Shown here one piece after another: positions 1 through 64,000 of a stretch of 64,000 bases of DNA. This stretch comes from Acidobacteriota bacterium (lineage in GTDB: Bacteria > Acidobacteriota > Thermoanaerobaculia > Multivoradales > UBA5704). How positions within the stretch are numbered: position 1 is the stretch's first letter; each line of letters opens with the position of its first letter. Location of the stretch: the NCBI GenBank assembly GCA_040005235.1, contig JBDTZG010000005.1, positions 1 to 64,000 of the forward strand, given 5' to 3'. Position numbers and translations under genes: made by a program. Below the pieces are notes generated by a model. It did not search any database, had not been told where the DNA came from, and saw only the letters and a program-made list of their open reading frames with translations.

Positions 1-2
1 AG

Positions 3-326
3 AAGGCCGAAGTGATGAAGCAGGCGGCGAGCGCGCTCACCGAGCTGGACAGCTATGGGACGGCGTCCACCGCCGACAAGTACCTCGAACAGATCCAGCA
101 GAAAGTCGCCGAATCGAAAGCCGCGGTCGAGGTGGCGACGGGAGGGCTCGACGTCGACCGGATCAACCTGGAACGCAAAGCGCGGCAGATCCAGGCGCAG
201 AGCATCCTCTCGGAGTTCGAGGTCGAGATGGGGATCAAGAAGCCGGACGCGGTCAGAGAAGCCGCACCGTTCCCGACCGAGAGCTCGGCCCAGCCCGCGG
301 CGCAGAAAGTTCCGGAGGGGCGCTGA
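3..326 (+). CDS. PspA/IM30 (ESCRT-III-like) family protein, C-terminal part; 5' end outside window
   Basis: Frame open from window edge; helical acidic C-terminus (DKYLEQIQQKVAESKAAVEVA...ILSEFEVEMG plus flexible tail) resembling PspA-type helices 4-5. Confidence 0.6.
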   Translation, partial: KAEVMKQAASALTELDSYGTASTADKYLEQIQQKVAESKAAVEVATGGLDVDRINLERKARQIQAQSILSEFEVEMGIKKPDAVREAAPFPTESSAQPAAQKVPEGR

Positions 327-345
327 CCCTTAGCGGGCTTTTCGC

Positions 346-1227
346 ATGGGCCTGTTCACCCGTTATCCGGCGCTCCAAAAAGCGGTCGCCAACCAGTACC
401 AGGCGATCCTCGCGGCGGGAGCTGTGGGCTTTTCGGTCCTCATGCTCTCGCCGCTGCCGCTCCTCCTGTTTGCCGGGGTCGAGCTGATGGTCATGCCGAT
501 GATGGTCGATCGCATCCGGCGTCGGCTGGAGATCGAGAAGAAATTCGCCGATCGCAACGCCGTCGAGATGAGCCAGAAGGAGCAGTGGGACGCCCTGCCC
601 GCGGCTCACCGGGCGCGATTCGAGCGGTTGCGCCAACTGGTGGGGAAGGTCCAGGCCAACTACAAAGGGCTTTCGGTCGCGAGTCAGGGCATCGTCGCCG
701 AGCAGGAGGCGAAGTTCGACGTGATTCTCGCCGCCTGTTTGAAACGCCTGTGGCTGCTCCAGAAGTATGACGAGATGCAGAGCGCGTTCGACGAGAAACA
801 GGTCGAGCAGGAGATCGCCCAGCTGCGCACGGCCCTCGACAAGCCGGCCGCCGAAAGCGACCTCGAACCGAGAGTACGCGAGGCGATCGAAAAAAACCTG
901 GAGATCAAAGAGCAGTTGATCGGCGCGACGAAGCAAAACGTCGCCAACCGCCGCGCTCTCGACGCAGAGATCGATTCGCTCGAATCGCTGCTCCAGCTCC
1001 TGTTCCAGAAGTCGGTCGCGGCGACCGACGCCGCAGCCTTCACCCTGGAGATCGACGACGTGCTCAACCAGGTGCAGGCCGACGCGGCGAGCGTTGAAGA
1101 GATGGAACGCATGCTCGGCAGCCTGCCCGATCTCGACAGCCGCCCACGCCTTTCGCCGCAGATCAAACAGGGGTTTTCGCCGCCTCCCCCTCCGCCGCCG
1201 CAGCGCGTCCGCGAAGGGCGGCGGTAG
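346..1227 (+). CDS. Membrane-anchored coiled-coil protein (N-terminal hydrophobic hairpin, poly-Pro tail)
   Basis: Hydrophobic segment ~aa 21-55, long E/K/Q-rich heptad region, C-terminal SPPPPPPPQ; 19-nt gap from upstream gene. Confidence 0.8.
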   Translation: MGLFTRYPALQKAVANQYQAILAAGAVGFSVLMLSPLPLLLFAGVELMVMPMMVDRIRRRLEIEKKFADRNAVEMSQKEQWDALPAAHRARFERLRQLVGKVQANYKGLSVASQGIVAEQEAKFDVILAACLKRLWLLQKYDEMQSAFDEKQVEQEIAQLRTALDKPAAESDLEPRVREAIEKNLEIKEQLIGATKQNVANRRALDAEIDSLESLLQLLFQKSVAATDAAAFTLEIDDVLNQVQADAASVEEMERMLGSLPDLDSRPRLSPQIKQGFSPPPPPPPQRVREGRR

Positions 1228-1245
1228 GCAAGCGCCATTCCGACT

Positions 1246-3009
1246 ATGCCCGAACCGAACGCTCTTCCCGCCGCCCCCGGTTTCCTCGACTCGCTCCCGC
1301 CTTGGGCCGCCCGCCTGGCGCGCGCGGTCCTCGCCAAGCAGGCTTCGACGTTCGTCATCCACGGCATCCCGGCCGATCTGGTTCCGGTGCGGGGAAGCGG
1401 AGGGTTGCGTTTCTTGAGCCTCGATGACTTTCTGACCGGGGAGCTGTTCGCCACCTGGCCTTCGATCATCACGTTCAATCGCGCCGAGGGTCTCGGTTTC
1501 GCCAGCCCCGCCGCGCGGTCGCATTTCCAGGAACGGATGAAGGCGTACGACGTGGTCCACGGCACCGCCTGGGGGGAGGGGCTGCCGCGCGACGCACCCA
1601 ACTGCTTCGCGCTGCTCGATTCGTACTTCCGGCATTGCGCCTCTCTTTCCCCCGCGCGACCGGTCGTCCTGCTGTTGCCTTTCGCCGAGACCCTGGTGCC
1701 GGCGGCAGAAGTCTCCTATCGCACGCCGGAGGATCGGGCGGTCCTGGTCTATCTCCGCAAATGGTCGCAGGACCCGGTGCTGCTGGCCAAAAACATCGTG
1801 ATCGTGATGATCGCCGAGAGCCTGGCGGAGCTCGATCCCAAGCTGGTCCGCTCGCACGCCACCCGGGAGCTGGAGATTGTCCGGCCGGACCTCGCCGAGC
1901 GGCGCGCCTATCTCGAAGCGGTGCGCGCGCCCGATTGGTACGATCGGCGCTCGGACCTGCCCTCCATCCGCTTGGCCGAGCTGACCGCCGGCATGACCCG
2001 CTTCCAGATGGCGCAATTGCTCGACGAGGCGGACGCGGACGGCGCGAAGCTCTCGCTCGATCGTGTCCGGCAGGTGAAGAAAGAGGTCATCGAAACGGAG
2101 GGCCTGGGCCTGCTCGAATACGTCGAGCCGAAGTTTGACCTGGGAATGGTCGCCGGCATGCCCGCGGTCAAGGCTCGCCTGCGCCGCGCGGCCAAGGCGA
2201 TCGCCCGCGGCAATCCGGCCGCGGTGCCAATGGGCTACCTGGTTTGCGGCCCGGTCGGCAGCGCCAAGACGTTCCTGGTCGAATGCTTCGTCAAGGAGAT
2301 CGGCTTTCCGGTCGTCAAGCTCAAGAACTTCCGCTCGATGTGGGTCGGCTCGACCGAGGCGAACCTCGAACGGATCTTGAAGATTCTCGCCTCGCTTACC
2401 CCTGTGGGGGTGATGATCGACGAGGCCGACACCGCCCTCGGCAACCGGGAGCAGTCGGGCGACTCGGGCACCCAAAATCGCGTCTTCGGCCAGATCGCAA
2501 GCTTCATGGGCGACACCAAGAACCGCGGCAAGATCCTCTGGTTCCTGATCACCGCGCGCCCCGACCTGCTGCCGATCGACCTGAAGCGCCAAGGCCGCGC
2601 GGAAGAGCACATCCCGCTCTTTTACCCCGAGACGATGCACGAGTACGACGAGGTCTTCCAGGTGATGAAGACCAAGCTCGGCCTGCGTACGCCGGTGGCG
2701 ACGCTCGCCGAAGTGACGACCCCCGAAAAACTGCTCGGCTACTCCGGCTCGGATCTGGAAGCCGTGCTCGTCCGCTCGGTCCTCGAAGCCGAAGCGGCGG
2801 AATCTTCCCAAGTCGCGGCCGAGCACCTCAAGCGCGCCTTCGACGATTTCATCCCCACCACCAACAGCCGCGAGCGCCAGATGCAGATCCTCGTCGCCGT
2901 TCTCGAATGCACCAGCCGAGAGCTGCTCCCCGAGGCCTACCGCGACCTGGACCGCGGCGACATCCAGGCGCAAATCGCTCAGATCAAATTGGAGCTCAAG
3001 CTCCTGTAG
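1246..3009 (+). CDS. Classical-clade AAA+ ATPase (degenerate N-terminal AAA-like domain + C-terminal AAA domain)
   Basis: Walker A variant GPVGSAKT, pore loop SMWVGSTE, Walker B VMIDEAD, SRH TARPDLL..LKRQGR, GYSGSDL. Confidence 0.9.
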   Translation: MPEPNALPAAPGFLDSLPPWAARLARAVLAKQASTFVIHGIPADLVPVRGSGGLRFLSLDDFLTGELFATWPSIITFNRAEGLGFASPAARSHFQERMKAYDVVHGTAWGEGLPRDAPNCFALLDSYFRHCASLSPARPVVLLLPFAETLVPAAEVSYRTPEDRAVLVYLRKWSQDPVLLAKNIVIVMIAESLAELDPKLVRSHATRELEIVRPDLAERRAYLEAVRAPDWYDRRSDLPSIRLAELTAGMTRFQMAQLLDEADADGAKLSLDRVRQVKKEVIETEGLGLLEYVEPKFDLGMVAGMPAVKARLRRAAKAIARGNPAAVPMGYLVCGPVGSAKTFLVECFVKEIGFPVVKLKNFRSMWVGSTEANLERILKILASLTPVGVMIDEADTALGNREQSGDSGTQNRVFGQIASFMGDTKNRGKILWFLITARPDLLPIDLKRQGRAEEHIPLFYPETMHEYDEVFQVMKTKLGLRTPVATLAEVTTPEKLLGYSGSDLEAVLVRSVLEAEAAESSQVAAEHLKRAFDDFIPTTNSRERQMQILVAVLECTSRELLPEAYRDLDRGDIQAQIAQIKLELKLL

Positions 3010-3113
3010 GATGGTGACCGCACAAGCAGTCAGATCTCGACCACGTCTTCTCCTCCGGGTTCCTCTCTGGGATATCCACGCGAGGAGGAGCTTCCACAGA
3101 GGGAGAACAAACA

Positions 3114-3368
3114 ATGAGCGCACAGAGCATCATCCTGTTCCTGATCATCGGCGCGATCGCCGGATGGCTCGCCGGCGAGCTTTGGAAGGGGCACGGCTTC
3201 GGCCTCCTCGGTAACATCGTCGTGGGCATCGTGGGTGCCTTCTTGGGCAGTTTCCTGCTCGGCAAGCTCGGTGTCGCCTTCGGAGGAGGAATCCTCGGCT
3301 CGATCCTCGTCGCCACGATAGGGGCGCTGGTCTTGTTGCTGATCGTCGGGTTGGTCAAACGGGCCTGA
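3114..3368 (+). CDS. GlsB/YeaQ/YmgE family (transglycosylase-associated) stress membrane protein
   Basis: IIGAIAGWLA...GLLGNIVVGIVGAFLG...ATIGALVLL signature; RBS GGAG. Confidence 0.9.
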   Translation: MSAQSIILFLIIGAIAGWLAGELWKGHGFGLLGNIVVGIVGAFLGSFLLGKLGVAFGGGILGSILVATIGALVLLLIVGLVKRA

Positions 3369-3379
3369 CGAGCACTCAA

Positions 3380-3420
3380 GGAGCGGAGGAGCGCGCCCGG
3401 AGGGCGCTCCTCCGTTTCCT
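3380..3420 (+). terminator. GC-rich hairpin, probable terminator
   Basis: CGGAGGAGCGC..GGA..GCGCTCCTCCG inverted repeat followed by TTT right after the stop. Confidence 0.5.
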
Positions 3421-3424
3421 GCGA

Positions 3425-3705
3425 GTCGCGGAAGGCGTTCGCCAATTTTCCGGACGCTTTCCAGCGAGCGGTGGAAAGCATTCGCCAATCGCTGAAGGGC
3501 ATTCAGCGAACGCCGGAGAGCTTCCAGGAAGAGTCGAAGAGCTTCCGGCAACCGCCGGGAGCTGTCCAGCGATTGCCGGAGGCCATCCGCCGATTCAAGA
3601 AAGCGGTCTTGCGATTCGCGTAGAGGAACCGCGAGTCCGTGGAAACGGTCCGCGATGTTGCGCACGGCTTCCATGAAGCCGCGAAAGACTTCCAACAAAA
3701 GGTGA
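3425..3705. repeat. Degenerate ~21-nt periodic tract
   Basis: Heptad periodicity visible in translations of both strands (LPEALRL/FLEALRR/SLNALQR/LANAFHR on minus). Confidence 0.55.
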
Positions 3706-3882
3706 ACATGCTGGAGGGATTGGCGACTCCGAGATTCTCGGGCTGCCTCGGGGGCATCTCTACGCGCAATGTTTTCCTGTTTCAGGCGGGGCAAGGGAGG
3801 GGGTCCGGGGTGGGGCAGCGGCCTGGACCTTGCAGCCTAGACCTTTGCCGAATGGACGGCGCTCTTGGAGAAAGGCCCTTTC

Positions 3883-4236
3883 ATGGCGATCAAGAATGCA
3901 TTGGCCAGCGTGGCGGTCAAGGACTTGGATACGGCGGCAAAGTGGTACGAACAGGTGCTCGGCAGGCCGGGATCAAGGCCTATGCCCGAGGTGGCGGAGT
4001 GGAGCTTCGAGAACGGGGGAGGCCTCCAACTCTACCAACTCCCGGAGCGCTCGGGTTCAGGCTCCTTTACTTTGGTGGTCTCCGACATCGAAGAGATCGC
4101 GACCCACCTCGGGACCTTGAACGTCGACAACTCGCAAAGGACATCGAGCGAAAGGGTGAAGACGTTGATGATCACCGACCCGGACGGCAATCACATCGCC
4201 TTTGCGGAATCACACGATCCGACCTTGGCGCATTAG
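3883..4236 (+). CDS. VOC/glyoxalase family protein
   Basis: VAVKDLDTAAKWYEQVLG...ITDPDGNHI motifs. Confidence 0.85.
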   Translation: MAIKNALASVAVKDLDTAAKWYEQVLGRPGSRPMPEVAEWSFENGGGLQLYQLPERSGSGSFTLVVSDIEEIATHLGTLNVDNSQRTSSERVKTLMITDPDGNHIAFAESHDPTLAH

Positions 4237-4279
4237 AATTCGATCGCCAGGCGTCGGCGCATGAAGCGGAAAATCGCGG

Positions 4280-4882
4280 TTACTTGCCTTCCTTCTCGGT
4301 GATCTGGTGAAGGGCGGTAATCAGATGCTGAGCCCTGTGACTCAGCTCTGAGACGCTACTCGTATCTGATGAGAGCTCGCTCTCGGGTACTTCGATCATC
4401 CGCGGGCCGTCAAACGTGAGCAGGTAAAATCGGCCGTGGTTCGGGTCGGGGTACGAGAAATCAGTGGTGGGCTTTGAAAGATCGTAGAACTGCTCGGACG
4501 TGCGCACGAGATCCTGGGCCGCGATCCGAACCGGTTCATGAGAGAAACCGCCGATGATTCCGTAGGTCGACGTGGTGTAAAGGCTGGCATTCCCATCGCT
4601 AAAGCCGACCACGGTCACCGTCTGGTCGGAGATCGGCCAATCCATGACGACGCCATAGATTCGCGGAAATTGTTCGCTCGGCGTGACGCCGAACTCTCCC
4701 GGCTTCTTGGTGAGCATCTGCCGTCTCATTTCCTTCATCGGTGCACTCCTCGGAGGAAAGGAACCCGAAGGCGAGGCAGAGGGAGAAGTCGAAGCCGACG
4801 GAGGCGGCGAAGGAGGGGCGGCCTGCTGGCAGCCAGCGCCCAAAAGGGAAGCCGAGAACGCGAGAGTCGTTAGAAGTTTCAC
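4280..4882 (-). CDS. Hypothetical lipoprotein
   Basis: Signal peptide with lipobox LGAGC, Pro/Ser linker, globular domain (DGNASLYTTS..GIIGG). Confidence 0.7.
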   Translation of the reverse strand: MKLLTTLAFSASLLGAGCQQAAPPSPPPSASTSPSASPSGSFPPRSAPMKEMRRQMLTKKPGEFGVTPSEQFPRIYGVVMDWPISDQTVTVVGFSDGNASLYTTSTYGIIGGFSHEPVRIAAQDLVRTSEQFYDLSKPTTDFSYPDPNHGRFYLLTFDGPRMIEVPESELSSDTSSVSELSHRAQHLITALHQITEKEGK

Positions 4883-4997
4883 CGAGGCTCCAGATGGCTT
4901 GAGATGGCGAGGTGACCGCGCGCAGCGTGCCCGGTCACGTTCTCCAATTTCGCGGCGCAGCCGGGCTCAACCCACTAGCCCGGACGCGCTCTCCGTC

Positions 4998-5954
4998 CTA
5001 CTTCTTCGGCAACACCAGCTCCCACCCGATCTCGATCAGGTTCGGATCGGCGATGCGGCCTTTGTTGGCGTCCCAGATCTCGGTCCAGCGGCCGATCTTG
5101 CCGAGTTGGTCGCGGGCGATGGCGGAAAGGGTGTCGCCGGATTTCACTTTGTAGACGCTTTGGCCCGCGGCGGCCACCTGTTCTTTGGCGATCGGGGCGG
5201 GGCCGGTTCCGCCGAGGTATTTCCGGATGATCTGGCGGTACTCGTCCGAGGCGCGGAGGCCGCGGATGGAGGCGTTGACGATCTTGAGCAGGCTCGTGGC
5301 ACCTCGGCGGACACCGACGCTATAGGCGGACTTCGTCAGGTTGAACTGGACGATCTCCAGCCCTTGGTACTCCTTCAGCTCTTCTTGGGCGTACGGATAG
5401 TCGTAGATGAAGGCGTCGATCTTCCCCTGCTTCAGGAGATCGAAATAGCCGTCCTCGTACTTTTCAAGCCGCTTGTATCCACGGACCATTCCCTTCACCG
5501 CTTCCTCGGCGGCGGGATCGTTGAAGATGCCGATCACCTTGCCGGAAAGGTCGCTGGTGCTGTGGATCGAGCTGCCCTTCTTGACGACCAGGCAGAGGCC
5601 GTAGTCGTAGTAGGAATCCGACCAATCAACACCGGCGATCGAGTCGTCCGCGGTGTACCCCGAGATGATCACGTCGGCCTTGCCGTTGATCAACCGTCCC
5701 GGCAGCTCGCTGTATTTGCCGGGGACGATGACCACCGTGTCGACGCCGATCCTCTTGGCGATCGCATTTGCGACCGACCAATCGAAGCCGTCGTACTTCG
5801 AGCCTTCCTTGAACAACATGGGCGGCGTGCCGGGCTCGGCGGCGACGCGCAGCACGCCGGCATCGACGATCTTCTGAAGCGAGTCGTCGGCCTTGGCCGG
5901 GGTCGAGAACGCCAGGGCGATCAGGGCCGTGGCGAGAAGTGCGGGAGCTTTCAT
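4998..5954 (-). CDS. Family 3 substrate-binding protein fused to C-terminal LysM domain
   Basis: Signal peptide AKA-D; SBP_bac_3 motifs (GVLRVA, GFDWSVA, GKIDA); LysM YKVKSGDTLSAIA...NLIEIGWELVLP. Confidence 0.85.
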   Translation of the reverse strand: MKAPALLATALIALAFSTPAKADDSLQKIVDAGVLRVAAEPGTPPMLFKEGSKYDGFDWSVANAIAKRIGVDTVVIVPGKYSELPGRLINGKADVIISGYTADDSIAGVDWSDSYYDYGLCLVVKKGSSIHSTSDLSGKVIGIFNDPAAEEAVKGMVRGYKRLEKYEDGYFDLLKQGKIDAFIYDYPYAQEELKEYQGLEIVQFNLTKSAYSVGVRRGATSLLKIVNASIRGLRASDEYRQIIRKYLGGTGPAPIAKEQVAAAGQSVYKVKSGDTLSAIARDQLGKIGRWTEIWDANKGRIADPNLIEIGWELVLPKK

Positions 5955-5989
5955 GGCGGCGATCCTCGGGTTCGTTTCGATGGGGCGGT

Positions 5990-6868
5990 TCACTTCGATT
6001 TGGCGCAACGGAAGCCGAGAGAAGAGCTACGGTCGGTCGGCGAGATGGCGAGGCGATGGTGGGTGCGGCCATCGTTCAAATCCCAAGAGTCCCAGGAACC
6101 GCCGGCCGCCAGATAGTTGTCGGCCTCGTCGGGGCTGTTCGTCGAGGTCCATTCCGAGACGTTGCCCGCTAGCCCTAGTACTCCATAGGGGCTCGCGTCG
6201 CGGGCATAGGCCTCGTCGTCGACCGCCCAGGTGGGGATCTTCTTCGCGGCGTTGTTTTTGTCGTGATCGGCGCCCAGGATGTTGACCGCTGTCGGGTCGA
6301 TCGTGGCACCGGTCGGGAACTCGCGACCGTCGGTTCCGCGGGCGGCCTTCTCCCATTCGGCGATCGTCGGCAGCCGGCCCCCGGCCCATTTGCAATAGGC
6401 CTTGGCGTCGCCCCAGGAGACGAAGACCACCGGATTGTTGCGGTGGCTGTCCAGGTACGCCTCGTCATCCCAATAGTTGGGCACCTCGCGCGGGCCGCAG
6501 CTCGATCCCGCGGCACACTCGCCGAGGAACTTCTCGTATTCGCCGTTGGTCACCTCGGTCCGGCCGATCCTGAACGTCGACACGTCGACGCTCTCCTGGT
6601 TCTGGCCGGAGGAGAAAATCCCGCCGGGTACCTCGATCCAGGGCTCGTTGCTCGCACGGGTGGAAGTCGAAGTCTGGCTCGGGGTACTACCGTCGTTCGA
6701 CGTAGCGTTGGTCGAGGTCGCCGAGGTCGTCGAGCCATCGTCGGACGGCGTCGCCTTCGGCCGGTTCCAGGGCAGCTTGTCCTTAGGGACGAATTTGTAG
6801 ATCGCAGTGCCGACCAGGCCAAGGCCGATCAAGAACAGCAAAGCCTTGGCAAGCGGGGTCAGTTTCAT
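5990..6868 (-). CDS. Membrane-anchored FGE-sulfatase (SUMF1/PvdO-like) domain protein
   Basis: TEVTNGEY, NPVVFVSWGDAKAYCKWAGGRLPTIAEWEKAARG, GNVSEW, GGSW, LGFRC; N-terminal TM and Ser/Thr linker. Confidence 0.9.
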   Translation of the reverse strand: MKLTPLAKALLFLIGLGLVGTAIYKFVPKDKLPWNRPKATPSDDGSTTSATSTNATSNDGSTPSQTSTSTRASNEPWIEVPGGIFSSGQNQESVDVSTFRIGRTEVTNGEYEKFLGECAAGSSCGPREVPNYWDDEAYLDSHRNNPVVFVSWGDAKAYCKWAGGRLPTIAEWEKAARGTDGREFPTGATIDPTAVNILGADHDKNNAAKKIPTWAVDDEAYARDASPYGVLGLAGNVSEWTSTNSPDEADNYLAAGGSWDSWDLNDGRTHHRLAISPTDRSSSLGFRCAKSK

Positions 6869-7069
6869 AGTCGGGAGCTCCTTTGCGCCGTCTGCCGAGC
6901 GTGCCTGGGCTGGCACGCAGGGGCCTCGGGCGTCACCCTCGGAAGACACCGATGCTATGCGAGCCGTTCATGGGGGTCAAAAGGTGGGGATTCACCTCGA
7001 AGCGCTCCGGCTGCTCGGGATCGCGGGAAGGGCGTAGAATCTTCCGTGGCAAGACCCGATGGAGGAGCC

Positions 7070-7381
7070 ATGTCCGCAATCACCCTGCCCGAGCCGACCG
7101 AGAAGATTTTCGTCGAAGCTCCGACTTCGGTCGCGAGAGAGCTGCCTTCCAATCTAGGAGACCGCACCGAGATTCTACGCTTAGGCCTCCGCGAGTGGAA
7201 AATCCTGAAGGCCTTGGAAGCCGACCGCAAGGGAGAAGGCACTCTTGCGTATGCCGCTCATCGTGCCGGGATCTCGCTGTGGGAGATTGGTGCGGTTGCC
7301 TATTCCCACGGACTTGGTCCAGATCTCGATCCTCGAGTCCTTGATGGCGAAATGACCTTGGAGCGGGCCTCACTCCTGTAA
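7070..7381 (+). CDS. UPF0175-like putative antitoxin
   Basis: GGAGG RBS; LEADRKGEGTLAYAAHRAGISLWE HTH-like signature; directly upstream of a PIN remnant. Confidence 0.6.
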   Translation: MSAITLPEPTEKIFVEAPTSVARELPSNLGDRTEILRLGLREWKILKALEADRKGEGTLAYAAHRAGISLWEIGAVAYSHGLGPDLDPRVLDGEMTLERASLL

Positions 7382-7497
7382 TTGTCGTTTCAGATTCCGG
7401 ACCCCTTATCGCATTGGCCAAGATCGACGCCTTGTCGGTTCTCTTCGGGCTCTACTCCGAAATCCTCATACCTCCTTCGGTTCTGGAGGAGACCGTC
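7378..7497 (+). pseudogene. Truncated DUF3368-like PIN toxin
   Basis: Frame reads VIVVSDSGPLIALAKIDALSVLFGLYSEILIPPSVLEET then loses similarity; begins GTA, not GTG. Confidence 0.7.
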
Positions 7498-7639
7498 GGC
7501 GCCGCGCCTGCTGCAGGAGTGGGTTCTCTCCTGGCGCGGAGCGGGGGTGACGTTTGAGATCGTCCCTGTCGTGCGAAGCCAAGAGACGCGAGAGGTCGTG
7601 GCTCCTTTCTTGGAACGAGGCAAGGACGAGGCGCCATGA
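7498..7639 (+). pseudogene. 3' remnant of DUF3303-like gene
   Basis: RLLQEWVLSWRGAGVTFEIVPVV..ETREVVAPFL resembles the DUF3303 C-terminus; no N-terminus. Confidence 0.5.
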
Positions 7640-7728
7640 GTCGGCGAGAGCGCCTCGTCCCTGTGGCCGCCTTGGCGACCCTCGGCGGATGCTGCCGCCG
7701 AATAGGGCGCCAAGAGCGGCCTGCCCGT

Positions 7729-8130
7729 CTACTTGCTCCCTTGCGGTTCCGAGATCGTGAACTTGAACCCGTCGGGATCGGTCACGGCAAAGCCCATCGG
7801 TCCCCAGGGGAGCTTCTCCACGTCGGAGTCGAGCGCGTAGCCGGCCGCCTTGATCTGGTCGGCGAGCGCCTGGAGATCCTGCTCGGTCTCGATCCAGAAA
7901 CGGAGGCCGACCCCCTTGGCGCGATCGCGGCCCTTGGCGAAATCGTCCTGACCGATACCCAGAGAGCCGTTGCCTGCCTTGAGCATCGCGAAGCGGAGCA
8001 CGCCTTCGTGCTCGTCGCGGTTCAGTACTTCAAAGCCGAGTGCCTCGGTATAAAACTTTAGGCTCGCAGCCACGTCGTTGACCGTGAGCCCCGGGGCGAT
8101 ACCCTTGGTTTCCAGCTGTATTTTGCTCAT
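7729..8130 (-). CDS. VOC/glyoxalase/bleomycin-resistance family protein
   Basis: LTVNDVAASLKFYTEALGF...PWG...VTDPDGFKFTI; RBS AAGGAG. Confidence 0.9.
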   Translation of the reverse strand: MSKIQLETKGIAPGLTVNDVAASLKFYTEALGFEVLNRDEHEGVLRFAMLKAGNGSLGIGQDDFAKGRDRAKGVGLRFWIETEQDLQALADQIKAAGYALDSDVEKLPWGPMGFAVTDPDGFKFTISEPQGSK

Positions 8131-8215
8131 GTCGTCTCTCCTTCGGAAGAGTGGAACATACTCCGAGCGGGCCGGCCGGGGCAACCGCGAACGGGTGACG
8201 ATCCGGCTGCGGTCC

Positions 8216-9709
8216 TCAGGGACAGGTGCGGGGGTATCCCGGGAGGTTCCGCAGAGCGGCCATGCGAGGGTCGAGCCGCACCACGGCGGGCGAGACTGAA
8301 TGCTCCCGGCAGGCACGCCGCACTGCACTCATGGCCCGTTCGTTTTCGCCATTCCCCGCGTAGGCCAGAGCGAAGGCGAAAGGAGACACGGGGGCCGATC
8401 TATCGCGGGTTTCGAGATGGGCGAGCATCTCCCGCCATTCTATGCGGCGCCCGGCCCTGCCATAGGCGTAGGCGAGCGCCGCCGTCGAGTCCGGGTTGTC
8501 TCCGGTGAGGCGCCGTGCGGTCTCCAGCTCCGCGATCGCTTCGGCGTGCCGATCCTCGGCTGTGTAGACCTGGCCGAGCAGTAGGTGGGCGCGCGCGAAG
8601 GACGGATCGAGCTCCAGGGCGCGACGGTACTCCGCGATCGCCCCGGAAAGGTCGCCCGAGAAATAGCGCGCCGTGCCAAGCGCGCTGGTGATGATCGGCG
8701 AGAGCGGATCGAGCTCCCGCGCGCAACGGAGTTGGTCTTGAGCCTCTTCGGTGCGGCCGAGGGCGAGAAGGCACCAGGCGTACCAGTGCCGAGCGGTCGC
8801 ATAGCGGGGATCGAGATCGATCGCCCGGCGAAAGTCGCGGTCCGCCCCCGCGAGGTCGCCCTCGATCGACTGCCGGACGTTGGCCCGCGAGGTGAGCGTC
8901 TCGGCGCGATTCCCGGCGAGCCGGACGGCGGTCTCGGCCGACCTCCTCGCCGCCTCGGCGTAGCGCCATTCGGAGGTGTACTCCCAGAGGAGCGCGTTGG
9001 AATCTGCGAGGCCCGAATGGGCGAGCGCAAAGTTCGGGTCGAGGCGCAGGGCTTGATCGAAATAGCCGATCGCCCGGTGGAGGCTTTCGCCGGTCCTTTT
9101 GTTCCAGAAGAAGCGGCCTTTGAGGTACGCCTCGCGCACCGCGGGGCTCGCGGCGGCGAGGCCGTCCGGCGCTTCGCGCTGCGACGAGCGCCAAGTTCTG
9201 GACGAGATCCCGGCGATCCCGGCCAAAACTGCGATCCCGGCCAGAGCGGCGAGGGCGAAGATTTTCCAACGCCGGCGGCGCGCGGCGAGATTCGGGGCTG
9301 CGGGAGCGCCGGTCGTCTTCATCCCTTCCGGGTACGAGTCGACCTCGGCGACCGGCGCCACGAAGCGATAGCCGTACCCCGGAAGGGTCACGATGTAGGC
9401 GTGATCCCGCGGTCCTTCGCCGAGCGCCTTGCGCAGGGCGGAGATGCACTGCGAAAGGTTGTTTTCCTCGACGATCGCGTCGGGCCAGATCTCGCGCAGA
9501 AGATCCTCGCGGCTCACGTCTTGGCCTCGCCGCGCGAGCAGAACCGCGAGCGTCTGGAGCGGCTTGGCCTTCAAGGGGACCGCTCTGCCGTCGCGAAACA
9601 GGCGGCTGCGGAGAGGGTCGAAGCGGAAAGGGCCGAACTCGAAACAACGGACGGACGAAGACGCCAAGGAGGATGGCGGCGGCGGAGGGGCGCTTTCAGA
9701 AAGATTCAC
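8216..9709 (-). CDS. CadC-like winged-helix + TM + TPR transcriptional regulator
   Basis: FEFGPFRFD...IWPDAIVEENNLSQCISALRKALG...IVTLPGYGYRF; AYLKGRFFWNKRT TPR region. Confidence 0.9.
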   Translation of the reverse strand: MNLSESAPPPPPSSLASSSVRCFEFGPFRFDPLRSRLFRDGRAVPLKAKPLQTLAVLLARRGQDVSREDLLREIWPDAIVEENNLSQCISALRKALGEGPRDHAYIVTLPGYGYRFVAPVAEVDSYPEGMKTTGAPAAPNLAARRRRWKIFALAALAGIAVLAGIAGISSRTWRSSQREAPDGLAAASPAVREAYLKGRFFWNKRTGESLHRAIGYFDQALRLDPNFALAHSGLADSNALLWEYTSEWRYAEAARRSAETAVRLAGNRAETLTSRANVRQSIEGDLAGADRDFRRAIDLDPRYATARHWYAWCLLALGRTEEAQDQLRCARELDPLSPIITSALGTARYFSGDLSGAIAEYRRALELDPSFARAHLLLGQVYTAEDRHAEAIAELETARRLTGDNPDSTAALAYAYGRAGRRIEWREMLAHLETRDRSAPVSPFAFALAYAGNGENERAMSAVRRACREHSVSPAVVRLDPRMAALRNLPGYPRTCP

Positions 9710-9808
9710 GAGATTTCACCGCCCGGACCAAGCCCTCCTCGGGTCGCGATCCCTAGGATACAGATCCCGGGGACACCGTTCCACCTCCCCCCGGAGGAGA
9801 GTCTTGAG

Positions 9809-11821
9809 ATGAATGTGAGTCCATTGCGCCGGAAGGCGTACCTGGGAATCGGCGGGGCTCTTGGCATTCTGCTCGCCTGTCGCTGGGTCGGGGCCGAGAC
9901 ACTCGCGCAATCTTCGGATCCGCCCCTCGTGCCGATCGAACAGTGGCTCGCCGAACCGCAGGACGCCGCCGCGCGGCTTTCTCCCGACGGCCGCCTTCTG
10001 GCCTACCTTGCGCTGTATGAAGGAAAGGCGAACGTCTGGGTGCGCTCGCTTCCGAACGGCGAGGGGCGGCCGGTCTCTCGCGAGACCGAACGTCCGATCG
10101 ACCAATTCTTCTGGAGTGCCGACGGGCGGCGCGTCCTCTATCTCGTCGATCGCGGCGGCGATGAGAACTTTCATCTCTATTGCGTGCCGGTGGGGCGGAA
10201 GATCGGCCCGGCGCGCGACCTTTCGCCGTATCCCGGCGTTCAAGTCGAAATCGTCTCGTTCCCGGTCCGGCGCCCGGGGATCGTGGTCGCGACTTTGAAT
10301 CGCCGCGATCCCTCGCTTGCCGACGCATATCGCATCGACCAGAAGACCGGGGCGCTCGAAATCGCGGCGGAAAACCCCGGAGCCTTCATCGGCTACCTCG
10401 CCGACGAAAGGGGCCAGGTCCGCGTCGCCTGGTCGCTCGACGGCGAGGGGCGTTACGAGCTTTGGTCGCGTCCGGCCGAGCGGCGGCCCTGGCGCAAGGT
10501 GCGCACCTACGCGGTGGAGGGCGAGATCAAGCCGCTGCGCTTCGATCGCGACGGCCGGCGAATCTACCTGGTCTCGAACCAGGGCCGGGACCTTTCGCGC
10601 CTCGCTCTGCTCGACCTTGAAACGGGTGTCGAGTCGGAGGTCAATGCCGATCCTCTCGCCCGGGTCGATCTCGATCTCGCCCTGTTCGACGAGGCGACCG
10701 GCCGGCCGATCGCCATCCGGTATTTCGACGACCGGCCCCGCTGGGTCGCGCGACACCCCAAGGTGGAGAAAGCCCTGGCGCTCGCCGGCCGGGCGCGCCG
10801 GGGCGCGGTCACATTGGAGAGCTGGTCCGTGAATCTCGACCGCTGGATCGTGACGCTCGAAGCGCCGGACGATCCGGGGGCGACCTACCTGCTCGACATA
10901 TCGACCGGTGCGGCGACGCGGCTTTCCGAGTCTCGGCCCTGGCTCGCGTCGTTCCCGTTGGCCGACATGGAACCGATCCGGTTCACCAGCCGCGATGGCC
11001 TGGCGCTTACGGGATATCTCACCCGGCCCCCCGGCTCCAATCGGCGGCTGCCGCTCGTTCTCGCGGTCCATGGCGGTCCCTGGTCGCGCGACCGGTGGGG
11101 ATTTTCCGAGGAGACCCAACTGCTTGCCAACCGTGGGTACGCGGTCCTTCAGGTCAATTTCCGCGGCTCGGTCGGATTCGGCAAGCGGTTGGCGCAGGCG
11201 GCGCGGAAAGAATTCGGTCGCGCGATGCAGAACGACCTGCTCGACGCGGTCGCCTGGGCGGTCGATGCCGGAATCGCCGACCCGAAAAAAGTGGCGATCC
11301 TCGGCGGCTCGTACGGCGGCTACGCGGTGCTCGAAGGGCTGGGGGGATCGCCCTCGGTCTTTGCCTGCGGCGTCGATTACGCGGGACCGAGCGACCTCGT
11401 CACCCTGATCGAGGCGTTCCCGCCGTCCTGGCGGCCGTTTCTCTCTCGGCGCTGGTACCCGTTCGTCGGCAACCCGGCGCTGCCCGCGGATCGCGAAGAC
11501 CTCCTTCGCCGTTCGCCGCTCGGGAGGGCCGACTCGATCACCGCGCCGCTCTTGATCTTTCAGGGCGCCAACGACCCGCGCGTCACCCGCGAGCAATCCG
11601 ACGCGATTTTTCACTCGCTTCAGCGGCGGAACGTACCCGTCACCTACCTCCTCGCCGAAAACGAGGGGCACAGCTTCGGCAACCGCGAGACCTCGCTGGC
11701 CGTCCGACGCGCCACCGAGGTCTTTCTGGCCCGCTGCCTCGGCGGCCGGGAGCAACCGAGTGTCGCCCCTGAGGTCGAGGCCACTCTGACCGCCTTGACT
11801 CAGACCAAGACTTTTCAGTGA
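9809..11821 (+). CDS. S9 family (prolyl oligopeptidase/acylaminoacyl) peptidase, secreted
   Basis: VHGGPW, NRGYAVLQVNFRGS, GGSYGG nucleophile, QGANDPRV, NEGHSF; signal peptide. Confidence 0.92.
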   Translation: MNVSPLRRKAYLGIGGALGILLACRWVGAETLAQSSDPPLVPIEQWLAEPQDAAARLSPDGRLLAYLALYEGKANVWVRSLPNGEGRPVSRETERPIDQFFWSADGRRVLYLVDRGGDENFHLYCVPVGRKIGPARDLSPYPGVQVEIVSFPVRRPGIVVATLNRRDPSLADAYRIDQKTGALEIAAENPGAFIGYLADERGQVRVAWSLDGEGRYELWSRPAERRPWRKVRTYAVEGEIKPLRFDRDGRRIYLVSNQGRDLSRLALLDLETGVESEVNADPLARVDLDLALFDEATGRPIAIRYFDDRPRWVARHPKVEKALALAGRARRGAVTLESWSVNLDRWIVTLEAPDDPGATYLLDISTGAATRLSESRPWLASFPLADMEPIRFTSRDGLALTGYLTRPPGSNRRLPLVLAVHGGPWSRDRWGFSEETQLLANRGYAVLQVNFRGSVGFGKRLAQAARKEFGRAMQNDLLDAVAWAVDAGIADPKKVAILGGSYGGYAVLEGLGGSPSVFACGVDYAGPSDLVTLIEAFPPSWRPFLSRRWYPFVGNPALPADREDLLRRSPLGRADSITAPLLIFQGANDPRVTREQSDAIFHSLQRRNVPVTYLLAENEGHSFGNRETSLAVRRATEVFLARCLGGREQPSVAPEVEATLTALTQTKTFQ

Positions 11822-14472
11822 GCGTCGATCTCAGCCAGGCGCTTCTTGGCGTTTACCACCCGATAGTCGCCGGCCGGTAGGCTCGCCACAAGGTCGACGC
11901 CGCTCGACCGGAGGAGCGGGACGGCCTCGTCGCGGCGGCCGAGGGCTAAAAGCGCCGCGCCCCGATCGTTTTCGACCTCGGCGATCCGGTAATGGTGCGG
12001 CGCAAAGGTGGCCACCCGGCTCGGCAGCGAGCGGTCGAGGAGCTGAAGTGCCTCTTCGGCGTCGCCTCGGCCGAGCAGTAGGCGGGCAAGCGACACCATC
12101 GGGCGCGAGGTGTTCAGATGCGCCGGCCCGTACGCTTTTTCGATCATCGTCAACGATTGCCGCAGCTCGACTTCGGCTTCCTTGAGAAGGCCCATCCGGC
12201 GGTGCAGGTCGCCGAGGTTCGACAGGCTGAGGCCGGTGAGCGGATGCTCGGGCCCGAGGATCTTCCGGCGCATCGCGAGCCCTTCGCGGTACTGCGCTTC
12301 GGCCTCCGGGAAGCGCCCCTCGTACATCAGGTTGGTGGCAAGGCTGTCGATGGTGAACGCGATGTCGGGATGCGCTTCGCCCAACCGGCGCCGCTGGCCG
12401 GCCAGCGCCTCGCGGAGCGCCGCTTCGCCCTCGGTCAGCTTTCCCCTCTCGGCGAGCGTCACGGCGTTGCCCTGTAAGAGATCGCAGATCATCGGATGAT
12501 CGGGGGCGAAGTTTCGCCGGGCGATCCTCAAGGCGAGCTGAAACATGCCGAGCGCCGCCTCGGAGTCTCCCTGACGCCCGCGGACCGAGGCGAGATAGGA
12601 GAGGCTGGAGGCGACCTGCGGATCGTCCGCGCCGAGCGCCTTCAAGCGAATCGACAGCGCTTCGCGCTGGGCGGAATAAGCGTCGTCCAGGCGTCCCAGC
12701 TGAAATCGCGACCGGCCGAGCGCTTCGAGCGTGTTGGCTCGCGCCACCTCGGCGGTCGGCCCCAGGGCCTTTTGTTGCAGCTGGCAGGCGGTGAGGATGC
12801 GCTCCCCCTGGGCGTGGTGCCCGGTGACGAATTGCAGCAGGCCGAACTGGTACAGATAGATGAGCCGTTCGGCCGCGGGGATCGCGGTCCGGCCGCTCAA
12901 GGAGAGCGCCCGAACGATCATCGGCTTTGCGCGGTCGAAGGCCCCCAGGTTCAGATAGACGTCGCCGATCACGCTCGCAAGGTGTGCCTCGACCTCCGGC
13001 TCTCCTTCCACCCGTTCGAGCAGGTGGCGGGCGCCGAGGTCCAGCACCTCCTCGACCGTCGGCTTGGAGCTGGTTGCCCGGGCGTTCGGGTCGGCGCCGC
13101 GGAACAGGTCGACCAGCAGCGACAGGGCGCGCTCCGACCGATCGCGCTCGCGCTCGACCCGTCGCGATTGGATCGAGGCGAAGAATCCGTAGCCCAAGCT
13201 CGACAGCCCGAGCAGGCCGGCGAGCACCGCGGCGAGCGGATTGCGGCGCAGGAACTTTGCCGCGCGATAACCCCAGCCGTCCGGCCGCGCTTCGACCGGC
13301 AGGTGCTCCAGGTAGCGGCGCAGATCCTCGCCCAGCCGCTCGACCGAGGCGTAGCGCCGCTCCGGTTCGTGGCGAAGCGCCTTTTGGAGGATGTTGTCGA
13401 GATCGCCCGCGAGCTGGCGGACCAGGCCGCGCGGGGTCGTGCCGCGGCGGCGGGCGATCTCTTCGGGCGACAGCGTCGCTCCGCGCTGCGTCGGCTCGAT
13501 GCGCCGCGCGCGCCGGCTCGGACTGTCGACCTCGCCGGAGCCCGCGGCGGAGGTCGTCGGCCAGGTGGGCGAGGTGCGGGGCAGAGCGCCGGTCAGCAGG
13601 CGATAGAGCACGACGCCGAGCGAGTAGATGTCGGTCGCGGTGGTTACCGGCTCGCCGCGCAGCTGCTCGGGGCTCGCGTAGCTTGGGGTGAGGGCCGGCG
13701 AAATCGTCCGTGCCCCCTCCTCTTCGAGCTCGTTGGGGGAGAGGACTTTGGCGATGCCGAAATCGAGCAGCTTCGGCTGGCCGTCCGCGCCGACCAGGAT
13801 GTTGGTCGGCTTCAAATCGCGATGCACCACGAGGTTGCGATGGGCGTGGGCGACCGCGGCGCAGACGGTCCGGAACAGGCGAATCCGTTCGTGGATCGAG
13901 AGCCCCCGCTCGTCGCAATGGCGGTCGATCGGAAGGCCGTCGATCCGTTCGAGGACGAAGAACGGAACGCCGTCGTCGGTCGTGCCGCCGTCGAGCAGGC
14001 GGGCGATGTTGGGATGCTCCAGCCGCGCGAGGATCTGGCGCTCCGCGACCAGACGCTCGGCGAGCCGCGGATCGACGAGACCCGGATAGACCAGCTTGAC
14101 CGCCACTTGATGCTCGTAGGCTTGGTCGGAGCGCTCGGCGAGGTAGACGACGCTCATTCCGCCCCGGCCGATCTCGCGCACCAGGGTGTAGTTGCCGACC
14201 CGCCGGCCGGCCCACCCCTCGGCGGAGATCCCCGGGCCGGAGGGCGAACCGGAAGAGAGCGGCCGGTTGCCGAACGGCAGCTCGACGCGGGAGGGCGGTT
14301 CGAGGAAGGTGCCGGCCTCGCCGTGCGCCGCGAGCAGGGACGAGACCTCGTCGACGAGGTTCGAATCGTCTTCTCCGCACTCGGCCGCGAGCCAGGCGGC
14401 CCGCTCCGCCTCGGGACGTTCGAGCGCGGCGTCGAGCAGCTCGGAAACCCGCCGCCAGCGTTCAGCGTCCAG
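11815..14472 (-). CDS. Ser/Thr protein kinase with TM and TPR repeats; probable CTG start
   Basis: GRGGMSVVY, VAVK, HRDLKPTN, DFGIAK, TPSYASPEQ; in-frame upstream (M)DAERWRRVSELLDAALE preceded by GGAGG. Confidence 0.9.
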   Translation of the reverse strand: MDAERWRRVSELLDAALERPEAERAAWLAAECGEDDSNLVDEVSSLLAAHGEAGTFLEPPSRVELPFGNRPLSSGSPSGPGISAEGWAGRRVGNYTLVREIGRGGMSVVYLAERSDQAYEHQVAVKLVYPGLVDPRLAERLVAERQILARLEHPNIARLLDGGTTDDGVPFFVLERIDGLPIDRHCDERGLSIHERIRLFRTVCAAVAHAHRNLVVHRDLKPTNILVGADGQPKLLDFGIAKVLSPNELEEEGARTISPALTPSYASPEQLRGEPVTTATDIYSLGVVLYRLLTGALPRTSPTWPTTSAAGSGEVDSPSRRARRIEPTQRGATLSPEEIARRRGTTPRGLVRQLAGDLDNILQKALRHEPERRYASVERLGEDLRRYLEHLPVEARPDGWGYRAAKFLRRNPLAAVLAGLLGLSSLGYGFFASIQSRRVERERDRSERALSLLVDLFRGADPNARATSSKPTVEEVLDLGARHLLERVEGEPEVEAHLASVIGDVYLNLGAFDRAKPMIVRALSLSGRTAIPAAERLIYLYQFGLLQFVTGHHAQGERILTACQLQQKALGPTAEVARANTLEALGRSRFQLGRLDDAYSAQREALSIRLKALGADDPQVASSLSYLASVRGRQGDSEAALGMFQLALRIARRNFAPDHPMICDLLQGNAVTLAERGKLTEGEAALREALAGQRRRLGEAHPDIAFTIDSLATNLMYEGRFPEAEAQYREGLAMRRKILGPEHPLTGLSLSNLGDLHRRMGLLKEAEVELRQSLTMIEKAYGPAHLNTSRPMVSLARLLLGRGDAEEALQLLDRSLPSRVATFAPHHYRIAEVENDRGAALLALGRRDEAVPLLRSSGVDLVASLPAGDYRVVNAKKRLAEIDAH

Positions 14473-15067
14473 GGTGGGCCTCCGCCAATCCAGCCGGCTT
14501 GAGCTCCCGGTAGAGCCAGGCTTTCGCGGCGCGGAACCTCCGGACGACGGTCGCCGAGGAAAGGTCGAGCGCGGCGGCCGTCTCTTCGAGCGTCAGGCCG
14601 CCGAAGGTGTGCAGCTCGACGACAGAGATCGCCTCCGGATCGAATGCCGCCAGCCGTTCGAGCGCGCCATCCAAAGCGATCAGATCGAGCTCGCGGGCGG
14701 GGGCCGCAAGCCCCGCCTCTTCGAGCAAAACGCGCACTCTGCCGCCGCCCCGTTTGTCGCGGGCGAGGCTTCGCGCGTGATCGACCAGCACCCGCCGCAT
14801 CATCCGGCCGGCCATCGCGCAGAAATGGCTGCGGCTGCGCCAGTCGATCGCGCGCAGCTCGGCGAGCCGCAGATACGCCTCGTGGACCAGCGCGGTCGGC
14901 TCCAGGGTGTGCTCGTCGCGCTCGCCGCGCAGTTGCGCCGCCGCGAGCCGCTTCAGCTCGTCGTAAAGCGCCGGGACCCAGGAGTCCGCGGCATCGAGAT
15001 CCCCCGCGCTCCAAGCGTGAAGGAGCTCCGTCACCGACCGTTCCGCGGGCGCCGATTCAGAAGGCAT
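14462..15067 (-). CDS. ECF sigma factor (kinase-associated, TIGR02999-like)
   Basis: VTELLHAWSAGD, LYDELKRLA, HTLEPTALVHEAYLRL, MRRVLVDHAR..KRGG. Confidence 0.93.
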   Translation of the reverse strand: MPSESAPAERSVTELLHAWSAGDLDAADSWVPALYDELKRLAAAQLRGERDEHTLEPTALVHEAYLRLAELRAIDWRSRSHFCAMAGRMMRRVLVDHARSLARDKRGGGRVRVLLEEAGLAAPARELDLIALDGALERLAAFDPEAISVVELHTFGGLTLEETAAALDLSSATVVRRFRAAKAWLYRELKPAGLAEAHPGR

Positions 15068-15221
15068 GGCCCTCAGTATACGAAGCGGGCCCCGTCAGAG
15101 TTCCCCCCCAATGGGATGGGACGAGATGGATTGGGGATGATCGATTCTCCCCGGGTACGGCGCCTATTGAGGGGACGGCGGATTTTGAAGGTACTCGGTC
15201 CGCCGAGGGGGCCGATACGAT

Positions 15222-15626
15222 ATGTGCCGAAGTGAACTTTTTTCTCGCATTCAGAGACTCCTACTCCGCGAAGGGGGCGGTACGGAGCGCACCAACACGC
15301 CGGATCATTTACCGAAGCAATCGTGGGAACGCATGCGCTTCGCCGCTTCGCTCCGGCCGGAAGAGCAGGGCTTGCTCGCAAGCTTCATCGACGACACCCA
15401 CTGGTGCCTGCTGACCTCGAATCGCCTGATCTGGCGAAACGCCCCGACGTCGGGCAGTTTGCGCTGGTCGGAGGTCGAGGAGTTCGACGAAGGTCTCCAA
15501 GAGGTCCTCGTGGGCGGCGGCTGGGGCGACCGCATGCCGCTCCCCGCCGAACCCGGCCGCGGCCGTCTGCTGCTGAGGAGCGCGCTACGCGAGATCTGGC
15601 CCGGAGAGACGGCGAACGCCGCTTGA
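15222..15626 (+). CDS. Hypothetical protein
   Basis: Only protein-like ORF in the gap (WCLLTSNRLIW); weak RBS. Confidence 0.45.
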   Translation: MCRSELFSRIQRLLLREGGGTERTNTPDHLPKQSWERMRFAASLRPEEQGLLASFIDDTHWCLLTSNRLIWRNAPTSGSLRWSEVEEFDEGLQEVLVGGGWGDRMPLPAEPGRGRLLLRSALREIWPGETANAA

Positions 15627-15814
15627 AGCCGCCTGGAGAGAGTGCGCTCCGCCTCAAGTCGGAGCGCGCCGGTCAGACGCGCGGTCCGGCGCCGTCCTTA
15701 AACAAAAGCGCCGTGCCGTCCTTCGCATTGCTCGTCGCCCGCGCAGCTGTCGAGCGGGGTCTGGCAAGCGTAGGCGAAGCCGTCGCGGGACTCGGGATAT
15801 AGTTCGCCGCTCGA

Positions 15815-16831
15815 ATGAAGATCCTGGTCACCGGGGGCACCGGATTCTTGGGGCGTCGGACGGTCGCCGAGCTGGTCGCGCGAGGGCATGTGGTTCGCCT
15901 TCTCGTGCGCGCCGGCTCGTCGCGGGAGCGGTTTCCCGCGGGGGTGGAGTTCGCGACCGGGGACGTCACCGATAGGGGAAGCCTGGTGGCGGCGGCTTCC
16001 GGCTCTGGCGGGTGCGACGCGATCCTCCACGCTGCGGCGCTGGTCAAAATCCTCGCGCCGGCGGCGGAGTTCGATCGGATCAACGTCGGAGGTTTGAACA
16101 ACGTGCTCGCAGCGGCCCGGGCGACGGGCGTCTCGCGGATCACCTACGTATCGAGCTTCATCGCGCTCGGTCCCACCGAAAACGGTCCGGGCGGTATGCT
16201 CGACGAATCGGCGAACACCGGGCCTAGCCAGGGCGAGCGGATCTGGATCAACGACTACGAGCGCACCAAGACACTCGCCGACCGGCGGGCCCGCGCGGCG
16301 ATCGCTGAAGGGACGCCGCTCTCGGTCGTCTATCCCGGCGTGATCTACGGCCCAGGCGAACTGACCGAAGGCAACATCGTCGTCCGCCACGTGCTCGATC
16401 TGATCGGCAAGAAGCTGCCCGCCCTGCTGGGCAAACCCGAACGGCGGTGGAGCTACGTGCTGGTCGACGACGTGGCCCGCGGCACGGCCGACGTGGTGGA
16501 GCGCGCGCCGGGCTCGCGCTATGTGCTGGGGGGAGACAACGTGACCCTGGCCGAGTTCTACGCTCTGGTCGAAGAGCTGACCGGCGTCCCGGTCCCCAAG
16601 CGCCGCTTCCCCGACGGGGTGGCCAAGGCGGCCGGAGCGATGGCCAAGCTCTGGGCGAAAGCGACCGGCACGGTTCCCGCGCTCACGCCCGATCTGGTCG
16701 AAATCTACCGTCACGATTGGGCCTACAGCTCGGCTTCCGCCACGCGCGATTTCGGCTATCGGCCCACCTCTCTGCGCGACGGTATGGGCGCCACGCTCGC
16801 TTGGCTCAAGGAGACGGCCCAGTGGGCTTGA
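15815..16831 (+). CDS. Extended SDR, HpnA/farnesol-dehydrogenase-like NAD(P)-dependent oxidoreductase
   Basis: ILVTGGTGFLG, HAAA, YVSS, YERTK, YPGVIYGPGELTEGN. Confidence 0.88.
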   Translation: MKILVTGGTGFLGRRTVAELVARGHVVRLLVRAGSSRERFPAGVEFATGDVTDRGSLVAAASGSGGCDAILHAAALVKILAPAAEFDRINVGGLNNVLAAARATGVSRITYVSSFIALGPTENGPGGMLDESANTGPSQGERIWINDYERTKTLADRRARAAIAEGTPLSVVYPGVIYGPGELTEGNIVVRHVLDLIGKKLPALLGKPERRWSYVLVDDVARGTADVVERAPGSRYVLGGDNVTLAEFYALVEELTGVPVPKRRFPDGVAKAAGAMAKLWAKATGTVPALTPDLVEIYRHDWAYSSASATRDFGYRPTSLRDGMGATLAWLKETAQWA

Positions 16832-18177
16832 GCCCTCTTCCCGCGGGCGAGTTGCCGCGCAAGGTCGTCCACATCGGGAGCGGCCTGTTCGCTTTGGCGC
16901 TCCGGTTCCTCGGACCGGTCGGCTCCGCCGCGATGGCCTTGTTCGCGATCGGCTTCAACTTCTTGCTCCTGCCGCGCGTGGGGGGCAAGAACCTGCTGCG
17001 GGAAGGGGAGCGCGGGCGCTCGATCGGCATCCTCCTCTATCCCGTCTCGGTGTTTCTGCTGATCCTCGTCTTCTGGCGCCATCTGGAAGTCGCGGCGGCC
17101 GGTTGGGGACTGCTCGCGTTCGGCGACGGCATGGCCTCGGTCGTGGGTCTCTCGGTCGGTGGCGCGCGCCTTCCTTGGAACTCGAAAAAGAGCTGGGCCG
17201 GCACCCTCGCCTTCGTTTTGTTCGGCGGGGCCGCCGCGAGTTTCTTCGTGCTCTGGACGGCGCCCGGGGTCTACACGATCGCCTTCGCCGTCGCGTGTTG
17301 TTCGATCGCCGCTCTGGTCGCCGCGGCGCTCGAATCGCAGCCGCAAGGGCTCGACGACAACCTTGGCGTGCCGATGGTCGCGAGCCTGTTCCTGCTCGGC
17401 CTTCTGCTCACCCAAGGGCGCTGGGCAGACCTGCTCGCGGGGGGCTTTTGGACCCGGGCCGCGATCGGATTTGGGATCAACGCGGCGTTCGCGGCGGCGG
17501 CCTACGCGGCGCGCTCGGTCGACCGGTCCGGCGTGATCGCGGGGACTTTGTTGGGCACCGCCATCTACGCGTTTCTCGATTGGCGTGGGTTCCTTCTGCT
17601 GGTTGCGTTCTTCGTCATCGGCACCGCCTGCACCAAGTTCGGCTACAAGAGAAAAGCAGCGGAAAAGCTCGCGCAAGAGGCGGGAGGCCGGCGCGGCGCG
17701 CGGCATGCGTTCGCGAACGCCGGAGTCGCGGCAGGCTGCGCGTTGTTCGCCGCGGCGACCCCTTATCCCATCCTGTTCGGACTGGCGTTCGCCGGGGCTT
17801 TCGCGACCGCCGCGGCCGATACCGCGGGGAGCGAGATCGGCCAGCTGCTCGGCCGGCGGACTTTCAAGCTGACGACCCTTCGTCCGGTGCCGCGCGGCAC
17901 GGAAGGGGCGGTCTCGCTCGAAGGTACGCTCGCCGGAATTTTCGCCTCGCTGGTGATCGGCGGCCTCGGCTATTGGGTCGGCCTCTACCCCGCGCCCGGG
18001 ATCGCCGTAGTGGCGGTCGCTGCGTTCGTCGGGACGACGTTTGAAAGCCTGGTGGGCGGAGCGCTCGAACGCAGTGCGCTGCTCGACAACGAGGCGCTCA
18101 ACTTCCTCAACACGCTGGTGGGCGCGCTGGTCGCGGCCTCCGCCGCGCTGGTGGGGATCTTGGGGCCTGTGAGCTGA
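16828..18177 (+). CDS. Fusion: phytol/dolichol-kinase-like domain + DUF92 (VTE6-like) domain
   Basis: N-half RKVVHI, GDGMASVVG, NSKKSWAG, DDNL; C-half GGRRGARHAFAN, ADTAGSEIG, GTEGAVSLEG, NFLNT. Confidence 0.88.
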   Translation: MSPLPAGELPRKVVHIGSGLFALALRFLGPVGSAAMALFAIGFNFLLLPRVGGKNLLREGERGRSIGILLYPVSVFLLILVFWRHLEVAAAGWGLLAFGDGMASVVGLSVGGARLPWNSKKSWAGTLAFVLFGGAAASFFVLWTAPGVYTIAFAVACCSIAALVAAALESQPQGLDDNLGVPMVASLFLLGLLLTQGRWADLLAGGFWTRAAIGFGINAAFAAAAYAARSVDRSGVIAGTLLGTAIYAFLDWRGFLLLVAFFVIGTACTKFGYKRKAAEKLAQEAGGRRGARHAFANAGVAAGCALFAAATPYPILFGLAFAGAFATAAADTAGSEIGQLLGRRTFKLTTLRPVPRGTEGAVSLEGTLAGIFASLVIGGLGYWVGLYPAPGIAVVAVAAFVGTTFESLVGGALERSALLDNEALNFLNTLVGALVAASAALVGILGPVS

Positions 18178-19164
18178 ATGAGCAAACTGAACCTCTATCG
18201 CCAACTGGCGCGGCCCTTCACGCTGCTGCCGCCGCTGCTCGGCATCGTCTCCGGCGCGATCTGCGCGTTTGGCTCGATTCACAACCCGGATCCGAGCCGG
18301 CAGGTCACCCTGTCGGTGATTCTGACGATCGCCCTCGGTTCGCTCTGCGCCAGCCTGATGAACGCGGCGTCGAACGCGATCAACCAGATCTACGACCTGG
18401 AGATCGACCGGCTGAACAAACCGGACCGGCCGCTGGTGACCGGCGCGCTGTCGATCCGCGAGGCGTGGAAGTTCACCTGGGTGCTCTACGCGTTCGCGCT
18501 CTTTCCCACCTGGCTCGTCGTCCCCTACCCGTACGTCACTTGGGGAGAGAAGCTGCACGCGCCGGTCGGGGCGCACGTGGTGTTCTTCATTTACCTGCTC
18601 GGCCTGGTGTTTACCTTCGTCTATTCCGCACCGTCGCTCGGGAGGACGAAAGTTCGCGGCATGGCGGCGAATTTCACCATGGCGATCCCGCGCGGCTTCC
18701 TGCTCAAGGCGGCGGGCTGGGGAATGGTGGCGCCGGTCGCTTCGACCGAGCCCTGGTTCATCGGCCTCGCGTTCTTCCTATTCCTGATTTTTGCCGCCTC
18801 GACCAAAGACTTCGCCGACATCGAAGGGGACCTCGCAGGCGGCTGCCGGACGCTGCCGATCGTCTACGGGGTGAAGCGCGCGGCCTGGATGATCAGCCCC
18901 TCGTTCGTGCTGCCGTGGATTCTGCTGCCGCTCGGCGCGCATCTTCGCGATCCGAACGAACCGGGGCACGCGATCCTTACGGGCAACCCCACGCTGCTGA
19001 TCGCCTTGGGCGCAATCCTCATGCTTTGGGGCGCGTACACGGTCTATCTCCTGGTGCGCGATCCCGATTCGCTCACCGCGACCGAGAACCACCCGTCCTG
19101 GAAGCACATGTACCTCATGATGATGTTCGCCCAGGTGGGTTTCGCCCTGGCGTATATTCTCTAG
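18178..19164 (+). CDS. UbiA family prenyltransferase (DGGGP synthase/HPT-like motifs)
   Basis: NAINQIYDLEIDRLNKPDRPL and KDFADIEGD aspartate-rich motifs, YSAP; multi-TM. Confidence 0.9.
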   Translation: MSKLNLYRQLARPFTLLPPLLGIVSGAICAFGSIHNPDPSRQVTLSVILTIALGSLCASLMNAASNAINQIYDLEIDRLNKPDRPLVTGALSIREAWKFTWVLYAFALFPTWLVVPYPYVTWGEKLHAPVGAHVVFFIYLLGLVFTFVYSAPSLGRTKVRGMAANFTMAIPRGFLLKAAGWGMVAPVASTEPWFIGLAFFLFLIFAASTKDFADIEGDLAGGCRTLPIVYGVKRAAWMISPSFVLPWILLPLGAHLRDPNEPGHAILTGNPTLLIALGAILMLWGAYTVYLLVRDPDSLTATENHPSWKHMYLMMMFAQVGFALAYIL

Positions 19165-19204
19165 AGGGGCTCTGAAAGGGGCTTTCCGGAAAGGACGCCG
19201 AGCG

Positions 19205-19759
19205 ATGACCGAAATCCACTACGAGCACGACCTGGACGAGCACGCCGACGAGCGCGAAGAAGAGGCGCAAAAGGCTCTCGCGGGCGATGCCGAGATTCCC
19301 GCGCCGAAGCTGCTCGGTTTCTACGATCGCCTGAGGCAGCGGATCTTGAAGGCGGTGGAGCGGCGCGGCAACAAGTTGTCCGCCGACGCGGTCCGCGCGC
19401 TGATCCTGGTGCCTGACGTCTTCATGCTGCTGGTCCGCCTGTCGCTCGACAAGGAGGTCCCGGGCAAGACGCGCGCTTTGATCGGCGGTGCGCTCGCCTA
19501 TTTCATCCTGCCGTTCGACCTGCTGCCTGAGGCGATCTTGGGCGGCGTCGGGTTCATGGACGACCTGATTCTCGCCGTCGCGGTCCTGTCTCAAGCGTTC
19601 GGCGGCGAGCTGGAGCCCTACGCCCGCCGCCACTGGAGCGGCTCGGAGGATCTCCACAAGGTTTTGAACGACATCTCTTCCGTGGCGCACTCGCTGCTGG
19701 GCGACACGTTGTATCAAAGGCTGGAACGCCTGCTCGGCCGGCGCGGCGTGAAGATGTAG
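19205..19759 (+). CDS. YkvA/DUF1232 family protein
   Basis: ALAYFILPFDLLPE..G.VGFMDD motif. Confidence 0.88.
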   Translation: MTEIHYEHDLDEHADEREEEAQKALAGDAEIPAPKLLGFYDRLRQRILKAVERRGNKLSADAVRALILVPDVFMLLVRLSLDKEVPGKTRALIGGALAYFILPFDLLPEAILGGVGFMDDLILAVAVLSQAFGGELEPYARRHWSGSEDLHKVLNDISSVAHSLLGDTLYQRLERLLGRRGVKM

Positions 19760-19809
19760 GGGCGGCCTGACGACCGAACCAGGGGCGGCCCCACGGGGAC
19801 CGCCCCCAC
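19756..19809. repeat. Degenerate GTAG-type REP doublet between convergent genes
   Basis: GTAGGGGCGGCC ... GGGGCGGCCCCACGGGGACCGCCCCCAC. Confidence 0.5.
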
Positions 19810-19834
19810 TGGCGTTGAGTTTTTCCCGAACCGC

Positions 19835-20359
19835 TTACTTGCCCGGCATCTCGGCGGGGTCGCCGTGGTGGCCATGCGGGCCGAAGTGCATCTCCTTCTG
19901 GAGCGACTCGAATTTCTCCTTCTGCTCGGAGGTCAAGAGCGCCTGAAACTGCGTGTGGAAGTCGGCGTGCGCGGCCTCGGCCTTCTGGCGCATCTGGTAG
20001 GCCTGGATCGAGAGAGAGCCGACTTCGGCGGCCGGAGCGTTGCTCTTGAGCGCCTGATCGAGCTGATCCTGGATCCGCATCATGTCGGCGTGCATCGGCT
20101 CGACGGTCGCCTTCATCTTGGTTTCGATCTCTTTGGCCGAGGCCTTTTGATCGTCCGTGAGGTCGAGCGCTTTGGCGAGGTGGTCGACCATCGAGGGCAT
20201 GTCCTTGCCGTCGTGCATCTTCGCGGAGTCCGGACCGGGGCCGCCGCAGCCGTGACCGCCGTGATGACTGAAACCGCGATGGCCGAAACCGCCGGCATGC
20301 GCCAGGGCGAGCGGCACGATCAACAGGCCGGCGGCGAGAAAGTAGATCCAACGTTTCAT
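19835..20359 (-). CDS. Spy/CpxP family periplasmic protein
   Basis: Signal peptide, His/Gly-rich N-region, LDLTDDQ and LLTSEQKEK LTxxQ motifs. Confidence 0.88.
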   Translation of the reverse strand: MKRWIYFLAAGLLIVPLALAHAGGFGHRGFSHHGGHGCGGPGPDSAKMHDGKDMPSMVDHLAKALDLTDDQKASAKEIETKMKATVEPMHADMMRIQDQLDQALKSNAPAAEVGSLSIQAYQMRQKAEAAHADFHTQFQALLTSEQKEKFESLQKEMHFGPHGHHGDPAEMPGK

Positions 20360-20646
20360 GGTGTTTCTCCTGGAGTCGGTTCAAGAGCGCCCACCGCGCG
20401 CGGCGCCTCCCGTCGGAGGTCATCCTAGACCACGCGGAACGGAGACTCTTCAAGTTGAAGTCAAGCTTAGGTAAAGAATGTAAGGCCGACCCCCTTGAAC
20501 ACGGCGGGCGAGAGGACTAGAGTCAGCGGTCCATTCGTTGCTCTCGAACGAAGTCTGCGGGGTGTCGTATCGGCAAGCGGGCGGCTTTCCTGACGGTACC
20601 GGGTCTGACGGCTCTGGGCCTGGCGGCTCTGGGTCTCGGTGCGACG

Positions 20647-21309
20647 GTGCTCTGCCCGCCGCTCGCCGCGGCTCCGCCGCGGCGTTCTTTGCCCTCGCTC
20701 CGCCCGGCCGGCTCGGGAGATGTCCGGATCGGCCTCGCCGGCACCGGACGGCGGGTCATCTTCAACGAGAGCGTCGTGCAGCACGCCCGTCGCTTCGCCA
20801 CCGAGCTGGTCGCCGTGCCGGACCGACAGCTGGAACCGCTGATCGAGGTCCACGCCCGCGCCCAGAGTCTCGACCCGAAGCTGGTCGAAGCGGTGATCCA
20901 AGTCGAATCCGGATACAACGCCGCGGCGCTGTCGAACAAAGGGGCGATCGGCCTGATGCAGCTGATGCCCGACACCGCCCGACTGCTCGACGTGCTCGAC
21001 CCCTACGACCCGGTCCAGAACCTGCGCGGCGGCGTCACCTATCTGAGGAACCTGATCGACCGGTTCTCGGGCCAGGTGGAGTACGCCCTGGCGGCCTACA
21101 ACGCCGGGCCGGGCGCGGTCGAGAAGCACGGCGGTATTCCCCCCTATCCGGAGACCCGGGAATACGTCCGGCGCGTGCTGTCGCTCTACCGCGGCGATGC
21201 GACGCTTCGGGTACCCCCCGCCGGGATCGCCGCCTACCCGGGACGCAAGACCTTCGTCGTCGAGCGCCCGGGCAAACGCCCGCTGATCACGACCGCGATT
21301 CCCCGCTGA
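20647..21309 (+). CDS. Lytic transglycosylase (SLT domain); true start probably further upstream
   Basis: AVIQVESG, GAIGLMQLMP, ALAAYNAG, ETREYV; frame open upstream with signal-like sequence but no canonical start. Confidence 0.9.
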   Translation: MLCPPLAAAPPRRSLPSLRPAGSGDVRIGLAGTGRRVIFNESVVQHARRFATELVAVPDRQLEPLIEVHARAQSLDPKLVEAVIQVESGYNAAALSNKGAIGLMQLMPDTARLLDVLDPYDPVQNLRGGVTYLRNLIDRFSGQVEYALAAYNAGPGAVEKHGGIPPYPETREYVRRVLSLYRGDATLRVPPAGIAAYPGRKTFVVERPGKRPLITTAIPR

Positions 21310-21321
21310 TCCCGCGCTGAT

Positions 21322-21672
21322 CTACTGCACCGGCACCCGGCCGGGGAAGCCGTCCTCGTAAGTGTGGAAGTAGCGCAGGCCGTCCTCCGGATAGCGCCAG
21401 GAGTAGTAGCCGGCGCCGTTGTCCCAATCGACCCGCCAGAGACCCTGGACCACGCAGCCGAACGCGATCACCCGTTCGGCCCAGCTTTGCACCACCCGGT
21501 CGCAGGCCGCCTCGATTTCCTCTTTGCGGCGCTCCATCTCGTCGCGGCTCTGGATTCGGTTGATGATCGCTTCGACCTGGCGGAAGGCGATGTCGGTCAC
21601 GTCGCGGACGTGGGGGAACGTATCGACCGCTTCGTCGTAGGAGAACATCCGTTTGGGCAAGGAGGGCGGCAT
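21322..21672 (-). CDS. DUF2203 family protein
   Basis: FSYDEA..P, GLWRVDW, YYSWRYPE, YFHTYEDGFPGR. Confidence 0.8.
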   Translation of the reverse strand: MPPSLPKRMFSYDEAVDTFPHVRDVTDIAFRQVEAIINRIQSRDEMERRKEEIEAACDRVVQSWAERVIAFGCVVQGLWRVDWDNGAGYYSWRYPEDGLRYFHTYEDGFPGRVPVQ

Positions 21673-21737
21673 GGGGCGGGATTGTACAACCCGCCGACGA
21701 GCGCACAGCGCTGTCCGCGCAGTAGAATCCGCGTCCC

Positions 21738-22295
21738 ATGAACGAAGGATCGCGTGGCCACATCGAAGTCATCACCGGGGGGATGTTCTCCGGCAAGAGC
21801 GAGGAGCTGGTGCGGCGGCTGCGCCGCGCGGTGATCGCCCGCCAGCGGATCCAGGTGTTCAAGCCGGGGGCCGACACCCGCTACGAGCCGGAGCGCTTGG
21901 TCACCCGGGACAAACGGGAGCTGCAGGCGGAGTGCGTGCCGGACAGCGCGGAGCTGCGCCGCCGCCTGGCGCTCGGGGTGCAGGTGGTGGGCATCGACGA
22001 GGCGCAGTTTTTCGATCTCGGGCTGGTCGACCGGGTCGACGAGCTGGCGGACGCCGGAGTCCGGGTGATCGTCGCGGGTCTCGATCTCGATTTCGAGCGC
22101 CGGCCGTTCGGACCGATGCCGCAGATCCTCGCGCTCGCCGAGTACGTCGACAAGATGCACGCCGTCTGCATCCGCTGCGGCGCCCCCGCCCACTACAGCC
22201 AACGCATCGCGGGAGGGGATTCCCAGCTTCAGGTGGGAGACATCGAATCCTACGAGGCCCGGTGCCGCCGCTGCTACGAAGTCTTTACCCCGTAG
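21738..22295 (+). CDS. tdk: Thymidine kinase
   Basis: GGMFSGKSEEL, IDEAQFF, VAGLD, CxxC...YEARCRRC. Confidence 0.96.
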   Translation: MNEGSRGHIEVITGGMFSGKSEELVRRLRRAVIARQRIQVFKPGADTRYEPERLVTRDKRELQAECVPDSAELRRRLALGVQVVGIDEAQFFDLGLVDRVDELADAGVRVIVAGLDLDFERRPFGPMPQILALAEYVDKMHAVCIRCGAPAHYSQRIAGGDSQLQVGDIESYEARCRRCYEVFTP

Positions 22296-22334
22296 AAGGC
22301 GAAGGAAGCGTAGGACGCCGACCCGCCGCCCTAT

Positions 22335-22631
22335 TCAGGTGTGGATCAACTCCAGCCGCGCGAGGACGACCAGCAGCGTGGGGATCAGGTTGGTGTTGAT
22401 GATGTCGTGCAGGCTCGCCTGCCAGCCGAAGCCGTCGCGCAGGTCGAAGTACTCCATCACCAGCGAGAGCACGAGCCCGGGGACCAGCGCCCAGAGGGAG
22501 GAGAGCTTGCGCCGGAACAGAAGCAGGGCGACCAGCAAGCAGAGGATGCCGATGTAGACGTGGATCGCGTCCTTGGTGAGCGGCAAGACCGACATCCAGG
22601 CGAGCTTCCACAGTTGGTAATCCGACTTCAT
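22335..22631 (-). CDS. Small hypothetical membrane protein
   Basis: KDAIHVYIG, three hydrophobic segments, DIINT. Confidence 0.7.
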   Translation of the reverse strand: MKSDYQLWKLAWMSVLPLTKDAIHVYIGILCLLVALLLFRRKLSSLWALVPGLVLSLVMEYFDLRDGFGWQASLHDIINTNLIPTLLVVLARLELIHT

Positions 22632-22651
22632 CTGTTGGAGCTTACCAGGCT

Positions 22652-23473
22652 CTACAGCCGGCGGTGTTTCGCGACCGGGATCGCCTGGCGGATGCGGGCG
22701 ACCCGTTCGAGGTCGATCTCGGCGAGCGCGAAGCCCGGCCCGTCGGAAACCGACGCGATCACCTGGCCCCAGGGGTCGATGATCATCGAGTGCCCCCAGC
22801 TCTCTTTGAGCCCGCCGTCGTCATGCTTGCCGACCTGGGCCGGGGCGAGCACGTAGCATTGGTTTTCGATCGCGCGGGCGCGCAGCAAAGTTTCCCAGTG
22901 GTCCTTGCCGGTCGCGAGCGTGAACGCCGAAGGAACCGTCAAAATCTCGGCGCCGTTCTTGGTGAGCGCCCGGTAGAGCTCGGGGAAGCGCAGGTCGTAG
23001 CAGATCGACAGACCGAGCGTGCCGAACGGCGTCTTGGCGATCGCCAGCTCGTCGCCCGCCTCGCAGGTGTCGGACTCGGAGAACTTGACGCCGCCTGGAA
23101 TGTCCACGTCGAACAGGTGGATCTTCCGATAGCTCTTGAGGATCTTGCCGTTGGGGCCGAACAGGACGCTCGTATTGGCGCACTTTTTCGCCGGGAACGG
23201 CGAAGCGCCCTCGCTCCGTTCGTTGTAGGAGCCGAGCAACAGGTGGATCTTGAGCTTTTTGGCGAGGGCGCCATACCGTTTAGGGGTCGATCCCCAGAGG
23301 GGGTCGGCGAGTTGTACCTTTTCGGCGTGCGGTCCGAGGTAATTCGTACACTCGGGCGTCGCGACGAATTGAGCTCCGGCTGCTGCCGCCCGGCGGATCA
23401 GCTCGCTGGCGTTCTGCCAGTTGTCCTCCTCGTCGGAGGTCGAGGTCATCTGGACGACGCCGGCAAGGATCAT
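22652..23473 (-). CDS. Carbon-nitrogen hydrolase, Nit1/deaminated glutathione amidase-like
   Basis: TPE, YRKIHLFDV, SICYDLRFPE, TGKDHW..LLRARAIENQ, GHSMIIDPWG. Confidence 0.93.
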   Translation of the reverse strand: MILAGVVQMTSTSDEEDNWQNASELIRRAAAAGAQFVATPECTNYLGPHAEKVQLADPLWGSTPKRYGALAKKLKIHLLLGSYNERSEGASPFPAKKCANTSVLFGPNGKILKSYRKIHLFDVDIPGGVKFSESDTCEAGDELAIAKTPFGTLGLSICYDLRFPELYRALTKNGAEILTVPSAFTLATGKDHWETLLRARAIENQCYVLAPAQVGKHDDGGLKESWGHSMIIDPWGQVIASVSDGPGFALAEIDLERVARIRQAIPVAKHRRL

Positions 23474-23516
23474 GCGCCGCTTTCTAACACAGCTCGAAGG
23501 TTATGCTCACTCCATC

Positions 23517-23918
23517 GTGCCCCGATCGCCCCAGAAGAATTCTTCGCGCAAGCCGATCCGGCTCTCCGGCGCCGTGGCGGTCGCCCGCATTCTCGCGACG
23601 GTCGAGCTGATCCCGGAAGGGCGGGTGGCAACCTACGGCCAGATCGCCTTCCTCGCCGGTCTGCCGGGGCACGCGCGCCAGGTCGGCTTCGCCCTCCGCG
23701 GCCTGCCCGAGGGGAGCACCGTCCCCTGGCAGCGGGTGGTCAACGCTCAAGGGGAGATCAGCTCGCGCGACGACCCGGCGTGGGAAGGTTTCCAGCGTCA
23801 CCTGCTGGAAGAGGAAGGGGTCCGCTTCGAAGCGAAGGGCGAGCACGGCCGGATCGATCTGGATCGTTTCGCCTGGGACCCGGACCCGGGCATTCGGCCC
23901 GCCCCAAAAAGACGGTGA
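23517..23918 (+). CDS. Alkyltransferase-like (ATL/MGMT family) DNA-damage binding protein
   Basis: IPEGRVATYGQIA, ARQVG, PWQRV (Trp replaces the catalytic Cys of PCHRV). Confidence 0.88.
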   Translation: MPRSPQKNSSRKPIRLSGAVAVARILATVELIPEGRVATYGQIAFLAGLPGHARQVGFALRGLPEGSTVPWQRVVNAQGEISSRDDPAWEGFQRHLLEEEGVRFEAKGEHGRIDLDRFAWDPDPGIRPAPKRR

Positions 23919-24034
23919 CCGGCGGAATGGGCGGGTTTCGGCTCGCCTTTAGCCCCTTAGTCCCCCTCTGGCCCGTTGCTGCGCACAGAAGGTATACAGG
24001 AGCCCCGCGCTCCTCCATCGACCGGAGGTGTATT

Positions 24035-26467
24035 TTGAAGGACTGTAGAACTGTTGTTTTGCCTAGGATTTCATTTATGCGTGCCGTTTTGCTGCTCTCG
24101 ATCCTGATGCCCCTCGGGGCGGCCGGCGCCGAGGAAACGCCGTCGTCGGGCCTCGCGGCCCCGGCATCGATCAACCTCGGGGTTGGCGGGTTCTGGAAGC
24201 CGGTGGGTGCCGCGCCCGCCTTCTTTGGGCAGTCCGAGAACCTGGAGGACGACGATCCGGTGTCCGGCGCGATCCATACCGTCGCGGCCCATCCGACCAA
24301 CGCGAAGGTCCTCTACGCCGGAGCGGTCAACGGCGGTATCTGGCGAACCCTCAACGCGGATTCGCCGACCCCGAGTTGGAGGCGCTTGACCGACGACCAA
24401 AACTCCAACTCGATCGGCGCGCTCGAATTCGATCCGACCGACCCGGTCCATCTGACCTTGGTGGCCGGTATCGGCAGCTGGAGCAACTTCGCCAATAGCG
24501 GGGGCCGGGCCACGGGACTTTTGCGGACCACCAACGCCGGCATCACCTGGACGCCGATCGAAGGCGGCGGCGTCCTGATCGATAAAAACGTCTCCGGCGT
24601 CGCGGTGCGCGGTTCGACGATCGTGGTGGCGGTCGATCGTTCGGCGCAGTTCACTTTCGCGACGATCGGCATCTTTCGTTCGACCAACGGAGGGGCGACG
24701 TTCACTCAAATATCCAACGGCAACGGGAGCGCCACCGGCTTGCCGGGCGGCCCCTCTTACGACCTGGTGGGTGATCCTCTACGGCCGAACCGTCTGTTCA
24801 CCAATGTCGATTTCGCCAACATACTTGGCGGGGTGAACGGGATTTATCGCAGCGACGACACCGGCGCCACTTGGACCCGGGTGAGTAGCCCGGCGATGAA
24901 TACCTTGCTCACGGGGAACATCTTCAACGTCGAGCTCGCCGTCGGCCGTCACAACAACGTGTATTGCGCAATGGTCGATGACACCATGATCGCCGGCGCC
25001 CTCTTCGCGGTGTTTCGCTCCGGAGACGGCGGCACGACTTGGACGCGGATGGATCTTCCCTCCACTCCGGACGGCGGCATCCATCCAGGACATCAGGGGT
25101 TCAACAACTTATCGATCGTGGCCGATCCGACGAATGCGAACCTCGTCTACATTGGCGGCGATCGCCAACCGTACCGGAACGAGCCGCTCGGCGGACCGAT
25201 CCAGTGGCCCAATTCGATCGGCGCCAACAATTTCACGGGCCGCCTGTTCCGCGGCGACGCGAGCAAGCCGGCCGGTGGTCAATGGGTGCATCTGACCCAC
25301 TCGAAAACCCTGGGCGCGCCGGGTGGCGGCACCGCTCACAACACCGCGCCGCATGCCGATTCGCGCGAGATGGTTTTCGACGCGGCCGGCAACCTGATCG
25401 AGACCGATGACGGCGGCATCTACAAGCGGACCCGCCCGCAGAACAACACGGGGGATTGGTTTTCCATGGTCGGCGACATGCAAGTCGGCGAGTACCACGA
25501 CGCCGCGTTCGACGCGAACAGCGAGACGCTGACCGCGGGCTCGCAGGACAACGGCTTTCAATACCAGCTTGCAGCCGACGATGACGACTGGTCGCTTCTC
25601 CTCCAGGGCGACGGAGGGGACGTTGCGACCGACGACACGACGATTCCCGGCGTTTCGATCCGCTATGGCAGCATGCAGAATTTCGAACGCTTTGTGCGGA
25701 CGTTTTGGGATGCCGACAACAACTTCCTCGCGTTCGACGAACCGGCGCACACCCCGCTCGGCGGTGGGGCCCCGGTGGTGGGTAGCCCCGTCACTCCTGT
25801 GGAGCTCAACGGGGTCGATCCGACCCGCTTGGTCATCGCCGCGGCGAACTCCTTCTACGAGTCGTTCGACCAGGGCGATACGGTCACCGAAATCGCCCCC
25901 GGTCTGGGCGTGAACCACATCCAGGGGCGCGTTCCTCTCGCTCCGGTCGCCTACGGTGCGGGAACCAACGTCGCCGCGCTCTACGTCGGTTCGGATGACC
26001 GTCTCTACGTGCGAACGGCGCCGCACCCCGCGCCCCTGCTCCAATCTCTCGCCTTCCCGGGCACGGGCAGCGGCCGATCGCTCGTCGATATCGCGCTCGA
26101 TCCGGACAATGCAAGCGCCGTGTTCGTGGCCGACGTGGGGAGGGTCTTCACCTCGCGCAACGCAGGATCGTCCTGGAACGACATCACGGGCAACCTCACC
26201 GCGCTGGGCGCCGGAAGACTGCAGACCCTGGTCTACCTCAAGACCCGGCTGGGCGATGGGCTCGTGGTCGGCTCGCAGACCGGCGCCTGGATCGCCTCCA
26301 AGCTCACCGGCTTTTCGCAGTGGTACCCGCTCGGGAAGGGTCTGCCGACTGTCCCGGTGTTCGACCTCGATTATGACATCGGCGCAGATCGTCTGATCGC
26401 CGCCACCTTGGGACGCGCGGCTTGGACACTCGACCAGGTAAAGGTCGCGGTCCTGCTTGCCCGTTGA
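24035..26467 (+). CDS. Secreted BNR/Asp-box repeat beta-propeller protein
   Basis: Repeated SxDxGxTW (RSTNGGATF, RSDDTGATW, RSGDGGTTW, SFDQGDT); GGAGG then TTG; signal peptide. Confidence 0.85.
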   Translation: MKDCRTVVLPRISFMRAVLLLSILMPLGAAGAEETPSSGLAAPASINLGVGGFWKPVGAAPAFFGQSENLEDDDPVSGAIHTVAAHPTNAKVLYAGAVNGGIWRTLNADSPTPSWRRLTDDQNSNSIGALEFDPTDPVHLTLVAGIGSWSNFANSGGRATGLLRTTNAGITWTPIEGGGVLIDKNVSGVAVRGSTIVVAVDRSAQFTFATIGIFRSTNGGATFTQISNGNGSATGLPGGPSYDLVGDPLRPNRLFTNVDFANILGGVNGIYRSDDTGATWTRVSSPAMNTLLTGNIFNVELAVGRHNNVYCAMVDDTMIAGALFAVFRSGDGGTTWTRMDLPSTPDGGIHPGHQGFNNLSIVADPTNANLVYIGGDRQPYRNEPLGGPIQWPNSIGANNFTGRLFRGDASKPAGGQWVHLTHSKTLGAPGGGTAHNTAPHADSREMVFDAAGNLIETDDGGIYKRTRPQNNTGDWFSMVGDMQVGEYHDAAFDANSETLTAGSQDNGFQYQLAADDDDWSLLLQGDGGDVATDDTTIPGVSIRYGSMQNFERFVRTFWDADNNFLAFDEPAHTPLGGGAPVVGSPVTPVELNGVDPTRLVIAAANSFYESFDQGDTVTEIAPGLGVNHIQGRVPLAPVAYGAGTNVAALYVGSDDRLYVRTAPHPAPLLQSLAFPGTGSGRSLVDIALDPDNASAVFVADVGRVFTSRNAGSSWNDITGNLTALGAGRLQTLVYLKTRLGDGLVVGSQTGAWIASKLTGFSQWYPLGKGLPTVPVFDLDYDIGADRLIAATLGRAAWTLDQVKVAVLLAR

Positions 26468-26498
26468 CTTCAGGATTCCGCTCGTGGGAGATCTCGCC

Positions 26499-27533
26499 AT
26501 GCCAGTCCCTTCCTGCCGTCCTCGATTCACCCTGCCGCTCGCCGCGGTGGGGTTTGCTTTCTTGATCGCCGCCGCGCCGGTTCCCGTGCGGGCCTCTCAA
26601 GTGTTGGGCGACGGCGCGGTGGTCGATTCCATCCGGGGCATCGCCTACCTAGCCCAACCTCAAGGAGGGATCGAGGCGCTCGATCTTTCGACCGGCCAAG
26701 CGGTTTGGCGCAGCGCCGCCGCGGCCAAGCCGCTCGCCCTGGCCGGGGGAACCGGCGAAGCACTGCTCGCCCAAATGGAGCCGGGCACCGGTGGCGTGCT
26801 TCGCATCGCGACGCTCGATCCTCGAACCGGCGCGGAAAAAGGGCGGGGCGAATTGGCCCTGCCTGCCGGCCTTTGGGCGAGCGTCACCGACAACTTGCGG
26901 GGTACTTTTCGCCTTCGCGCTGCGGCGGTCCACGACGGCGGTTCTATCCTCCTCGCCTGGACGGCTACGGCCGCTGCGCCGCTGCATGGCTTCGTGCCAC
27001 CGGACCTCTCCTTGCGGGTTCCGATCGGCGCTGCTGTTGCCGCTCCCACCCCTGCCGCCAAGGTCGGAGGGTTCGAGCGCGGCGCCGCCCGGCTCGACCC
27101 GGTGACCGGGCGCATCACCCCGGTGGCCGATTCCGAGGTCGTGGCTCTCGCTGCCGCGATCGATCGGGGCCTCGCGCCGGGCGGAGCGGCCGAGGTGGCG
27201 GGCGCCTCGGGGCCCTCCGGGTTCGCCTCGATCGACGGCCGTCACGCGCTCACCAGTGAGCGGGTCGCCGGGTCGCTACATACCTACCGCTGGTCGATCT
27301 CCGTTCGCCAGACCGGCTCCGTTCTCGCCGTGCTCGACGTTCCGGTATCGTTCGCGCCGTTCGTGGTCGTTGGCGGGAAGGTCATCTACCTAGCCCAGCC
27401 CTCCCTGCGGCGTGAGAACGGCGTGACGATCGGCCAACCGCTCCGCCTGCGGGCGCTCGACCTCCAAACCGGGGCGGAAAGCTGGCAGGCGGTGGTGCGC
27501 GATTCCGCCTATCGCGGGCCGATCCCTCCGTAG
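26499..27533 (+). CDS. Secreted hypothetical protein with PQQ-like propeller repeats
   Basis: Signal peptide VRA-S; ALDLSTGQAVW and ALDLQTGAESW repeats. Confidence 0.75.
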   Translation: MPVPSCRPRFTLPLAAVGFAFLIAAAPVPVRASQVLGDGAVVDSIRGIAYLAQPQGGIEALDLSTGQAVWRSAAAAKPLALAGGTGEALLAQMEPGTGGVLRIATLDPRTGAEKGRGELALPAGLWASVTDNLRGTFRLRAAAVHDGGSILLAWTATAAAPLHGFVPPDLSLRVPIGAAVAAPTPAAKVGGFERGAARLDPVTGRITPVADSEVVALAAAIDRGLAPGGAAEVAGASGPSGFASIDGRHALTSERVAGSLHTYRWSISVRQTGSVLAVLDVPVSFAPFVVVGGKVIYLAQPSLRRENGVTIGQPLRLRALDLQTGAESWQAVVRDSAYRGPIPP

Positions 27534-27653
27534 TCGGATTTTTCGCGGGGCGCTCCGAGCGGGCGCCTCGCAACCGCGAACCTCCGTACGGGTGGTCAGC
27601 GCCAACGGCAGTTGATCCGCTGCCCGAAGATGCAGCTGACTTGGCGCCAAGAT

Positions 27654-27917
27654 TCAAGCGTCGGCAGGCGCAGACGGCGGCTCTGGTAGATCCGAATCCG
27701 GGTTGTCGAGCATGTACGAGAGCTCGGCGGCCATCCGCGAGACTTCCTGCCGGACCTCGCCTGCGAGGATGCACAGCCTCTCTTCCGTCGGGTCGAGCGG
27801 CATGTAGCTCGGGGTCCGTTCTAGGTCGCCGAGCCGTTCTTCAATCCCTCGCAAAATGTCTTCGGCCATCCGCATCTTCCGGTGAACGCTGTCTAGATAC
27901 GTTGGTCTCGAGCTCAT
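27654..27917 (-). CDS. Small helical hypothetical protein
   Basis: GGAGG RBS before ATG; amphipathic helices. Confidence 0.55.
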   Translation of the reverse strand: MSSRPTYLDSVHRKMRMAEDILRGIEERLGDLERTPSYMPLDPTEERLCILAGEVRQEVSRMAAELSYMLDNPDSDLPEPPSAPADA

Positions 27918-28082
27918 CGTTGAACCTCCGAGAGATGGCGGGAACGATACTCGAAAACGGCGAGGTTCCGTGAGAGATCGAGCGCGAGACCGGGGCTCTC
28001 GCTCGGCTAAACGCACTGATCCCCACGTTCCGGCCAGCCGAAAAGAGGCGAGGCGGCGAGAAGCCGCCCCGCCCGCGATCTT

Positions 28083-29192
28083 CTAATTCTGGTGCGGGTT
28101 GTTCTCGGCGAAGTACTCGTGGCTGTCGGCGTTGGCGACTGCCTTGGTCGGATTCTTGGTCGCGAGCTTCTTGCAGGCGGTCTGACCGTAGGCGTTGTCG
28201 TTGGTGCCGGCCACGACCGTGAAGTGGCTGGTCTCGTGAACCAGGGTGCCGGCCTTCGAATCGGTGCCGGTCGCCGGGGCGGCGAAGAAGGCGCCGCACA
28301 GGTGGACGTGGTAGGGCTGGTTGGAGTAGACGAACGCGTAGAGCGTGTTGTCCGACGCGCAGTCGCAGTCGAGCTGGAAGGTCTGGCCGGAGAAGGCGTT
28401 CTTCAAGCTGTTGTAGTGCGACTGGACGGTCGAATACCGCGAGCTGGTATAGGCCCCGAACCAGGTCACGTAGCGCGCGTCGGTCGCGCGCGAGGCGGTG
28501 GGCAGGCCGACCAGGAAGTTGTACGACTCGGTCGCGTAGTTCTGGGCGTTGGTGAGCGCGCTGCCGATCGACGTGATGTTGCCGTTCGAGCAGTTCAGGT
28601 AGGTCGGGGTGAGCGCCCGGCCCGGATGCGGGGCCGGCAGTGCGATCCCGATCTTCGTGCCGCTCAGATCTTTGCCAGACAGAGTGAGATCGACGGTTTG
28701 GGATTCCAGGGCGTCGAACGTGCCGACGGCGGTCAGCCCTTTCTGGAAGTCCTCATGCACGAAGTCGATGCCGGCCGCCGCGTAGCGCACCGTGTAATGC
28801 CCAGGCTTCCGCATGTCGTAGACGGCCGACAGGTCGAAGGTCACCGACGCGCTTTCTCTCGCCGGAATGCGGACGTAGTCCGAAGGACGCGGCGCAGCGC
28901 GCTTGACCAGCCGGCCGGTGTAGGCGACAGACTCGCCGTCGCGCTCGACGACGAAGAGGTCGCCGTCGAAACCGGCGAGGGGGGTCTTCCACTTGAGGAC
29001 GAGCAGATCGTCCGCGCCCTGGTTGGCGAGGGTAAAGCGCACGTTCACGCCATCCGCCGTGGTGAGCGCCGTCCTGTCCATCGACAAGCTGGGTACCAGA
29101 GCGGCGCTACCGCGAGAACCGGCGATCGCCGGCATCCCCGCAACAGCCATCAGACAAACCGCGACGATGCTCCATTGGACCTGCTTCCGCAT
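28083..29192 (-). CDS. M35 family peptidyl-Lys metalloendopeptidase (aspzincin), secreted
   Basis: GTLVHETSHF, GTNDNAYG, NADSHEYFAEN; signal peptide and prodomain. Confidence 0.93.
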   Translation of the reverse strand: MRKQVQWSIVAVCLMAVAGMPAIAGSRGSAALVPSLSMDRTALTTADGVNVRFTLANQGADDLLVLKWKTPLAGFDGDLFVVERDGESVAYTGRLVKRAAPRPSDYVRIPARESASVTFDLSAVYDMRKPGHYTVRYAAAGIDFVHEDFQKGLTAVGTFDALESQTVDLTLSGKDLSGTKIGIALPAPHPGRALTPTYLNCSNGNITSIGSALTNAQNYATESYNFLVGLPTASRATDARYVTWFGAYTSSRYSTVQSHYNSLKNAFSGQTFQLDCDCASDNTLYAFVYSNQPYHVHLCGAFFAAPATGTDSKAGTLVHETSHFTVVAGTNDNAYGQTACKKLATKNPTKAVANADSHEYFAENNPHQN

Positions 29193-29389
29193 GAGGTCTC
29201 CCCCTTCTGGTGATCTAAGCCTCCCGCATCGGTGCTGGGGCTTTTGAGAGCGCAGACTGATTTGCCTAAACAGTGTGCAGGGAGATCCCGAACGGGACAA
29301 GGACCGAATTTGGCGGGGGCCCTGGGCGCTTGCCGTGCAGCCGGAATCAGTCGTCTTGGCGGGAGCCGTGACGACATGTCCAGATCCTT

Positions 29390-30135
29390 GAGGGAACGGC
29401 GAGATCCGCTTACCGTGAGTAATGGTCGTAAAGTGGATCGCCTCGCCTGTAGCACAGTCCGGCGTGTCGCACTCGACCTTGTAGAGATCGATCCGATTGT
29501 GATCGCCGAACACCGGATTGCCGCGGGCGCCGGCCATGTAAAGATCGCCGTGGATGTTGCCTTCCCGCAGGAACTGGAAGGTTTGATGGGAGTCTTCGAC
29601 TTCCGGCACTTTGGTCCGGCTGACGAATTCCCAATCGAGATCCGGGCTCGAAAGGTCGCCGATCGTCGAGCGGTAGAAGTAGATCGGGTCCTCTTGTTCG
29701 AAACCGCCTTTGACCGACATCAGGTACAGACCGTTCTGTAGCGGGGTGACGCCGAAGCCATCGGACCCTTTGAGCGGCTTGGTGTCGGGATCGTCCGCCG
29801 GCCCGTCCATGGGCGCGAACTGGCTCCGAAACGCGGGGTCTTCCGGGTTGCTGACATCGAAGAATAGGATCGCCGTGGGATGCGGCGCCACGTCGTAGCT
29901 CGGGTCGGGAATCGGCGGCAGCGGGAAAGCCCATCTTGAAGACGACGAGGTTGCCGTTGCGGGTCTCGCCCGGAGAGTCGTCGCAGACCAGCTCGTCGGG
30001 GAGGAACGGGATGTCCGGTGTGTTGCCGCTGCGGGTGACCAGGAAGAAGGGCGTGCCGTCCGCGCCGTCGACCCGCGTGATCGCCTGATAGTGCCGGCAC
30101 TGGCTGGGATTCGGAGTGGTGCTGCCGGCCCCGCC
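29390..30135 (-). pseudogene. Internal fragment of an unknown beta-rich protein gene, frameshifted
   Basis: CRHYQAITRVDGADGTPFFLVTRSGN...LVVFKMG switches frame near 29930 to FPLPPIPDPSYD...RISPFP; no start or stop of its own. Confidence 0.55.
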
Positions 30136-30154
30136 AAGGAGACGCCGGGGCCGC

Positions 30155-31885
30155 CTAGCCCCTGGATTTATTGATGCGAGCGGCGTGCACAGGGGGCAGA
30201 GAAGCGAGAACCGATTCCAGCCGCCCGACCTCCGCCGGCTTGACCAGATGGTCGTCGAAACCGGCGGCGCGGGAGCGGGCCCGGTCTTGATCGCTGCCGT
30301 AGCCCGAGAGTGCCACCATCCGTACGTCGCCGAGGTCAGGGTTGGCGCGCAGGCGGGTCGCCACCTGGTAGCCGTCCATGCCCGGAAGGCCGATGTCGAG
30401 AAAGATCAGGTCGGGATGAAACTCCGACGCGGCCACGAGGGCCTTGGGACCGTCGTTGGCCTCGCGCACCTCGTGGCCGTTCAGCCGGAGCAGGAGGCCG
30501 AGGCTGCCGGCCGCGTCGCGGTTGTCGTCCACGATCAGGATGCGGCGGGCGGGCTGGAGCGATGGCGGCGCCTTCGACGCTCTGGAGACCGGGGCTTCGG
30601 CCGTGAGGCTCTGGGTCTCGGCAAGCGGGAGGCTGATCACGAACTCGCTTCCCTTTCCGAGGCCGGCGCTCTTCGCGCTCAAGGTGCCGCCGTGGAGCTC
30701 GGTCAGGCGTCGCGAGAGGGTCAGGCCGATGCCCAGACCCTCTTCGGAGCGCGACGCGGTCGAATCCGCCTGCACGAAAAGATCGAAGATCTCGGAAAGG
30801 AGCCGGGGTTCGATCCCTCGCCCGTTGTCGCGCACGCAGATTGTGGCGGACGATTCCGCGGACCTCTCGGCCGTGATGACAATCCGCCCTCCCTTGGGGG
30901 TGAACTTGGCCGCGTTCTTGAGCAGGTTGACGACCACCTGGATCATCCGCATCAGATCGACTTCCACCGCCAGCGGGTAGGGAGGCAGGTCGATCTTCAG
31001 GCGGTGGTTGCGTTGGGCGATGAAATCGCGACAGCTCTCGACCGCGCGATGGAGGACCAGGCGCGCATCGATCGACTCCTTGCGCAACTTGATCACTCCT
31101 CTCGTGACGCGGCCGACATCGAGCAGGTCGTCGACCAGACGAACCAGATTCTCGACCTGCCGGGCCATCATTTGATGCGTTTCGCGCGCCAGCGGCTCCA
31201 GCGAGCCGATCTTTCCCAAGAGGTGGATGCCGTTGCGCAACGGACCGAGCGGATTGCGCAGCTCGTGCGCCAGAATAGCCAGGAACTCGTCCTTGCGGCG
31301 ATCCGCTTCGCGCAGGGCGGCCGAGGTGCTCTCCGCGGCGACCCGGGCCACCTGCCCTTCGAGAAACCGAATCTTTTCCTCCTCCTGTCGTTTCTGGCCG
31401 GTGAGATCGGTGAGGAGCACGCAGATCATGTCCTCGTCGACGAGCAGCGGGCTTGCAGAAACACCGGCGGGAAAGATCCCGTCGGCGCGCCGGATCGAGA
31501 CCTCGCGATAGATGTCCTCGGTGAGCGCAAGAGCCAGCGCGTTCGACAGCTCGTCCCGGTCGGCCTCGACCACGAAGTCGCTCAGGCGGGATCCGATCAG
31601 GTCGGAGAGCGGCACGCCCAGGAGGTCGGCGAGCCGCTGGTTGACATAGAAAATCGTTTCGTCAGCGGCCAGCGTCGCCGCTCCCTGCTGCATCCGTTCG
31701 ATCAACAGACGGTAGGGCCGGTCGACGCCGCCGAGAACCAGGACGTGATCCTCGGCGTTTCGATGCACCAGGAAGGCGTCGACCTCGCCGCTGGAAATCG
31801 CCTGGATGGTCGACTCGGCTTCTTCCAGCCGCTGGCGCAGCTCGTCGTTCTCCAGCCGCAGGTCCTCTAGAGTCCGCAGTTCCAT
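30155..31885 (-). CDS. Hybrid PAS-histidine kinase-receiver
   Basis: PAS (LIERMQQGA, YVNQR), LAHELRNPL, NAAKFT, DNGRG, GLGIGL, receiver DIGLPGMDG. Confidence 0.93.
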   Translation of the reverse strand: MELRTLEDLRLENDELRQRLEEAESTIQAISSGEVDAFLVHRNAEDHVLVLGGVDRPYRLLIERMQQGAATLAADETIFYVNQRLADLLGVPLSDLIGSRLSDFVVEADRDELSNALALALTEDIYREVSIRRADGIFPAGVSASPLLVDEDMICVLLTDLTGQKRQEEEKIRFLEGQVARVAAESTSAALREADRRKDEFLAILAHELRNPLGPLRNGIHLLGKIGSLEPLARETHQMMARQVENLVRLVDDLLDVGRVTRGVIKLRKESIDARLVLHRAVESCRDFIAQRNHRLKIDLPPYPLAVEVDLMRMIQVVVNLLKNAAKFTPKGGRIVITAERSAESSATICVRDNGRGIEPRLLSEIFDLFVQADSTASRSEEGLGIGLTLSRRLTELHGGTLSAKSAGLGKGSEFVISLPLAETQSLTAEAPVSRASKAPPSLQPARRILIVDDNRDAAGSLGLLLRLNGHEVREANDGPKALVAASEFHPDLIFLDIGLPGMDGYQVATRLRANPDLGDVRMVALSGYGSDQDRARSRAAGFDDHLVKPAEVGRLESVLASLPPVHAARINKSRG

Positions 31886-31887
31886 GA

Positions 31888-32217
31888 TCAGGGGCGCCGC
31901 GGCCTCAACTGGAGACCGACGAGAGTCCGTTCGGTATCGGAAAGGTCGCCGATGATGCGGCGGATCGGATCGGGCAGTTTGCGCACGAGCGTCGGTATTG
32001 CCAGGATCTGATCTTCGCGGGCTAGCCTTGGGTTGACCAGCAAATCGACGACCTCGATTCGATAGCGGCCAGCGAGGTGCTCCTCGCACAGCAGTTTCAG
32101 GTTCTTGAAGGCGGTGACCGATTTCGGGGTCTGGCCGGCGACGTAGAGCCGCAGCTCCCAGATCTCTTCCGCACCCGCCCTCGCGGTCGGCGGTTCCTGT
32201 TCACTGACGGATGTCAT
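31888..32217 (-). CDS. kaiB: KaiB family protein
   Basis: [39 protein letters not shown]. Confidence 0.92.
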
Positions 32218-32272
32218 GACCGTGTCCTCAAGGTTTCGTTAACGAGGCGCGGCAACCCACCCCCGTTCCTTG

Positions 32273-32288
32273 AGCAAGATTCAAGCCC
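32273..32288 (-). promoter_or_regulatory. Possible sigma54 -24/-12 promoter of kaiB-HK
   Basis: GGGCTTGAATCTTGCT (GG-N10-GC) ~55 nt upstream of kaiB. Confidence 0.45.
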
Positions 32289-32381
32289 ACTGACCCTCAC
32301 CCCGAGCCTCCGCGCCGCTTCCCAGGAAGCGGGCCGGCCCGGCAAATGTTTCCGTCGGCTTTTTTCCCCTCCCCGGACCCG

Positions 32382-33677
32382 TTACTTCTGCTCCGGGAAC
32401 TTGAAGCCGATATAGGTTCCGGAGCTGAGCCCCATCAGCCCCAGAAGCGTGGCGCTGAACTCCGGCATCGTCAGGTCGTTGTAGACCGACGAGATGAACA
32501 TGATCCCGAGCAGAATCGTCCAGGCGAAGATCTGGAAGCGGTGGAAGCTGTAGCCCGAGCTGTCGGCCAGGAGGTCGAGCAGAAAACCCCGGGTGACGCC
32601 CGAGGCCGCCGTGGGGTTGAGGGACTGGATCTGCAAGCTCAACTGAGAGAGCCGGGTACGGCAGTCCTGAATCTGCCGGTTGAGGCTGTCGCGGTTGGCG
32701 AGCTCCTCAGGTGCCAGGTTCGTGCGAACGCTCATCCCGTCGGCCTGCGCCTGGAGTGCCGGCAGGCTCTGTTCGACCGCCTGTTTCTCGGCAGAAAGAT
32801 CCTGAAGCTTGGCCGCGTTCGCATTGTCCTTGCCGGAATCGATCAACGCCTCGCTCAGGGCGGTGCCGGCGCTGATGCCCATCAGGGCGAGCAGGGAGGC
32901 GGTGATCGTGTCGAGCGAGCCGGTGACCAGCCAGATCCCGAGATACGAGACGTAGATCAAGAAAAACCAGAACGCCATCTGCGTCCGCCCCAGGTTATAG
33001 GGCCGGAGCTTGCCGCCCGCCGGGGCCGGCCCGGTCTCGCGGATCAGGTTCGTCCTCCGCGCGAGCCAAAGCAACAGAAACATCGTCACCAGGGTGAGGA
33101 TCACGGCGATCACCCCGTACCAGGACGAGATCACCGTCAGCGGGACACGGTTGGCGAGGCCAAAGTCGGTGTCGAAGGAAGAGTGCGACTCACCTTCGAG
33201 CCCGACGCTCAATGTGACCGGGTGACTGAGGCTGATCGGGGCGCCCAGCAGGTCGGTCCAGATCTCCCGGTTCTCGGGCGTCAGCTCAAGGTGGTACGAG
33301 AGCAGGCCCCGGGCCGGCTCGATCTCGTCCGGTGTGTTGCCGCGGATGGCCCGGCCGTTGATATAGGGGACGAGCTTGCCGGGGTCGTTCGTCTTCGACC
33401 ACTCGGCCAAGTGGTCGACCCGCAACCGGATCAGGCCGTCGAGCTCGAGATGTCCTTCGACGATCTCGACCACCTTCGGCGCCGTGGAGACCGGCGCGGC
33501 TGCCGCTTTCGGGGAGGCCGGAACCGCTGCAGCGCTGGTCGCGGGCGCCGAATTTGAAGCCTGCGGACTCGTGTCGCCCGATTCCGTGCCTTGCGCCCGG
33601 AGGGACCAAGGGGGAACGACCAGCGCGAGCGCAACGAGACAAACCGGCCACAGAATACCTGCCGCTTTCGGTCGCAT
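32382..33677 (-). CDS. Hypothetical membrane protein with duplicated TM-hairpin module and coiled coil
   Basis: Signal peptide; YNLGRTQMAFW...LLALMGISAGT and YSFHRFQIFAW...LLGLMGLSSGTY repeats. Confidence 0.8.
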   Translation of the reverse strand: MRPKAAGILWPVCLVALALVVPPWSLRAQGTESGDTSPQASNSAPATSAAAVPASPKAAAAPVSTAPKVVEIVEGHLELDGLIRLRVDHLAEWSKTNDPGKLVPYINGRAIRGNTPDEIEPARGLLSYHLELTPENREIWTDLLGAPISLSHPVTLSVGLEGESHSSFDTDFGLANRVPLTVISSWYGVIAVILTLVTMFLLLWLARRTNLIRETGPAPAGGKLRPYNLGRTQMAFWFFLIYVSYLGIWLVTGSLDTITASLLALMGISAGTALSEALIDSGKDNANAAKLQDLSAEKQAVEQSLPALQAQADGMSVRTNLAPEELANRDSLNRQIQDCRTRLSQLSLQIQSLNPTAASGVTRGFLLDLLADSSGYSFHRFQIFAWTILLGIMFISSVYNDLTMPEFSATLLGLMGLSSGTYIGFKFPEQK

Positions 33678-33848
33678 GCTTCCTCCGATGAGAGGGCGGA
33701 AGGTTAACCCGATTTCCTGCGGAGGCAAACCTATCGAAGCCGTATCTCTGCGGAATCGAGGCCCCGAGCGGCAAGTGAGTCAAGTCGTGAAATCCCCGAG
33801 CGGCCGCTCGGACGGTGCCGCTCGGGGAGTGGGGAGGAGCAAGGGAGG

Positions 33849-36182
33849 TCAGGCCGGCAGGTGGCGATCCCAGTTGCGGTGCTTGCCCACGGCCGCGACG
33901 AACGAAGACGAATCGCGTGTGATGGCCCAGTCCGAATTTCGGTCGTTCGGCACTCCGGCCGCCGCAAGTCTTTTCTCTCCTGCGCCCTCGACCAGAATCG
34001 CCTTGCAGTGCCTGTATTGGTCACGCAGGAAGTCGAGCGCCGGGCTCTGGGAGCTCGCGTCGCTAACCTCCCCGTCGGGAACGACCACGGCGTCGAACAG
34101 CACCGAGGGCATTGTCTCGAAGGTGGCATCCGCTTCCAACGAGCCCTCGGACGTCCGCATCGTTCCAAGCCGTTCCCCGACCAGCTTGACCACTGCGCCG
34201 GCGCCGGTCAGGAATTCGCGGGTCTTAAGCACCGACCGCGCCGCGGGCTTCGCGTCGACCAAAATCGCGATTTTCCGTCCGCGGATATCGCCCTCGCCGG
34301 GTCGGAAGGTGAGGGACAAGGCAGGCGACTTGGCGACCTCCGGGGCCGGCTGGTCGCTCAACAACCGCGGCATCGGCTTGGGCAGCGGGATGCCCAGGCC
34401 GCCAGCGACCTCCCGAGCGAGGTCGTCGGAAACATTGCGCAGCATTGACACCACGCGCTCCCGGATCGCCGGCACCTGCACCTTGGTCAGCTCGAAGCGG
34501 AAGCCGCGCACGATGTGCGCCCGCTCGTACTCCGTCTGGCTGTTCCAGAACAGAGTCGCCTGGGAGTAGTGATCGGCGAACCGCTCCGGCTTGCCGCGCA
34601 CCTTGTCGCCCTCGACCGGTTCGGGGAAGCTGACGAACCCAGCCTTCCCGGCCTGGAACGGACAGCCGCCGGCGAGCGAATTGGGCTCGTAGGCAATGCG
34701 GCCGCGATGGATCGCCTGGCGGTGCAGGCCGTCGCGCTGGTTGTTGTGCGCCTGAGCCAGGGGCGAGTTGATCGGGATCTCGTGGAAGTTCGGTCCGCCG
34801 AGGCGCGACAACTGGGTGTCGAAATAAGAGTGGATACGCCCCGCGAGCAGCGGATCGTTGGAGAAATCGATGCCGGGCACCAAGTTCTGGACCCCGAACG
34901 CCACCTGCTCGGTCTCGGCGAAGAAGTTGTCGGGATTCCGGTTGAGCACCATCCGGCCGACCGGAACCACGGGCACCAACTCCTCGGGGACGAGCTTGGT
35001 TGCGTCGAGGATGTCGAAGCTGAAGGCTTCCGCTTGCTCTTCGGTGAAGATCTGGAGGCCCAGCTCATACTCCGGGAAGTTCCCGGCCTCGATCGAATCC
35101 CACAGTTCGCGGCGGTGAAAGTCCGAATCGGCACCCGAGATCTTGACCGCCTCGTCCCAATCGAGAGAGTGGGTCCCCGCACGCGGCGTCCAGTGGAACT
35201 TGACGAACCGCGAGGCGCCCCGAGCGTTGACCAGCCGGAAGGTGTGAACGCCGAAGCCCTGCATGGTGCGCAAGCTGCGCGGCACCGCGCGATCCGACAT
35301 CACCCACATCAGCATGTGGGTCGATTCGGGCATCAACGAGACGAAGTCCCAGAACGTGTCGTGCGCACTCGCGGCCTGCGGCATCCCGTGGTGGGGCTCG
35401 GGCTTGAGCGCATGCACGAGGTCGGGAAACTTCATCGCGTCCTGGATGAAGAACACCGGAATGTTGTTGCCGACGAGGTCGAAGTTCCCCTCGTCGGTGT
35501 AGAACTTGGTCGCGAAGCCTCGCGCGTCGCGCGCCGTGTCGGTCGAGCCGCGCTCTCCGGCGACGGTCGAGAAGCGCACGAAGACCGGCGTCCGCTTGCC
35601 CTCTTCGGAAAGAAACGAGGCGCGCGTGTACTTCGACAGCGGGGAGTAGCACTCGAAATAACCGTGGGCGGCGGAGCCCCGCGCGTGAACGATCCGCTCG
35701 GGAATGCGCTCGTGGTCGAAGTGGGTGATCTTCTCGCGGAGGATGAAGTCCTCCAACAGGGCGGGGCCGCGGAGCCCTGCCTTGAGCGAATTCTGGTTGT
35801 CGGAAATCGGCTGACCGAAGTTCGTAGTCAGAGCCCGGCCCCCCGAATCGACCCGCACCCTGTCGAGCGGTTCGTTGCCGGGATTGAACCCGGCGCGCGC
35901 CGGATCCCCGGTCTTGCCCGACGGATTCGCCTCGGTGAGAGTGCTCGCGGTGACCGACGGATCGGACGGCTCGACGACGAAGCCGGCCCTTGGATTCCGC
36001 GCCGCGTCGCCGATCTCGAACGCTTTGTTGCGGTTCATCGGAAAGGCGGCTGCGAGCGGCTGCGCCTCAAGCGCCCGCCGCGCGGACGGATCGCCGCTTT
36101 CGTCAGGTGGATTCTTCTGGTTTTTTTGCCCGCTCTCGCCAGCAGCTTTTACAGATTGCCGGGACCGCTTTGGATTTGCCAT
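33849..36182 (-). CDS. katE: Large-subunit catalase HPII
   Basis: [38 protein letters not shown]-terminal GATase-like domain. Confidence 0.96.
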
Positions 36183-36209
36183 CGTGTGTGTGCCTCCCCG
36201 GGGACGGGG

Positions 36210-36225
36210 AGCAAGGGGAGTGCCA
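36210..36225 (-). promoter_or_regulatory. Sigma54 promoter of katE
   Basis: TGGCACTCCCCTTGCT, near-consensus, ~27 nt upstream of the start. Confidence 0.75.
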
Positions 36226-36429
36226 TGGGATCTCACTCCGAGACTGGCTTGGGTCTGGAGAGGAAAGCCACGTGAACCCGGAAAAGCCTTCCCCAGGTTC
36301 GGCAAGAGCTGCCCCCATCTCGCTATCGGGTCCTGCGCCGGCCGTGAATCGCCGAAACCGTCGAACGGCACCGGCTTCACGCTGAGGGGCGCGGCCGCTC
36401 GCAAGTTGTCGAAGGAAAGGGACTTACGA

Positions 36430-36504
36430 TGGAGCGGGAGACGGGATTCGAACCCGCGACCAACAGCTTGGAAGGCTGTGACTCTACCCCTGAGTTACTC
36501 CCGC
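36430..36504 (-). tRNA. tRNA-Gly (TCC)
   Basis: GCGGGAG acceptor stem, anticodon arm ACAGC-CTTCCAA-GCTGT, GTTCGAATCC T-loop, encoded CCA. Confidence 0.97.
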
Positions 36505-36719
36505 CCGGGGCCGTGCGACGTCGGGCAGTTTAAACGATTCGGGCGGTGGGGCGCTAGGCGGACTCCAGGCGTGCCGGCGTTCCACCTCGCCTGAGTGGCC
36601 GGTGCTATGGTGGGGAGGTAGTCGGCCCTCGCTTCGCTCCTCCCATTTTTTGGCATTGGATCCTGGGGACGCCTTGGAGGTCTCCATGCCGTGCGTCGCG
36701 GCGATTGGAAGAGGGACAC

Positions 36720-37469
36720 GTGAAGAAGCCGCCGGACAGTGAATCGAACGACCGCAGCGGAGAGCTGGCCGAGCAGCGGGCCTTGGCCGCGGCAACGGCT
36801 CTGCGCGAAGCCAAGTCGTTTGCTCGGCGCTTGGTGGAGGTGCAGGAAAACGAGCGGCGCAGCATCGCCCGGGAGCTGCACGACGAGGCCGCTCAGGCGC
36901 TCGCCTCGCTGCGCTACGGACTGCGGCTGCTGGAGCGGGAGATCGAAGAGGGAGGCAGCGTCACCGAGCGGGTAGCGGAGTTGATGCAGCGAACCGACGC
37001 GGTGATCGACAGCCTGCACCGGCTGGTTGCGGATCTTCGACCGGCAAGTCTCGATCACCTGGGGCTCGAAGCGGCTCTACGTGAATATTCACGGTCGGCG
37101 GCGTCGAAGTTCGGACTCGACGTTCGCTTCAAGGCACGCGGGTTCGGCAGCGAACGGCTCCCCCAGGTCGTCGAGACGGCTCTCTATCGGGTGGTCCAGG
37201 AGGCGATGGTCAACGTCGCGCGCCACGCCCGCGCGGCCCGGGTCGACGTGTTGTTGGAGCATCGCGGCGATCGGGTGATGGTGATGATCGAGGACAACGG
37301 GGTCGGCTTCGAGCCGGATCTCGTGGAGCGCGGTGATCATTTCGGTCTCTTGGGAATCCAGGAACGTGCGGAGGCTTTGGGCGGGACGCTGACCTTGGAG
37401 AGCGCTCCCGGAACCGGGACCACAATCGTAGTGGAGGTGGCGAGTGCCGATCCGGATCCTGATCGCTGA
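36720..37469 (+). CDS. HisKA_3 histidine kinase lacking a sensor domain
   Basis: ENERRSIARELHDE, LRP..LD.LGL, QEAMVNVARHA, DNGVGF, GLLGIQER. Confidence 0.88.
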   Translation: MKKPPDSESNDRSGELAEQRALAAATALREAKSFARRLVEVQENERRSIARELHDEAAQALASLRYGLRLLEREIEEGGSVTERVAELMQRTDAVIDSLHRLVADLRPASLDHLGLEAALREYSRSAASKFGLDVRFKARGFGSERLPQVVETALYRVVQEAMVNVARHARAARVDVLLEHRGDRVMVMIEDNGVGFEPDLVERGDHFGLLGIQERAEALGGTLTLESAPGTGTTIVVEVASADPDPDR

Positions 37470-38082
37470 CGACCATGCCGTCGTCCGTTCCGGGCTTCGC
37501 GCCCTGCTGTGCGCCGCCCACGATCTCGAAGTCGTGGGCGAGGCGGAAAACGGCGAGGAGACGCTGCGGCTCGCCGAGGAGCTCCGCCCCGACACGATTC
37601 TGCTCGATCTGACGATGCCGCCGGAAAACGGCATCAAGACCGCCGCCCGGTTGAAAGAGAGGCATCCGGAGATCATCATCTTGATCCTCACCATGCACGA
37701 GGACGAGAGCCTGCTGCACGAAGCGCTGCGCGCGGGCGCCGCCGGCTACCTGATCAAGCGGGCCGAAGAGGCGGAAATCCTCCAGGCGATTCGCGCGACA
37801 AATCAGGGCGACATCTACGTTCACCCCGCCATGACCCGCGCGCTCCTTCACCAGACGGTCACGACCGAGCACCGTCGCGGAGCGTCGCCCAGCCCGTTGA
37901 CCCGGCGCGAAGTCGACGTCTTGCGCCTGCTCGCCAAGGGCAACACCAACCGGCAGATCGCCGGCCTGCTCGGCCTTTCGATGCGCACGGTCGAGAACCA
38001 TCGCGCCAACCTGATGGGCAAGCTCGGGCTGGTCAGCCGGGTCGAGTTGGTGAACTACGCCGAAGAGCACCAGTTGCTCTAG
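37444..38082 (+). CDS. NarL/LuxR family response regulator
   Basis: ILIADDH, LLDLTMP, LTRREVDVL..G.TNRQIA..TVENHRANL. Confidence 0.95.
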   Translation: MPIRILIADDHAVVRSGLRALLCAAHDLEVVGEAENGEETLRLAEELRPDTILLDLTMPPENGIKTAARLKERHPEIIILILTMHEDESLLHEALRAGAAGYLIKRAEEAEILQAIRATNQGDIYVHPAMTRALLHQTVTTEHRRGASPSPLTRREVDVLRLLAKGNTNRQIAGLLGLSMRTVENHRANLMGKLGLVSRVELVNYAEEHQLL

Positions 38083-38202
38083 TCAGTTCCGCCCGGGTAG
38101 TTTATACTTAGTTCCGGATGGGGCTCTCGGGTAGAAATTGCTCTTCTCCGGGGCGTGCCGAGGGCTTAATCTTGGAGCATTCCTGAAAGGAAGGCACAGG
38201 CC

Positions 38203-38286
38203 ATGAGCACTACCACTCTGATCATCATCGTTCTGTTGATTCTCCTCCTCGGCGGCGGCGGTTTCTATTGGCGGGGCCGCAGATAA
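38203..38286 (+). CDS. 27-aa single-TM small protein (DUF3309-like), absent from the ORF track
   Basis: MSTTTLIIIVLLILLLGGGGFYWRGRR*; purine-rich RBS upstream. Confidence 0.75.
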   Translation: MSTTTLIIIVLLILLLGGGGFYWRGRR

Positions 38287-38307
38287 CCGGTTGGACAAGG
38301 GGTCAAA

Positions 38308-39129
38308 ATGTCAAAGACCAAAACCGTCCGTCTCGTAACGGGCTTGGGCCTCGCCGTGCTGGTGGCGGGCGGCTTTTCAGCCTCTGCCCAAACCGCTCCT
38401 CCGCTGGGAACGCTGCAACACTTTGGCGTCTTGGGGCACTCGGGCGTGACCGGCTCCACCGGCTCGGGCACGATCGTCCAAGGAGACGTGGGCTCTTCGC
38501 CGACGGCGTCGATTTCGAACTTTCCACCCTCGAGCGTCGCTCCCGGGTTCGAAGTCCATTACATCAATGACTCGGCTGTGCAGCAGGCCCATGCCGATGC
38601 CATCACCGCCTACAACTTCTTGGCCGCGGAAGGTCCGGGCACGGTGCAAGCCGCGCAGCTGGATGGCGCCGTGCTGACCTCGGGGATCTATTCCTTCTCA
38701 GGCGGCGCCGCCGATCTGGCGGCCAACGGAACCCTGACTCTCAACGGGCCGGGGATTTTCGTCTTCCAGGTGGATAGCACCCTCACCGCCAACATCAACT
38801 CGAATGTCGTGGGCACCGCCGATCCCTGCAGCGTCTATTGGCGGGTGGGCTCTTCGGCGACCCTGAACGGCCTCACCTTTCTGGGCAACGTCATCTCGGA
38901 TGCCAGTACCACCGTGGGCTCCGGGTCCAACGTCACGGGCCGGGCCGTTGCGGGGACCGGTGCTACCGGCGCGGTGACGATGGCCGGCTCCGGCGGCAAC
39001 TCAATCGGGGGATGCGCTTCGTCCTTCTCGGTGACCGAAGTCCCGGCGCTCGGCAGCTTCGGATTTACGAGCTTCGTAGCGCTGCTCGCACTGGCAGGGT
39101 TCGTTCTTCTAAAGCGGCTCTCCGTTTAG
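38308..39129 (+). CDS. Ice-binding (DUF3494) family protein with IPTL-CTERM-like tail
   Basis: FGVLG.SGVT, QAHADA..AYN, LTSGIY, FVFQ, VYWRVGSSATL, FLGNVI; C-terminal VPALGSFG + TM + KR. Confidence 0.88.
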   Translation: MSKTKTVRLVTGLGLAVLVAGGFSASAQTAPPLGTLQHFGVLGHSGVTGSTGSGTIVQGDVGSSPTASISNFPPSSVAPGFEVHYINDSAVQQAHADAITAYNFLAAEGPGTVQAAQLDGAVLTSGIYSFSGGAADLAANGTLTLNGPGIFVFQVDSTLTANINSNVVGTADPCSVYWRVGSSATLNGLTFLGNVISDASTTVGSGSNVTGRAVAGTGATGAVTMAGSGGNSIGGCASSFSVTEVPALGSFGFTSFVALLALAGFVLLKRLSV

Positions 39130-39137
39130 CTCGCGCC

Positions 39138-39170
39138 ACCTCCCTCCCGCCTTTCGGGCGGGAGGGAGGT
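39138..39170. terminator. Hairpin between convergent genes
   Basis: ACCTCCCTCCCGCC-loop-GGCGGGAGGGAGGT perfect 14-bp stem. Confidence 0.75.
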
Positions 39171-39192
39171 ACGGTTCGTGGATGCCCAGGCC

Positions 39193-40206
39193 TCAGGGTT
39201 CCGAAAGCTGCACCAGTTGTTTGCCCTGGTTCTTGCCATGCAGCATCCCGATGAAGGCTTGCGGAGCGGACTCGATGCCCTGTGCAATGTCCTCCCGGTA
39301 TTTGAGTTTCCCTTCCTGCAGCCAGGCGGCGAGCTGCTCCAGGCCTTCGGGAAAGCGCTCGGCGAATTCCGAGACCAAGAAGCCTTCCACCTTCGCCTGT
39401 TTGACGATCAGCTGACAGAGCCAGCGCGGCCCCGGTTCGGGTCGCTCCAGGTTGTATTGCGAGATCTGTCCGCAGACGGCGATCCGCGCCTTCGGATTGA
39501 TCAGAAGCACGACGGCGTCGCTGACGCTTCCGCCGACGTTATCGAAATAGACGTCGACTCCGTCGGGGCAGAGGTCGCGTAGGCGGTGTTCGAAGTCCGC
39601 GTCGGTCTTGTAGTTGAAGGCCGCATCGAACCCGACCTCGTCGATCAGCCAGGAGACTTTGGCGTCGGAACCTGCGACACCGATGACGCGGCAGCCTTTG
39701 ATCTTCGCAATCTGGCCAACCAGCATTCCGACTGGACCGGCGGCCCCGGATACCACGACGGTTTCCCCTCGCTGGGGTTTGCAGACGTCGAGCAGCCCGA
39801 AATAGGCCGTGAGCCCCGGCTGGCCCAGCACGCCGAGGGCGGTCGAGATCGGTGCGAGGAGAGGATCGATCTTTCTCACCTCGCGCCCCTCGATGGCGGC
39901 GTACTCCTGCCATCCGAGCATTCCCGCCACGGCATCCCCTGCCCGAAGGCGTGGATTCTGAGACTCAAGGACTACGGCAACCGCGCCGCCGGTCATGATC
40001 TCGCCGAGCGCTATCGGCCGGGCATCCGAAGGAACCGCGTTCATCCGCCCGCGCATGTAGGGATCGAGCGAGAGGTAGACCGATCGGACCAGCACCTCGC
40101 CTACGGAGAGCGACGGGAGAGGCGAGTAGTCGAGTTGGAAGTCCGAGACCTTGGGGAAGCCGATCGGCCGGGAAGCCAGGGTGATCCGCCTGTTCACAAT
40201 GGTCAT
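39193..40206 (-). CDS. NADP-dependent oxidoreductase (PTGR1/CurA-like MDR)
   Basis: LASRP, LSLDPYMRGRM, GLTAYFGL, SGAAG, YFDNVGG, CGQISQYN. Confidence 0.93.
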   Translation of the reverse strand: MTIVNRRITLASRPIGFPKVSDFQLDYSPLPSLSVGEVLVRSVYLSLDPYMRGRMNAVPSDARPIALGEIMTGGAVAVVLESQNPRLRAGDAVAGMLGWQEYAAIEGREVRKIDPLLAPISTALGVLGQPGLTAYFGLLDVCKPQRGETVVVSGAAGPVGMLVGQIAKIKGCRVIGVAGSDAKVSWLIDEVGFDAAFNYKTDADFEHRLRDLCPDGVDVYFDNVGGSVSDAVVLLINPKARIAVCGQISQYNLERPEPGPRWLCQLIVKQAKVEGFLVSEFAERFPEGLEQLAAWLQEGKLKYREDIAQGIESAPQAFIGMLHGKNQGKQLVQLSEP

Positions 40207-40371
40207 CGCCGGAGGCTAATCTTCCGGCCCGTCCGGGGGAAAGAGCACTTACTACCCGAACGCGGGATCGTGGTGTAGGTAGAAACCACCCTCGTGCACC
40301 ACGACTCGTTCCGGATTCGAAGGTCCGTAACATTGATGGGGTCCTCCCGTACAGGCAGGGGGAGGAACTTC

Positions 40372-42930
40372 ATGCGATCCATATTCCAGAACATCCGCCA
40401 CGGCACTCGGCTGTTGGCCAAGCGCCCCGGCTTCACGGCGATGGCCGTTCTCGTTCTCGCTTTGGGCATCGGCGCCAACACGGCGATGTTCAGCCTGGTC
40501 AACGCGTTTCTGTTCAAGCCGCTGGTGCTGCACGCGCCCGAGCAGATCGTCGGCCTCTACAGCAAAGACGTCAAACGGCCGGACAGCTACCGCGCCTTCT
40601 CTTATCCCGAATATCGCGAGATCCGCGCCTCCAACAAGGCTTTTTCCAGCCTCATGGCGCACAACATGGCGATGGTCGGCCTCTCCGAAGGGGAGTCGAC
40701 CCGCCGGGTGTTCGCGGACCTCGTCTCCGCCAATTATTTCGAGACGCTCGGCGCGCCGCTTTCGCGCGGACGGGCTTTCACCGCCGAGGAGGAACGGCCC
40801 GGCAGCGCGATCCCGGTGGCGATCCTCAGTAGGTCGTTCTGGGAAAAGAACGGCGCCGATCCCGATCCGCTCGGCAAGCCGCTGCGGATCAACGGCAAGG
40901 TCTACACCGTCGTGGGGATCACCGCCCAAGGATTCACCGGCACGACGGCCTTGGTGACCTCCGACCTCTACCTGCCGCTCGGGATGTACGAGTCGGCGGT
41001 CAACGACTTCGAGGGGCGCGCGAGACCGCTTTCCGCGCGCGACAACCACGCGTTGATCGTCGTCGGCCGCCTGCGCCCCGGGCTGAGCCTCGAAACCGCC
41101 GACGCGCAGCTCGCCGCCACTTGGGGCCAGATGGACAAACCCCTGCCGGACGACAAGGACCAGGCCCTGGTCGTTCAACCTCTCTCCCGCTTGAGTGTCT
41201 CGACCCAACCGACCGACGACAAGGATTTGCGGGTTCCCTCGCTGCTGATGCTCTTCCTTTCGGGAATCGTCCTGCTGATCGCTTCGGGCAACGTCGCCAA
41301 CATGATCCTCGCGCGCAGCAACGCGCGCCGCAAAGAGATGGCGATTCGCCTGGCGCTCGGCGCCGGCCGATCGCGGATCGTGTCGCAAGGGTTTATCGAA
41401 GGGCTGGTGCTCGCCTTTCTGGGCGGCGCGCTGGGTCTCGTCTTTGCCTATTGGGGCACCTCGCTCCTGGTCCGCTCGCTCTCGGCGATCGCGCCGATCC
41501 AGTTGGTTTTCTCCGCCGTGCCCGATCCGCGGGTGCTCGCCGCGACGCTCGGTTTTTGCCTGTTGAGCACCGTGCTGTTCAGCCTGGCGCCGGCCTGGAA
41601 TCTGTCCCGGCCGAACATGACCACCCAGCTCAAGTCCGACGAGAAGACCGGCACCGAAGGAGGCAAGGATCGCCGCCTGCTCTCGCGGCGCAATCTGTTG
41701 GTCGTCGGCCAGCTCTCGCTTTCGTTGATGCTGCTGTCGATCGCCGGGCTTTTCATTCGCAGCTCGGTCGAAGCCGCGCGGGTTGATCCCGGGTTTCGTA
41801 CCGACCAGGGGTTGATCGTCGAAGTCGATCCGAGCCTCGCCGGGTACGACAAGGCCCAAGGCGCGGAGGTCACCCGGAGGCTGGTCGAACGGCTGCGCGC
41901 GGTGCCGGGGGTGGAATCCGCCAGCCTGGCCGCGACGGTTCCTTTCGGCATGGTCTCTTTGGGGCGGACGATCCAGCGGGCGAGCGATCCGGCGAGCGAC
42001 GCCAAAGATCCGGCCAAGAAGGACGCCCTGGTCAACTGCGGTTTCAACGTCGTCGGCACGGACTACTTCAAGACCCTGGGGATCTCCGTGCTGCGCGGGC
42101 GCGAATTTCAGGAGAGCGAGACGTTGGGGAGCGGCAAACCCGGTTCCGCCGCTTCGTCGGCGCCGGGCGTCGCGGTGATCGACAAACTCGCCGCCGAACG
42201 GCTGTGGCCGAAAGCCGACGCGATCGGCCGGCGGATTCGCCTGGTGGAAGGAGAGGCCGGCACCCCGGCGCGTGAGGTCGAAGTGGTCGGAGTCGTCGGC
42301 AACGTTCGGGAGCACATCATCGGCAGCAAGCCTCAGCCCTGGCTCTACGTCCCGTTCGGCCAGGTGACCCAATCGGACATGAACGTCCACCTGAAGGTCG
42401 CCGCTCAAGGCCCGGAGGCCGAAAGGCGTCTGCTCGACGCGATCCGGCGCGAGGTCCGCGCGGTGGACGCTCGCCTGCCGGTTTTGGCCTTCCGCACGAT
42501 GCGCAGTCATCTGGAGGCGAGCTTCGACATCTGGATCGTCCGCACCGCGGCTCGGATGTTCACTCTGTTCGGCGTGATCGCCCTGCTGCTCGCCGCCGTC
42601 GGCCTGTACGGCGTCCGGGCCTACACCGTTGCGCGGCGAACGCGGGAGATCGGCATCCGCATGGCGATCGGGGCGAGCGCGGGCGACGCCCTGCGCCTGA
42701 TTCTGCGGGAGGGGCTGCTGCTCACCGCGATCGGTTCGAGCGTCGGCCTGCTGCTCTCGCTGGCGCTCGGCAAAGTACTCGCCGGGATGCTCTATCAGGT
42801 CAGCTTCGCTGACCCGATCGTCTTTTCGGTCACTCCGCTGCTGCTCGCGTTCGTCTCGCTTCTCGCCTGCTACATTCCGGCGAGCCGGGCGGCGCGCATT
42901 CAGCCGATGGTAGCGCTGCGCAGCGAGTAG
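40372..42930 (+). CDS. ADOP-family duplicated ABC permease (MacB/FtsX x2)
   Basis: PGFT..AVL.LALGIGANTAMFS, EMAIRLALGA, RTREIGIRMAIGA, PASRAARIQPMVALR. Confidence 0.93.
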   Translation: MRSIFQNIRHGTRLLAKRPGFTAMAVLVLALGIGANTAMFSLVNAFLFKPLVLHAPEQIVGLYSKDVKRPDSYRAFSYPEYREIRASNKAFSSLMAHNMAMVGLSEGESTRRVFADLVSANYFETLGAPLSRGRAFTAEEERPGSAIPVAILSRSFWEKNGADPDPLGKPLRINGKVYTVVGITAQGFTGTTALVTSDLYLPLGMYESAVNDFEGRARPLSARDNHALIVVGRLRPGLSLETADAQLAATWGQMDKPLPDDKDQALVVQPLSRLSVSTQPTDDKDLRVPSLLMLFLSGIVLLIASGNVANMILARSNARRKEMAIRLALGAGRSRIVSQGFIEGLVLAFLGGALGLVFAYWGTSLLVRSLSAIAPIQLVFSAVPDPRVLAATLGFCLLSTVLFSLAPAWNLSRPNMTTQLKSDEKTGTEGGKDRRLLSRRNLLVVGQLSLSLMLLSIAGLFIRSSVEAARVDPGFRTDQGLIVEVDPSLAGYDKAQGAEVTRRLVERLRAVPGVESASLAATVPFGMVSLGRTIQRASDPASDAKDPAKKDALVNCGFNVVGTDYFKTLGISVLRGREFQESETLGSGKPGSAASSAPGVAVIDKLAAERLWPKADAIGRRIRLVEGEAGTPAREVEVVGVVGNVREHIIGSKPQPWLYVPFGQVTQSDMNVHLKVAAQGPEAERRLLDAIRREVRAVDARLPVLAFRTMRSHLEASFDIWIVRTAARMFTLFGVIALLLAAVGLYGVRAYTVARRTREIGIRMAIGASAGDALRLILREGLLLTAIGSSVGLLLSLALGKVLAGMLYQVSFADPIVFSVTPLLLAFVSLLACYIPASRAARIQPMVALRSE

Positions 42931-42961
42931 AGAACGAAAACCCGACACCAAGGAGCACCTC

Positions 42962-43480
42962 ATGTCCACCGACCCATTGATCCAAGATCTTTCCACCCTC
43001 TTCCTTCGCGACCTCGACGGCCTTCGGCGGGAGATCGAGCTCTATCCGGACGACGCTGCGCCGTGGGCCGAGATTCCGGGCCTGCCGAATCGCGGCGGGA
43101 CGCTCGCGCTCCATCTCGCGGGCAACCTGCGCCATTTCGTCGGGACGATCCTCGGGGGCAGCGGCTACGTGCGCGATCGGGATCTCGAATTTTCGGCGCG
43201 CGACGTGCCGCGAGCCGACCTGCTCGCCAAGGTCGCGACGGCGCGGCAGGAGGTCGAAGCGGGCCTCGCCGTGCTCGATCCGTCCGTGCTCGACAAGGAC
43301 TACCCGCTGCCGCTCGGCGGGCGGACGATCTCAACCCGTCAGTTCTTGATCCACCTGGCGGTGCACCTGACCTTTCATCTCGGTCAGATCGATTATCACC
43401 GCCGGGCCTCCACGGGGGACGCAACGTCGGCCGGGGTGATTCCGCTCTCGGCGCTGGGGCGCGCAATTCCGGCCGGGTAA
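42962..43480 (+). CDS. DinB/DUF1572 family protein
   Basis: LHLAGNLRH, YVRDRDLEF, HL..HLGQIDY. Confidence 0.85.
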   Translation: MSTDPLIQDLSTLFLRDLDGLRREIELYPDDAAPWAEIPGLPNRGGTLALHLAGNLRHFVGTILGGSGYVRDRDLEFSARDVPRADLLAKVATARQEVEAGLAVLDPSVLDKDYPLPLGGRTISTRQFLIHLAVHLTFHLGQIDYHRRASTGDATSAGVIPLSALGRAIPAG

Positions 43481-43614
43481 GCTTTTCTCAGGGGTCGGCC
43501 GCCTCCGTCCGGCGGCCCTGCCTATCTCTGATGACAGCTCGCTTCAGAGGGGCGCCGAGGGCAGGCCTGCCTCCCCCCGGCGTCACCTTTCATCTGCTTT
43601 AGAGGAGGGAGGCC

Positions 43615-43630
43615 GGGCATCGGCCTTGCG
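43615..43630 (+). promoter_or_regulatory. Probable sigma54 promoter
   Basis: GGGCATCGGCCTTGCG (GG-N10-GC) ~54 nt upstream of the GTG start at 43684. Confidence 0.55.
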
Positions 43631-43683
43631 GTAGGGTGTCGCATCCGTCGGAACCGTCACCCAGCGCAATCAAGGAGGGCCCC

Positions 43684-44133
43684 GTGATTTCTCCCATAGC
43701 GACGACCTACGAGCACAACATCATCGTTCCGATTGCCGTCATGCCACCGCTGGTCCCGGGCAAGGATCCTCAGTTGGTTTGCCCGGCGTTCATCGTGCCT
43801 CCGGGGGACTGGCTGATCGTCTGGAATCTCGTGACCATCCGTCAGCCGGAGATCGCGAAGGCAACCTTTCCGGCTGAGAAGGGCATCGCCCTAATGTATG
43901 GACAGGGTCAGAATTTCGATTGGTCCCGGCGCATCTCGGAGACTCAATGGGTGGCGTCGGTCGGGAACGGTCCGAAAACGGCGATGGCCAAGGTGTTCCC
44001 GCTCTCTTACGTGGTGAGCTTTTACTATCCCGCGCCGGGCTCGAACAAAAAGGTTCGCTACACCACAAAAGACCGCGGCGTGATCAGCCACGACCCGACG
44101 ATCGTGGTGTCGCAGGACCCGATCGACGGATAG
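43684..44133 (+). CDS. Small beta-rich hypothetical protein ending HDPTIVVSQDP
   Basis: AAGGAGG RBS + GTG; no signal peptide; convergent overlap with kinase 3' end. Confidence 0.7.
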   Translation: MISPIATTYEHNIIVPIAVMPPLVPGKDPQLVCPAFIVPPGDWLIVWNLVTIRQPEIAKATFPAEKGIALMYGQGQNFDWSRRISETQWVASVGNGPKTAMAKVFPLSYVVSFYYPAPGSNKKVRYTTKDRGVISHDPTIVVSQDPIDG

Positions 44134-46828
44134 TTTCCGGCGTCGGAAACGTCGGGTCGGAGCGCAGGGGATCGAACCAGGAGAACGCGAACCAGCGCGG
44201 ATCGAGACCCTGCGCCTCGGCCCTTCGGGCATGGAACAGCGCGGAGCCCCGGTCGCCGATCACGATGTAGACGACCGCCGCTTCGAATGCCAGTTGGGCG
44301 TTGTCGGGAGTGAGGCGCAGCGCCTTTTGAATCGTCTCGATCGCCGGATCGGTCTGGCCGAGATGCGCCCGGGCTTGGGCCTGGATCGAGAGCATCGGCC
44401 AGTTGCCGAGGGTGGCCTCTCGTTCGGTCGAAGTGAGCAGGCCGCGGTAGAGATCGCGTGCCTCTTTTTCGCGGCCCAGCAGGGTGAGGCAATCGGCGAG
44501 ATTGAGCGCGGCGGAGGGATCGAGCGGTTGGAGAGCGAGCGCGCGCCGGAAGCTCTCCTCGGCCTCGGAATAACGGCGCAGCAGTAGAAACGCCAGGCCG
44601 AGGTTGGAAAGCGATCCGGCGTCCGGTCGCCTAGCGACCAGCTGTTCGAGCAGGACGATCGCGCGTTGCGGATTGTTCAGCAGCTCGATCTGCGCCAGCG
44701 TTCGCAAGCCCTCGACGTTGCCCGGCGAGCGTTCCAACAGCTCGGCGAGATGACCGCGCGCGGCTGGCAGCCGCCCCGAGCGATACTCCGTGTTCGCCAG
44801 GATCAACAATGTTTTCCAGGAAGGCTGCATCCGTGCCGCGGCGGTCAACAGTTCGATCGCCTGCGGACCGTTGCCGCGCCGCTCGGCGAGCTGGCCGCGG
44901 CGGCGCAGCGCGGCGGCTGGATCCATCGGCTCGAACGCATCGAGCACCTTTTGCGCTTCGTCGAGATTGCCCGCCTGAAGCTCCAGATCGAACAAGCTGG
45001 CGAGCGGGCGCGGATCGTCCGGAGCGAGGCGCTGCGCCTGGCGGGCGAGGTCCAATCCTCGATCGAGATAGCGGCGCTCTCCGGTCTCTCCGAAACGGCG
45101 AACCGCAACGCTCGCTTCGAGAGAATAGATTTCGATCATCGCGGGCGCGCGGGAGCGCAACGCGGCCAGGTCGCTCAAGAGCCGGTCTTGGTCCGGGTCT
45201 TGGACCAGGCGTCGACGGAGGGCCAAATAGCGGGAGAAATCCTTCTCGTCGATGGCGAGCGCCTGGGTTTCGAATCGCGGTTTCCGGTCGGGATATCCCT
45301 CCCGGATCGAAGCGCTGATCGCCTCGGCAAACAGGCGCGGCCGCGAGGGGGGAAGCTGGAGCGCCGCGGTCCACAGCACCCTGCCGTCGCCGCCGCTCAG
45401 TCGGCGGAGGCGGACCTGGCAGAGATCCGCGGCGCAATCGGCTTGCCCGGTGACCACCTCGCCCGCCGCCACTGCGCGGGCGATCTGAGGTGTCGAGCCC
45501 GAGATCGCCTTGACCTGTGCGGATTCAACCGCCGCGACGCCATCGAGCGCGGCGAGGGCGCGCAGAATCGCGGCCTGCAGGTTGGCGGCGATCAAGGCCC
45601 GCTCCGGCTCGGGATCCGGGCCGCTGATCTTCGGTTCGATTACGGCGACGTAGATCGGCGGAGCGACGGGACGGCTGCGGAGGTAGACGAATAGGCCGAA
45701 GCCGATCACGGCGGTGAGAACGATGGACGTCGCGGCGAGGAGTGTGGTGCGAAACCGGGATTGGTTCTTCGGGCTGAGGGCATCCGCAGAGAGCGAAGCG
45801 GCCCTAGCGGCGGAGCCCGATTCCGTTGATTCACAAAGCCCTGCGGCGGCCAGCTCCGAGAGGATCTCTCGCGCGTTCGCGGGTCGCTCGGCCGGGGTTT
45901 TGGCGAGGCAGCGCCGGACGATCCGGCCGAAGGCGGGCGGCAGGTCCGGGCGGATCGCTTCAAGCTGTGCCGGCTCCTCGTAGAGGATGCGATGAACCAT
46001 CCCCGAGCGCTCGCCGCCGAACGGGCGTTCTCCGGCGAGCATTTCGTGAAGCAGCACGCCGAACGCCCAGAGGTCGCCCTCCGGGCCGGTCTCCTTGGGG
46101 CTTCCCCCGCCGAACGCCTCGGGCGGCATGTAGGCCGCGGTGCCCACGGCGAGACCCAGCTCCGTCAGCGGCGCGGCTCCCGCGGAGCGGGCGAGGCCGA
46201 AATCGAGCAGCTTCAGCCGCCCGTCGGGCAGCACCATCACGTTCTCCGGCTTCAAGTCGCGATGGACGATGCCGGCGGCATGGGCGACGGAGAGCGCAGC
46301 GGCGAGCTGGCCGGCGATCGAGACCGTTTCTGGGATCGGCAGTCGGTGCATCGGCTCTCGCGCGAGCCGTTCGGCGAGGGTCACCCCGTCGTAAAACGCC
46401 ATCGCGATGTACCGCCGGCCCTCGTGCTCGCCGATCTCGTAGACGGTGCCAATGTTCGGATGATCGAGCGCCGCGGTCGCACGGGCCTCGCGCCGAAAGC
46501 GCTCCTCGTCGCGCGCCGTCCGGGCGTTGGAGTGGCCGAGGAATTTGAGCGCCACGATCCGGCCGAGATCGAGATCGACCGCCCGATAGACCACCCCCAT
46601 CCCGCCGCGGCCGAGCGGCGCCACGATCCGGAAGTGGGACACCTCGCGCCCGAGCAGAGGATCGCCGTCGGGCTCGTCCTCGAAGGGCTCCGTGCGCTTC
46701 GAGTCCGCCATCGTGGGCAACCGAGACGCTTCGGCCGACACGAGCGGCAGCTCGGCACCGCAGGCGGCGCATCGGGCGTCGAACTCCGAGTTGCTCTGGC
46801 GGCACGCCGGGCAGACGACCGCCGACAT
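44084..46828 (-). CDS. Ser/Thr kinase with N-terminal Zn ribbon, TM and TPR region
   Basis: CPAC..CAAC, GRGGMGVVY, HRDLKPEN, DFGLAR, GTAAYMPPE; start overlaps upstream stop. Confidence 0.92.
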   Translation of the reverse strand: MSAVVCPACRQSNSEFDARCAACGAELPLVSAEASRLPTMADSKRTEPFEDEPDGDPLLGREVSHFRIVAPLGRGGMGVVYRAVDLDLGRIVALKFLGHSNARTARDEERFRREARATAALDHPNIGTVYEIGEHEGRRYIAMAFYDGVTLAERLAREPMHRLPIPETVSIAGQLAAALSVAHAAGIVHRDLKPENVMVLPDGRLKLLDFGLARSAGAAPLTELGLAVGTAAYMPPEAFGGGSPKETGPEGDLWAFGVLLHEMLAGERPFGGERSGMVHRILYEEPAQLEAIRPDLPPAFGRIVRRCLAKTPAERPANAREILSELAAAGLCESTESGSAARAASLSADALSPKNQSRFRTTLLAATSIVLTAVIGFGLFVYLRSRPVAPPIYVAVIEPKISGPDPEPERALIAANLQAAILRALAALDGVAAVESAQVKAISGSTPQIARAVAAGEVVTGQADCAADLCQVRLRRLSGGDGRVLWTAALQLPPSRPRLFAEAISASIREGYPDRKPRFETQALAIDEKDFSRYLALRRRLVQDPDQDRLLSDLAALRSRAPAMIEIYSLEASVAVRRFGETGERRYLDRGLDLARQAQRLAPDDPRPLASLFDLELQAGNLDEAQKVLDAFEPMDPAAALRRRGQLAERRGNGPQAIELLTAAARMQPSWKTLLILANTEYRSGRLPAARGHLAELLERSPGNVEGLRTLAQIELLNNPQRAIVLLEQLVARRPDAGSLSNLGLAFLLLRRYSEAEESFRRALALQPLDPSAALNLADCLTLLGREKEARDLYRGLLTSTEREATLGNWPMLSIQAQARAHLGQTDPAIETIQKALRLTPDNAQLAFEAAVVYIVIGDRGSALFHARRAEAQGLDPRWFAFSWFDPLRSDPTFPTPETIRRSGPATPRSSGRG

Positions 46829-48339
46829 CACCTCTCCTCGGCGCGATGACGGGCGAGCAGCTTTTGCAGATAGCTCCGGTGGAGGCCCGATTCCCGGGCG
46901 GCGCGCGAGACGTTGCCGTCGGTCCGGCGCATCAGCTCGGCCACGAACCGCCGCTCGATCTCGGCCACTCCCGCCTCGCGCGCTTCGGTGAGAGCCTCTC
47001 CCGTCAGCTCGCGGAACTCCGGTTCGGGGGTAGGCCCTTCGCCGGCCGTTTGCGCCATCTCCGGCGGCAGAAGCGATAGATCGAGCTCTGGGCCGCGGGC
47101 CAGCAGGCACGCCCGTTCCACCGCGTGGGACAGCTCGCGGATGTTGCCCGGGTAGTCGTGAGACAAAAGAGCGCGCTCGGCGCGCAGCGTGAACCGCGGC
47201 TTCTCGCCCGGCCGCCGCCAATGATGGCGCAGGAAGTGATCGGCGAGCAGCAGCAGGTCGCCCCGCCGTTCGCGCAGGGGAGGAAGGGTTAGGTCCAGCA
47301 CCTTCAAGCGGAAATAGAGGTCCTCGCGAAACTTCCCCTCGCGCACCAGCGCTTTCAAATCGCGATGGGTGGCGGCGACGATCCGCACGTCGACCTTTTC
47401 GGTCTTGTCCGTGCCGAGCCGTTGGATCTCGCCGAACTGCAGGAACCGCAGCAGTTTCGCCTGCGCTTCGAGCGGGATCTCGCCGATCTCGTCCAGAAAC
47501 AGCGTGCCGCCGTGGGCCGACGCGAGCCGTCCCGGCCGATCGCGCTTGGCGTCGGTGAACGCCCCGGCGACGTGGCCGAACAGCTCGGATTCGAGCAGCG
47601 TTCCGGGCAGGGCGGAGCAGTGGACGGTGACGAACGGCCGGCCGCGGCGCCCGCTGTTGACGTGGAGCGCCTTGGCGATCAGCTCCTTGCCCGTGCCGGT
47701 CTCGCCGAACACCAAAATGGGGGCGTCCGCCGCCGCCACCTGCGTCACGACTTCGAGGATCTCGATCATCCGCGGATCGCGGGTCACGATGCCGGCGAAA
47801 TCGTGCTGTGAGAACAGATCGTTCTCCAGGGCGCGATGCCGCCGTCGAAGCGTTTCGCGTTCGCTCGCCCGAAGGAGAAACAGGCCCGCGACCTCCGCCA
47901 GATGGCCGAGAAACTCGCGGCTCTCCGGGTCGAAGCTGTCGATCCGCTCGCGGTTTTCGAGATAGATCACGCCGTAGACCTCGCCGTCGTGGCGCAGCGG
48001 CGCGACCAGGGCGCAGCAGCGGCCGATCAGCAGGGCGCTTTCGCCCGAGCGAAAACGGTCGTCGTCGATCAGATTCGGCAGGTAGATGACCCGGCCGGTC
48101 TCGATCGCCTCGCGGACCAGGGTCCGGCTGTAGCGCCGTTCCAGAGCGGAGCGCTCCTCGCGCTCGTAACCGACGTCGAACTTCTGGTGGAACGAACCCT
48201 CCTCGCGCACCACCACGAAACCGGTCTCGGCTCCCGTGCGCTCGACGATCCGCGAGAGCAGCAGCTCGGGAGCCCGCTCGTCGTCGGGCTCGGCGAGCAG
48301 AAGCTTCGAGATCTGGAACAGCTCGCGGTAGACATCCAT
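46828..48339 (-). CDS. GAF-domain sigma54-dependent activator (Fis HTH)
   Basis: GETGTGKE, ESELFGH, GAFTDA, GTLFLDEIGE, FREDLYFRL, PGNIREL, GNVSRAAR. Confidence 0.94.
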   Translation of the reverse strand: MDVYRELFQISKLLLAEPDDERAPELLLSRIVERTGAETGFVVVREEGSFHQKFDVGYEREERSALERRYSRTLVREAIETGRVIYLPNLIDDDRFRSGESALLIGRCCALVAPLRHDGEVYGVIYLENRERIDSFDPESREFLGHLAEVAGLFLLRASERETLRRRHRALENDLFSQHDFAGIVTRDPRMIEILEVVTQVAAADAPILVFGETGTGKELIAKALHVNSGRRGRPFVTVHCSALPGTLLESELFGHVAGAFTDAKRDRPGRLASAHGGTLFLDEIGEIPLEAQAKLLRFLQFGEIQRLGTDKTEKVDVRIVAATHRDLKALVREGKFREDLYFRLKVLDLTLPPLRERRGDLLLLADHFLRHHWRRPGEKPRFTLRAERALLSHDYPGNIRELSHAVERACLLARGPELDLSLLPPEMAQTAGEGPTPEPEFRELTGEALTEAREAGVAEIERRFVAELMRRTDGNVSRAARESGLHRSYLQKLLARHRAEER

Positions 48340-48501
48340 CAGCGGTTCATCTCGATACCTGCCTCCGATCGAATGCATCTGTCTCTGGAGCAAGGCGGAT
48401 CTTAGTCGAAGCGCGACGGGAAATCCCGTTGCGCCGGCCTTCCAGGGGTGCCATGGGACGGTGGCAGGGCGGAGCGTCGCGATTGCCGCCGAAATGAGTG
48501 G

Positions 48502-48514
48502 AATCAGAGGTTTA
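48502..48514 (+). promoter_or_regulatory. Putative IHF site upstream of the sigma54 promoter
   Basis: AATCAGAGGTTTA matches WATCARN4TTR, 17 nt before the -24 box. Confidence 0.5.
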
Positions 48515-48531
48515 CGGGATGGCGGGCCACC

Positions 48532-48547
48532 TGGCACCCAGCCTGCT
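48532..48547 (+). promoter_or_regulatory. Sigma54 promoter of the aegerolysin gene
   Basis: TGGCACCCAGCCTGCT, GG-N10-GC. Confidence 0.7.
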
Positions 48548-48627
48548 CTAGGAAGAGTTTGTCGAGACGATCGCACCGCGAAGCTCAAGTTCTACGACAA
48601 ACCATTCAACCTGAGGGAGAGAACGCC

Positions 48628-49026
48628 ATGATCACCGAATCGAACACCGCCGCCCCGACCGCCGCGCCGATCCTCAAGTACGAGTACCTCCAGGTGCGGG
48701 CGACGGTGATCAATTTCACCGGCCAGACGATGGAGGTCACCGGTTCCGACCTCTCCTGGGGCAAGTGGATCAACAGCCCGGGGAACGTGCCCGCCAACGA
48801 CGAAAGCTCCTTCGGCTCGCAGGGCCGCGACAGCTCTCCCTCCGGCACCGAAGGCTGGGCGACCTGGAAGATTGGCAGCGCCACGATCAAAGTGACCTTC
48901 TCCTGCCCCCTCCACGGCTCGAACCAGCAGAGCATCTCCTGCACCTCGACGGACTACGTCGTAAACGTCTCGGGCACCGGCGGCGACGTCAACTACCTCA
49001 AGTTCACCGTCAAGCCGAAGAAGTGA
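48628..49026 (+). CDS. Aegerolysin family protein
   Basis: 132 aa, beta-rich; LSWGKW, GRDSSPSGTEG, FSCPLHGSN match aegerolysin WGK/GR..SPSGTEG/CP motifs. Confidence 0.8.
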   Translation: MITESNTAAPTAAPILKYEYLQVRATVINFTGQTMEVTGSDLSWGKWINSPGNVPANDESSFGSQGRDSSPSGTEGWATWKIGSATIKVTFSCPLHGSNQQSISCTSTDYVVNVSGTGGDVNYLKFTVKPKK

Positions 49027-49216
49027 GCCTCAAGCCGGACCCAAGATTTCAGTAAGACGGCGGCGCGGTTAGCCTCTCGAAGAGGCGCCCGCCGCCGCAG
49101 CTCGTCCTGCGGCTTTAACCCGCCCGGGGATGTAACGCCCAGGCCCATGGATCGCCCTAAAGCACAGAACCTCCGGAGCGGCAAGTCACTCGCCGCGTGG
49201 AGCTGGAAGGGGCGGA

Positions 49217-49816
49217 ATGGCGGAAGCAACGAAGCGGACGGACGGCATACTGATTCTGGAGATCCGGGCGAGACGCGGTGCTCGGGTGGTCGCCCTCCGT
49301 GGGCTGCTCACGAAGCTCGTCGTCGGCTCGACGGATGGCGCGTCGCCTCTGTTCGCCCGGCGCATCGCGATCGATAGCCGCGACAAGGCACCGTTCGAGT
49401 TTCGCGTTCCGGTTCCGGCAGGGGAGTACGACACGCTCACCCTGGGGTTCGCTGAGCTGGTGCTCACGACGGTCTATGGAGGGGAGGAAAGGGTGGCGCT
49501 CGCGCGGTGCGAATCCACCTTCGCCGTCGCGCTCAAGATCTCGCCTGAGGCTCCGGCGCGCGCGATTCTCTCCCTCTACATGGACGGACTTCGCCGCGCC
49601 AAGACACCGGGCGATGTACTGGTTCCTGCGGCGCCGCCTGAGATCGATCACGCAAACGACGGGCCGGCGTTTGAGGTGGCGAGGGGCCAGAACGCGACGC
49701 TCTCCTTGGAACGTGCGGCCTTCGAATTCGGGTCGCGGTTGTCGGCCGGCGCAACGCGAGTCCTGCACCGGGCGCCAAACTTAAGCGCTCCGCGGGCGGC
49801 CTTGCGGGTGGCGTAA
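49217..49816 (+). CDS. Hypothetical protein
   Basis: Most protein-like ORF in the interval; no recognisable motif. Confidence 0.4.
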   Translation: MAEATKRTDGILILEIRARRGARVVALRGLLTKLVVGSTDGASPLFARRIAIDSRDKAPFEFRVPVPAGEYDTLTLGFAELVLTTVYGGEERVALARCESTFAVALKISPEAPARAILSLYMDGLRRAKTPGDVLVPAAPPEIDHANDGPAFEVARGQNATLSLERAAFEFGSRLSAGATRVLHRAPNLSAPRAALRVA

Positions 49817-50084
49817 TGACGGTTCGCTCAGTCGCCCAGCCTCTGGCGGAACCGGCGCGGGCCAGGCGCTCCATGACCCTCTGGGCCAGTTCGTCGCCCG
49901 GTTCTTCGATCCCCTTGAATCGGCGGATCAGCCTATCGAGCGCTTCGTCGCGCGACTAGGAGGCGACGATTTCGCGTCCACGGTTCCTCGGCGGTCGCCA
50001 CCAGCCATGAGGCGAGGCCTCCGGGACGCGCGTCGCCCCCCCGCTCGATCAGCCGCCATGACGTCCCACGACTCCTGGCAGGGA

Positions 50085-50648
50085 CTACGGGCAGCTCGTC
50101 GGCTGCAGCTCCCAGCGGTGGTAGTCGGTCGGATATTTGCAGATCGAGATCAGCTCCGAGCCGCCTGTGCCGCATTTCGCAAGCGAGTTGCAGAGGTCGG
50201 AAGAGCCCGCGCAATACTGGGCGTCGTAGCCGTAGGTGCCGTCTTTTTCCCACCAGGACCAGTCGGTCCAGGATCCTCCCGTGCGCTTGAAGCTACGGCA
50301 ATAGATCAGGTCCGTGCCGTCCATGTACTTCTGGCTGCACGGCGTGTTCGGGCCGCAGCAATCCTTGGCGCAGCTGGAGTCGCTCTCGACGCTGCCGCCC
50401 CAACAGTAGCCGTCGCCGCATTGAGTGCAGTACACCGTGTTGTAGGAGTAGTTATAGGGGCTCGGGCAGCCCGATTCCATAGTGCGCGAGGTCTCGGTAT
50501 ATCCCGAGGGGCAGGAGGGAGGCCCGCACTCGTGAACCCGGATGTTGTTCGGAGTCGGATATTGCGCCGCGGCGCTCGCGGCGACGAGGAGAAGGGCTGG
50601 AAGAAAGGCGCGGAAAAGGCTTGCCATCGCTGGGGTCGGAACTCTCAT
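50085..50648 (-). CDS. Secreted cysteine-rich protein (16 Cys)
   Basis: Signal peptide AAA-Q; CGDGYC...C..DC motif; RBS AAAGGA. Confidence 0.75.
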   Translation of the reverse strand: MRVPTPAMASLFRAFLPALLLVAASAAAQYPTPNNIRVHECGPPSCPSGYTETSRTMESGCPSPYNYSYNTVYCTQCGDGYCWGGSVESDSSCAKDCCGPNTPCSQKYMDGTDLIYCRSFKRTGGSWTDWSWWEKDGTYGYDAQYCAGSSDLCNSLAKCGTGGSELISICKYPTDYHRWELQPTSCP

Positions 50649-50819
50649 GACGCTTCCTTTCATGGGTTCGAGCGGTCGAGACGTTCTCGCCGCCCTCTGT
50701 AAGTTAACGGTGCGTTGGCGCCCGTTGCCGTGACAGCTTGCCGTCCAGCCGGGAATGGCGAATGATCTCGGGGCGTTCGGCACCACCTCGGGCCGCGCGG
50801 CGATCGACGGGAGAAACGG

Positions 50820-51575
50820 ATGCGTATTTCCATTCCGGTTCGGCGTCTGGCCCTCACCGGTCTCGGCGCCTTCGTAGCGCTCGGTCTCTCGATCCTCGGC
50901 GTCCTCGCCCATCCGGAGCCGCTCTACGCCTACCACGCCGAGTCGGGTCGCCTTCGGCTCTATTCGGATCGGCCGTTCGACGTCGGGAAGGGTCGAGCGA
51001 TCCTCGCGGACGTCGAGCGCCGGCTGGATACCACGCCGCCGTCGATCCGCGATTCGGAATCGGTCTATCGGATTTTCGTCACGAACGCCGAATGGCGCAG
51101 ACGGCTGACGTTCCTCTGGAACTACGGCGTCGGCGGCGTCAACTATTACCCGATCGCCGGCAGCGTCTTTCTTCGCCAGGGAGAAATCGACGAAGACCGC
51201 CTGCGCAAGACGAACGGTACCCTCGTCGAGCCGCCGCGCACCCTCGCTTACTTCGCGGCGCACGAGATCGGCCACAGCCTGATCGGCCGACGAACCGGCG
51301 CGCTCGCCAACTGGCGCCTCCCAGCGTGGGTCCGCGAAGGCCTGGCCGATTACGTCGCCTTCGGCGGCTCGGTAGACATTCCGAGTCTCACTAAAAGGCT
51401 GCGCGCCGGAGATCCCGACCTCGACCCCAAGCGCTCCGGCCTCTACGCGCGCTATACCGTCCTCGTCGCCTACTTCTTGGAGCGCGAGCATTGGTCGGTC
51501 GATCAGCTGCTCGCGACGAAACTCTCCCGCGCGGACGCGGAGAGGCGGTTGTTGGCGGGGGTCGCCGTTGAGTGA
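50820..51575 (+). CDS. Zincin-like (HExxH) exported protein
   Basis: N-terminal TM, AHEIGH, PAWVREGLADY. Confidence 0.8.
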   Translation: MRISIPVRRLALTGLGAFVALGLSILGVLAHPEPLYAYHAESGRLRLYSDRPFDVGKGRAILADVERRLDTTPPSIRDSESVYRIFVTNAEWRRRLTFLWNYGVGGVNYYPIAGSVFLRQGEIDEDRLRKTNGTLVEPPRTLAYFAAHEIGHSLIGRRTGALANWRLPAWVREGLADYVAFGGSVDIPSLTKRLRAGDPDLDPKRSGLYARYTVLVAYFLEREHWSVDQLLATKLSRADAERRLLAGVAVE

Positions 51576-51665
51576 GGGCGGCAGATTCGGCGGGTACGCC
51601 GATGAGATTTTCAGCGATACTGTTGCCGAGGATCGCCCGGCCCTTCAGGTGAATGACGAGCACCC

Positions 51666-52100
51666 ATGAGCCTTCATCTCCGCATCGCTCGCCCCGTTCG
51701 GGATTTACCGAAAACCGTGGCGATGTACCGCGAAGGGCTCGGCCTGGTTGACCTCGGTGGATTCGAAGACCACGAAGGCTTCGATGGTCGGATGCTCGGC
51801 TACCCGGACCTCGGCTGGCACCTTGAATTCACCCACTACAACACGCATTCGGTTGAGCCGACTCCAACACTGGAGGACCTTCTCGTCCTCTACATCCCAG
51901 ACTCTGCTGAATGGCAGGCCGCCTGCGAGCGGATGGCACGGGCCGGATTTCGGGCGGCTCTGTCTTTCAATCCCTATTGGGAAGTTCGAGGGCGTACGTT
52001 TGAAGATCGCGATGGATATCGGGTGGTGTTGGAGAACGAAGGGTGGATGGCGCGAAGGAAGCCATCTCTGAGTGGCGAGTCCAATGGGGCCAATCCATGA
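51666..52100 (+). CDS. VOC family protein (YycE-like)
   Basis: HLRIARP, FEDHEGFDG, WHLEFT, NPYW, TFEDRDGYRVVL. Confidence 0.85.
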   Translation: MSLHLRIARPVRDLPKTVAMYREGLGLVDLGGFEDHEGFDGRMLGYPDLGWHLEFTHYNTHSVEPTPTLEDLLVLYIPDSAEWQAACERMARAGFRAALSFNPYWEVRGRTFEDRDGYRVVLENEGWMARRKPSLSGESNGANP

Positions 52101-53041
52101 CGCCCCGAAAACTTTGGATCGGCGTCACTGACGACTCCTGGTTCGAGTTCCTGAGTTCACGTCGTGACCTCGACGAGTTGAACTTTTGGCTGCCCATGGG
52201 GTCTCGCCCATTTAAGGTCTTGCAGCGCGGTGAACCATTTCTCTTCAAACTTCATTCGCCGAATAACTATATTGTCGGCGGCGGTTACTTCGAGAAAGCG
52301 ACGCACCTACCGGTGGATCTGGCTTGGGAGGTCTTTGGTCAAAAGAACGGTGCTCGCTCGCGGGAGGAAATGCGTGCGCGAATCGAGAAATATCGGAAGA
52401 GTCGCGGTGTCGGTACAGGGCCTCATGAATCGTACGAAATCGGCTGCTTGATCCTGCTGGCTCCATTCTTCTTCGAGCGCCGGGATTGGATTCCCGTGCC
52501 TCCGAGTTGGTCACCGAACCTAGTGACGGGCAAGAGCTTCTCTACCGATGAACCTGAAGGGAAGAGTCTTTGGGAGGCGATCCAGCAGCGCCTGGTGGGC
52601 AGCGAAATCCGGGAAGGGGTTACGGTTTATGAAGACTCCGATATGTACGGAGAACCCACCCTCGTCTATCCTCGTCTTGGTCAAGGTACCTTCCGGGTCC
52701 TCATCACCGACGCCTACAGCCGGCGCTGCGCGGCAACGGGAGAGAAGGCACTTCCCGTGCTTGAAGCAGCGCACATCAAGCCGGTTTCGAGGGGCGGCAT
52801 TCACCGGATCGACAACGGAATCCTTCTTCGTTCCGATCTCCACCGACTCTTCGATCTTGGCTACTTGGGTGTGGCTCCGGATCTCACCCTTCACGTGAGC
52901 AGTCGCCTTCGGTCAGAATTTGGCAACGGAGAGATCTACTATCCCCTCGAAGGGAAACCGCTTTCGGTTCCGACCCAGAGCGAACTGCGGCCGAATCCCG
53001 AGTTGCTCGCGTGGCACACGGAGACGGTCTTTCGGGCTTAA
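52097..53041 (+). CDS. Putative restriction HNH endonuclease
   Basis: RLGQGTFR..ITDAY..RCAATG, LEAAHIKP, NGILLRSDLHRLFD; N-terminal GVTD..WF/NFW/FLFK domain. Confidence 0.9.
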   Translation: MTPRKLWIGVTDDSWFEFLSSRRDLDELNFWLPMGSRPFKVLQRGEPFLFKLHSPNNYIVGGGYFEKATHLPVDLAWEVFGQKNGARSREEMRARIEKYRKSRGVGTGPHESYEIGCLILLAPFFFERRDWIPVPPSWSPNLVTGKSFSTDEPEGKSLWEAIQQRLVGSEIREGVTVYEDSDMYGEPTLVYPRLGQGTFRVLITDAYSRRCAATGEKALPVLEAAHIKPVSRGGIHRIDNGILLRSDLHRLFDLGYLGVAPDLTLHVSSRLRSEFGNGEIYYPLEGKPLSVPTQSELRPNPELLAWHTETVFRA

Positions 53042-53064
53042 ACCAAGGATTCTTCGGAAATCGT

Positions 53065-53595
53065 ATGCGTAAGCCGTCCAACCTCCGTCTTTACCTCCTC
53101 TGCGGCCCCTCGCTGGCCGGCAAGAGCACCGTCGCCCGCGAGATCGTGGACGAGTTGGGAGTAACCGTCGCGTCGGCCGATGCAATCAACGCTGCGCGGG
53201 GTTTTCCGTTCGGCTTGGAAGGCATGCCCGAATCCGCGTGGTCCGAGATTTTGGGATCGCAGATCAAGGAGACTTCAGCGCTCATGAGGCGCGGAGTCTC
53301 GGTCGCGGTGGACGACACGGCCTGCTACCGTTGGCTGCGCGATCGATTTCGAGAGCATGCCGCGGACCATGGCTATGACTGCCGGCTGGTCTACGTGGCG
53401 ACTCCGCGGGAGGAGATTCTCGCCCGGCACCACCGGCTCTCGAAGTCGAAGGAGCGCCCGGTTCTCTCGCGCGAACGGCTGATCGATCATCTCGACCGCT
53501 TCGAGCCGCCGCAGGCGGATGAACCGCATGTGTCGATCCGCTCGGCGGAGGATCTACGGGCGTTTTTGAACGAGGAGAAGTCCTCGCGATTTTGA
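53065..53595 (+). CDS. P-loop kinase (AAA_33-like)
   Basis: LCGPSLAGKST, SADAI, VAVDDT, FEPP. Confidence 0.85.
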   Translation: MRKPSNLRLYLLCGPSLAGKSTVAREIVDELGVTVASADAINAARGFPFGLEGMPESAWSEILGSQIKETSALMRRGVSVAVDDTACYRWLRDRFREHAADHGYDCRLVYVATPREEILARHHRLSKSKERPVLSRERLIDHLDRFEPPQADEPHVSIRSAEDLRAFLNEEKSSRF

Positions 53596-53725
53596 TGTCG
53601 CTGGCGATTCCGCTGGATAGTGCTCGAATTAGAGGCGCCGCCACTCCTTGTGTGAGTAGAGCTCGGGATAGAATCTCGCGACACCGCAGCCGCAGGTGGG
53701 CGGCGGAAATGGCCCCTTCCTTCTG

Positions 53726-53918
53726 GATAGCGGCTATCCGGCTCCGATAGCGGCTATCGACGGCCGATAGCCGCTATCCAGTCCAGATAGCGGCTATCCA
53801 GCGCGGATAGCGGCTATTCAGCTCCGATAGCGGCTATCGACGGCCGATAGCGGCTATCCAGCGCGGATAGCGGCTATCCAGCTCCGATAGCGGCTATCGA
53901 CGGCCGATAGCGGCTATC
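53726..53918. repeat. Tandem array: 10 x palindrome GATAGC-G-GCTATC with 7-nt linkers (20-bp period)
   Basis: Cores start at 53726, 746, 766 ... 53906; only two cores carry a single substitution. Confidence 0.95.
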
Positions 53919-53957
53919 CGAGCGCGACGGACACATTTCAACCTGCGAGGTCCACGT

Positions 53958-54944
53958 ATGCGTGCAGCCTACTACGAGCGAGCCGGCGCGGCCCGCGAAG
54001 TTCTTACGATCGGTGATCTTCCGGCGCCGGAGGCCGGTCCGGGGGAAGTCCGGGTCAGAGTGGCCTGGTCGGCGGTCAATCCTTCGGATGTCAAATCGCG
54101 GGCGGCGATCCGTTCGAAGACGTTGCCATTTCCGCGCATTGTGCCGCATAGCGATGGGGCGGGCGTGATCGATCAGGTGGGAGCGGGGGTCGATCCCGCT
54201 CGGCTGGGCGAACGCGTCTGGACGTGGAACGCCGCTTGGATGCGCCCGTTCGGCACCGCGGCGGAGTTTGTCGTGCTGCCCGCGGCCCAGGCGGTTCCGC
54301 TTGCCGAGGGGATCGATCTCGCGGTGGGCGCCTGTCTCGGCATTCCCGCGCTCACCGCCTTGCACGCGGTTTTGGTGGACGGGGGTGTTGAGGGCAAATC
54401 CGTGCTGGTGTCCGGCGGCGCGGGAGCGGTGGGGCACTATGCGATCCAGTTCGCGAGAATTCACGGCGCGCGGCAGATCCTCGCCACGGTGAGCAGCGAG
54501 GAGAAGGCGGCGCTCGCCCGCGCGGCGGGGGCCGATCTCGCGGTGAATTACAAGACGGAGGATTGGGTCGCGAAGTGCATGGAGGCGACCGGCGGCGCCG
54601 GGCTCGACCGGATCATCGAGGTGGATGCCGCGGCGAACGTAAAGAGCGATCTCGCGGCTCTGCGCCCGGAAGGGCGGATTGTCGTCTACGGCAGCGGCGC
54701 TCCGGAGATTCCGGTTCCGTTCGGACCCGCGATCCTCAAGAACATCCGCTTCTCGTTCTTCATCGTCTACAACCTGTCGGCCGAAGATCGAGCGCGCGCG
54801 ATCCGGGAACTCAGCGACCTTCTCGCCGCGAACCGCCTGGAGCACAACATCGCAGTGCGTTTGCCGCTCGAGCGGATCGCCGAGGCGCACGAGCTGGTGG
54901 AGCAGGGGGCGGCGGTTGGGAAGGTCCTGCTGGCAATCGGCTGA
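53958..54944 (+). CDS. NADPH:quinone reductase (zeta-crystallin-like MDR)
   Basis: VNPSDVKSR, PHSDGAG, GTAAE, GGAGAVG, GKVL. Confidence 0.92.
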   Translation: MRAAYYERAGAAREVLTIGDLPAPEAGPGEVRVRVAWSAVNPSDVKSRAAIRSKTLPFPRIVPHSDGAGVIDQVGAGVDPARLGERVWTWNAAWMRPFGTAAEFVVLPAAQAVPLAEGIDLAVGACLGIPALTALHAVLVDGGVEGKSVLVSGGAGAVGHYAIQFARIHGARQILATVSSEEKAALARAAGADLAVNYKTEDWVAKCMEATGGAGLDRIIEVDAAANVKSDLAALRPEGRIVVYGSGAPEIPVPFGPAILKNIRFSFFIVYNLSAEDRARAIRELSDLLAANRLEHNIAVRLPLERIAEAHELVEQGAAVGKVLLAIG

Positions 54945-55032
54945 GTGTCGGCGAACTTAAGGGCCGGCAGAGAGAAAACCCTGCCGGCCCGGTGTCACCC
55001 CTGCCTCGAGGCCCTTCGTAACTCGTCGTGCC

Positions 55033-56208
55033 TTACGGCGTACCGCGCTGGTAAAGAAGGTCGGAATTGCCGGCGATCAACACGTCGCCGAAACCGTCGC
55101 CGTTCCAGTCGCCGAAGGCGAGGTCGTAGACCCCGGCGGCCGGCAGCACGGTATCGTCATAGGGCAGGAAGCTCCCCGCGCCGTTGCCGAAAGCCACGCT
55201 GTAGCGGTTACCGATGCCGTGCGGTGCCACGATGTCGGTGTCGCCGTTTTCGTCGAAGTCGAAGGCGCGGATGCGGAACGTAAAGGCCCAGGTAAAGCCG
55301 TAGGGGCGCGGGGTGAAGGTGCAGTTGCCGTTGCTCGTGGCCGGAACGAGACGCGACCAGCTGGTGGCCACCGTGGCGTCCGCGAGCCCATCCCCGTTTA
55401 GATCTCCTGCAGCGATCGCCTGCGGTTCGAGGGGGCCGAACACCGGATCGAACATCGGCAGCGTCGTGACGATCTGTGGACCGAGTCCGCCCGCTCCATT
55501 GTTGCGGCGTGCGATCAGAAATGCCGGCGTCCCTTGGCCGTTGTAGTAGATAAGATCTTGGCGCCCCGAAGCGTCGCAATCGCCGAGCGCGATGTCGTCC
55601 GTGTCGCCCACGGGGTAATTGACGCCGGCTGCGAAGCCCCCCGCCACCGCGAGGCGCACGGTGGCCGTGTCGCTCGCGAGATTGAGCGTCACGAAATCGG
55701 CTCGCGCGTCGGCGTTCAGCCGGGCGGCGAGCACCCGCACCGGCTGACCTCCGACGGCGAACGCCGTGCCGGGCGTGAAGTTGATGCCCCCTTGGTTCCA
55801 GCGAACGATCACCTGGTTGCCGATGCTGTCGGCGAGTGCCAAGTCGAGATCGCCGTCGCCGTCGAAATCGCCCGCCGCGATGTCCCGGAAGCCGACGCCC
55901 GGCTGGGACCAGAAGCTCCAGGCGCCGAAGCCGACGCCCGTGCCCAGACGGACGAAGCTCCGGTTCGCGGTCGCGGCAGCGACGTCCAGGATGCCGTCGC
56001 CATTCAAATCCGCCGAGATCACGGCGACCAGGGGAGCGCCCGGAGCCCAGATCGAAACCGGCGGGGCGACACAGATTTCGCCCGCGTCGACCACGCCGTT
56101 GTTGCACGCGGCGTTGGCGGGGTTGGAGAAAGCGATGGAGGCGAAGGCGGCAAGACCTGCGATCGTGCGGATCGAGGCCCGGCTGAAGCAGGAAGGCTGG
56201 GTGTTCAT
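55033..56208 (-). CDS. Secreted FG-GAP/VCBS repeat protein
   Basis: Repeats ADLNGDGILD, GDFDGDGDLD, GDLNGDGLAD, FDFDENGDTD, GDWNGDGFGD; N-terminal CNNGVVDAGEIC. Confidence 0.88.
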   Translation of the reverse strand: MNTQPSCFSRASIRTIAGLAAFASIAFSNPANAACNNGVVDAGEICVAPPVSIWAPGAPLVAVISADLNGDGILDVAAATANRSFVRLGTGVGFGAWSFWSQPGVGFRDIAAGDFDGDGDLDLALADSIGNQVIVRWNQGGINFTPGTAFAVGGQPVRVLAARLNADARADFVTLNLASDTATVRLAVAGGFAAGVNYPVGDTDDIALGDCDASGRQDLIYYNGQGTPAFLIARRNNGAGGLGPQIVTTLPMFDPVFGPLEPQAIAAGDLNGDGLADATVATSWSRLVPATSNGNCTFTPRPYGFTWAFTFRIRAFDFDENGDTDIVAPHGIGNRYSVAFGNGAGSFLPYDDTVLPAAGVYDLAFGDWNGDGFGDVLIAGNSDLLYQRGTP

Positions 56209-56379
56209 GGGGGTCTCTCCTGTTTTTCAAAGGTTGAAGGCCTCGTCCCGGGGGTTCCGGAAACGGCGCCGTGCCTTTTGAACGGAGAGCGGGGGGTGAT
56301 TCCCTCACCCGAAGTGGAAAAAGGGTCGGAGCAGGACGCGAGGTATGCTGGGCGCCTCACAAGCCCGAGGCCCACACCC

Positions 56380-56988
56380 ATGGAACCGCACTCCCCCGAA
56401 GCCACCGCGGTCTACGCCACCGACCGGCCGGATCCCAAGCTGTTCCCCTACTACGTTCTGCTCTCCTTTCTCGCCGGACCGGGCATGCCGTTCCTGCTCG
56501 GGTACCTCTATTTCCGCTACCACACGATGAGGTACCGCTTCGACGAGCAGGGCGTTTCGATGAGCTGGGGGATTTTGTTCCGGCGCGAGATCAACCTGAC
56601 CTACGCGCGGATTCAGGACATCCACCTGACCAGCAACCTGGTCGAGCGCTGGCTCGGCCTGGCGCGCATTCAGGTGCAGACCGCGAGCGGCAGCTCGGGC
56701 GCCGAGATGACCATCGAGGGCATCCTCGAATTCGAACGGCTGCGCGATTTTCTCTACTCCAAGATGCGGGGCACCAAAGGCTCGACGGGCGGAAGCGCTC
56801 CCGTCGCTTCGGCAGCATCGACCCCATCGACCGCACCGAACATCCTGCCCGGCGCGCCGCCGGCCGACGACCTCGCGGCGATCCTGCGCGAGGTGGCGGC
56901 CGAGGTACGGGCGCTACGCACCGCGATCGAAGCGGAGGGCGTACACCGCGGTGATCCCAACGAGCCCTCCGGAGGCGCCGATGCCTGA
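56380..56988 (+). CDS. bPH_2 (YdbS-like) membrane protein
   Basis: RYRFD..GV...GILFR, YARIQD, ERWLGLARIQVQTASG. Confidence 0.85.
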   Translation: MEPHSPEATAVYATDRPDPKLFPYYVLLSFLAGPGMPFLLGYLYFRYHTMRYRFDEQGVSMSWGILFRREINLTYARIQDIHLTSNLVERWLGLARIQVQTASGSSGAEMTIEGILEFERLRDFLYSKMRGTKGSTGGSAPVASAASTPSTAPNILPGAPPADDLAAILREVAAEVRALRTAIEAEGVHRGDPNEPSGGADA

Positions 56989-57745
56989 TCTCGATCGCCG
57001 GTCGCGCGCCATGGCCTTCGTCGAGCGGGTGCTGCGCATTCCACCGCCGCCCGGCCCCCCGGCCGGCACCCACGATTCGATCCGCATCTTCCGTGGCGCT
57101 CCGGGCCTCTATCGCTATCAACTCCTGGTCTGGCTGGGGAAACAAATCGGAGCCGGAGTCGGCCTGTTCGGCGGCTTCGCGGTGCTTTCGATCATCCCCG
57201 ACTTTCCGTACAAGAAGGTGCTCGACGTCGTCGAAGCGATCGGTCTCGGGATCTACCTCTCGGCCCTGCCGTTCACCTTCCTGATGGTCCACCTCGACTA
57301 CAAGCTCCGCTGGTACATCGTGACCGACAGAAGCCTGCGGATTCGCGAAGGCCTCCTCAAGGTCGCCGAACGAACCATGAGCTTCGCCAACATCCAGAAC
57401 CTAGCGGTCCAACAAGGCCCCCTCCAGCGCCTGCTCGGAATCGCCGATCTCGAAGTCCACTCCGCCGGAGGAGGCGGATCTCGAAGGCCGGGGCACGACA
57501 AGAAGCAAGAAGACCTGCACGTCGGTAAGTTCCGCGGCGTCGACAACGCCGAAGAGATCCGCGACGCGATCCTCGCGCGGGTGCGGCAGCTTCGGGATTC
57601 CGGGCTGGGCGATCCGGATGCCGTGCACCCCGAGGTGCACGAGGCGGCACCGCTGGGGCCGATCGTGTCGTCAGCCGATGCGGTCGTGGCGGCTCGGGAG
57701 TTGCTGGGGGAGGTAAAGGTGCTGCGAGGGGCGCTGTTCGGTTGA
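56981..57745 (+). CDS. bPH_2 (YdbS/YdbT-like) membrane protein
   Basis: WYIVTDRSLRIREG, NIQN..VQQGPLQRLLGIADLEVHSAG; overlaps upstream gene. Confidence 0.85.
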   Translation: MPDLDRRSRAMAFVERVLRIPPPPGPPAGTHDSIRIFRGAPGLYRYQLLVWLGKQIGAGVGLFGGFAVLSIIPDFPYKKVLDVVEAIGLGIYLSALPFTFLMVHLDYKLRWYIVTDRSLRIREGLLKVAERTMSFANIQNLAVQQGPLQRLLGIADLEVHSAGGGGSRRPGHDKKQEDLHVGKFRGVDNAEEIRDAILARVRQLRDSGLGDPDAVHPEVHEAAPLGPIVSSADAVVAARELLGEVKVLRGALFG

Positions 57746-57762
57746 TGACGTTACAAAGAGGC

Positions 57763-57830
57763 GTTGGGGCGGAGCTTGCCTCCGCCCAGTGCTATCGAAG
57801 ATCTCGGGCGGAGGCAAGCTCCGCCCCTAC
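57763..57830. repeat. GTAG-family REP inverted doublet
   Basis: GTTGGGGCGGAGCTTGCCTCCGCCC - 18 nt - GGGCGGAGGCAAGCTCCGCCCCTAC; each arm self-palindromic. Confidence 0.8.
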
Positions 57831-57851
57831 CAGGGCTTGAGGTCCGCTCGC

Positions 57852-60800
57852 CTACCCAGCCAGAAACCTCAACACCTTATCCGCCAACCCGGTTTCGAAA
57901 GCCAGAAGCTCCGCCTGGCCTGAGGCCGCGTCTTGGGCTTTGGCGTGGATGGCCGCCCGGGCTTTCTTAGCGCCCTCGGCGTTCGAGACCTGGTAGAAGG
58001 CGGCGAACACTTCGCCCACTCCGCGCCCGCTTTCTTTCATCGCTCGGCGCACGAAGGCGATGCCCGCGGTGTTGACGATGTGGTTCACCGCGACCGTGGC
58101 CACGATCTCGCGCTTCAGGGGATGGGCGGCAAAGTGCTTGGCATATTCCTTTTGCAGGCGCTCGGGGAAGTACGAGGCTAGCAGCGGCGCGCCTTCTGGA
58201 GAGCCGGGGAACTCGGTCGCCATCACCGCTTCGGAGAGGTAGCGCTTGGTCTCGCCGAGCAACATCGCGAGGAGGGGACGCGGCAGGCCGGTCTCCGCAC
58301 TATCTCGGCGCAGGACATCGTGCGCCGGTACCGAGTCATCGACGGGATTGAGGAATTGCGCCTCTACCAGGGCGTCGATGCAGTCGAGGTTTTCGTCCAA
58401 CGCGGCCCGGGAGCGCAGGGCGTCGAGGGTGATCGCCAGGGCCTGGTTGGAATTGTCGGCCAGGCACAGGTCGGCCACTGCCTCCGTCATCTCGGCGAGC
58501 AGCTTGTTGCGCTCGCCGACGCTCTGGAGCGCGCCGGCTTTGAGGAGGATGCTCATGAGGATCTTGATGTTGACCTCGTGGTCGGACATGTCGACCCCGG
58601 CGGAGTTGTCGATGGCGTCCGTATTCAAGAGCACCGCGCGCCGGGCCAGTTCCAGGCGGCCCTTCTGGGTCAAGCCGAGGTTGCCGCCTTCGGAAACCAC
58701 GCGCGCCCGCACCTGGGAGGCATCGACACGGACCCGGTCGTTGGCCCGATCGCCGACGTCCTGATGCTCTTCGTCGGAGGCCTTCACATAGGTGCCGATG
58801 CCGCCGTTATAGAGCAGATCCACGGGGGCCCGGAGGATGGCGCGAATCAACTCCTCCCCCGACAGGGCCGCCACGTGCGATTCCATCCCCAGGACGGTGC
58901 GCATTTCACCGCTGAGCGGAATGGACTTGGCGCTTCGATCGAAAATCCCTCCGCCCGCGCTGATCAGCGACGCGTTGTAATCGCGCCAGGAGGAGCGGGG
59001 CAGTCTGAACAGCCGGTCCCGCTCGGCGAACGAGGTCGAGGCGTCGGGGGTCGGATCGACGAAAATGTGGGCGTGGTTGAAGGCCGCGACCAGCCGGAGA
59101 ACCCGGCTCATCAGCATCCCGTTGCCGAACACGTCGCCCGCCATGTCGCCGATGCCCACCACCGTGATCGGATCACTCTGGCAATCCATCCCGAGGTTGG
59201 CGAAGTGGTGTTTGACGCATTCCCACGCGCCGCGCGCCGTGATGCCGACTTTCTTGTGGTCATACCCGACCGAGCCGCCCGAGGCGAAGGCGTCGCCCAG
59301 CCAGAAGCCATATTGATTGGACACGCCGTTGGCGGTGTCGGACAGATGGGCGGTGCCCTTGTCGGCCGCGACCACGAGATACGGGTCGTCTCCGTCGTAG
59401 CGGACGACGTCGGGTGGATGCAAAACCGCCCCATCCACGATGTTGTCCGTGATGTCGAGCAAGCCGGACACGTACTCGCTATAGCGCTCGATCAGGTAGT
59501 TGTCGAGCGCCGGCCGGACCGGAACCGTCCCCTTGAGGACGAAGCCGCCCTTCGATCCCACCGGGACGATGATCGAGTTCTTCACCATCTGCGTCTTCAT
59601 CAGGCCGAGAACTTCCTGGCGGAAATCGTCGTGCCGATCGCTCCAGCGGATGCCCCCTCGCGCGACCTTGCCGCCGCGGAGGTGCGCCCCTTGCACCTTG
59701 CGCGAGTGGACGGCGATCTCGAACATCGGCTTGGGGCTCGGCACTAGAGGGATGCTCCTCGAATCGAACTTGATCGAGATCACCGGCCGCTCCGGCACCT
59801 GGAACGCGTTGGTTCGCAGGGCTGCGCTCACCAGGCCGGAAAGACCGCGCAGGACCTCGTCGTCCTGGAGACTCTCGATCGCATCGAGCGCGGCCTCGAC
59901 CTCCTGGCCGGAATCGACGACCGCCTGCTTGCGGTCGTCGCCCAGGGCGGGATCGAACCGGGCGGTGAAGTGACGGGAGATCGCGACCGTGGCGGGGGTG
60001 TTCCGGAGCAGGGCCTGGTTCACCGTCTCGACGTTGTAGTGGGTCCGGAGCTGCAGCAGATGATTGCGGAGGCAGCGCAGCACCTCGATCTCCCGCGCGC
60101 TCAAGCCCCCTTCCAGGATCAGGGCCTGCAACGCGTCATCGGTCGCCCTTCCCTCGTCGATCAGGCGCAGGGCGGAGATCACCGAGGAGATGTCGGTGGC
60201 GAGCGACCCGATGACCCGGCTGCTGGCCCGGGTCTGGAACTGGTAGATGTGGCCGCTGCGCCCATTGGGCAGGGTCAGGTTCATCGACACTTCCTCGTCG
60301 ACGTTGAGGCCCAGGTTGGTGAGCGTGCGAAAAATCTCGGAAAGGACCAAGGGTTCGCGGGAGAAGATCTTGAGCGTCGCCGCCTCGGCGGACCGCGGCA
60401 TCGCGCGCGCCCCCAGGCCTTGGCTCAGCTGCTCGAGGCACTCGATGTCCTCCGGGACCTGCTCGGGGGGCGTCATCTCCCGGTAGACGCCGCTGCGCGA
60501 CTCGCTGCGCACGTAGCGGTCGAAAAGCCTTCGGCCTTGGGCATCCCCGAAGTGGCCGACCATCTCCAAAGAGACCCGATCGGTCCAGGAGTTGGTCTCC
60601 TGAGCGGCGATCTCCTCGGCCCGAGAGGCGTCGATCGGCCCGGTGAGATGTTCGCCGTCGAAATAGACGACGATCATCGAGGTGTTGCCCAGGTCGGCGG
60701 AAGTGACGAAGGTGATTGGGCCGAAGGCTTCCTCGTACTTCTTCTTGAGGTCGCGCTCCATTTGGACGGAGTACCGCGAGCGGGGAAACACCACGTAGAG

Positions 60801-62081
60801 GGCCTGGTAGACCACCCCTTGGCGAACCTGCACGAAGAGGTCGTCATCGCCGGCGGCGAAGACGATCTTGTCGACGATCTTCTTCAAGGAGGTGCGGTCG
60901 GTATAGAACAGCTCGCGCTTCGGCATGCGATTGAAAACGGCCCGGGTCTCCCGGTAGGCGTGGGAGTTCTTGAGCCCGCCGCAGTTCTCCAGGAGGTAGT
61001 CCTGCTTCTGCCGCAGGAGGGGGATGTCTGTGGGACGCGCGATCAGCGAAGTCATGGAGAACCGGCCGAGCAGGAGGGTGATGCCCGAAAGCGACCCATC
61101 CGCGGCCCATTCGCGGATTACCACGTCGTCTACCGGCTCCACCGAATGGAGGGAGGACGCGTGGTTGCCGTAGTCGATGACGATGATCCGATCGTCTTCG
61201 GGGCCGGGAATGAGGCGCTGCTCGATCTCCTCGACCATGCGGGGAAACACCACGCTCAACAGCGCGGGGTCCGTAAAGACGCCCAGCGAAGCCTCCGGCC
61301 GGCGGGCGAGCTCGCCCCCCGTAGTGACCTTGTAACAGGCGAGGCCTTGCAGGATGTAGTTGTCATTCTGCAGCCATTCAAGAAATTCCTTCGAGGACTG
61401 CTCCCGCGCGGAGTCGCCATTGCGGTCGCGGATGCGTCCCGCGGTTTCGCTTAGGGCACGGCACATGGCCGAAAAGTCGTGAACCGAAGCGAAGACGGCC
61501 TTCAGAACCGCATGGATCTCGGACTCGATCTCGCGCAGCCGGTCCTCGTCCTCTACCTTGTCGATGCGGAAATGGCAGTGGACCTCCCGGGTCCCCTCGT
61601 CTCCCGCCGGCCCAATCGCCGTGACCTTGCCCCACTGGCGCTTGACGCTCAAGATGGGATGGACGGTAGAGATGACGCGGATCGAAGCCTTGCGGAAATA
61701 GTTCTTGAGACTCTCAAAGATGAACGGCGCGTCGAGGGTGTGGGTGTCGACCACGGTCACCTCGGCGGAAATCGATTTCCCCGCAATCATCCGGGTCTCC
61801 GTAACCCCGAGGTTGCGCACCCTTACGTGGAGACCCGGAACCCCCGGGCCCGCCTGGTGGGCATCCGGCAGTTCGTGAGCGAAAAAGTTGAAATGTTGGG
61901 TCAGGCGCTCGGCGGTCCGCCTCGCGTCTCCGTCAAGGGCGGCGGAATCCGGCATCGCCGCGTAGAACGCCCGGGAGAAAGCCAGGAGCAAGGCGGCATC
62001 CTCCGGCGGCGCGGTGGTCTTCAGGACTTCTTCGATTTCGTCCAGGCGCAGGGCGCGGGCGTTGGGGTCTTGGGTGATCAT
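57852..62081 (-). CDS. Large NAD-specific glutamate dehydrogenase
   Basis: HLRGGKVARGGIRWSDR, KTQMVKN, VVAADKGTA, GYDHK..GITARGAW, GIGDMAGDVFGNG. Confidence 0.95.
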   Translation of the reverse strand: MITQDPNARALRLDEIEEVLKTTAPPEDAALLLAFSRAFYAAMPDSAALDGDARRTAERLTQHFNFFAHELPDAHQAGPGVPGLHVRVRNLGVTETRMIAGKSISAEVTVVDTHTLDAPFIFESLKNYFRKASIRVISTVHPILSVKRQWGKVTAIGPAGDEGTREVHCHFRIDKVEDEDRLREIESEIHAVLKAVFASVHDFSAMCRALSETAGRIRDRNGDSAREQSSKEFLEWLQNDNYILQGLACYKVTTGGELARRPEASLGVFTDPALLSVVFPRMVEEIEQRLIPGPEDDRIIVIDYGNHASSLHSVEPVDDVVIREWAADGSLSGITLLLGRFSMTSLIARPTDIPLLRQKQDYLLENCGGLKNSHAYRETRAVFNRMPKRELFYTDRTSLKKIVDKIVFAAGDDDLFVQVRQGVVYQALYVVFPRSRYSVQMERDLKKKYEEAFGPITFVTSADLGNTSMIVVYFDGEHLTGPIDASRAEEIAAQETNSWTDRVSLEMVGHFGDAQGRRLFDRYVRSESRSGVYREMTPPEQVPEDIECLEQLSQGLGARAMPRSAEAATLKIFSREPLVLSEIFRTLTNLGLNVDEEVSMNLTLPNGRSGHIYQFQTRASSRVIGSLATDISSVISALRLIDEGRATDDALQALILEGGLSAREIEVLRCLRNHLLQLRTHYNVETVNQALLRNTPATVAISRHFTARFDPALGDDRKQAVVDSGQEVEAALDAIESLQDDEVLRGLSGLVSAALRTNAFQVPERPVISIKFDSRSIPLVPSPKPMFEIAVHSRKVQGAHLRGGKVARGGIRWSDRHDDFRQEVLGLMKTQMVKNSIIVPVGSKGGFVLKGTVPVRPALDNYLIERYSEYVSGLLDITDNIVDGAVLHPPDVVRYDGDDPYLVVAADKGTAHLSDTANGVSNQYGFWLGDAFASGGSVGYDHKKVGITARGAWECVKHHFANLGMDCQSDPITVVGIGDMAGDVFGNGMLMSRVLRLVAAFNHAHIFVDPTPDASTSFAERDRLFRLPRSSWRDYNASLISAGGGIFDRSAKSIPLSGEMRTVLGMESHVAALSGEELIRAILRAPVDLLYNGGIGTYVKASDEEHQDVGDRANDRVRVDASQVRARVVSEGGNLGLTQKGRLELARRAVLLNTDAIDNSAGVDMSDHEVNIKILMSILLKAGALQSVGERNKLLAEMTEAVADLCLADNSNQALAITLDALRSRAALDENLDCIDALVEAQFLNPVDDSVPAHDVLRRDSAETGLPRPLLAMLLGETKRYLSEAVMATEFPGSPEGAPLLASYFPERLQKEYAKHFAAHPLKREIVATVAVNHIVNTAGIAFVRRAMKESGRGVGEVFAAFYQVSNAEGAKKARAAIHAKAQDAASGQAELLAFETGLADKVLRFLAG

Positions 62082-62225
62082 CGAAGGAACCTCGGGAGCA
62101 GGGAGCTCAGTGGATCGATAGAACCGGTCGATTTGTGGCCTGCCGATGCTACAACGGTCCGGATACGATTCCCTCCGTGAACCGCCATTCCTACAACCAG
62201 ATCGCCGCGATCGTCGCCGCCAAGC

Positions 62226-62624
62226 CTAGACGAGGCGCGTGAAGCCCTGGGCCTTGGTGAGTACCCGCTCAAACGTATAGGTCGTGCGCGCTCCCCGGCC
62301 ACGCGCCTTTGCTCCGATCAGGCAATCGGAGAAGTCGGCTTTGCCGTCCTGGTAATTGTCGATGGCCTGATGAAGGATCTCCCGGTCCTCGAAGACGAAG
62401 AGCTCTCCCGCAAGCAACTCCTGCATCGCCGCCAGGATGTCCCCCCTCTTCGCTCGATAACTAGACTCCAGCACCCACTCCACTTCGCAGAGCACCGGAT
62501 CACTGATGTAGCAAGGCTCGCCTGCATCCGACGATTCTTGGAGGAGCCGTTCGGCTAGAGCGGTTTGGCCAGGATCGTCCCTTACCAAGAGGCGGATTAG
62601 GATGTTTGTATCGAGAGCGATCAC
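62226..62624 (-). CDS. VapC/PIN toxin
   Basis: IALDTNILIR, EVEWVL, ADFSD, TYTF; GTG start overlaps the antitoxin stop (GTGA). Confidence 0.9.
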   Translation of the reverse strand: MIALDTNILIRLLVRDDPGQTALAERLLQESSDAGEPCYISDPVLCEVEWVLESSYRAKRGDILAAMQELLAGELFVFEDREILHQAIDNYQDGKADFSDCLIGAKARGRGARTTYTFERVLTKAQGFTRLV

Positions 62625-62890
62625 CGCCCTGTGGCCTTCGCGAACCGTTCCGCAGCCCTTCGCTTGACCGCCTCGTTCATCTCCTCGACCGTTACGGGCC
62701 GCTCTTGAGCGAGATGGTGTAGAAGACCGGACAGCCGTCCGAGAGGACCACGAGCTGCCGGTCGGGCCAGAAGGTTGCCTTGATCGTCGAATCGGAAGAC
62801 CAAGCGATCGCCTTCCCTCAAGCCGAGCCGGTCGCGGACCTCCTTGGGGATCGTGATTTGACCTTTTGAGGTCAGAGTGCTCGTTGGCAT
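62621..62890 (-). CDS. AbrB/MazE/SpoVT antitoxin
   Basis: STLTSKGQITIPKEVRDRLGLREGD. Confidence 0.93.
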   Translation of the reverse strand: MPTSTLTSKGQITIPKEVRDRLGLREGDRLVFRFDDQGNLLARPAARGPLGRLSGLLHHLAQERPVTVEEMNEAVKRRAAERFAKATGR

Positions 62891-62972
62891 GTCGCCTCCT
62901 TACTATCGGGAAGTATACGCTCCTCTGGTAAGGATCTGCCGCCAAAGGCTCTCGACCGTGATCACCCGCTGA

Positions 62973-63616
62973 TCATCGCGAGTCGAGGTGCTGCCACGCC
63001 TCGGTGGCGCTCCAGATCGCGGTGCAAACCAGCAACACCCCAACGCCTCTCGCGATGCTACGTTCGACCTTGGGGTGAAGCCCCAGCCAGCCCCGCGCCC
63101 GGTCTGCGGCGCAGACGAGGGCTCCGTAGACTCCGATCTGTGTGGGGGAATGATCGTTCCCAGCTCCAGGGCTTGAGTGGCGATCGGGCCGTGATCGGCT
63201 CGGACGAACTGGGGAAAGATCGCCAGCATGAAGGCGTAGGCTTTCGGGTTGAGCAGGTTGGTGAGCGCGGCGCGACGGAAGGTGGCGGTTTTGGAGGGAA
63301 GGATCGCTCCTTCCGGCTGGCCGAGCGTTGCGCCGCTCTTCCAGAGCGAGATGCCGATCCAGGCCATGTAGGCGGCGCCGATGCCGAGCAGGGCGGAGAA
63401 CGCCGCGGGAAAGATCCGCAGCACGATCGCGATTCCCAGGCCGCCGATCGTGACGTGGCAGATCCCTCCCGCGACGATTCCCGCGACCGCGGCAAAGCCG
63501 AGCGCCCGGCCGCCGAGCAAGGCGCTTCCCAAGATAAACGCCATGTCGAGGCCGGGGAGAATCACGACCCCGAAGACGATGCCGAAGAACAGCAGGAGAT
63601 CGGGCGCAGGGATCAC
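62973..63616 (-). pseudogene. LysE family translocator with a 1-nt frameshift near 63145
   Basis: PGLDM, NLLNPKA..F..IFPQF; after a C5 run the hydrophobic tail TQIGVYGAL...GVLLVCTAIW continues in another frame to TGA at 62973. Confidence 0.75.
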
Positions 63617-64000
63617 TCCGCCGAGCCTCCGCTCAAGTCGCGGGTGAAATCCATGATCCAGTTCGTCTCCCAGGTCTTGCCGTCGTCTTCCGAAAATGCC
63701 TGCTCCCAGCGCGGGTCGGGCGTCGTGATTCTGGACCAGATGAAGCGAACGAGGATGGGTTGTCCGGCGAATTCGTCCGGTCCCAAGAAGATGCCTCGAT
63801 CGCCTTGGAACGATCCGACCACCGGCGGTTGGAGCGCGCCGGTGCGGTTGTCGGCCCAGTAGATCGACCAGGTCTTTTGACCGGGGTCGAAGAAGCGGAA
63901 CGACATGCCGCGAAAGCCTTCCCAGTAATCGGTGACGAATTCGTCCTCGTTGGCGATCCCGCCAAGATTCGGGTGGCAGTCGTTCGTCGCGTCGAATTCG
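63613..64000 (-). CDS. DUF1579-like protein, 3' part (5' end outside window)
   Basis: GMSFRFFDP..WSIYWAD, VRFIWS, WEQAFS.D.GKTWETNWIMDF. Confidence 0.8.
   Translation of the reverse strand, partial: EFDATNDCHPNLGGIANEDEFVTDYWEGFRGMSFRFFDPGQKTWSIYWADNRTGALQPPVVGSFQGDRGIFLGPDEFAGQPILVRFIWSRITTPDPRWEQAFSEDDGKTWETNWIMDFTRDLSGGSAE

Follow-up and report, generated by a model that had tools for sequence, protein, structure and literature searches.

Proteins of the PspA/IM30 family are part of the ESCRT-III superfamily, whose fold is built from an N-terminal amphipathic helix, a long α1-α2/3 hairpin, α4, and α5. The archaeal polymer and AAA genes cdvB and cdvC share one operon, and in Vps4 a MIM-binding MIT domain at the N terminus is joined to one AAA domain. 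On the disassembly and reuse of the bacterial ESCRT-III-type polymers formed by PspA and Vipp1, a 2025 review describes a Vps4-like ATPase as apparently absent in bacteria (PMC7619361), and a 2021 Cell paper raises the question of an ATPase that might assist PspA/Vipp1 polymers (PMC8281802). PspA is itself reported to hydrolyze ATP (PMC11746142), so that its dynamics need not depend on a separate motor. The AAA+ protein PspF is an NtrC-type enhancer-binding protein with an HTH domain that is inhibited by PspA (PMC11237479, PMC7619361), and the mycobacterial psp operon, as described in the available text of PMC11237479, contains no ATPase. The closest described loci come from the genome comparison of Ravi et al. 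(2024, mSystems, PMC11237479), where PspA occurs in neighborhoods with an 'inactive classical AAA + classical AAA' protein; the text available interprets such contexts as chaperone systems that assemble membrane-linked complexes. No bench experiment on a PspA/tandem-AAA neighborhood was found in the literature.

The window, the whole 64,000-nucleotide stretch analyzed here, begins at base 1 of contig C56 of a soil Acidobacteriota genome. Its first three ORFs lie on the plus strand at 3..326, 346..1227, and 1246..3009 and encode 107 aa (5' end open), 293 aa, and 587 aa, with intergenic gaps of 19 nt (327-345) and 18 nt (1228-1245). This arrangement agrees exactly with the three co-oriented genes and 18-19 nt gaps given in the initial annotation. 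All three have conserved homologues (6123 scored matches for the AAA protein and 233 for the middle gene, g2), so they are real genes and chance ORFs are excluded. Contig C100 terminates with the identical 55 bases on the other strand, and a 162-aa open frame on C100 continues into the window frame through this 55-nt overlap. The operon is contiguous in relatives, with pspA unbroken in 16 of their loci. The result is a four-gene operon in the order g0, pspA, g2, AAA that starts on C100. The upstream continuation predicted by the initial annotation is thus present as the 5' part of pspA and g0; this fourth gene lay outside the window on which that annotation was based. g0 is located 5' of pspA (L002:570-1328, minus strand), and its 252-aa product is predicted to be helical with coiled-coil segments and is without an assigned family. 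A SEC-C-motif gene lies upstream of g0 in divergent orientation.

Gene 1 was analyzed from both contigs. The first 145 codons of pspA are on C100 (L002:3-488, minus strand, overlapping the window by 55 nt), and the window carries the last 107 codons and the stop (3..326, plus strand). The C100 part matches PF04012 at profile positions 3-155 with 55.5 bits (cut-off 33.9), and the uninterrupted 252-aa ortholog from a genome of the same genus (G003, L034:7009-7764) matches positions 3-204 of 220 with 68.9 bits. The 107-residue window fragment alone gives no PspA match in Pfam, only a sub-threshold NYN_YacP hit, and the PspA identity of gene 1 is visible because the upstream C100 part was added. 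By these profile matches gene 1 is a true PspA/IM30 protein (PF04012), which bears out its earlier description as PspA-like, and a genome-wide profile search finds it to be the only PF04012 match in the genome. The NCBIfam equivalog for E. coli-type PspA scores 18.9 bits against a cut-off of 242.95, which places gene 1 on profile evidence in a divergent PspA subfamily distinct from proteobacterial PspA. Family membership and the solved PspA/Vipp1 structures predict an ESCRT-III fold for the operon PspA (PMC8281802, PMC11746142, available text). The genome's only PspC-domain match is on another contig.

A C-terminal extension of PspA past the Pfam domain is encoded at 204..323 (plus strand). 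Alignments show a conserved helix with an E-M-G-[IL] end, then K-K-P-D...E-A-A-P-F-P, and a variable stretch that closes the tail and has a Q-K-[VL]-P-E-G end in the window's clade. The tails of other AAA-linked PspA clades carry [KR][TDEQ][LMI]G-P or end in KTM. Among PspA homologues, the motif [KR][TDEQ][LMI]G or a KTM terminus is present in 22 of 33 where the genome encodes a close-family ATPase, in 0 of 38 where it encodes none, and in 0 of 7 where a distant ATPase subclade is the only one, counts that apply to a motif defined after 20 of the sequences had been seen and to genomes that are mutually related. In the clade of the window PspA, 0 of 14 sequences carry this motif of the other AAA-linked clades. 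Shared ancestry of one PspA subfamily may be an alternative source of the association between tail motif and ATPase. The extension could serve the ATPase as a handle.

The AAA protein is a tandem of two AAA domains. Domain 1 (residues about 1-300; 1246..2145, plus strand) is a degenerate AAA+ domain that begins about 15 residues from the protein start. It lacks the Walker A lysine, with H-G-x-x-x-D replacing the P-loop, and the Walker B acidic pair, with F-A-E replacing hhhhDE. Profile searches match it to the D1 domains of VAT, CDC48, and p97 with E values from 1.7e-9 (VAT D1) to 3e-6, and its AF2 model (pLDDT 86.1) matches p97 N-D1 in Foldseek (E 7.5e-8, probability 1.00). Profile and predicted fold together identify domain 1 as a dead AAA domain of the p97/CDC48/VAT D1 type.

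Domain 2 (residues about 301-587; 2146..3009, plus strand) consists of a classical AAA domain, a lid, and a conserved C-terminal helical extension. PF00004 matches residues 332-457 (E 5e-22). The best solved relatives in phmmer searches are CDC48/p97/VAT (E 4.7e-27 to 1e-24), and Vps4 is absent among the 60 best. NCBIfam scores fall in the order CDC48 (TIGR01243, 65.9 bits), FtsH (57.4), PAN (45.6), and CdvC (NF041006, 32.9), all four far below the curated cut-offs (802 for TIGR01243 and 650 for NF041006). The plus-strand motifs were located from alignments: Walker A at residues 335-342 (2248..2271), pore loop 1 (M-W-V-G) at residues 365-368 (2338..2349), Walker B at residues 389-395 with D392 and E393 (2410..2430), and the sensor-1 region T-A-R-P-D followed by the second region of homology with R448 and R451 (2545..2613). 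K341, D392/E393, W366/G368, D406/G408, and R448/G450/R451 are invariant in 35 sequences covering all operon types, in line with the MWVG pore loop and AAA+ assignment of the initial annotation. The alignments thus indicate that domain 2 keeps every catalytic and pore-loop residue for a hexameric substrate-threading unfoldase. The window clade differs from the usual form in two places. Ser-Ala instead of Thr-Gly precedes the Walker A lysine, a variant that only the window protein shows in an alignment of 53 family sequences (the others are mostly G-T-G-K-[TS]) and that 119 of 120 close homologues have as G-P-V-G-S-A-K-[TS]. Sensor 1 has Ala where Asn is usual; the family range is C/A/S/N, and the 120 close homologues have Ala (109), Ser (7), or Cys (4). 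Judged from these residues, the S-A-K-T Walker A and the Ala sensor 1 may make for a slow ATPase or no ATPase at all. The AAA proteins of the clade are 74-98% identical across genera, a conservation that points to strong constraint.

Comparison with the known AAA systems separates the two halves of the earlier label, Vps4/CDC48-class. The window operon resembles the ESCRT-III/Vps4/CdvC systems in combining, in one operon, a superfamily polymer gene with a classical AAA protein that has an aromatic pore loop, and in the proposed logic of a polymer served by an ATP-driven remodeler. The Vps4 type itself does not hold, because the window ATPase carries a second AAA domain and a Pfam scan detects no MIT domain in it; the classical clade with CDC48 as its nearest member does. 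The tandem AAA layout is that of CDC48/p97/VAT, D1 and D2 each best match their counterpart by profile and fold, and the pore-loop and arginine-finger motifs agree. In contrast to these proteins the window ATPase lacks the N-terminal double-psi barrel (CDC48_N and CDC48_2 were not found by Pfam at E ≤ 0.1), has lost the D1 nucleotide motifs, and at 587 aa is much shorter than CDC48 (roughly 750-800 aa). On profile and model evidence it resembles the CDC48/p97/VAT family and is not a member of it. The locus is like E. coli PspF-PspA in that a PspA is encoded beside an AAA+ protein to which it would be functionally tied, and unlike PspF the window protein is of the classical clade and has no DNA-binding domain. 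The resemblance is closest to the Ravi et al. ATPases, with a dead N-terminal AAA and an active classical AAA domain, and to their neighborhoods, with the AAA gene in one operon with PspA and a membrane-anchored helical protein often directly upstream (PMC11237479), a match in architecture and neighborhood. The window operon differs in being the short four-gene form, g0-pspA-g2-AAA, with a variant Walker A.

g2 (346..1227, plus strand) encodes a predicted 293-aa inner-membrane protein, defined by its ORF, the 233 homologues, AF2, and hhalign. The layout is a hydrophobic hairpin, a helical bundle predicted to be cytoplasmic, a poly-Pro run, and a basic tail, as outlined by the initial annotation. 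The hairpin (residues about 17-55; 394..510, plus strand) corresponds to a single continuous hydrophobic stretch (~18-54) with basic flanks on either side, and Kyte-Doolittle averages over 15 residues exceed 1.6 solely where the averaged segment begins at residues 18-40. AF2 models helices at 17-34 and 37-71 around an S-P-L-P break; P36, P38, G44, and P51 are invariant across 20 aligned sequences. The N and C ends are both predicted to be cytoplasmic. The poly-Pro run (residues 279-285) and basic end are encoded at 1180..1224 (plus strand), and a Pro-rich, Arg-rich end is present in most of the 20 aligned homologues and is not kept in the long-operon relatives of g2. No Pfam or NCBIfam family was found for g2, and its 233 homologues are unnamed or 'hypothetical' with one evident mislabel. 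The g2 family aligns with the protein directly upstream of the AAA gene in long PspA/ABC/OmpA operons (hhalign 98.4%, E 5.2e-15), and it is the "TM+Snf7" family of Ravi et al. (PMC11237479, available text). In 9 of 10 further loci the gene immediately preceding the AAA gene is of the g2 family, and its stop codon overlaps the AAA start codon in several long operons.

The membrane protein is named a divergent Snf7 by Ravi et al. (PMC11237479, available text), and we could not reproduce a Snf7/PspA likeness for g2. It has no match to PF03357 or PF04012 at E ≤ 10, hhalign of the g2 family with 14 PspA sequences gives a probability of 0.2%, and a whole-genome Snf7 search misses g2, a search in which the controls were below the cut-off too. 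The AF2 model (pLDDT 73.9) has no Foldseek match at E ≤ 0.001. Its best VIA-align Z scores, 9.6 and 10.6, belong to BAR/F-BAR domains and to helical bundles that are unrelated or designed, and both are below the Z of about 13 from which helical matches are meaningful. Mycobacterial PspA/Rv2743c (PspM) offers a parallel, a small membrane protein encoded beside pspA. The Rv2743c cluster is the nearest named cluster to g2 in a protein-language-model search, with a score of 0.88 that is a lead only (under 0.9), and g2 does not match Pfam Rv2743c even at E ≤ 10.

Of 18 ortholog loci fetched, 17 have pspA immediately 5' of the AAA gene, either next to it or with g2 in between, and a contig end truncates the remaining one. 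Among 18 loci of more distant AAA family members, 14 have a Pfam-confirmed PspA on the same strand. A sample of 251 genomes of the phylum contains 41 with a D1-type domain at E ≤ 1e-24, and in 23 of these 41, which represent 16 families, the coordinates place a PF04012 match on the same strand no more than 8 kb upstream. Another 12 genomes of the sample encode ATPase and PspA without linkage, and 4 have the ATPase and no PF04012 match. Gene order and orientation are kept across at least 16 families. These genomic distributions identify a conserved pairing of the ATPase family with a particular PspA subfamily in many families of the phylum. g2 is missing from 8 of the 17 informative ortholog operons, and it was not found anywhere in the genome in 5 of 5 searched sister genomes with a g2-less operon, a search whose positive control was detected in 5/5. 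The wide co-occurrence expected by the initial annotation is borne out; the operon's own membrane anchor is borne out as a prediction for g2 and is not a constant component. By its distribution g2 is an optional accessory, dispensable in sister genera.

We propose that the operon serves envelope maintenance and that its ATPase remodels or disassembles PspA polymers with g2 and g0 as partners, a reading from sequence to which we give a probability of about 0.5. The ATPase hexamer would act on PspA polymers at the inner membrane and draw subunits out through its pore, probably from the extended PspA C-terminal tail, and the PspA coats would be remodeled, disassembled, and reused. The AAA protein would thus be a recycling ATPase, as the initial annotation had it, in the role of Vps4 for ESCRT-III performed by a Cdc48-like motor. 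g2 would position the motor or nucleate PspA at the membrane as an optional accessory, and g0 may be a soluble helical/coiled-coil partner of PspA. The same functional suggestion is made by Ravi et al. from gene neighborhoods, with no experiment given in the available text (PMC11237479). The idea of the neighborhood was therefore in print, as the initial annotation had noted, and the window operon is a further member. The details added here are the key residues K341, E393, and W366, the dead p97-D1-like D1, the dispensability of g2 in sister genera, and the co-variation of PspA tail and motor. For PspA/Vipp1 polymer turnover, this operon family suggests itself most readily as a candidate, with the short four-gene form as the minimal system. 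A more specific version, offered tentatively, is that the dead-D1 tandem AAA protein is the bacterial functional counterpart of Vps4, its hexamer gripping the C-terminal tail of a dedicated PspA subfamily to thread subunits from membrane-bound polymers, that g2 is the membrane nucleation or docking site, and that K-[TDE]-[LM]-G-P (Q-K-[VL]-P-E-G in the window clade) is the MIM analogue. On that reading, ATP-driven turnover of ESCRT-III would have arisen two or more times or be older than archaeal Vps4.

Other relations between the paired genes would account for parts of these data. PspA could be a regulator or adaptor that, with g0 and g2, holds the tandem AAA protein inactive or recruits it to damaged membrane, where the motor would extract or unfold other proteins in the manner of Cdc48 or FtsH. 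The motor's nearest relatives, CDC48 and FtsH, are extractors of membrane or complexed proteins, the long operons encode a transporter and a peptidoglycan-binding protein, PspA is a known partner of PspF that binds it inactive in E. coli (PMC7619361, PMC8281802), and the chaperone-system reading of these contexts points the same way (PMC11237479). PspF is, however, of unrelated architecture, NtrC-type with a DNA-binding domain (PMC11237479, available text). The four-gene type has no conserved neighboring protease or other candidate substrate gene, and the co-variation of the PspA tail with the ATPase is expected of a client's handle, although an adaptor would look alike. By this analogy-based comparison we regard a regulatory PspA as rather unlikely.

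Polymer disassembly by the ATPase also has to be weighed against assembly. Pore-loop unfoldases of the classical AAA type usually dismantle assemblies and seldom build them. An assembly or loading chaperone would keep PspA and/or g2 monomeric for membrane delivery, or insert or extract the g2 hairpin. The position of g2-family genes as the closest AAA neighbors, with their overlapping codons, would fit such a role, and chaperone-like roles are proposed by Ravi et al. (PMC11237479, available text). PspA and the ATPase nevertheless stay paired where g2 is absent, from the operon and from the searched genomes alike, and g2 is therefore not an obligatory client; we consider this explanation improbable. 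That the genes are neighbors without a shared function, or that the window-clade ATPase is a catalytically dead scaffold, has very little probability. The clade's unusual residues at Walker A and sensor 1 and the 12 unlinked genomes would suit it, yet the retained gene order and orientation oppose it, and a decaying enzyme would not be expected to keep the Walker A Lys, Walker B DE, arginine fingers, and pore loops invariant at such high identity.

Sister families have a long variant of the operon in the order PspA / PBPB+OmpA / permease / ABC ATPase / TM protein / AAA. In this long operon the PspA/AAA pair is coupled to the genes of an ABC importer and of a binding protein with an OmpA domain, which hints at a task beyond polymer recycling.

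Open reading frames at 3..326 (107 aa, 5' end open), 346..1227 (293 aa) and 1246..3009 (587 aa), all on the forward strand and separated by gaps of 19 and 18 nt, confirm the three co-oriented genes of the initial annotation: the 3' part of pspA, g2 and a tandem AAA ATPase gene. The window is the first 64 kb of contig C56 from a 6.2-Mb genome in 140 contigs, and the expectation that the operon continues upstream was borne out on a second contig, C100, which carries the rest of pspA and a further gene, g0. The C100 terminus has the same 55 bases as the window start on the opposite strand, and its terminal open frame (162 aa) continues in frame into the first ORF of the window. Tblastn was used to map the C100 and C56 pspA halves onto the 18 loci with ATPase orthologs, and in 16 of them one half follows the other with an overlap of 17 residues, as expected. 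The halves abut without the overlap in L045 (genome G022), while a contig end truncates L048 (G017). Identity of the halves to the same-genus relative G003 is 99%. The join is supported because relatives carry both halves contiguously. The whole PspA is represented by the uninterrupted G003 ortholog (L034:7009-7764, 252 aa). The g0 gene (L002:570-1328 on C100, 252 aa) is co-oriented with pspA across an 81-nt gap and is followed upstream by a divergent SEC-C-motif gene; the unit is therefore g0-pspA-g2-AAA. Promoter and terminator scans of the C56 window and C100 gave nothing above shuffled expectation. A search for sequencing runs listed DNA runs only, two of which may derive from the source sample, and no RNA data.

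The 107 PspA residues in the window have no PspA match in Pfam on their own. The PF04012 profile scores 55.5 bits for the C100 part and 68.9 bits for the whole G003 ortholog against a cut-off of 33.9, which upholds the assignment of gene 1 as PspA-like. The E. coli-type PspA equivalog of NCBIfam reaches only 18.9 bits on gene 1, so the protein belongs to a divergent subfamily. When 14 PspAs linked to the ATPase were made into an HMM, it failed to detect six of six classical unlinked PspAs from the phylum (E <= 1e-4). The operon PspA is the one PF04012 match in the source genome; a PspC-domain gene is present on another contig.

Pfam detects one AAA domain in the ATPase, at residues 332-457. 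The best solved relatives of this classical domain 2 (D2) are CDC48/p97/VAT, AFG2, NSF and NVL (E of 4.7e-27 and weaker), and Vps4 is not among the best 60 listed. A ranking of HMM scores was used in place of a tree to place D2, and the NCBIfam models score 65.9 bits for CDC48, 57.4 for FtsH, 45.6 for PAN and 32.9 for CdvC, all far under their cut-offs. Of the earlier label, a Vps4/CDC48-class ATPase, the Vps4 part does not hold, with CDC48 nearest, CdvC lowest of the four scores and Vps4 outside the best 60 listed. Gene 3 is a tandem AAA protein that is Cdc48-like rather than Vps4-like.

The family is defined by residues 1-310, domain 1 (D1). An exhaustive D1 search returned 808 clusters at 50% identity with E <= 1e-3 and 307 with E <= 1e-10, mostly proteins of 560-610 aa. 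A D1 profile of 22 sequences matches D1 of VAT, CDC48 and p97 (E 1.7e-9 to 3e-6), and the AlphaFold model of D1 (pLDDT 86.1) matches p97 N-D1 structures (Foldseek E 7.5e-8, probability 1.00). The D1 alignment has H-G-x-x-x-D at the P-loop site and F-A-E at the Walker B site, and with these residues D1 cannot bind nucleotide in the conventional manner. In D2, the Walker A lysine K341, Walker B D392 and E393, pore loop 1 (W366, G368), pore loop 2 (D406, G408) and the arginines R448 and R451 are invariant across 35 sequences from all operon types. The clade of the window has the Walker A sequence G-P-V-G-S-A-K-[TS] in 119 of 120 close homologues, where other family members mostly have G-T-G-K, and Ala, Ser or Cys in place of Asn at sensor 1. 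MCM helicases also have an Ala before the Walker A lysine, so the variant need not abolish activity. An anti-phage defence role was rejected, as PADLOC reported generic AAA similarity only (TRIP13 34.5 bits, IetA 24.7 bits).

Several family members depart from the usual gene structure. The ATPase ortholog is in four pieces in different frames in L051 (G023:C16) and in two pieces in L045 (G022:C3); the breaks reflect frameshifting, errors of assembly or gene decay. P0353 (931 aa) carries an intein (Hom_end_hint, Hom_end, LAGLIDADG_3) at residues ~345-623, between D1 and the D2 core. Four long ATPases, P0249, P0253, P0278 and P0319 (818-856 aa), have 240-280 extra N-terminal residues with no Pfam family match, and long open frames at L052:121-3228 and L065:5891-8293 run through the upstream g2-like gene. 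Fusion of g2 to the AAA protein, or a missed stop codon, could explain these long forms and frames.

Conservation of the gene order was measured at increasing distance from the source genome. D1 as a query found orthologs (at least 70% identity) in 19 of 41 close genomes, source genome included, and the 18 other loci were fetched. By tblastn, pspA immediately precedes either the ATPase gene or g2 in 17 of 18, with L048 cut by its contig end, and g0 is present in 15, with L047 and L050 giving no match. The g2 gene lies between pspA and the ATPase gene in nine loci, comprising all seven of the same genus plus L044 and L047, and is missing from the operon in eight. In five genomes with a g2-less operon (96-100% complete) the g2 profile found nothing, and it found g2 in five of five positive controls. 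Eighteen loci of distant family members from the same order and family were analyzed with GC3-based ORF calling, and of the 193 ORFs called near the ATPases with a length of 100 aa or more, 50 chosen on the ATPase strand were put through Pfam with six other proteins (56 in total). A PF04012-positive gene is on the ATPase strand in 14 of the 18. These loci have two forms, a PspA-AAA dyad and a long form with PspA, an NMT1/OmpA binding protein, a permease, an ABC ATPase, a g2-like protein and the AAA protein.

The coordinates of D1 and PF04012 matches were then compared by eye in a sample of 251 genomes, with all counts confined to this phylum; one of the genomes, G063, is unpublished and enters into none of the claims. 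D1 (E <= 1e-24) occurs in 41 genomes and PF04012 in 73. Among the 41, 23 genomes from 16 families have a same-strand PF04012 match no more than 8 kb upstream, PspA is elsewhere in the genome in 12, four have no PF04012 match, and contig ends make linkage undecidable in two. A distant ATPase subclade (E 1e-24 to 1e-45) is unlinked or PspA-less in 10 of 11 genomes and linked in none. Ten further loci from other families comprise five with PspA-g2-AAA (one also with g0), four of the long form and one dyad. The spread of the family across phyla rests on passages of Ravi et al. 2024 (PMC11237479). Co-occurrence of the genes in other genomes thus holds for the PspA-AAA pair (17 of 18 ortholog loci, 23 of 41 D1-bearing genomes); the three-gene set is kept only in part, with g2 absent from eight of the 18 operons. 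These data establish a real, conserved operon.

The 233 homologues of g2 include no Pfam domain, and the named ones are all 'hypothetical protein' except for one evident mislabel (MutS). A single hydrophobic stretch at residues ~18-54 is interrupted by an invariant S-P-L-P and has basic flanks on both sides; it is read as a putative hairpin with both ends cytoplasmic. After it come a helical bundle (AF2 pLDDT 73.9, residues 76-263), a poly-Pro run and finally a basic end. In long operons the gene immediately before the ATPase gene encodes a ~290-aa homologue of g2 (hhalign 98.4%, E 5.2e-15, 244 columns), which passages of Ravi et al. (PMC11237479) label 'SIG+TM+Snf7'. Pfam gave no match of g2 to Snf7 or PspA at E <= 10, and hhalign of g2 against PspA gave 0.2%. 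An hmmsearch of PDB sequences with the g2 profile found nothing under E 0.09 and no ESCRT-III chain, Foldseek returned no match to the g2 model at E <= 0.001, and two VIA-align searches had no ESCRT-III, PspA or Vipp1 chain among the best 50 rows of each, where BAR/F-BAR rows at Z 8-9.7 fall within helical-bundle noise. The Snf7/PspA likeness was not reproduced by these searches. In a language-model search the nearest named cluster was that of Rv2743c, the mycobacterial PspM (score 0.88), a likeness that serves as a lead only. The G020 operon has a g2 (G020:C364:1857-2465) with an in-frame TAG that matches only profile positions 73-275, and a second, full-length copy is on another contig (G020:C495:56-919); G020 contamination is given as 4%.

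The g0 protein has no family match in Pfam or NCBIfam, and its 673 homologues are mostly unnamed or 'hypothetical', a few with evidently spurious coiled-coil labels. A helix conserved at its N-terminus is followed by a low-complexity linker, then by a helical domain, also conserved, and a coiled coil whose last residues are P-F-V-[DE]-x-N-P. In two long-operon loci the gene immediately preceding pspA encodes a relative of g0 (hhalign 90.9%, E 1.2e-6), and the g0 HMM also has a match beside pspA in another family (L083).

ATPase-linked PspAs (250-290 aa) have a tail of 23-38 residues beyond the E-M-G-[IL] helix; six fetched classical PspAs are 225-261 aa, and four of them end at an E-M-G-[IL]-type helix or a few residues beyond. 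The helix was rejected as an ATPase-specific motif, because classical unlinked PspAs have it as K-K-K-M-G-I. Within the last 22 residues, 19 of 20 linked PspAs outside the clade of the window have [KR][TDEQ][LMI]G, usually followed by Pro, and a further group of linked PspAs ends exactly in K-T-M. The two patterns were applied to all 78 PspA ORFs extractable from the phylum sample; one locus yielded none and two extracted ORFs look mis-called. Where the genome has a close-family ATPase, 22 of 33 PspAs carry one of them; 0 of 38 do so where the ATPase is lacking, and 0 of 7 where only the distant subclade occurs. These counts are not independent, because the genomes are kin, and they include the 20 sequences on which the pattern was defined. 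The 11 misses include four near-variants (N-A-M-G-P, K-S-L-G-P twice and terminal K-T-L) and five second, unlinked PspA paralogues. The clade of the window has the pattern in 0 of 14 PspAs and instead a conserved E-A-A-P-F-P and the end Q-K-[VL]-P-E-G. An A-P-F element is conserved near the C-terminus of both g0 (A-P-F-V-[DE]-x-N-P) and PspA (E-A-A-P-F-P) in this clade, and could be a short linear motif or a coincidence. Six PspAs of family f48 (L114, L117, L118, L121, L124, L077) share a different tail, Q-K-I-S-S-A-F-D-x-E-K-E, and their genomes carry only the distant, unlinked ATPase subclade.

Gene 1 belongs to the PspA family, the motor shows every hallmark of a classical AAA protein that threads its substrates, placed behind a dead D1, and the genomic coupling of the two is strong and repeated. 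In the proposed mechanism the motor, as a hexamer, would pull PspA subunits out of polymers bound to the membrane; g2 would be an optional dock there, and g0 is a candidate PspA partner. PspA may instead act as a regulator or adaptor of a motor working on other membrane proteins, or the ATPase could be an assembly or loading chaperone. A co-fold of the G003 ATPase (587 aa) and PspA (252 aa), made without controls, gave scores of 0.00 and 0.01 where the mark is 0.32 and is uninformative either way. The genes may also have no shared function, a reading to be set beside the recurrence of the pair in 23 D1-bearing genomes of 16 families. The chief interest of the operon is that it offers a compact and testable system in which ATP may drive the turnover of an ESCRT-III-type polymer in bacteria.

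The operon belongs to a kind already known computationally. Passages of Ravi et al. 2024 (PMC11237479) describe the architecture of a dead plus an active AAA domain beside PspA, a membrane-anchored 'divergent Snf7', coiled-coil companions and the long ABC/OmpA operon, and propose that membranes are remodelled with the use of ATP, in a way comparable to Snf7 and Vps4; the carriers that they name include a Clostridium example. Two reviews (PMC7619361 and PMC10936438), in the passages on this subject, still hold that bacteria lack a Vps4-like ATPase or ESCRT systems as such. Searches of the full-text literature outside subscription journals listed no experimental paper on this ATPase.

The operon is flanked by further genes. 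A small membrane protein of the Transgly_assoc family (GlsB/YeaQ/YmgE-type, PF04226, E 1.1e-12; 84 aa) is encoded at 3114-3368 (+), starting 105 nt past the ATPase gene. The gene follows the operon in 7 of 7 same-genus loci (two copies in L039) and in 0 of 11 other-genus loci, and may be a co-regulated stress gene. The divergent SEC-C-type gene upstream of g0 (L003 on C100, 1421-2224 (+)) encodes a 267-aa protein with the N-terminal motif C-P-C-G-S-G-K-K-Y-K-x-C-H and adjoins g0 in seven same-genus loci. Farther along the same contig, tandem paralogues of ~530 aa at L003 4520-6124 and 6131-7726 (-) carry Gly/Ser-rich repeats and, at the C-terminus, a hydrophobic segment with basic residues after it, which we take to resemble a PEP-CTERM-type sorting signal.
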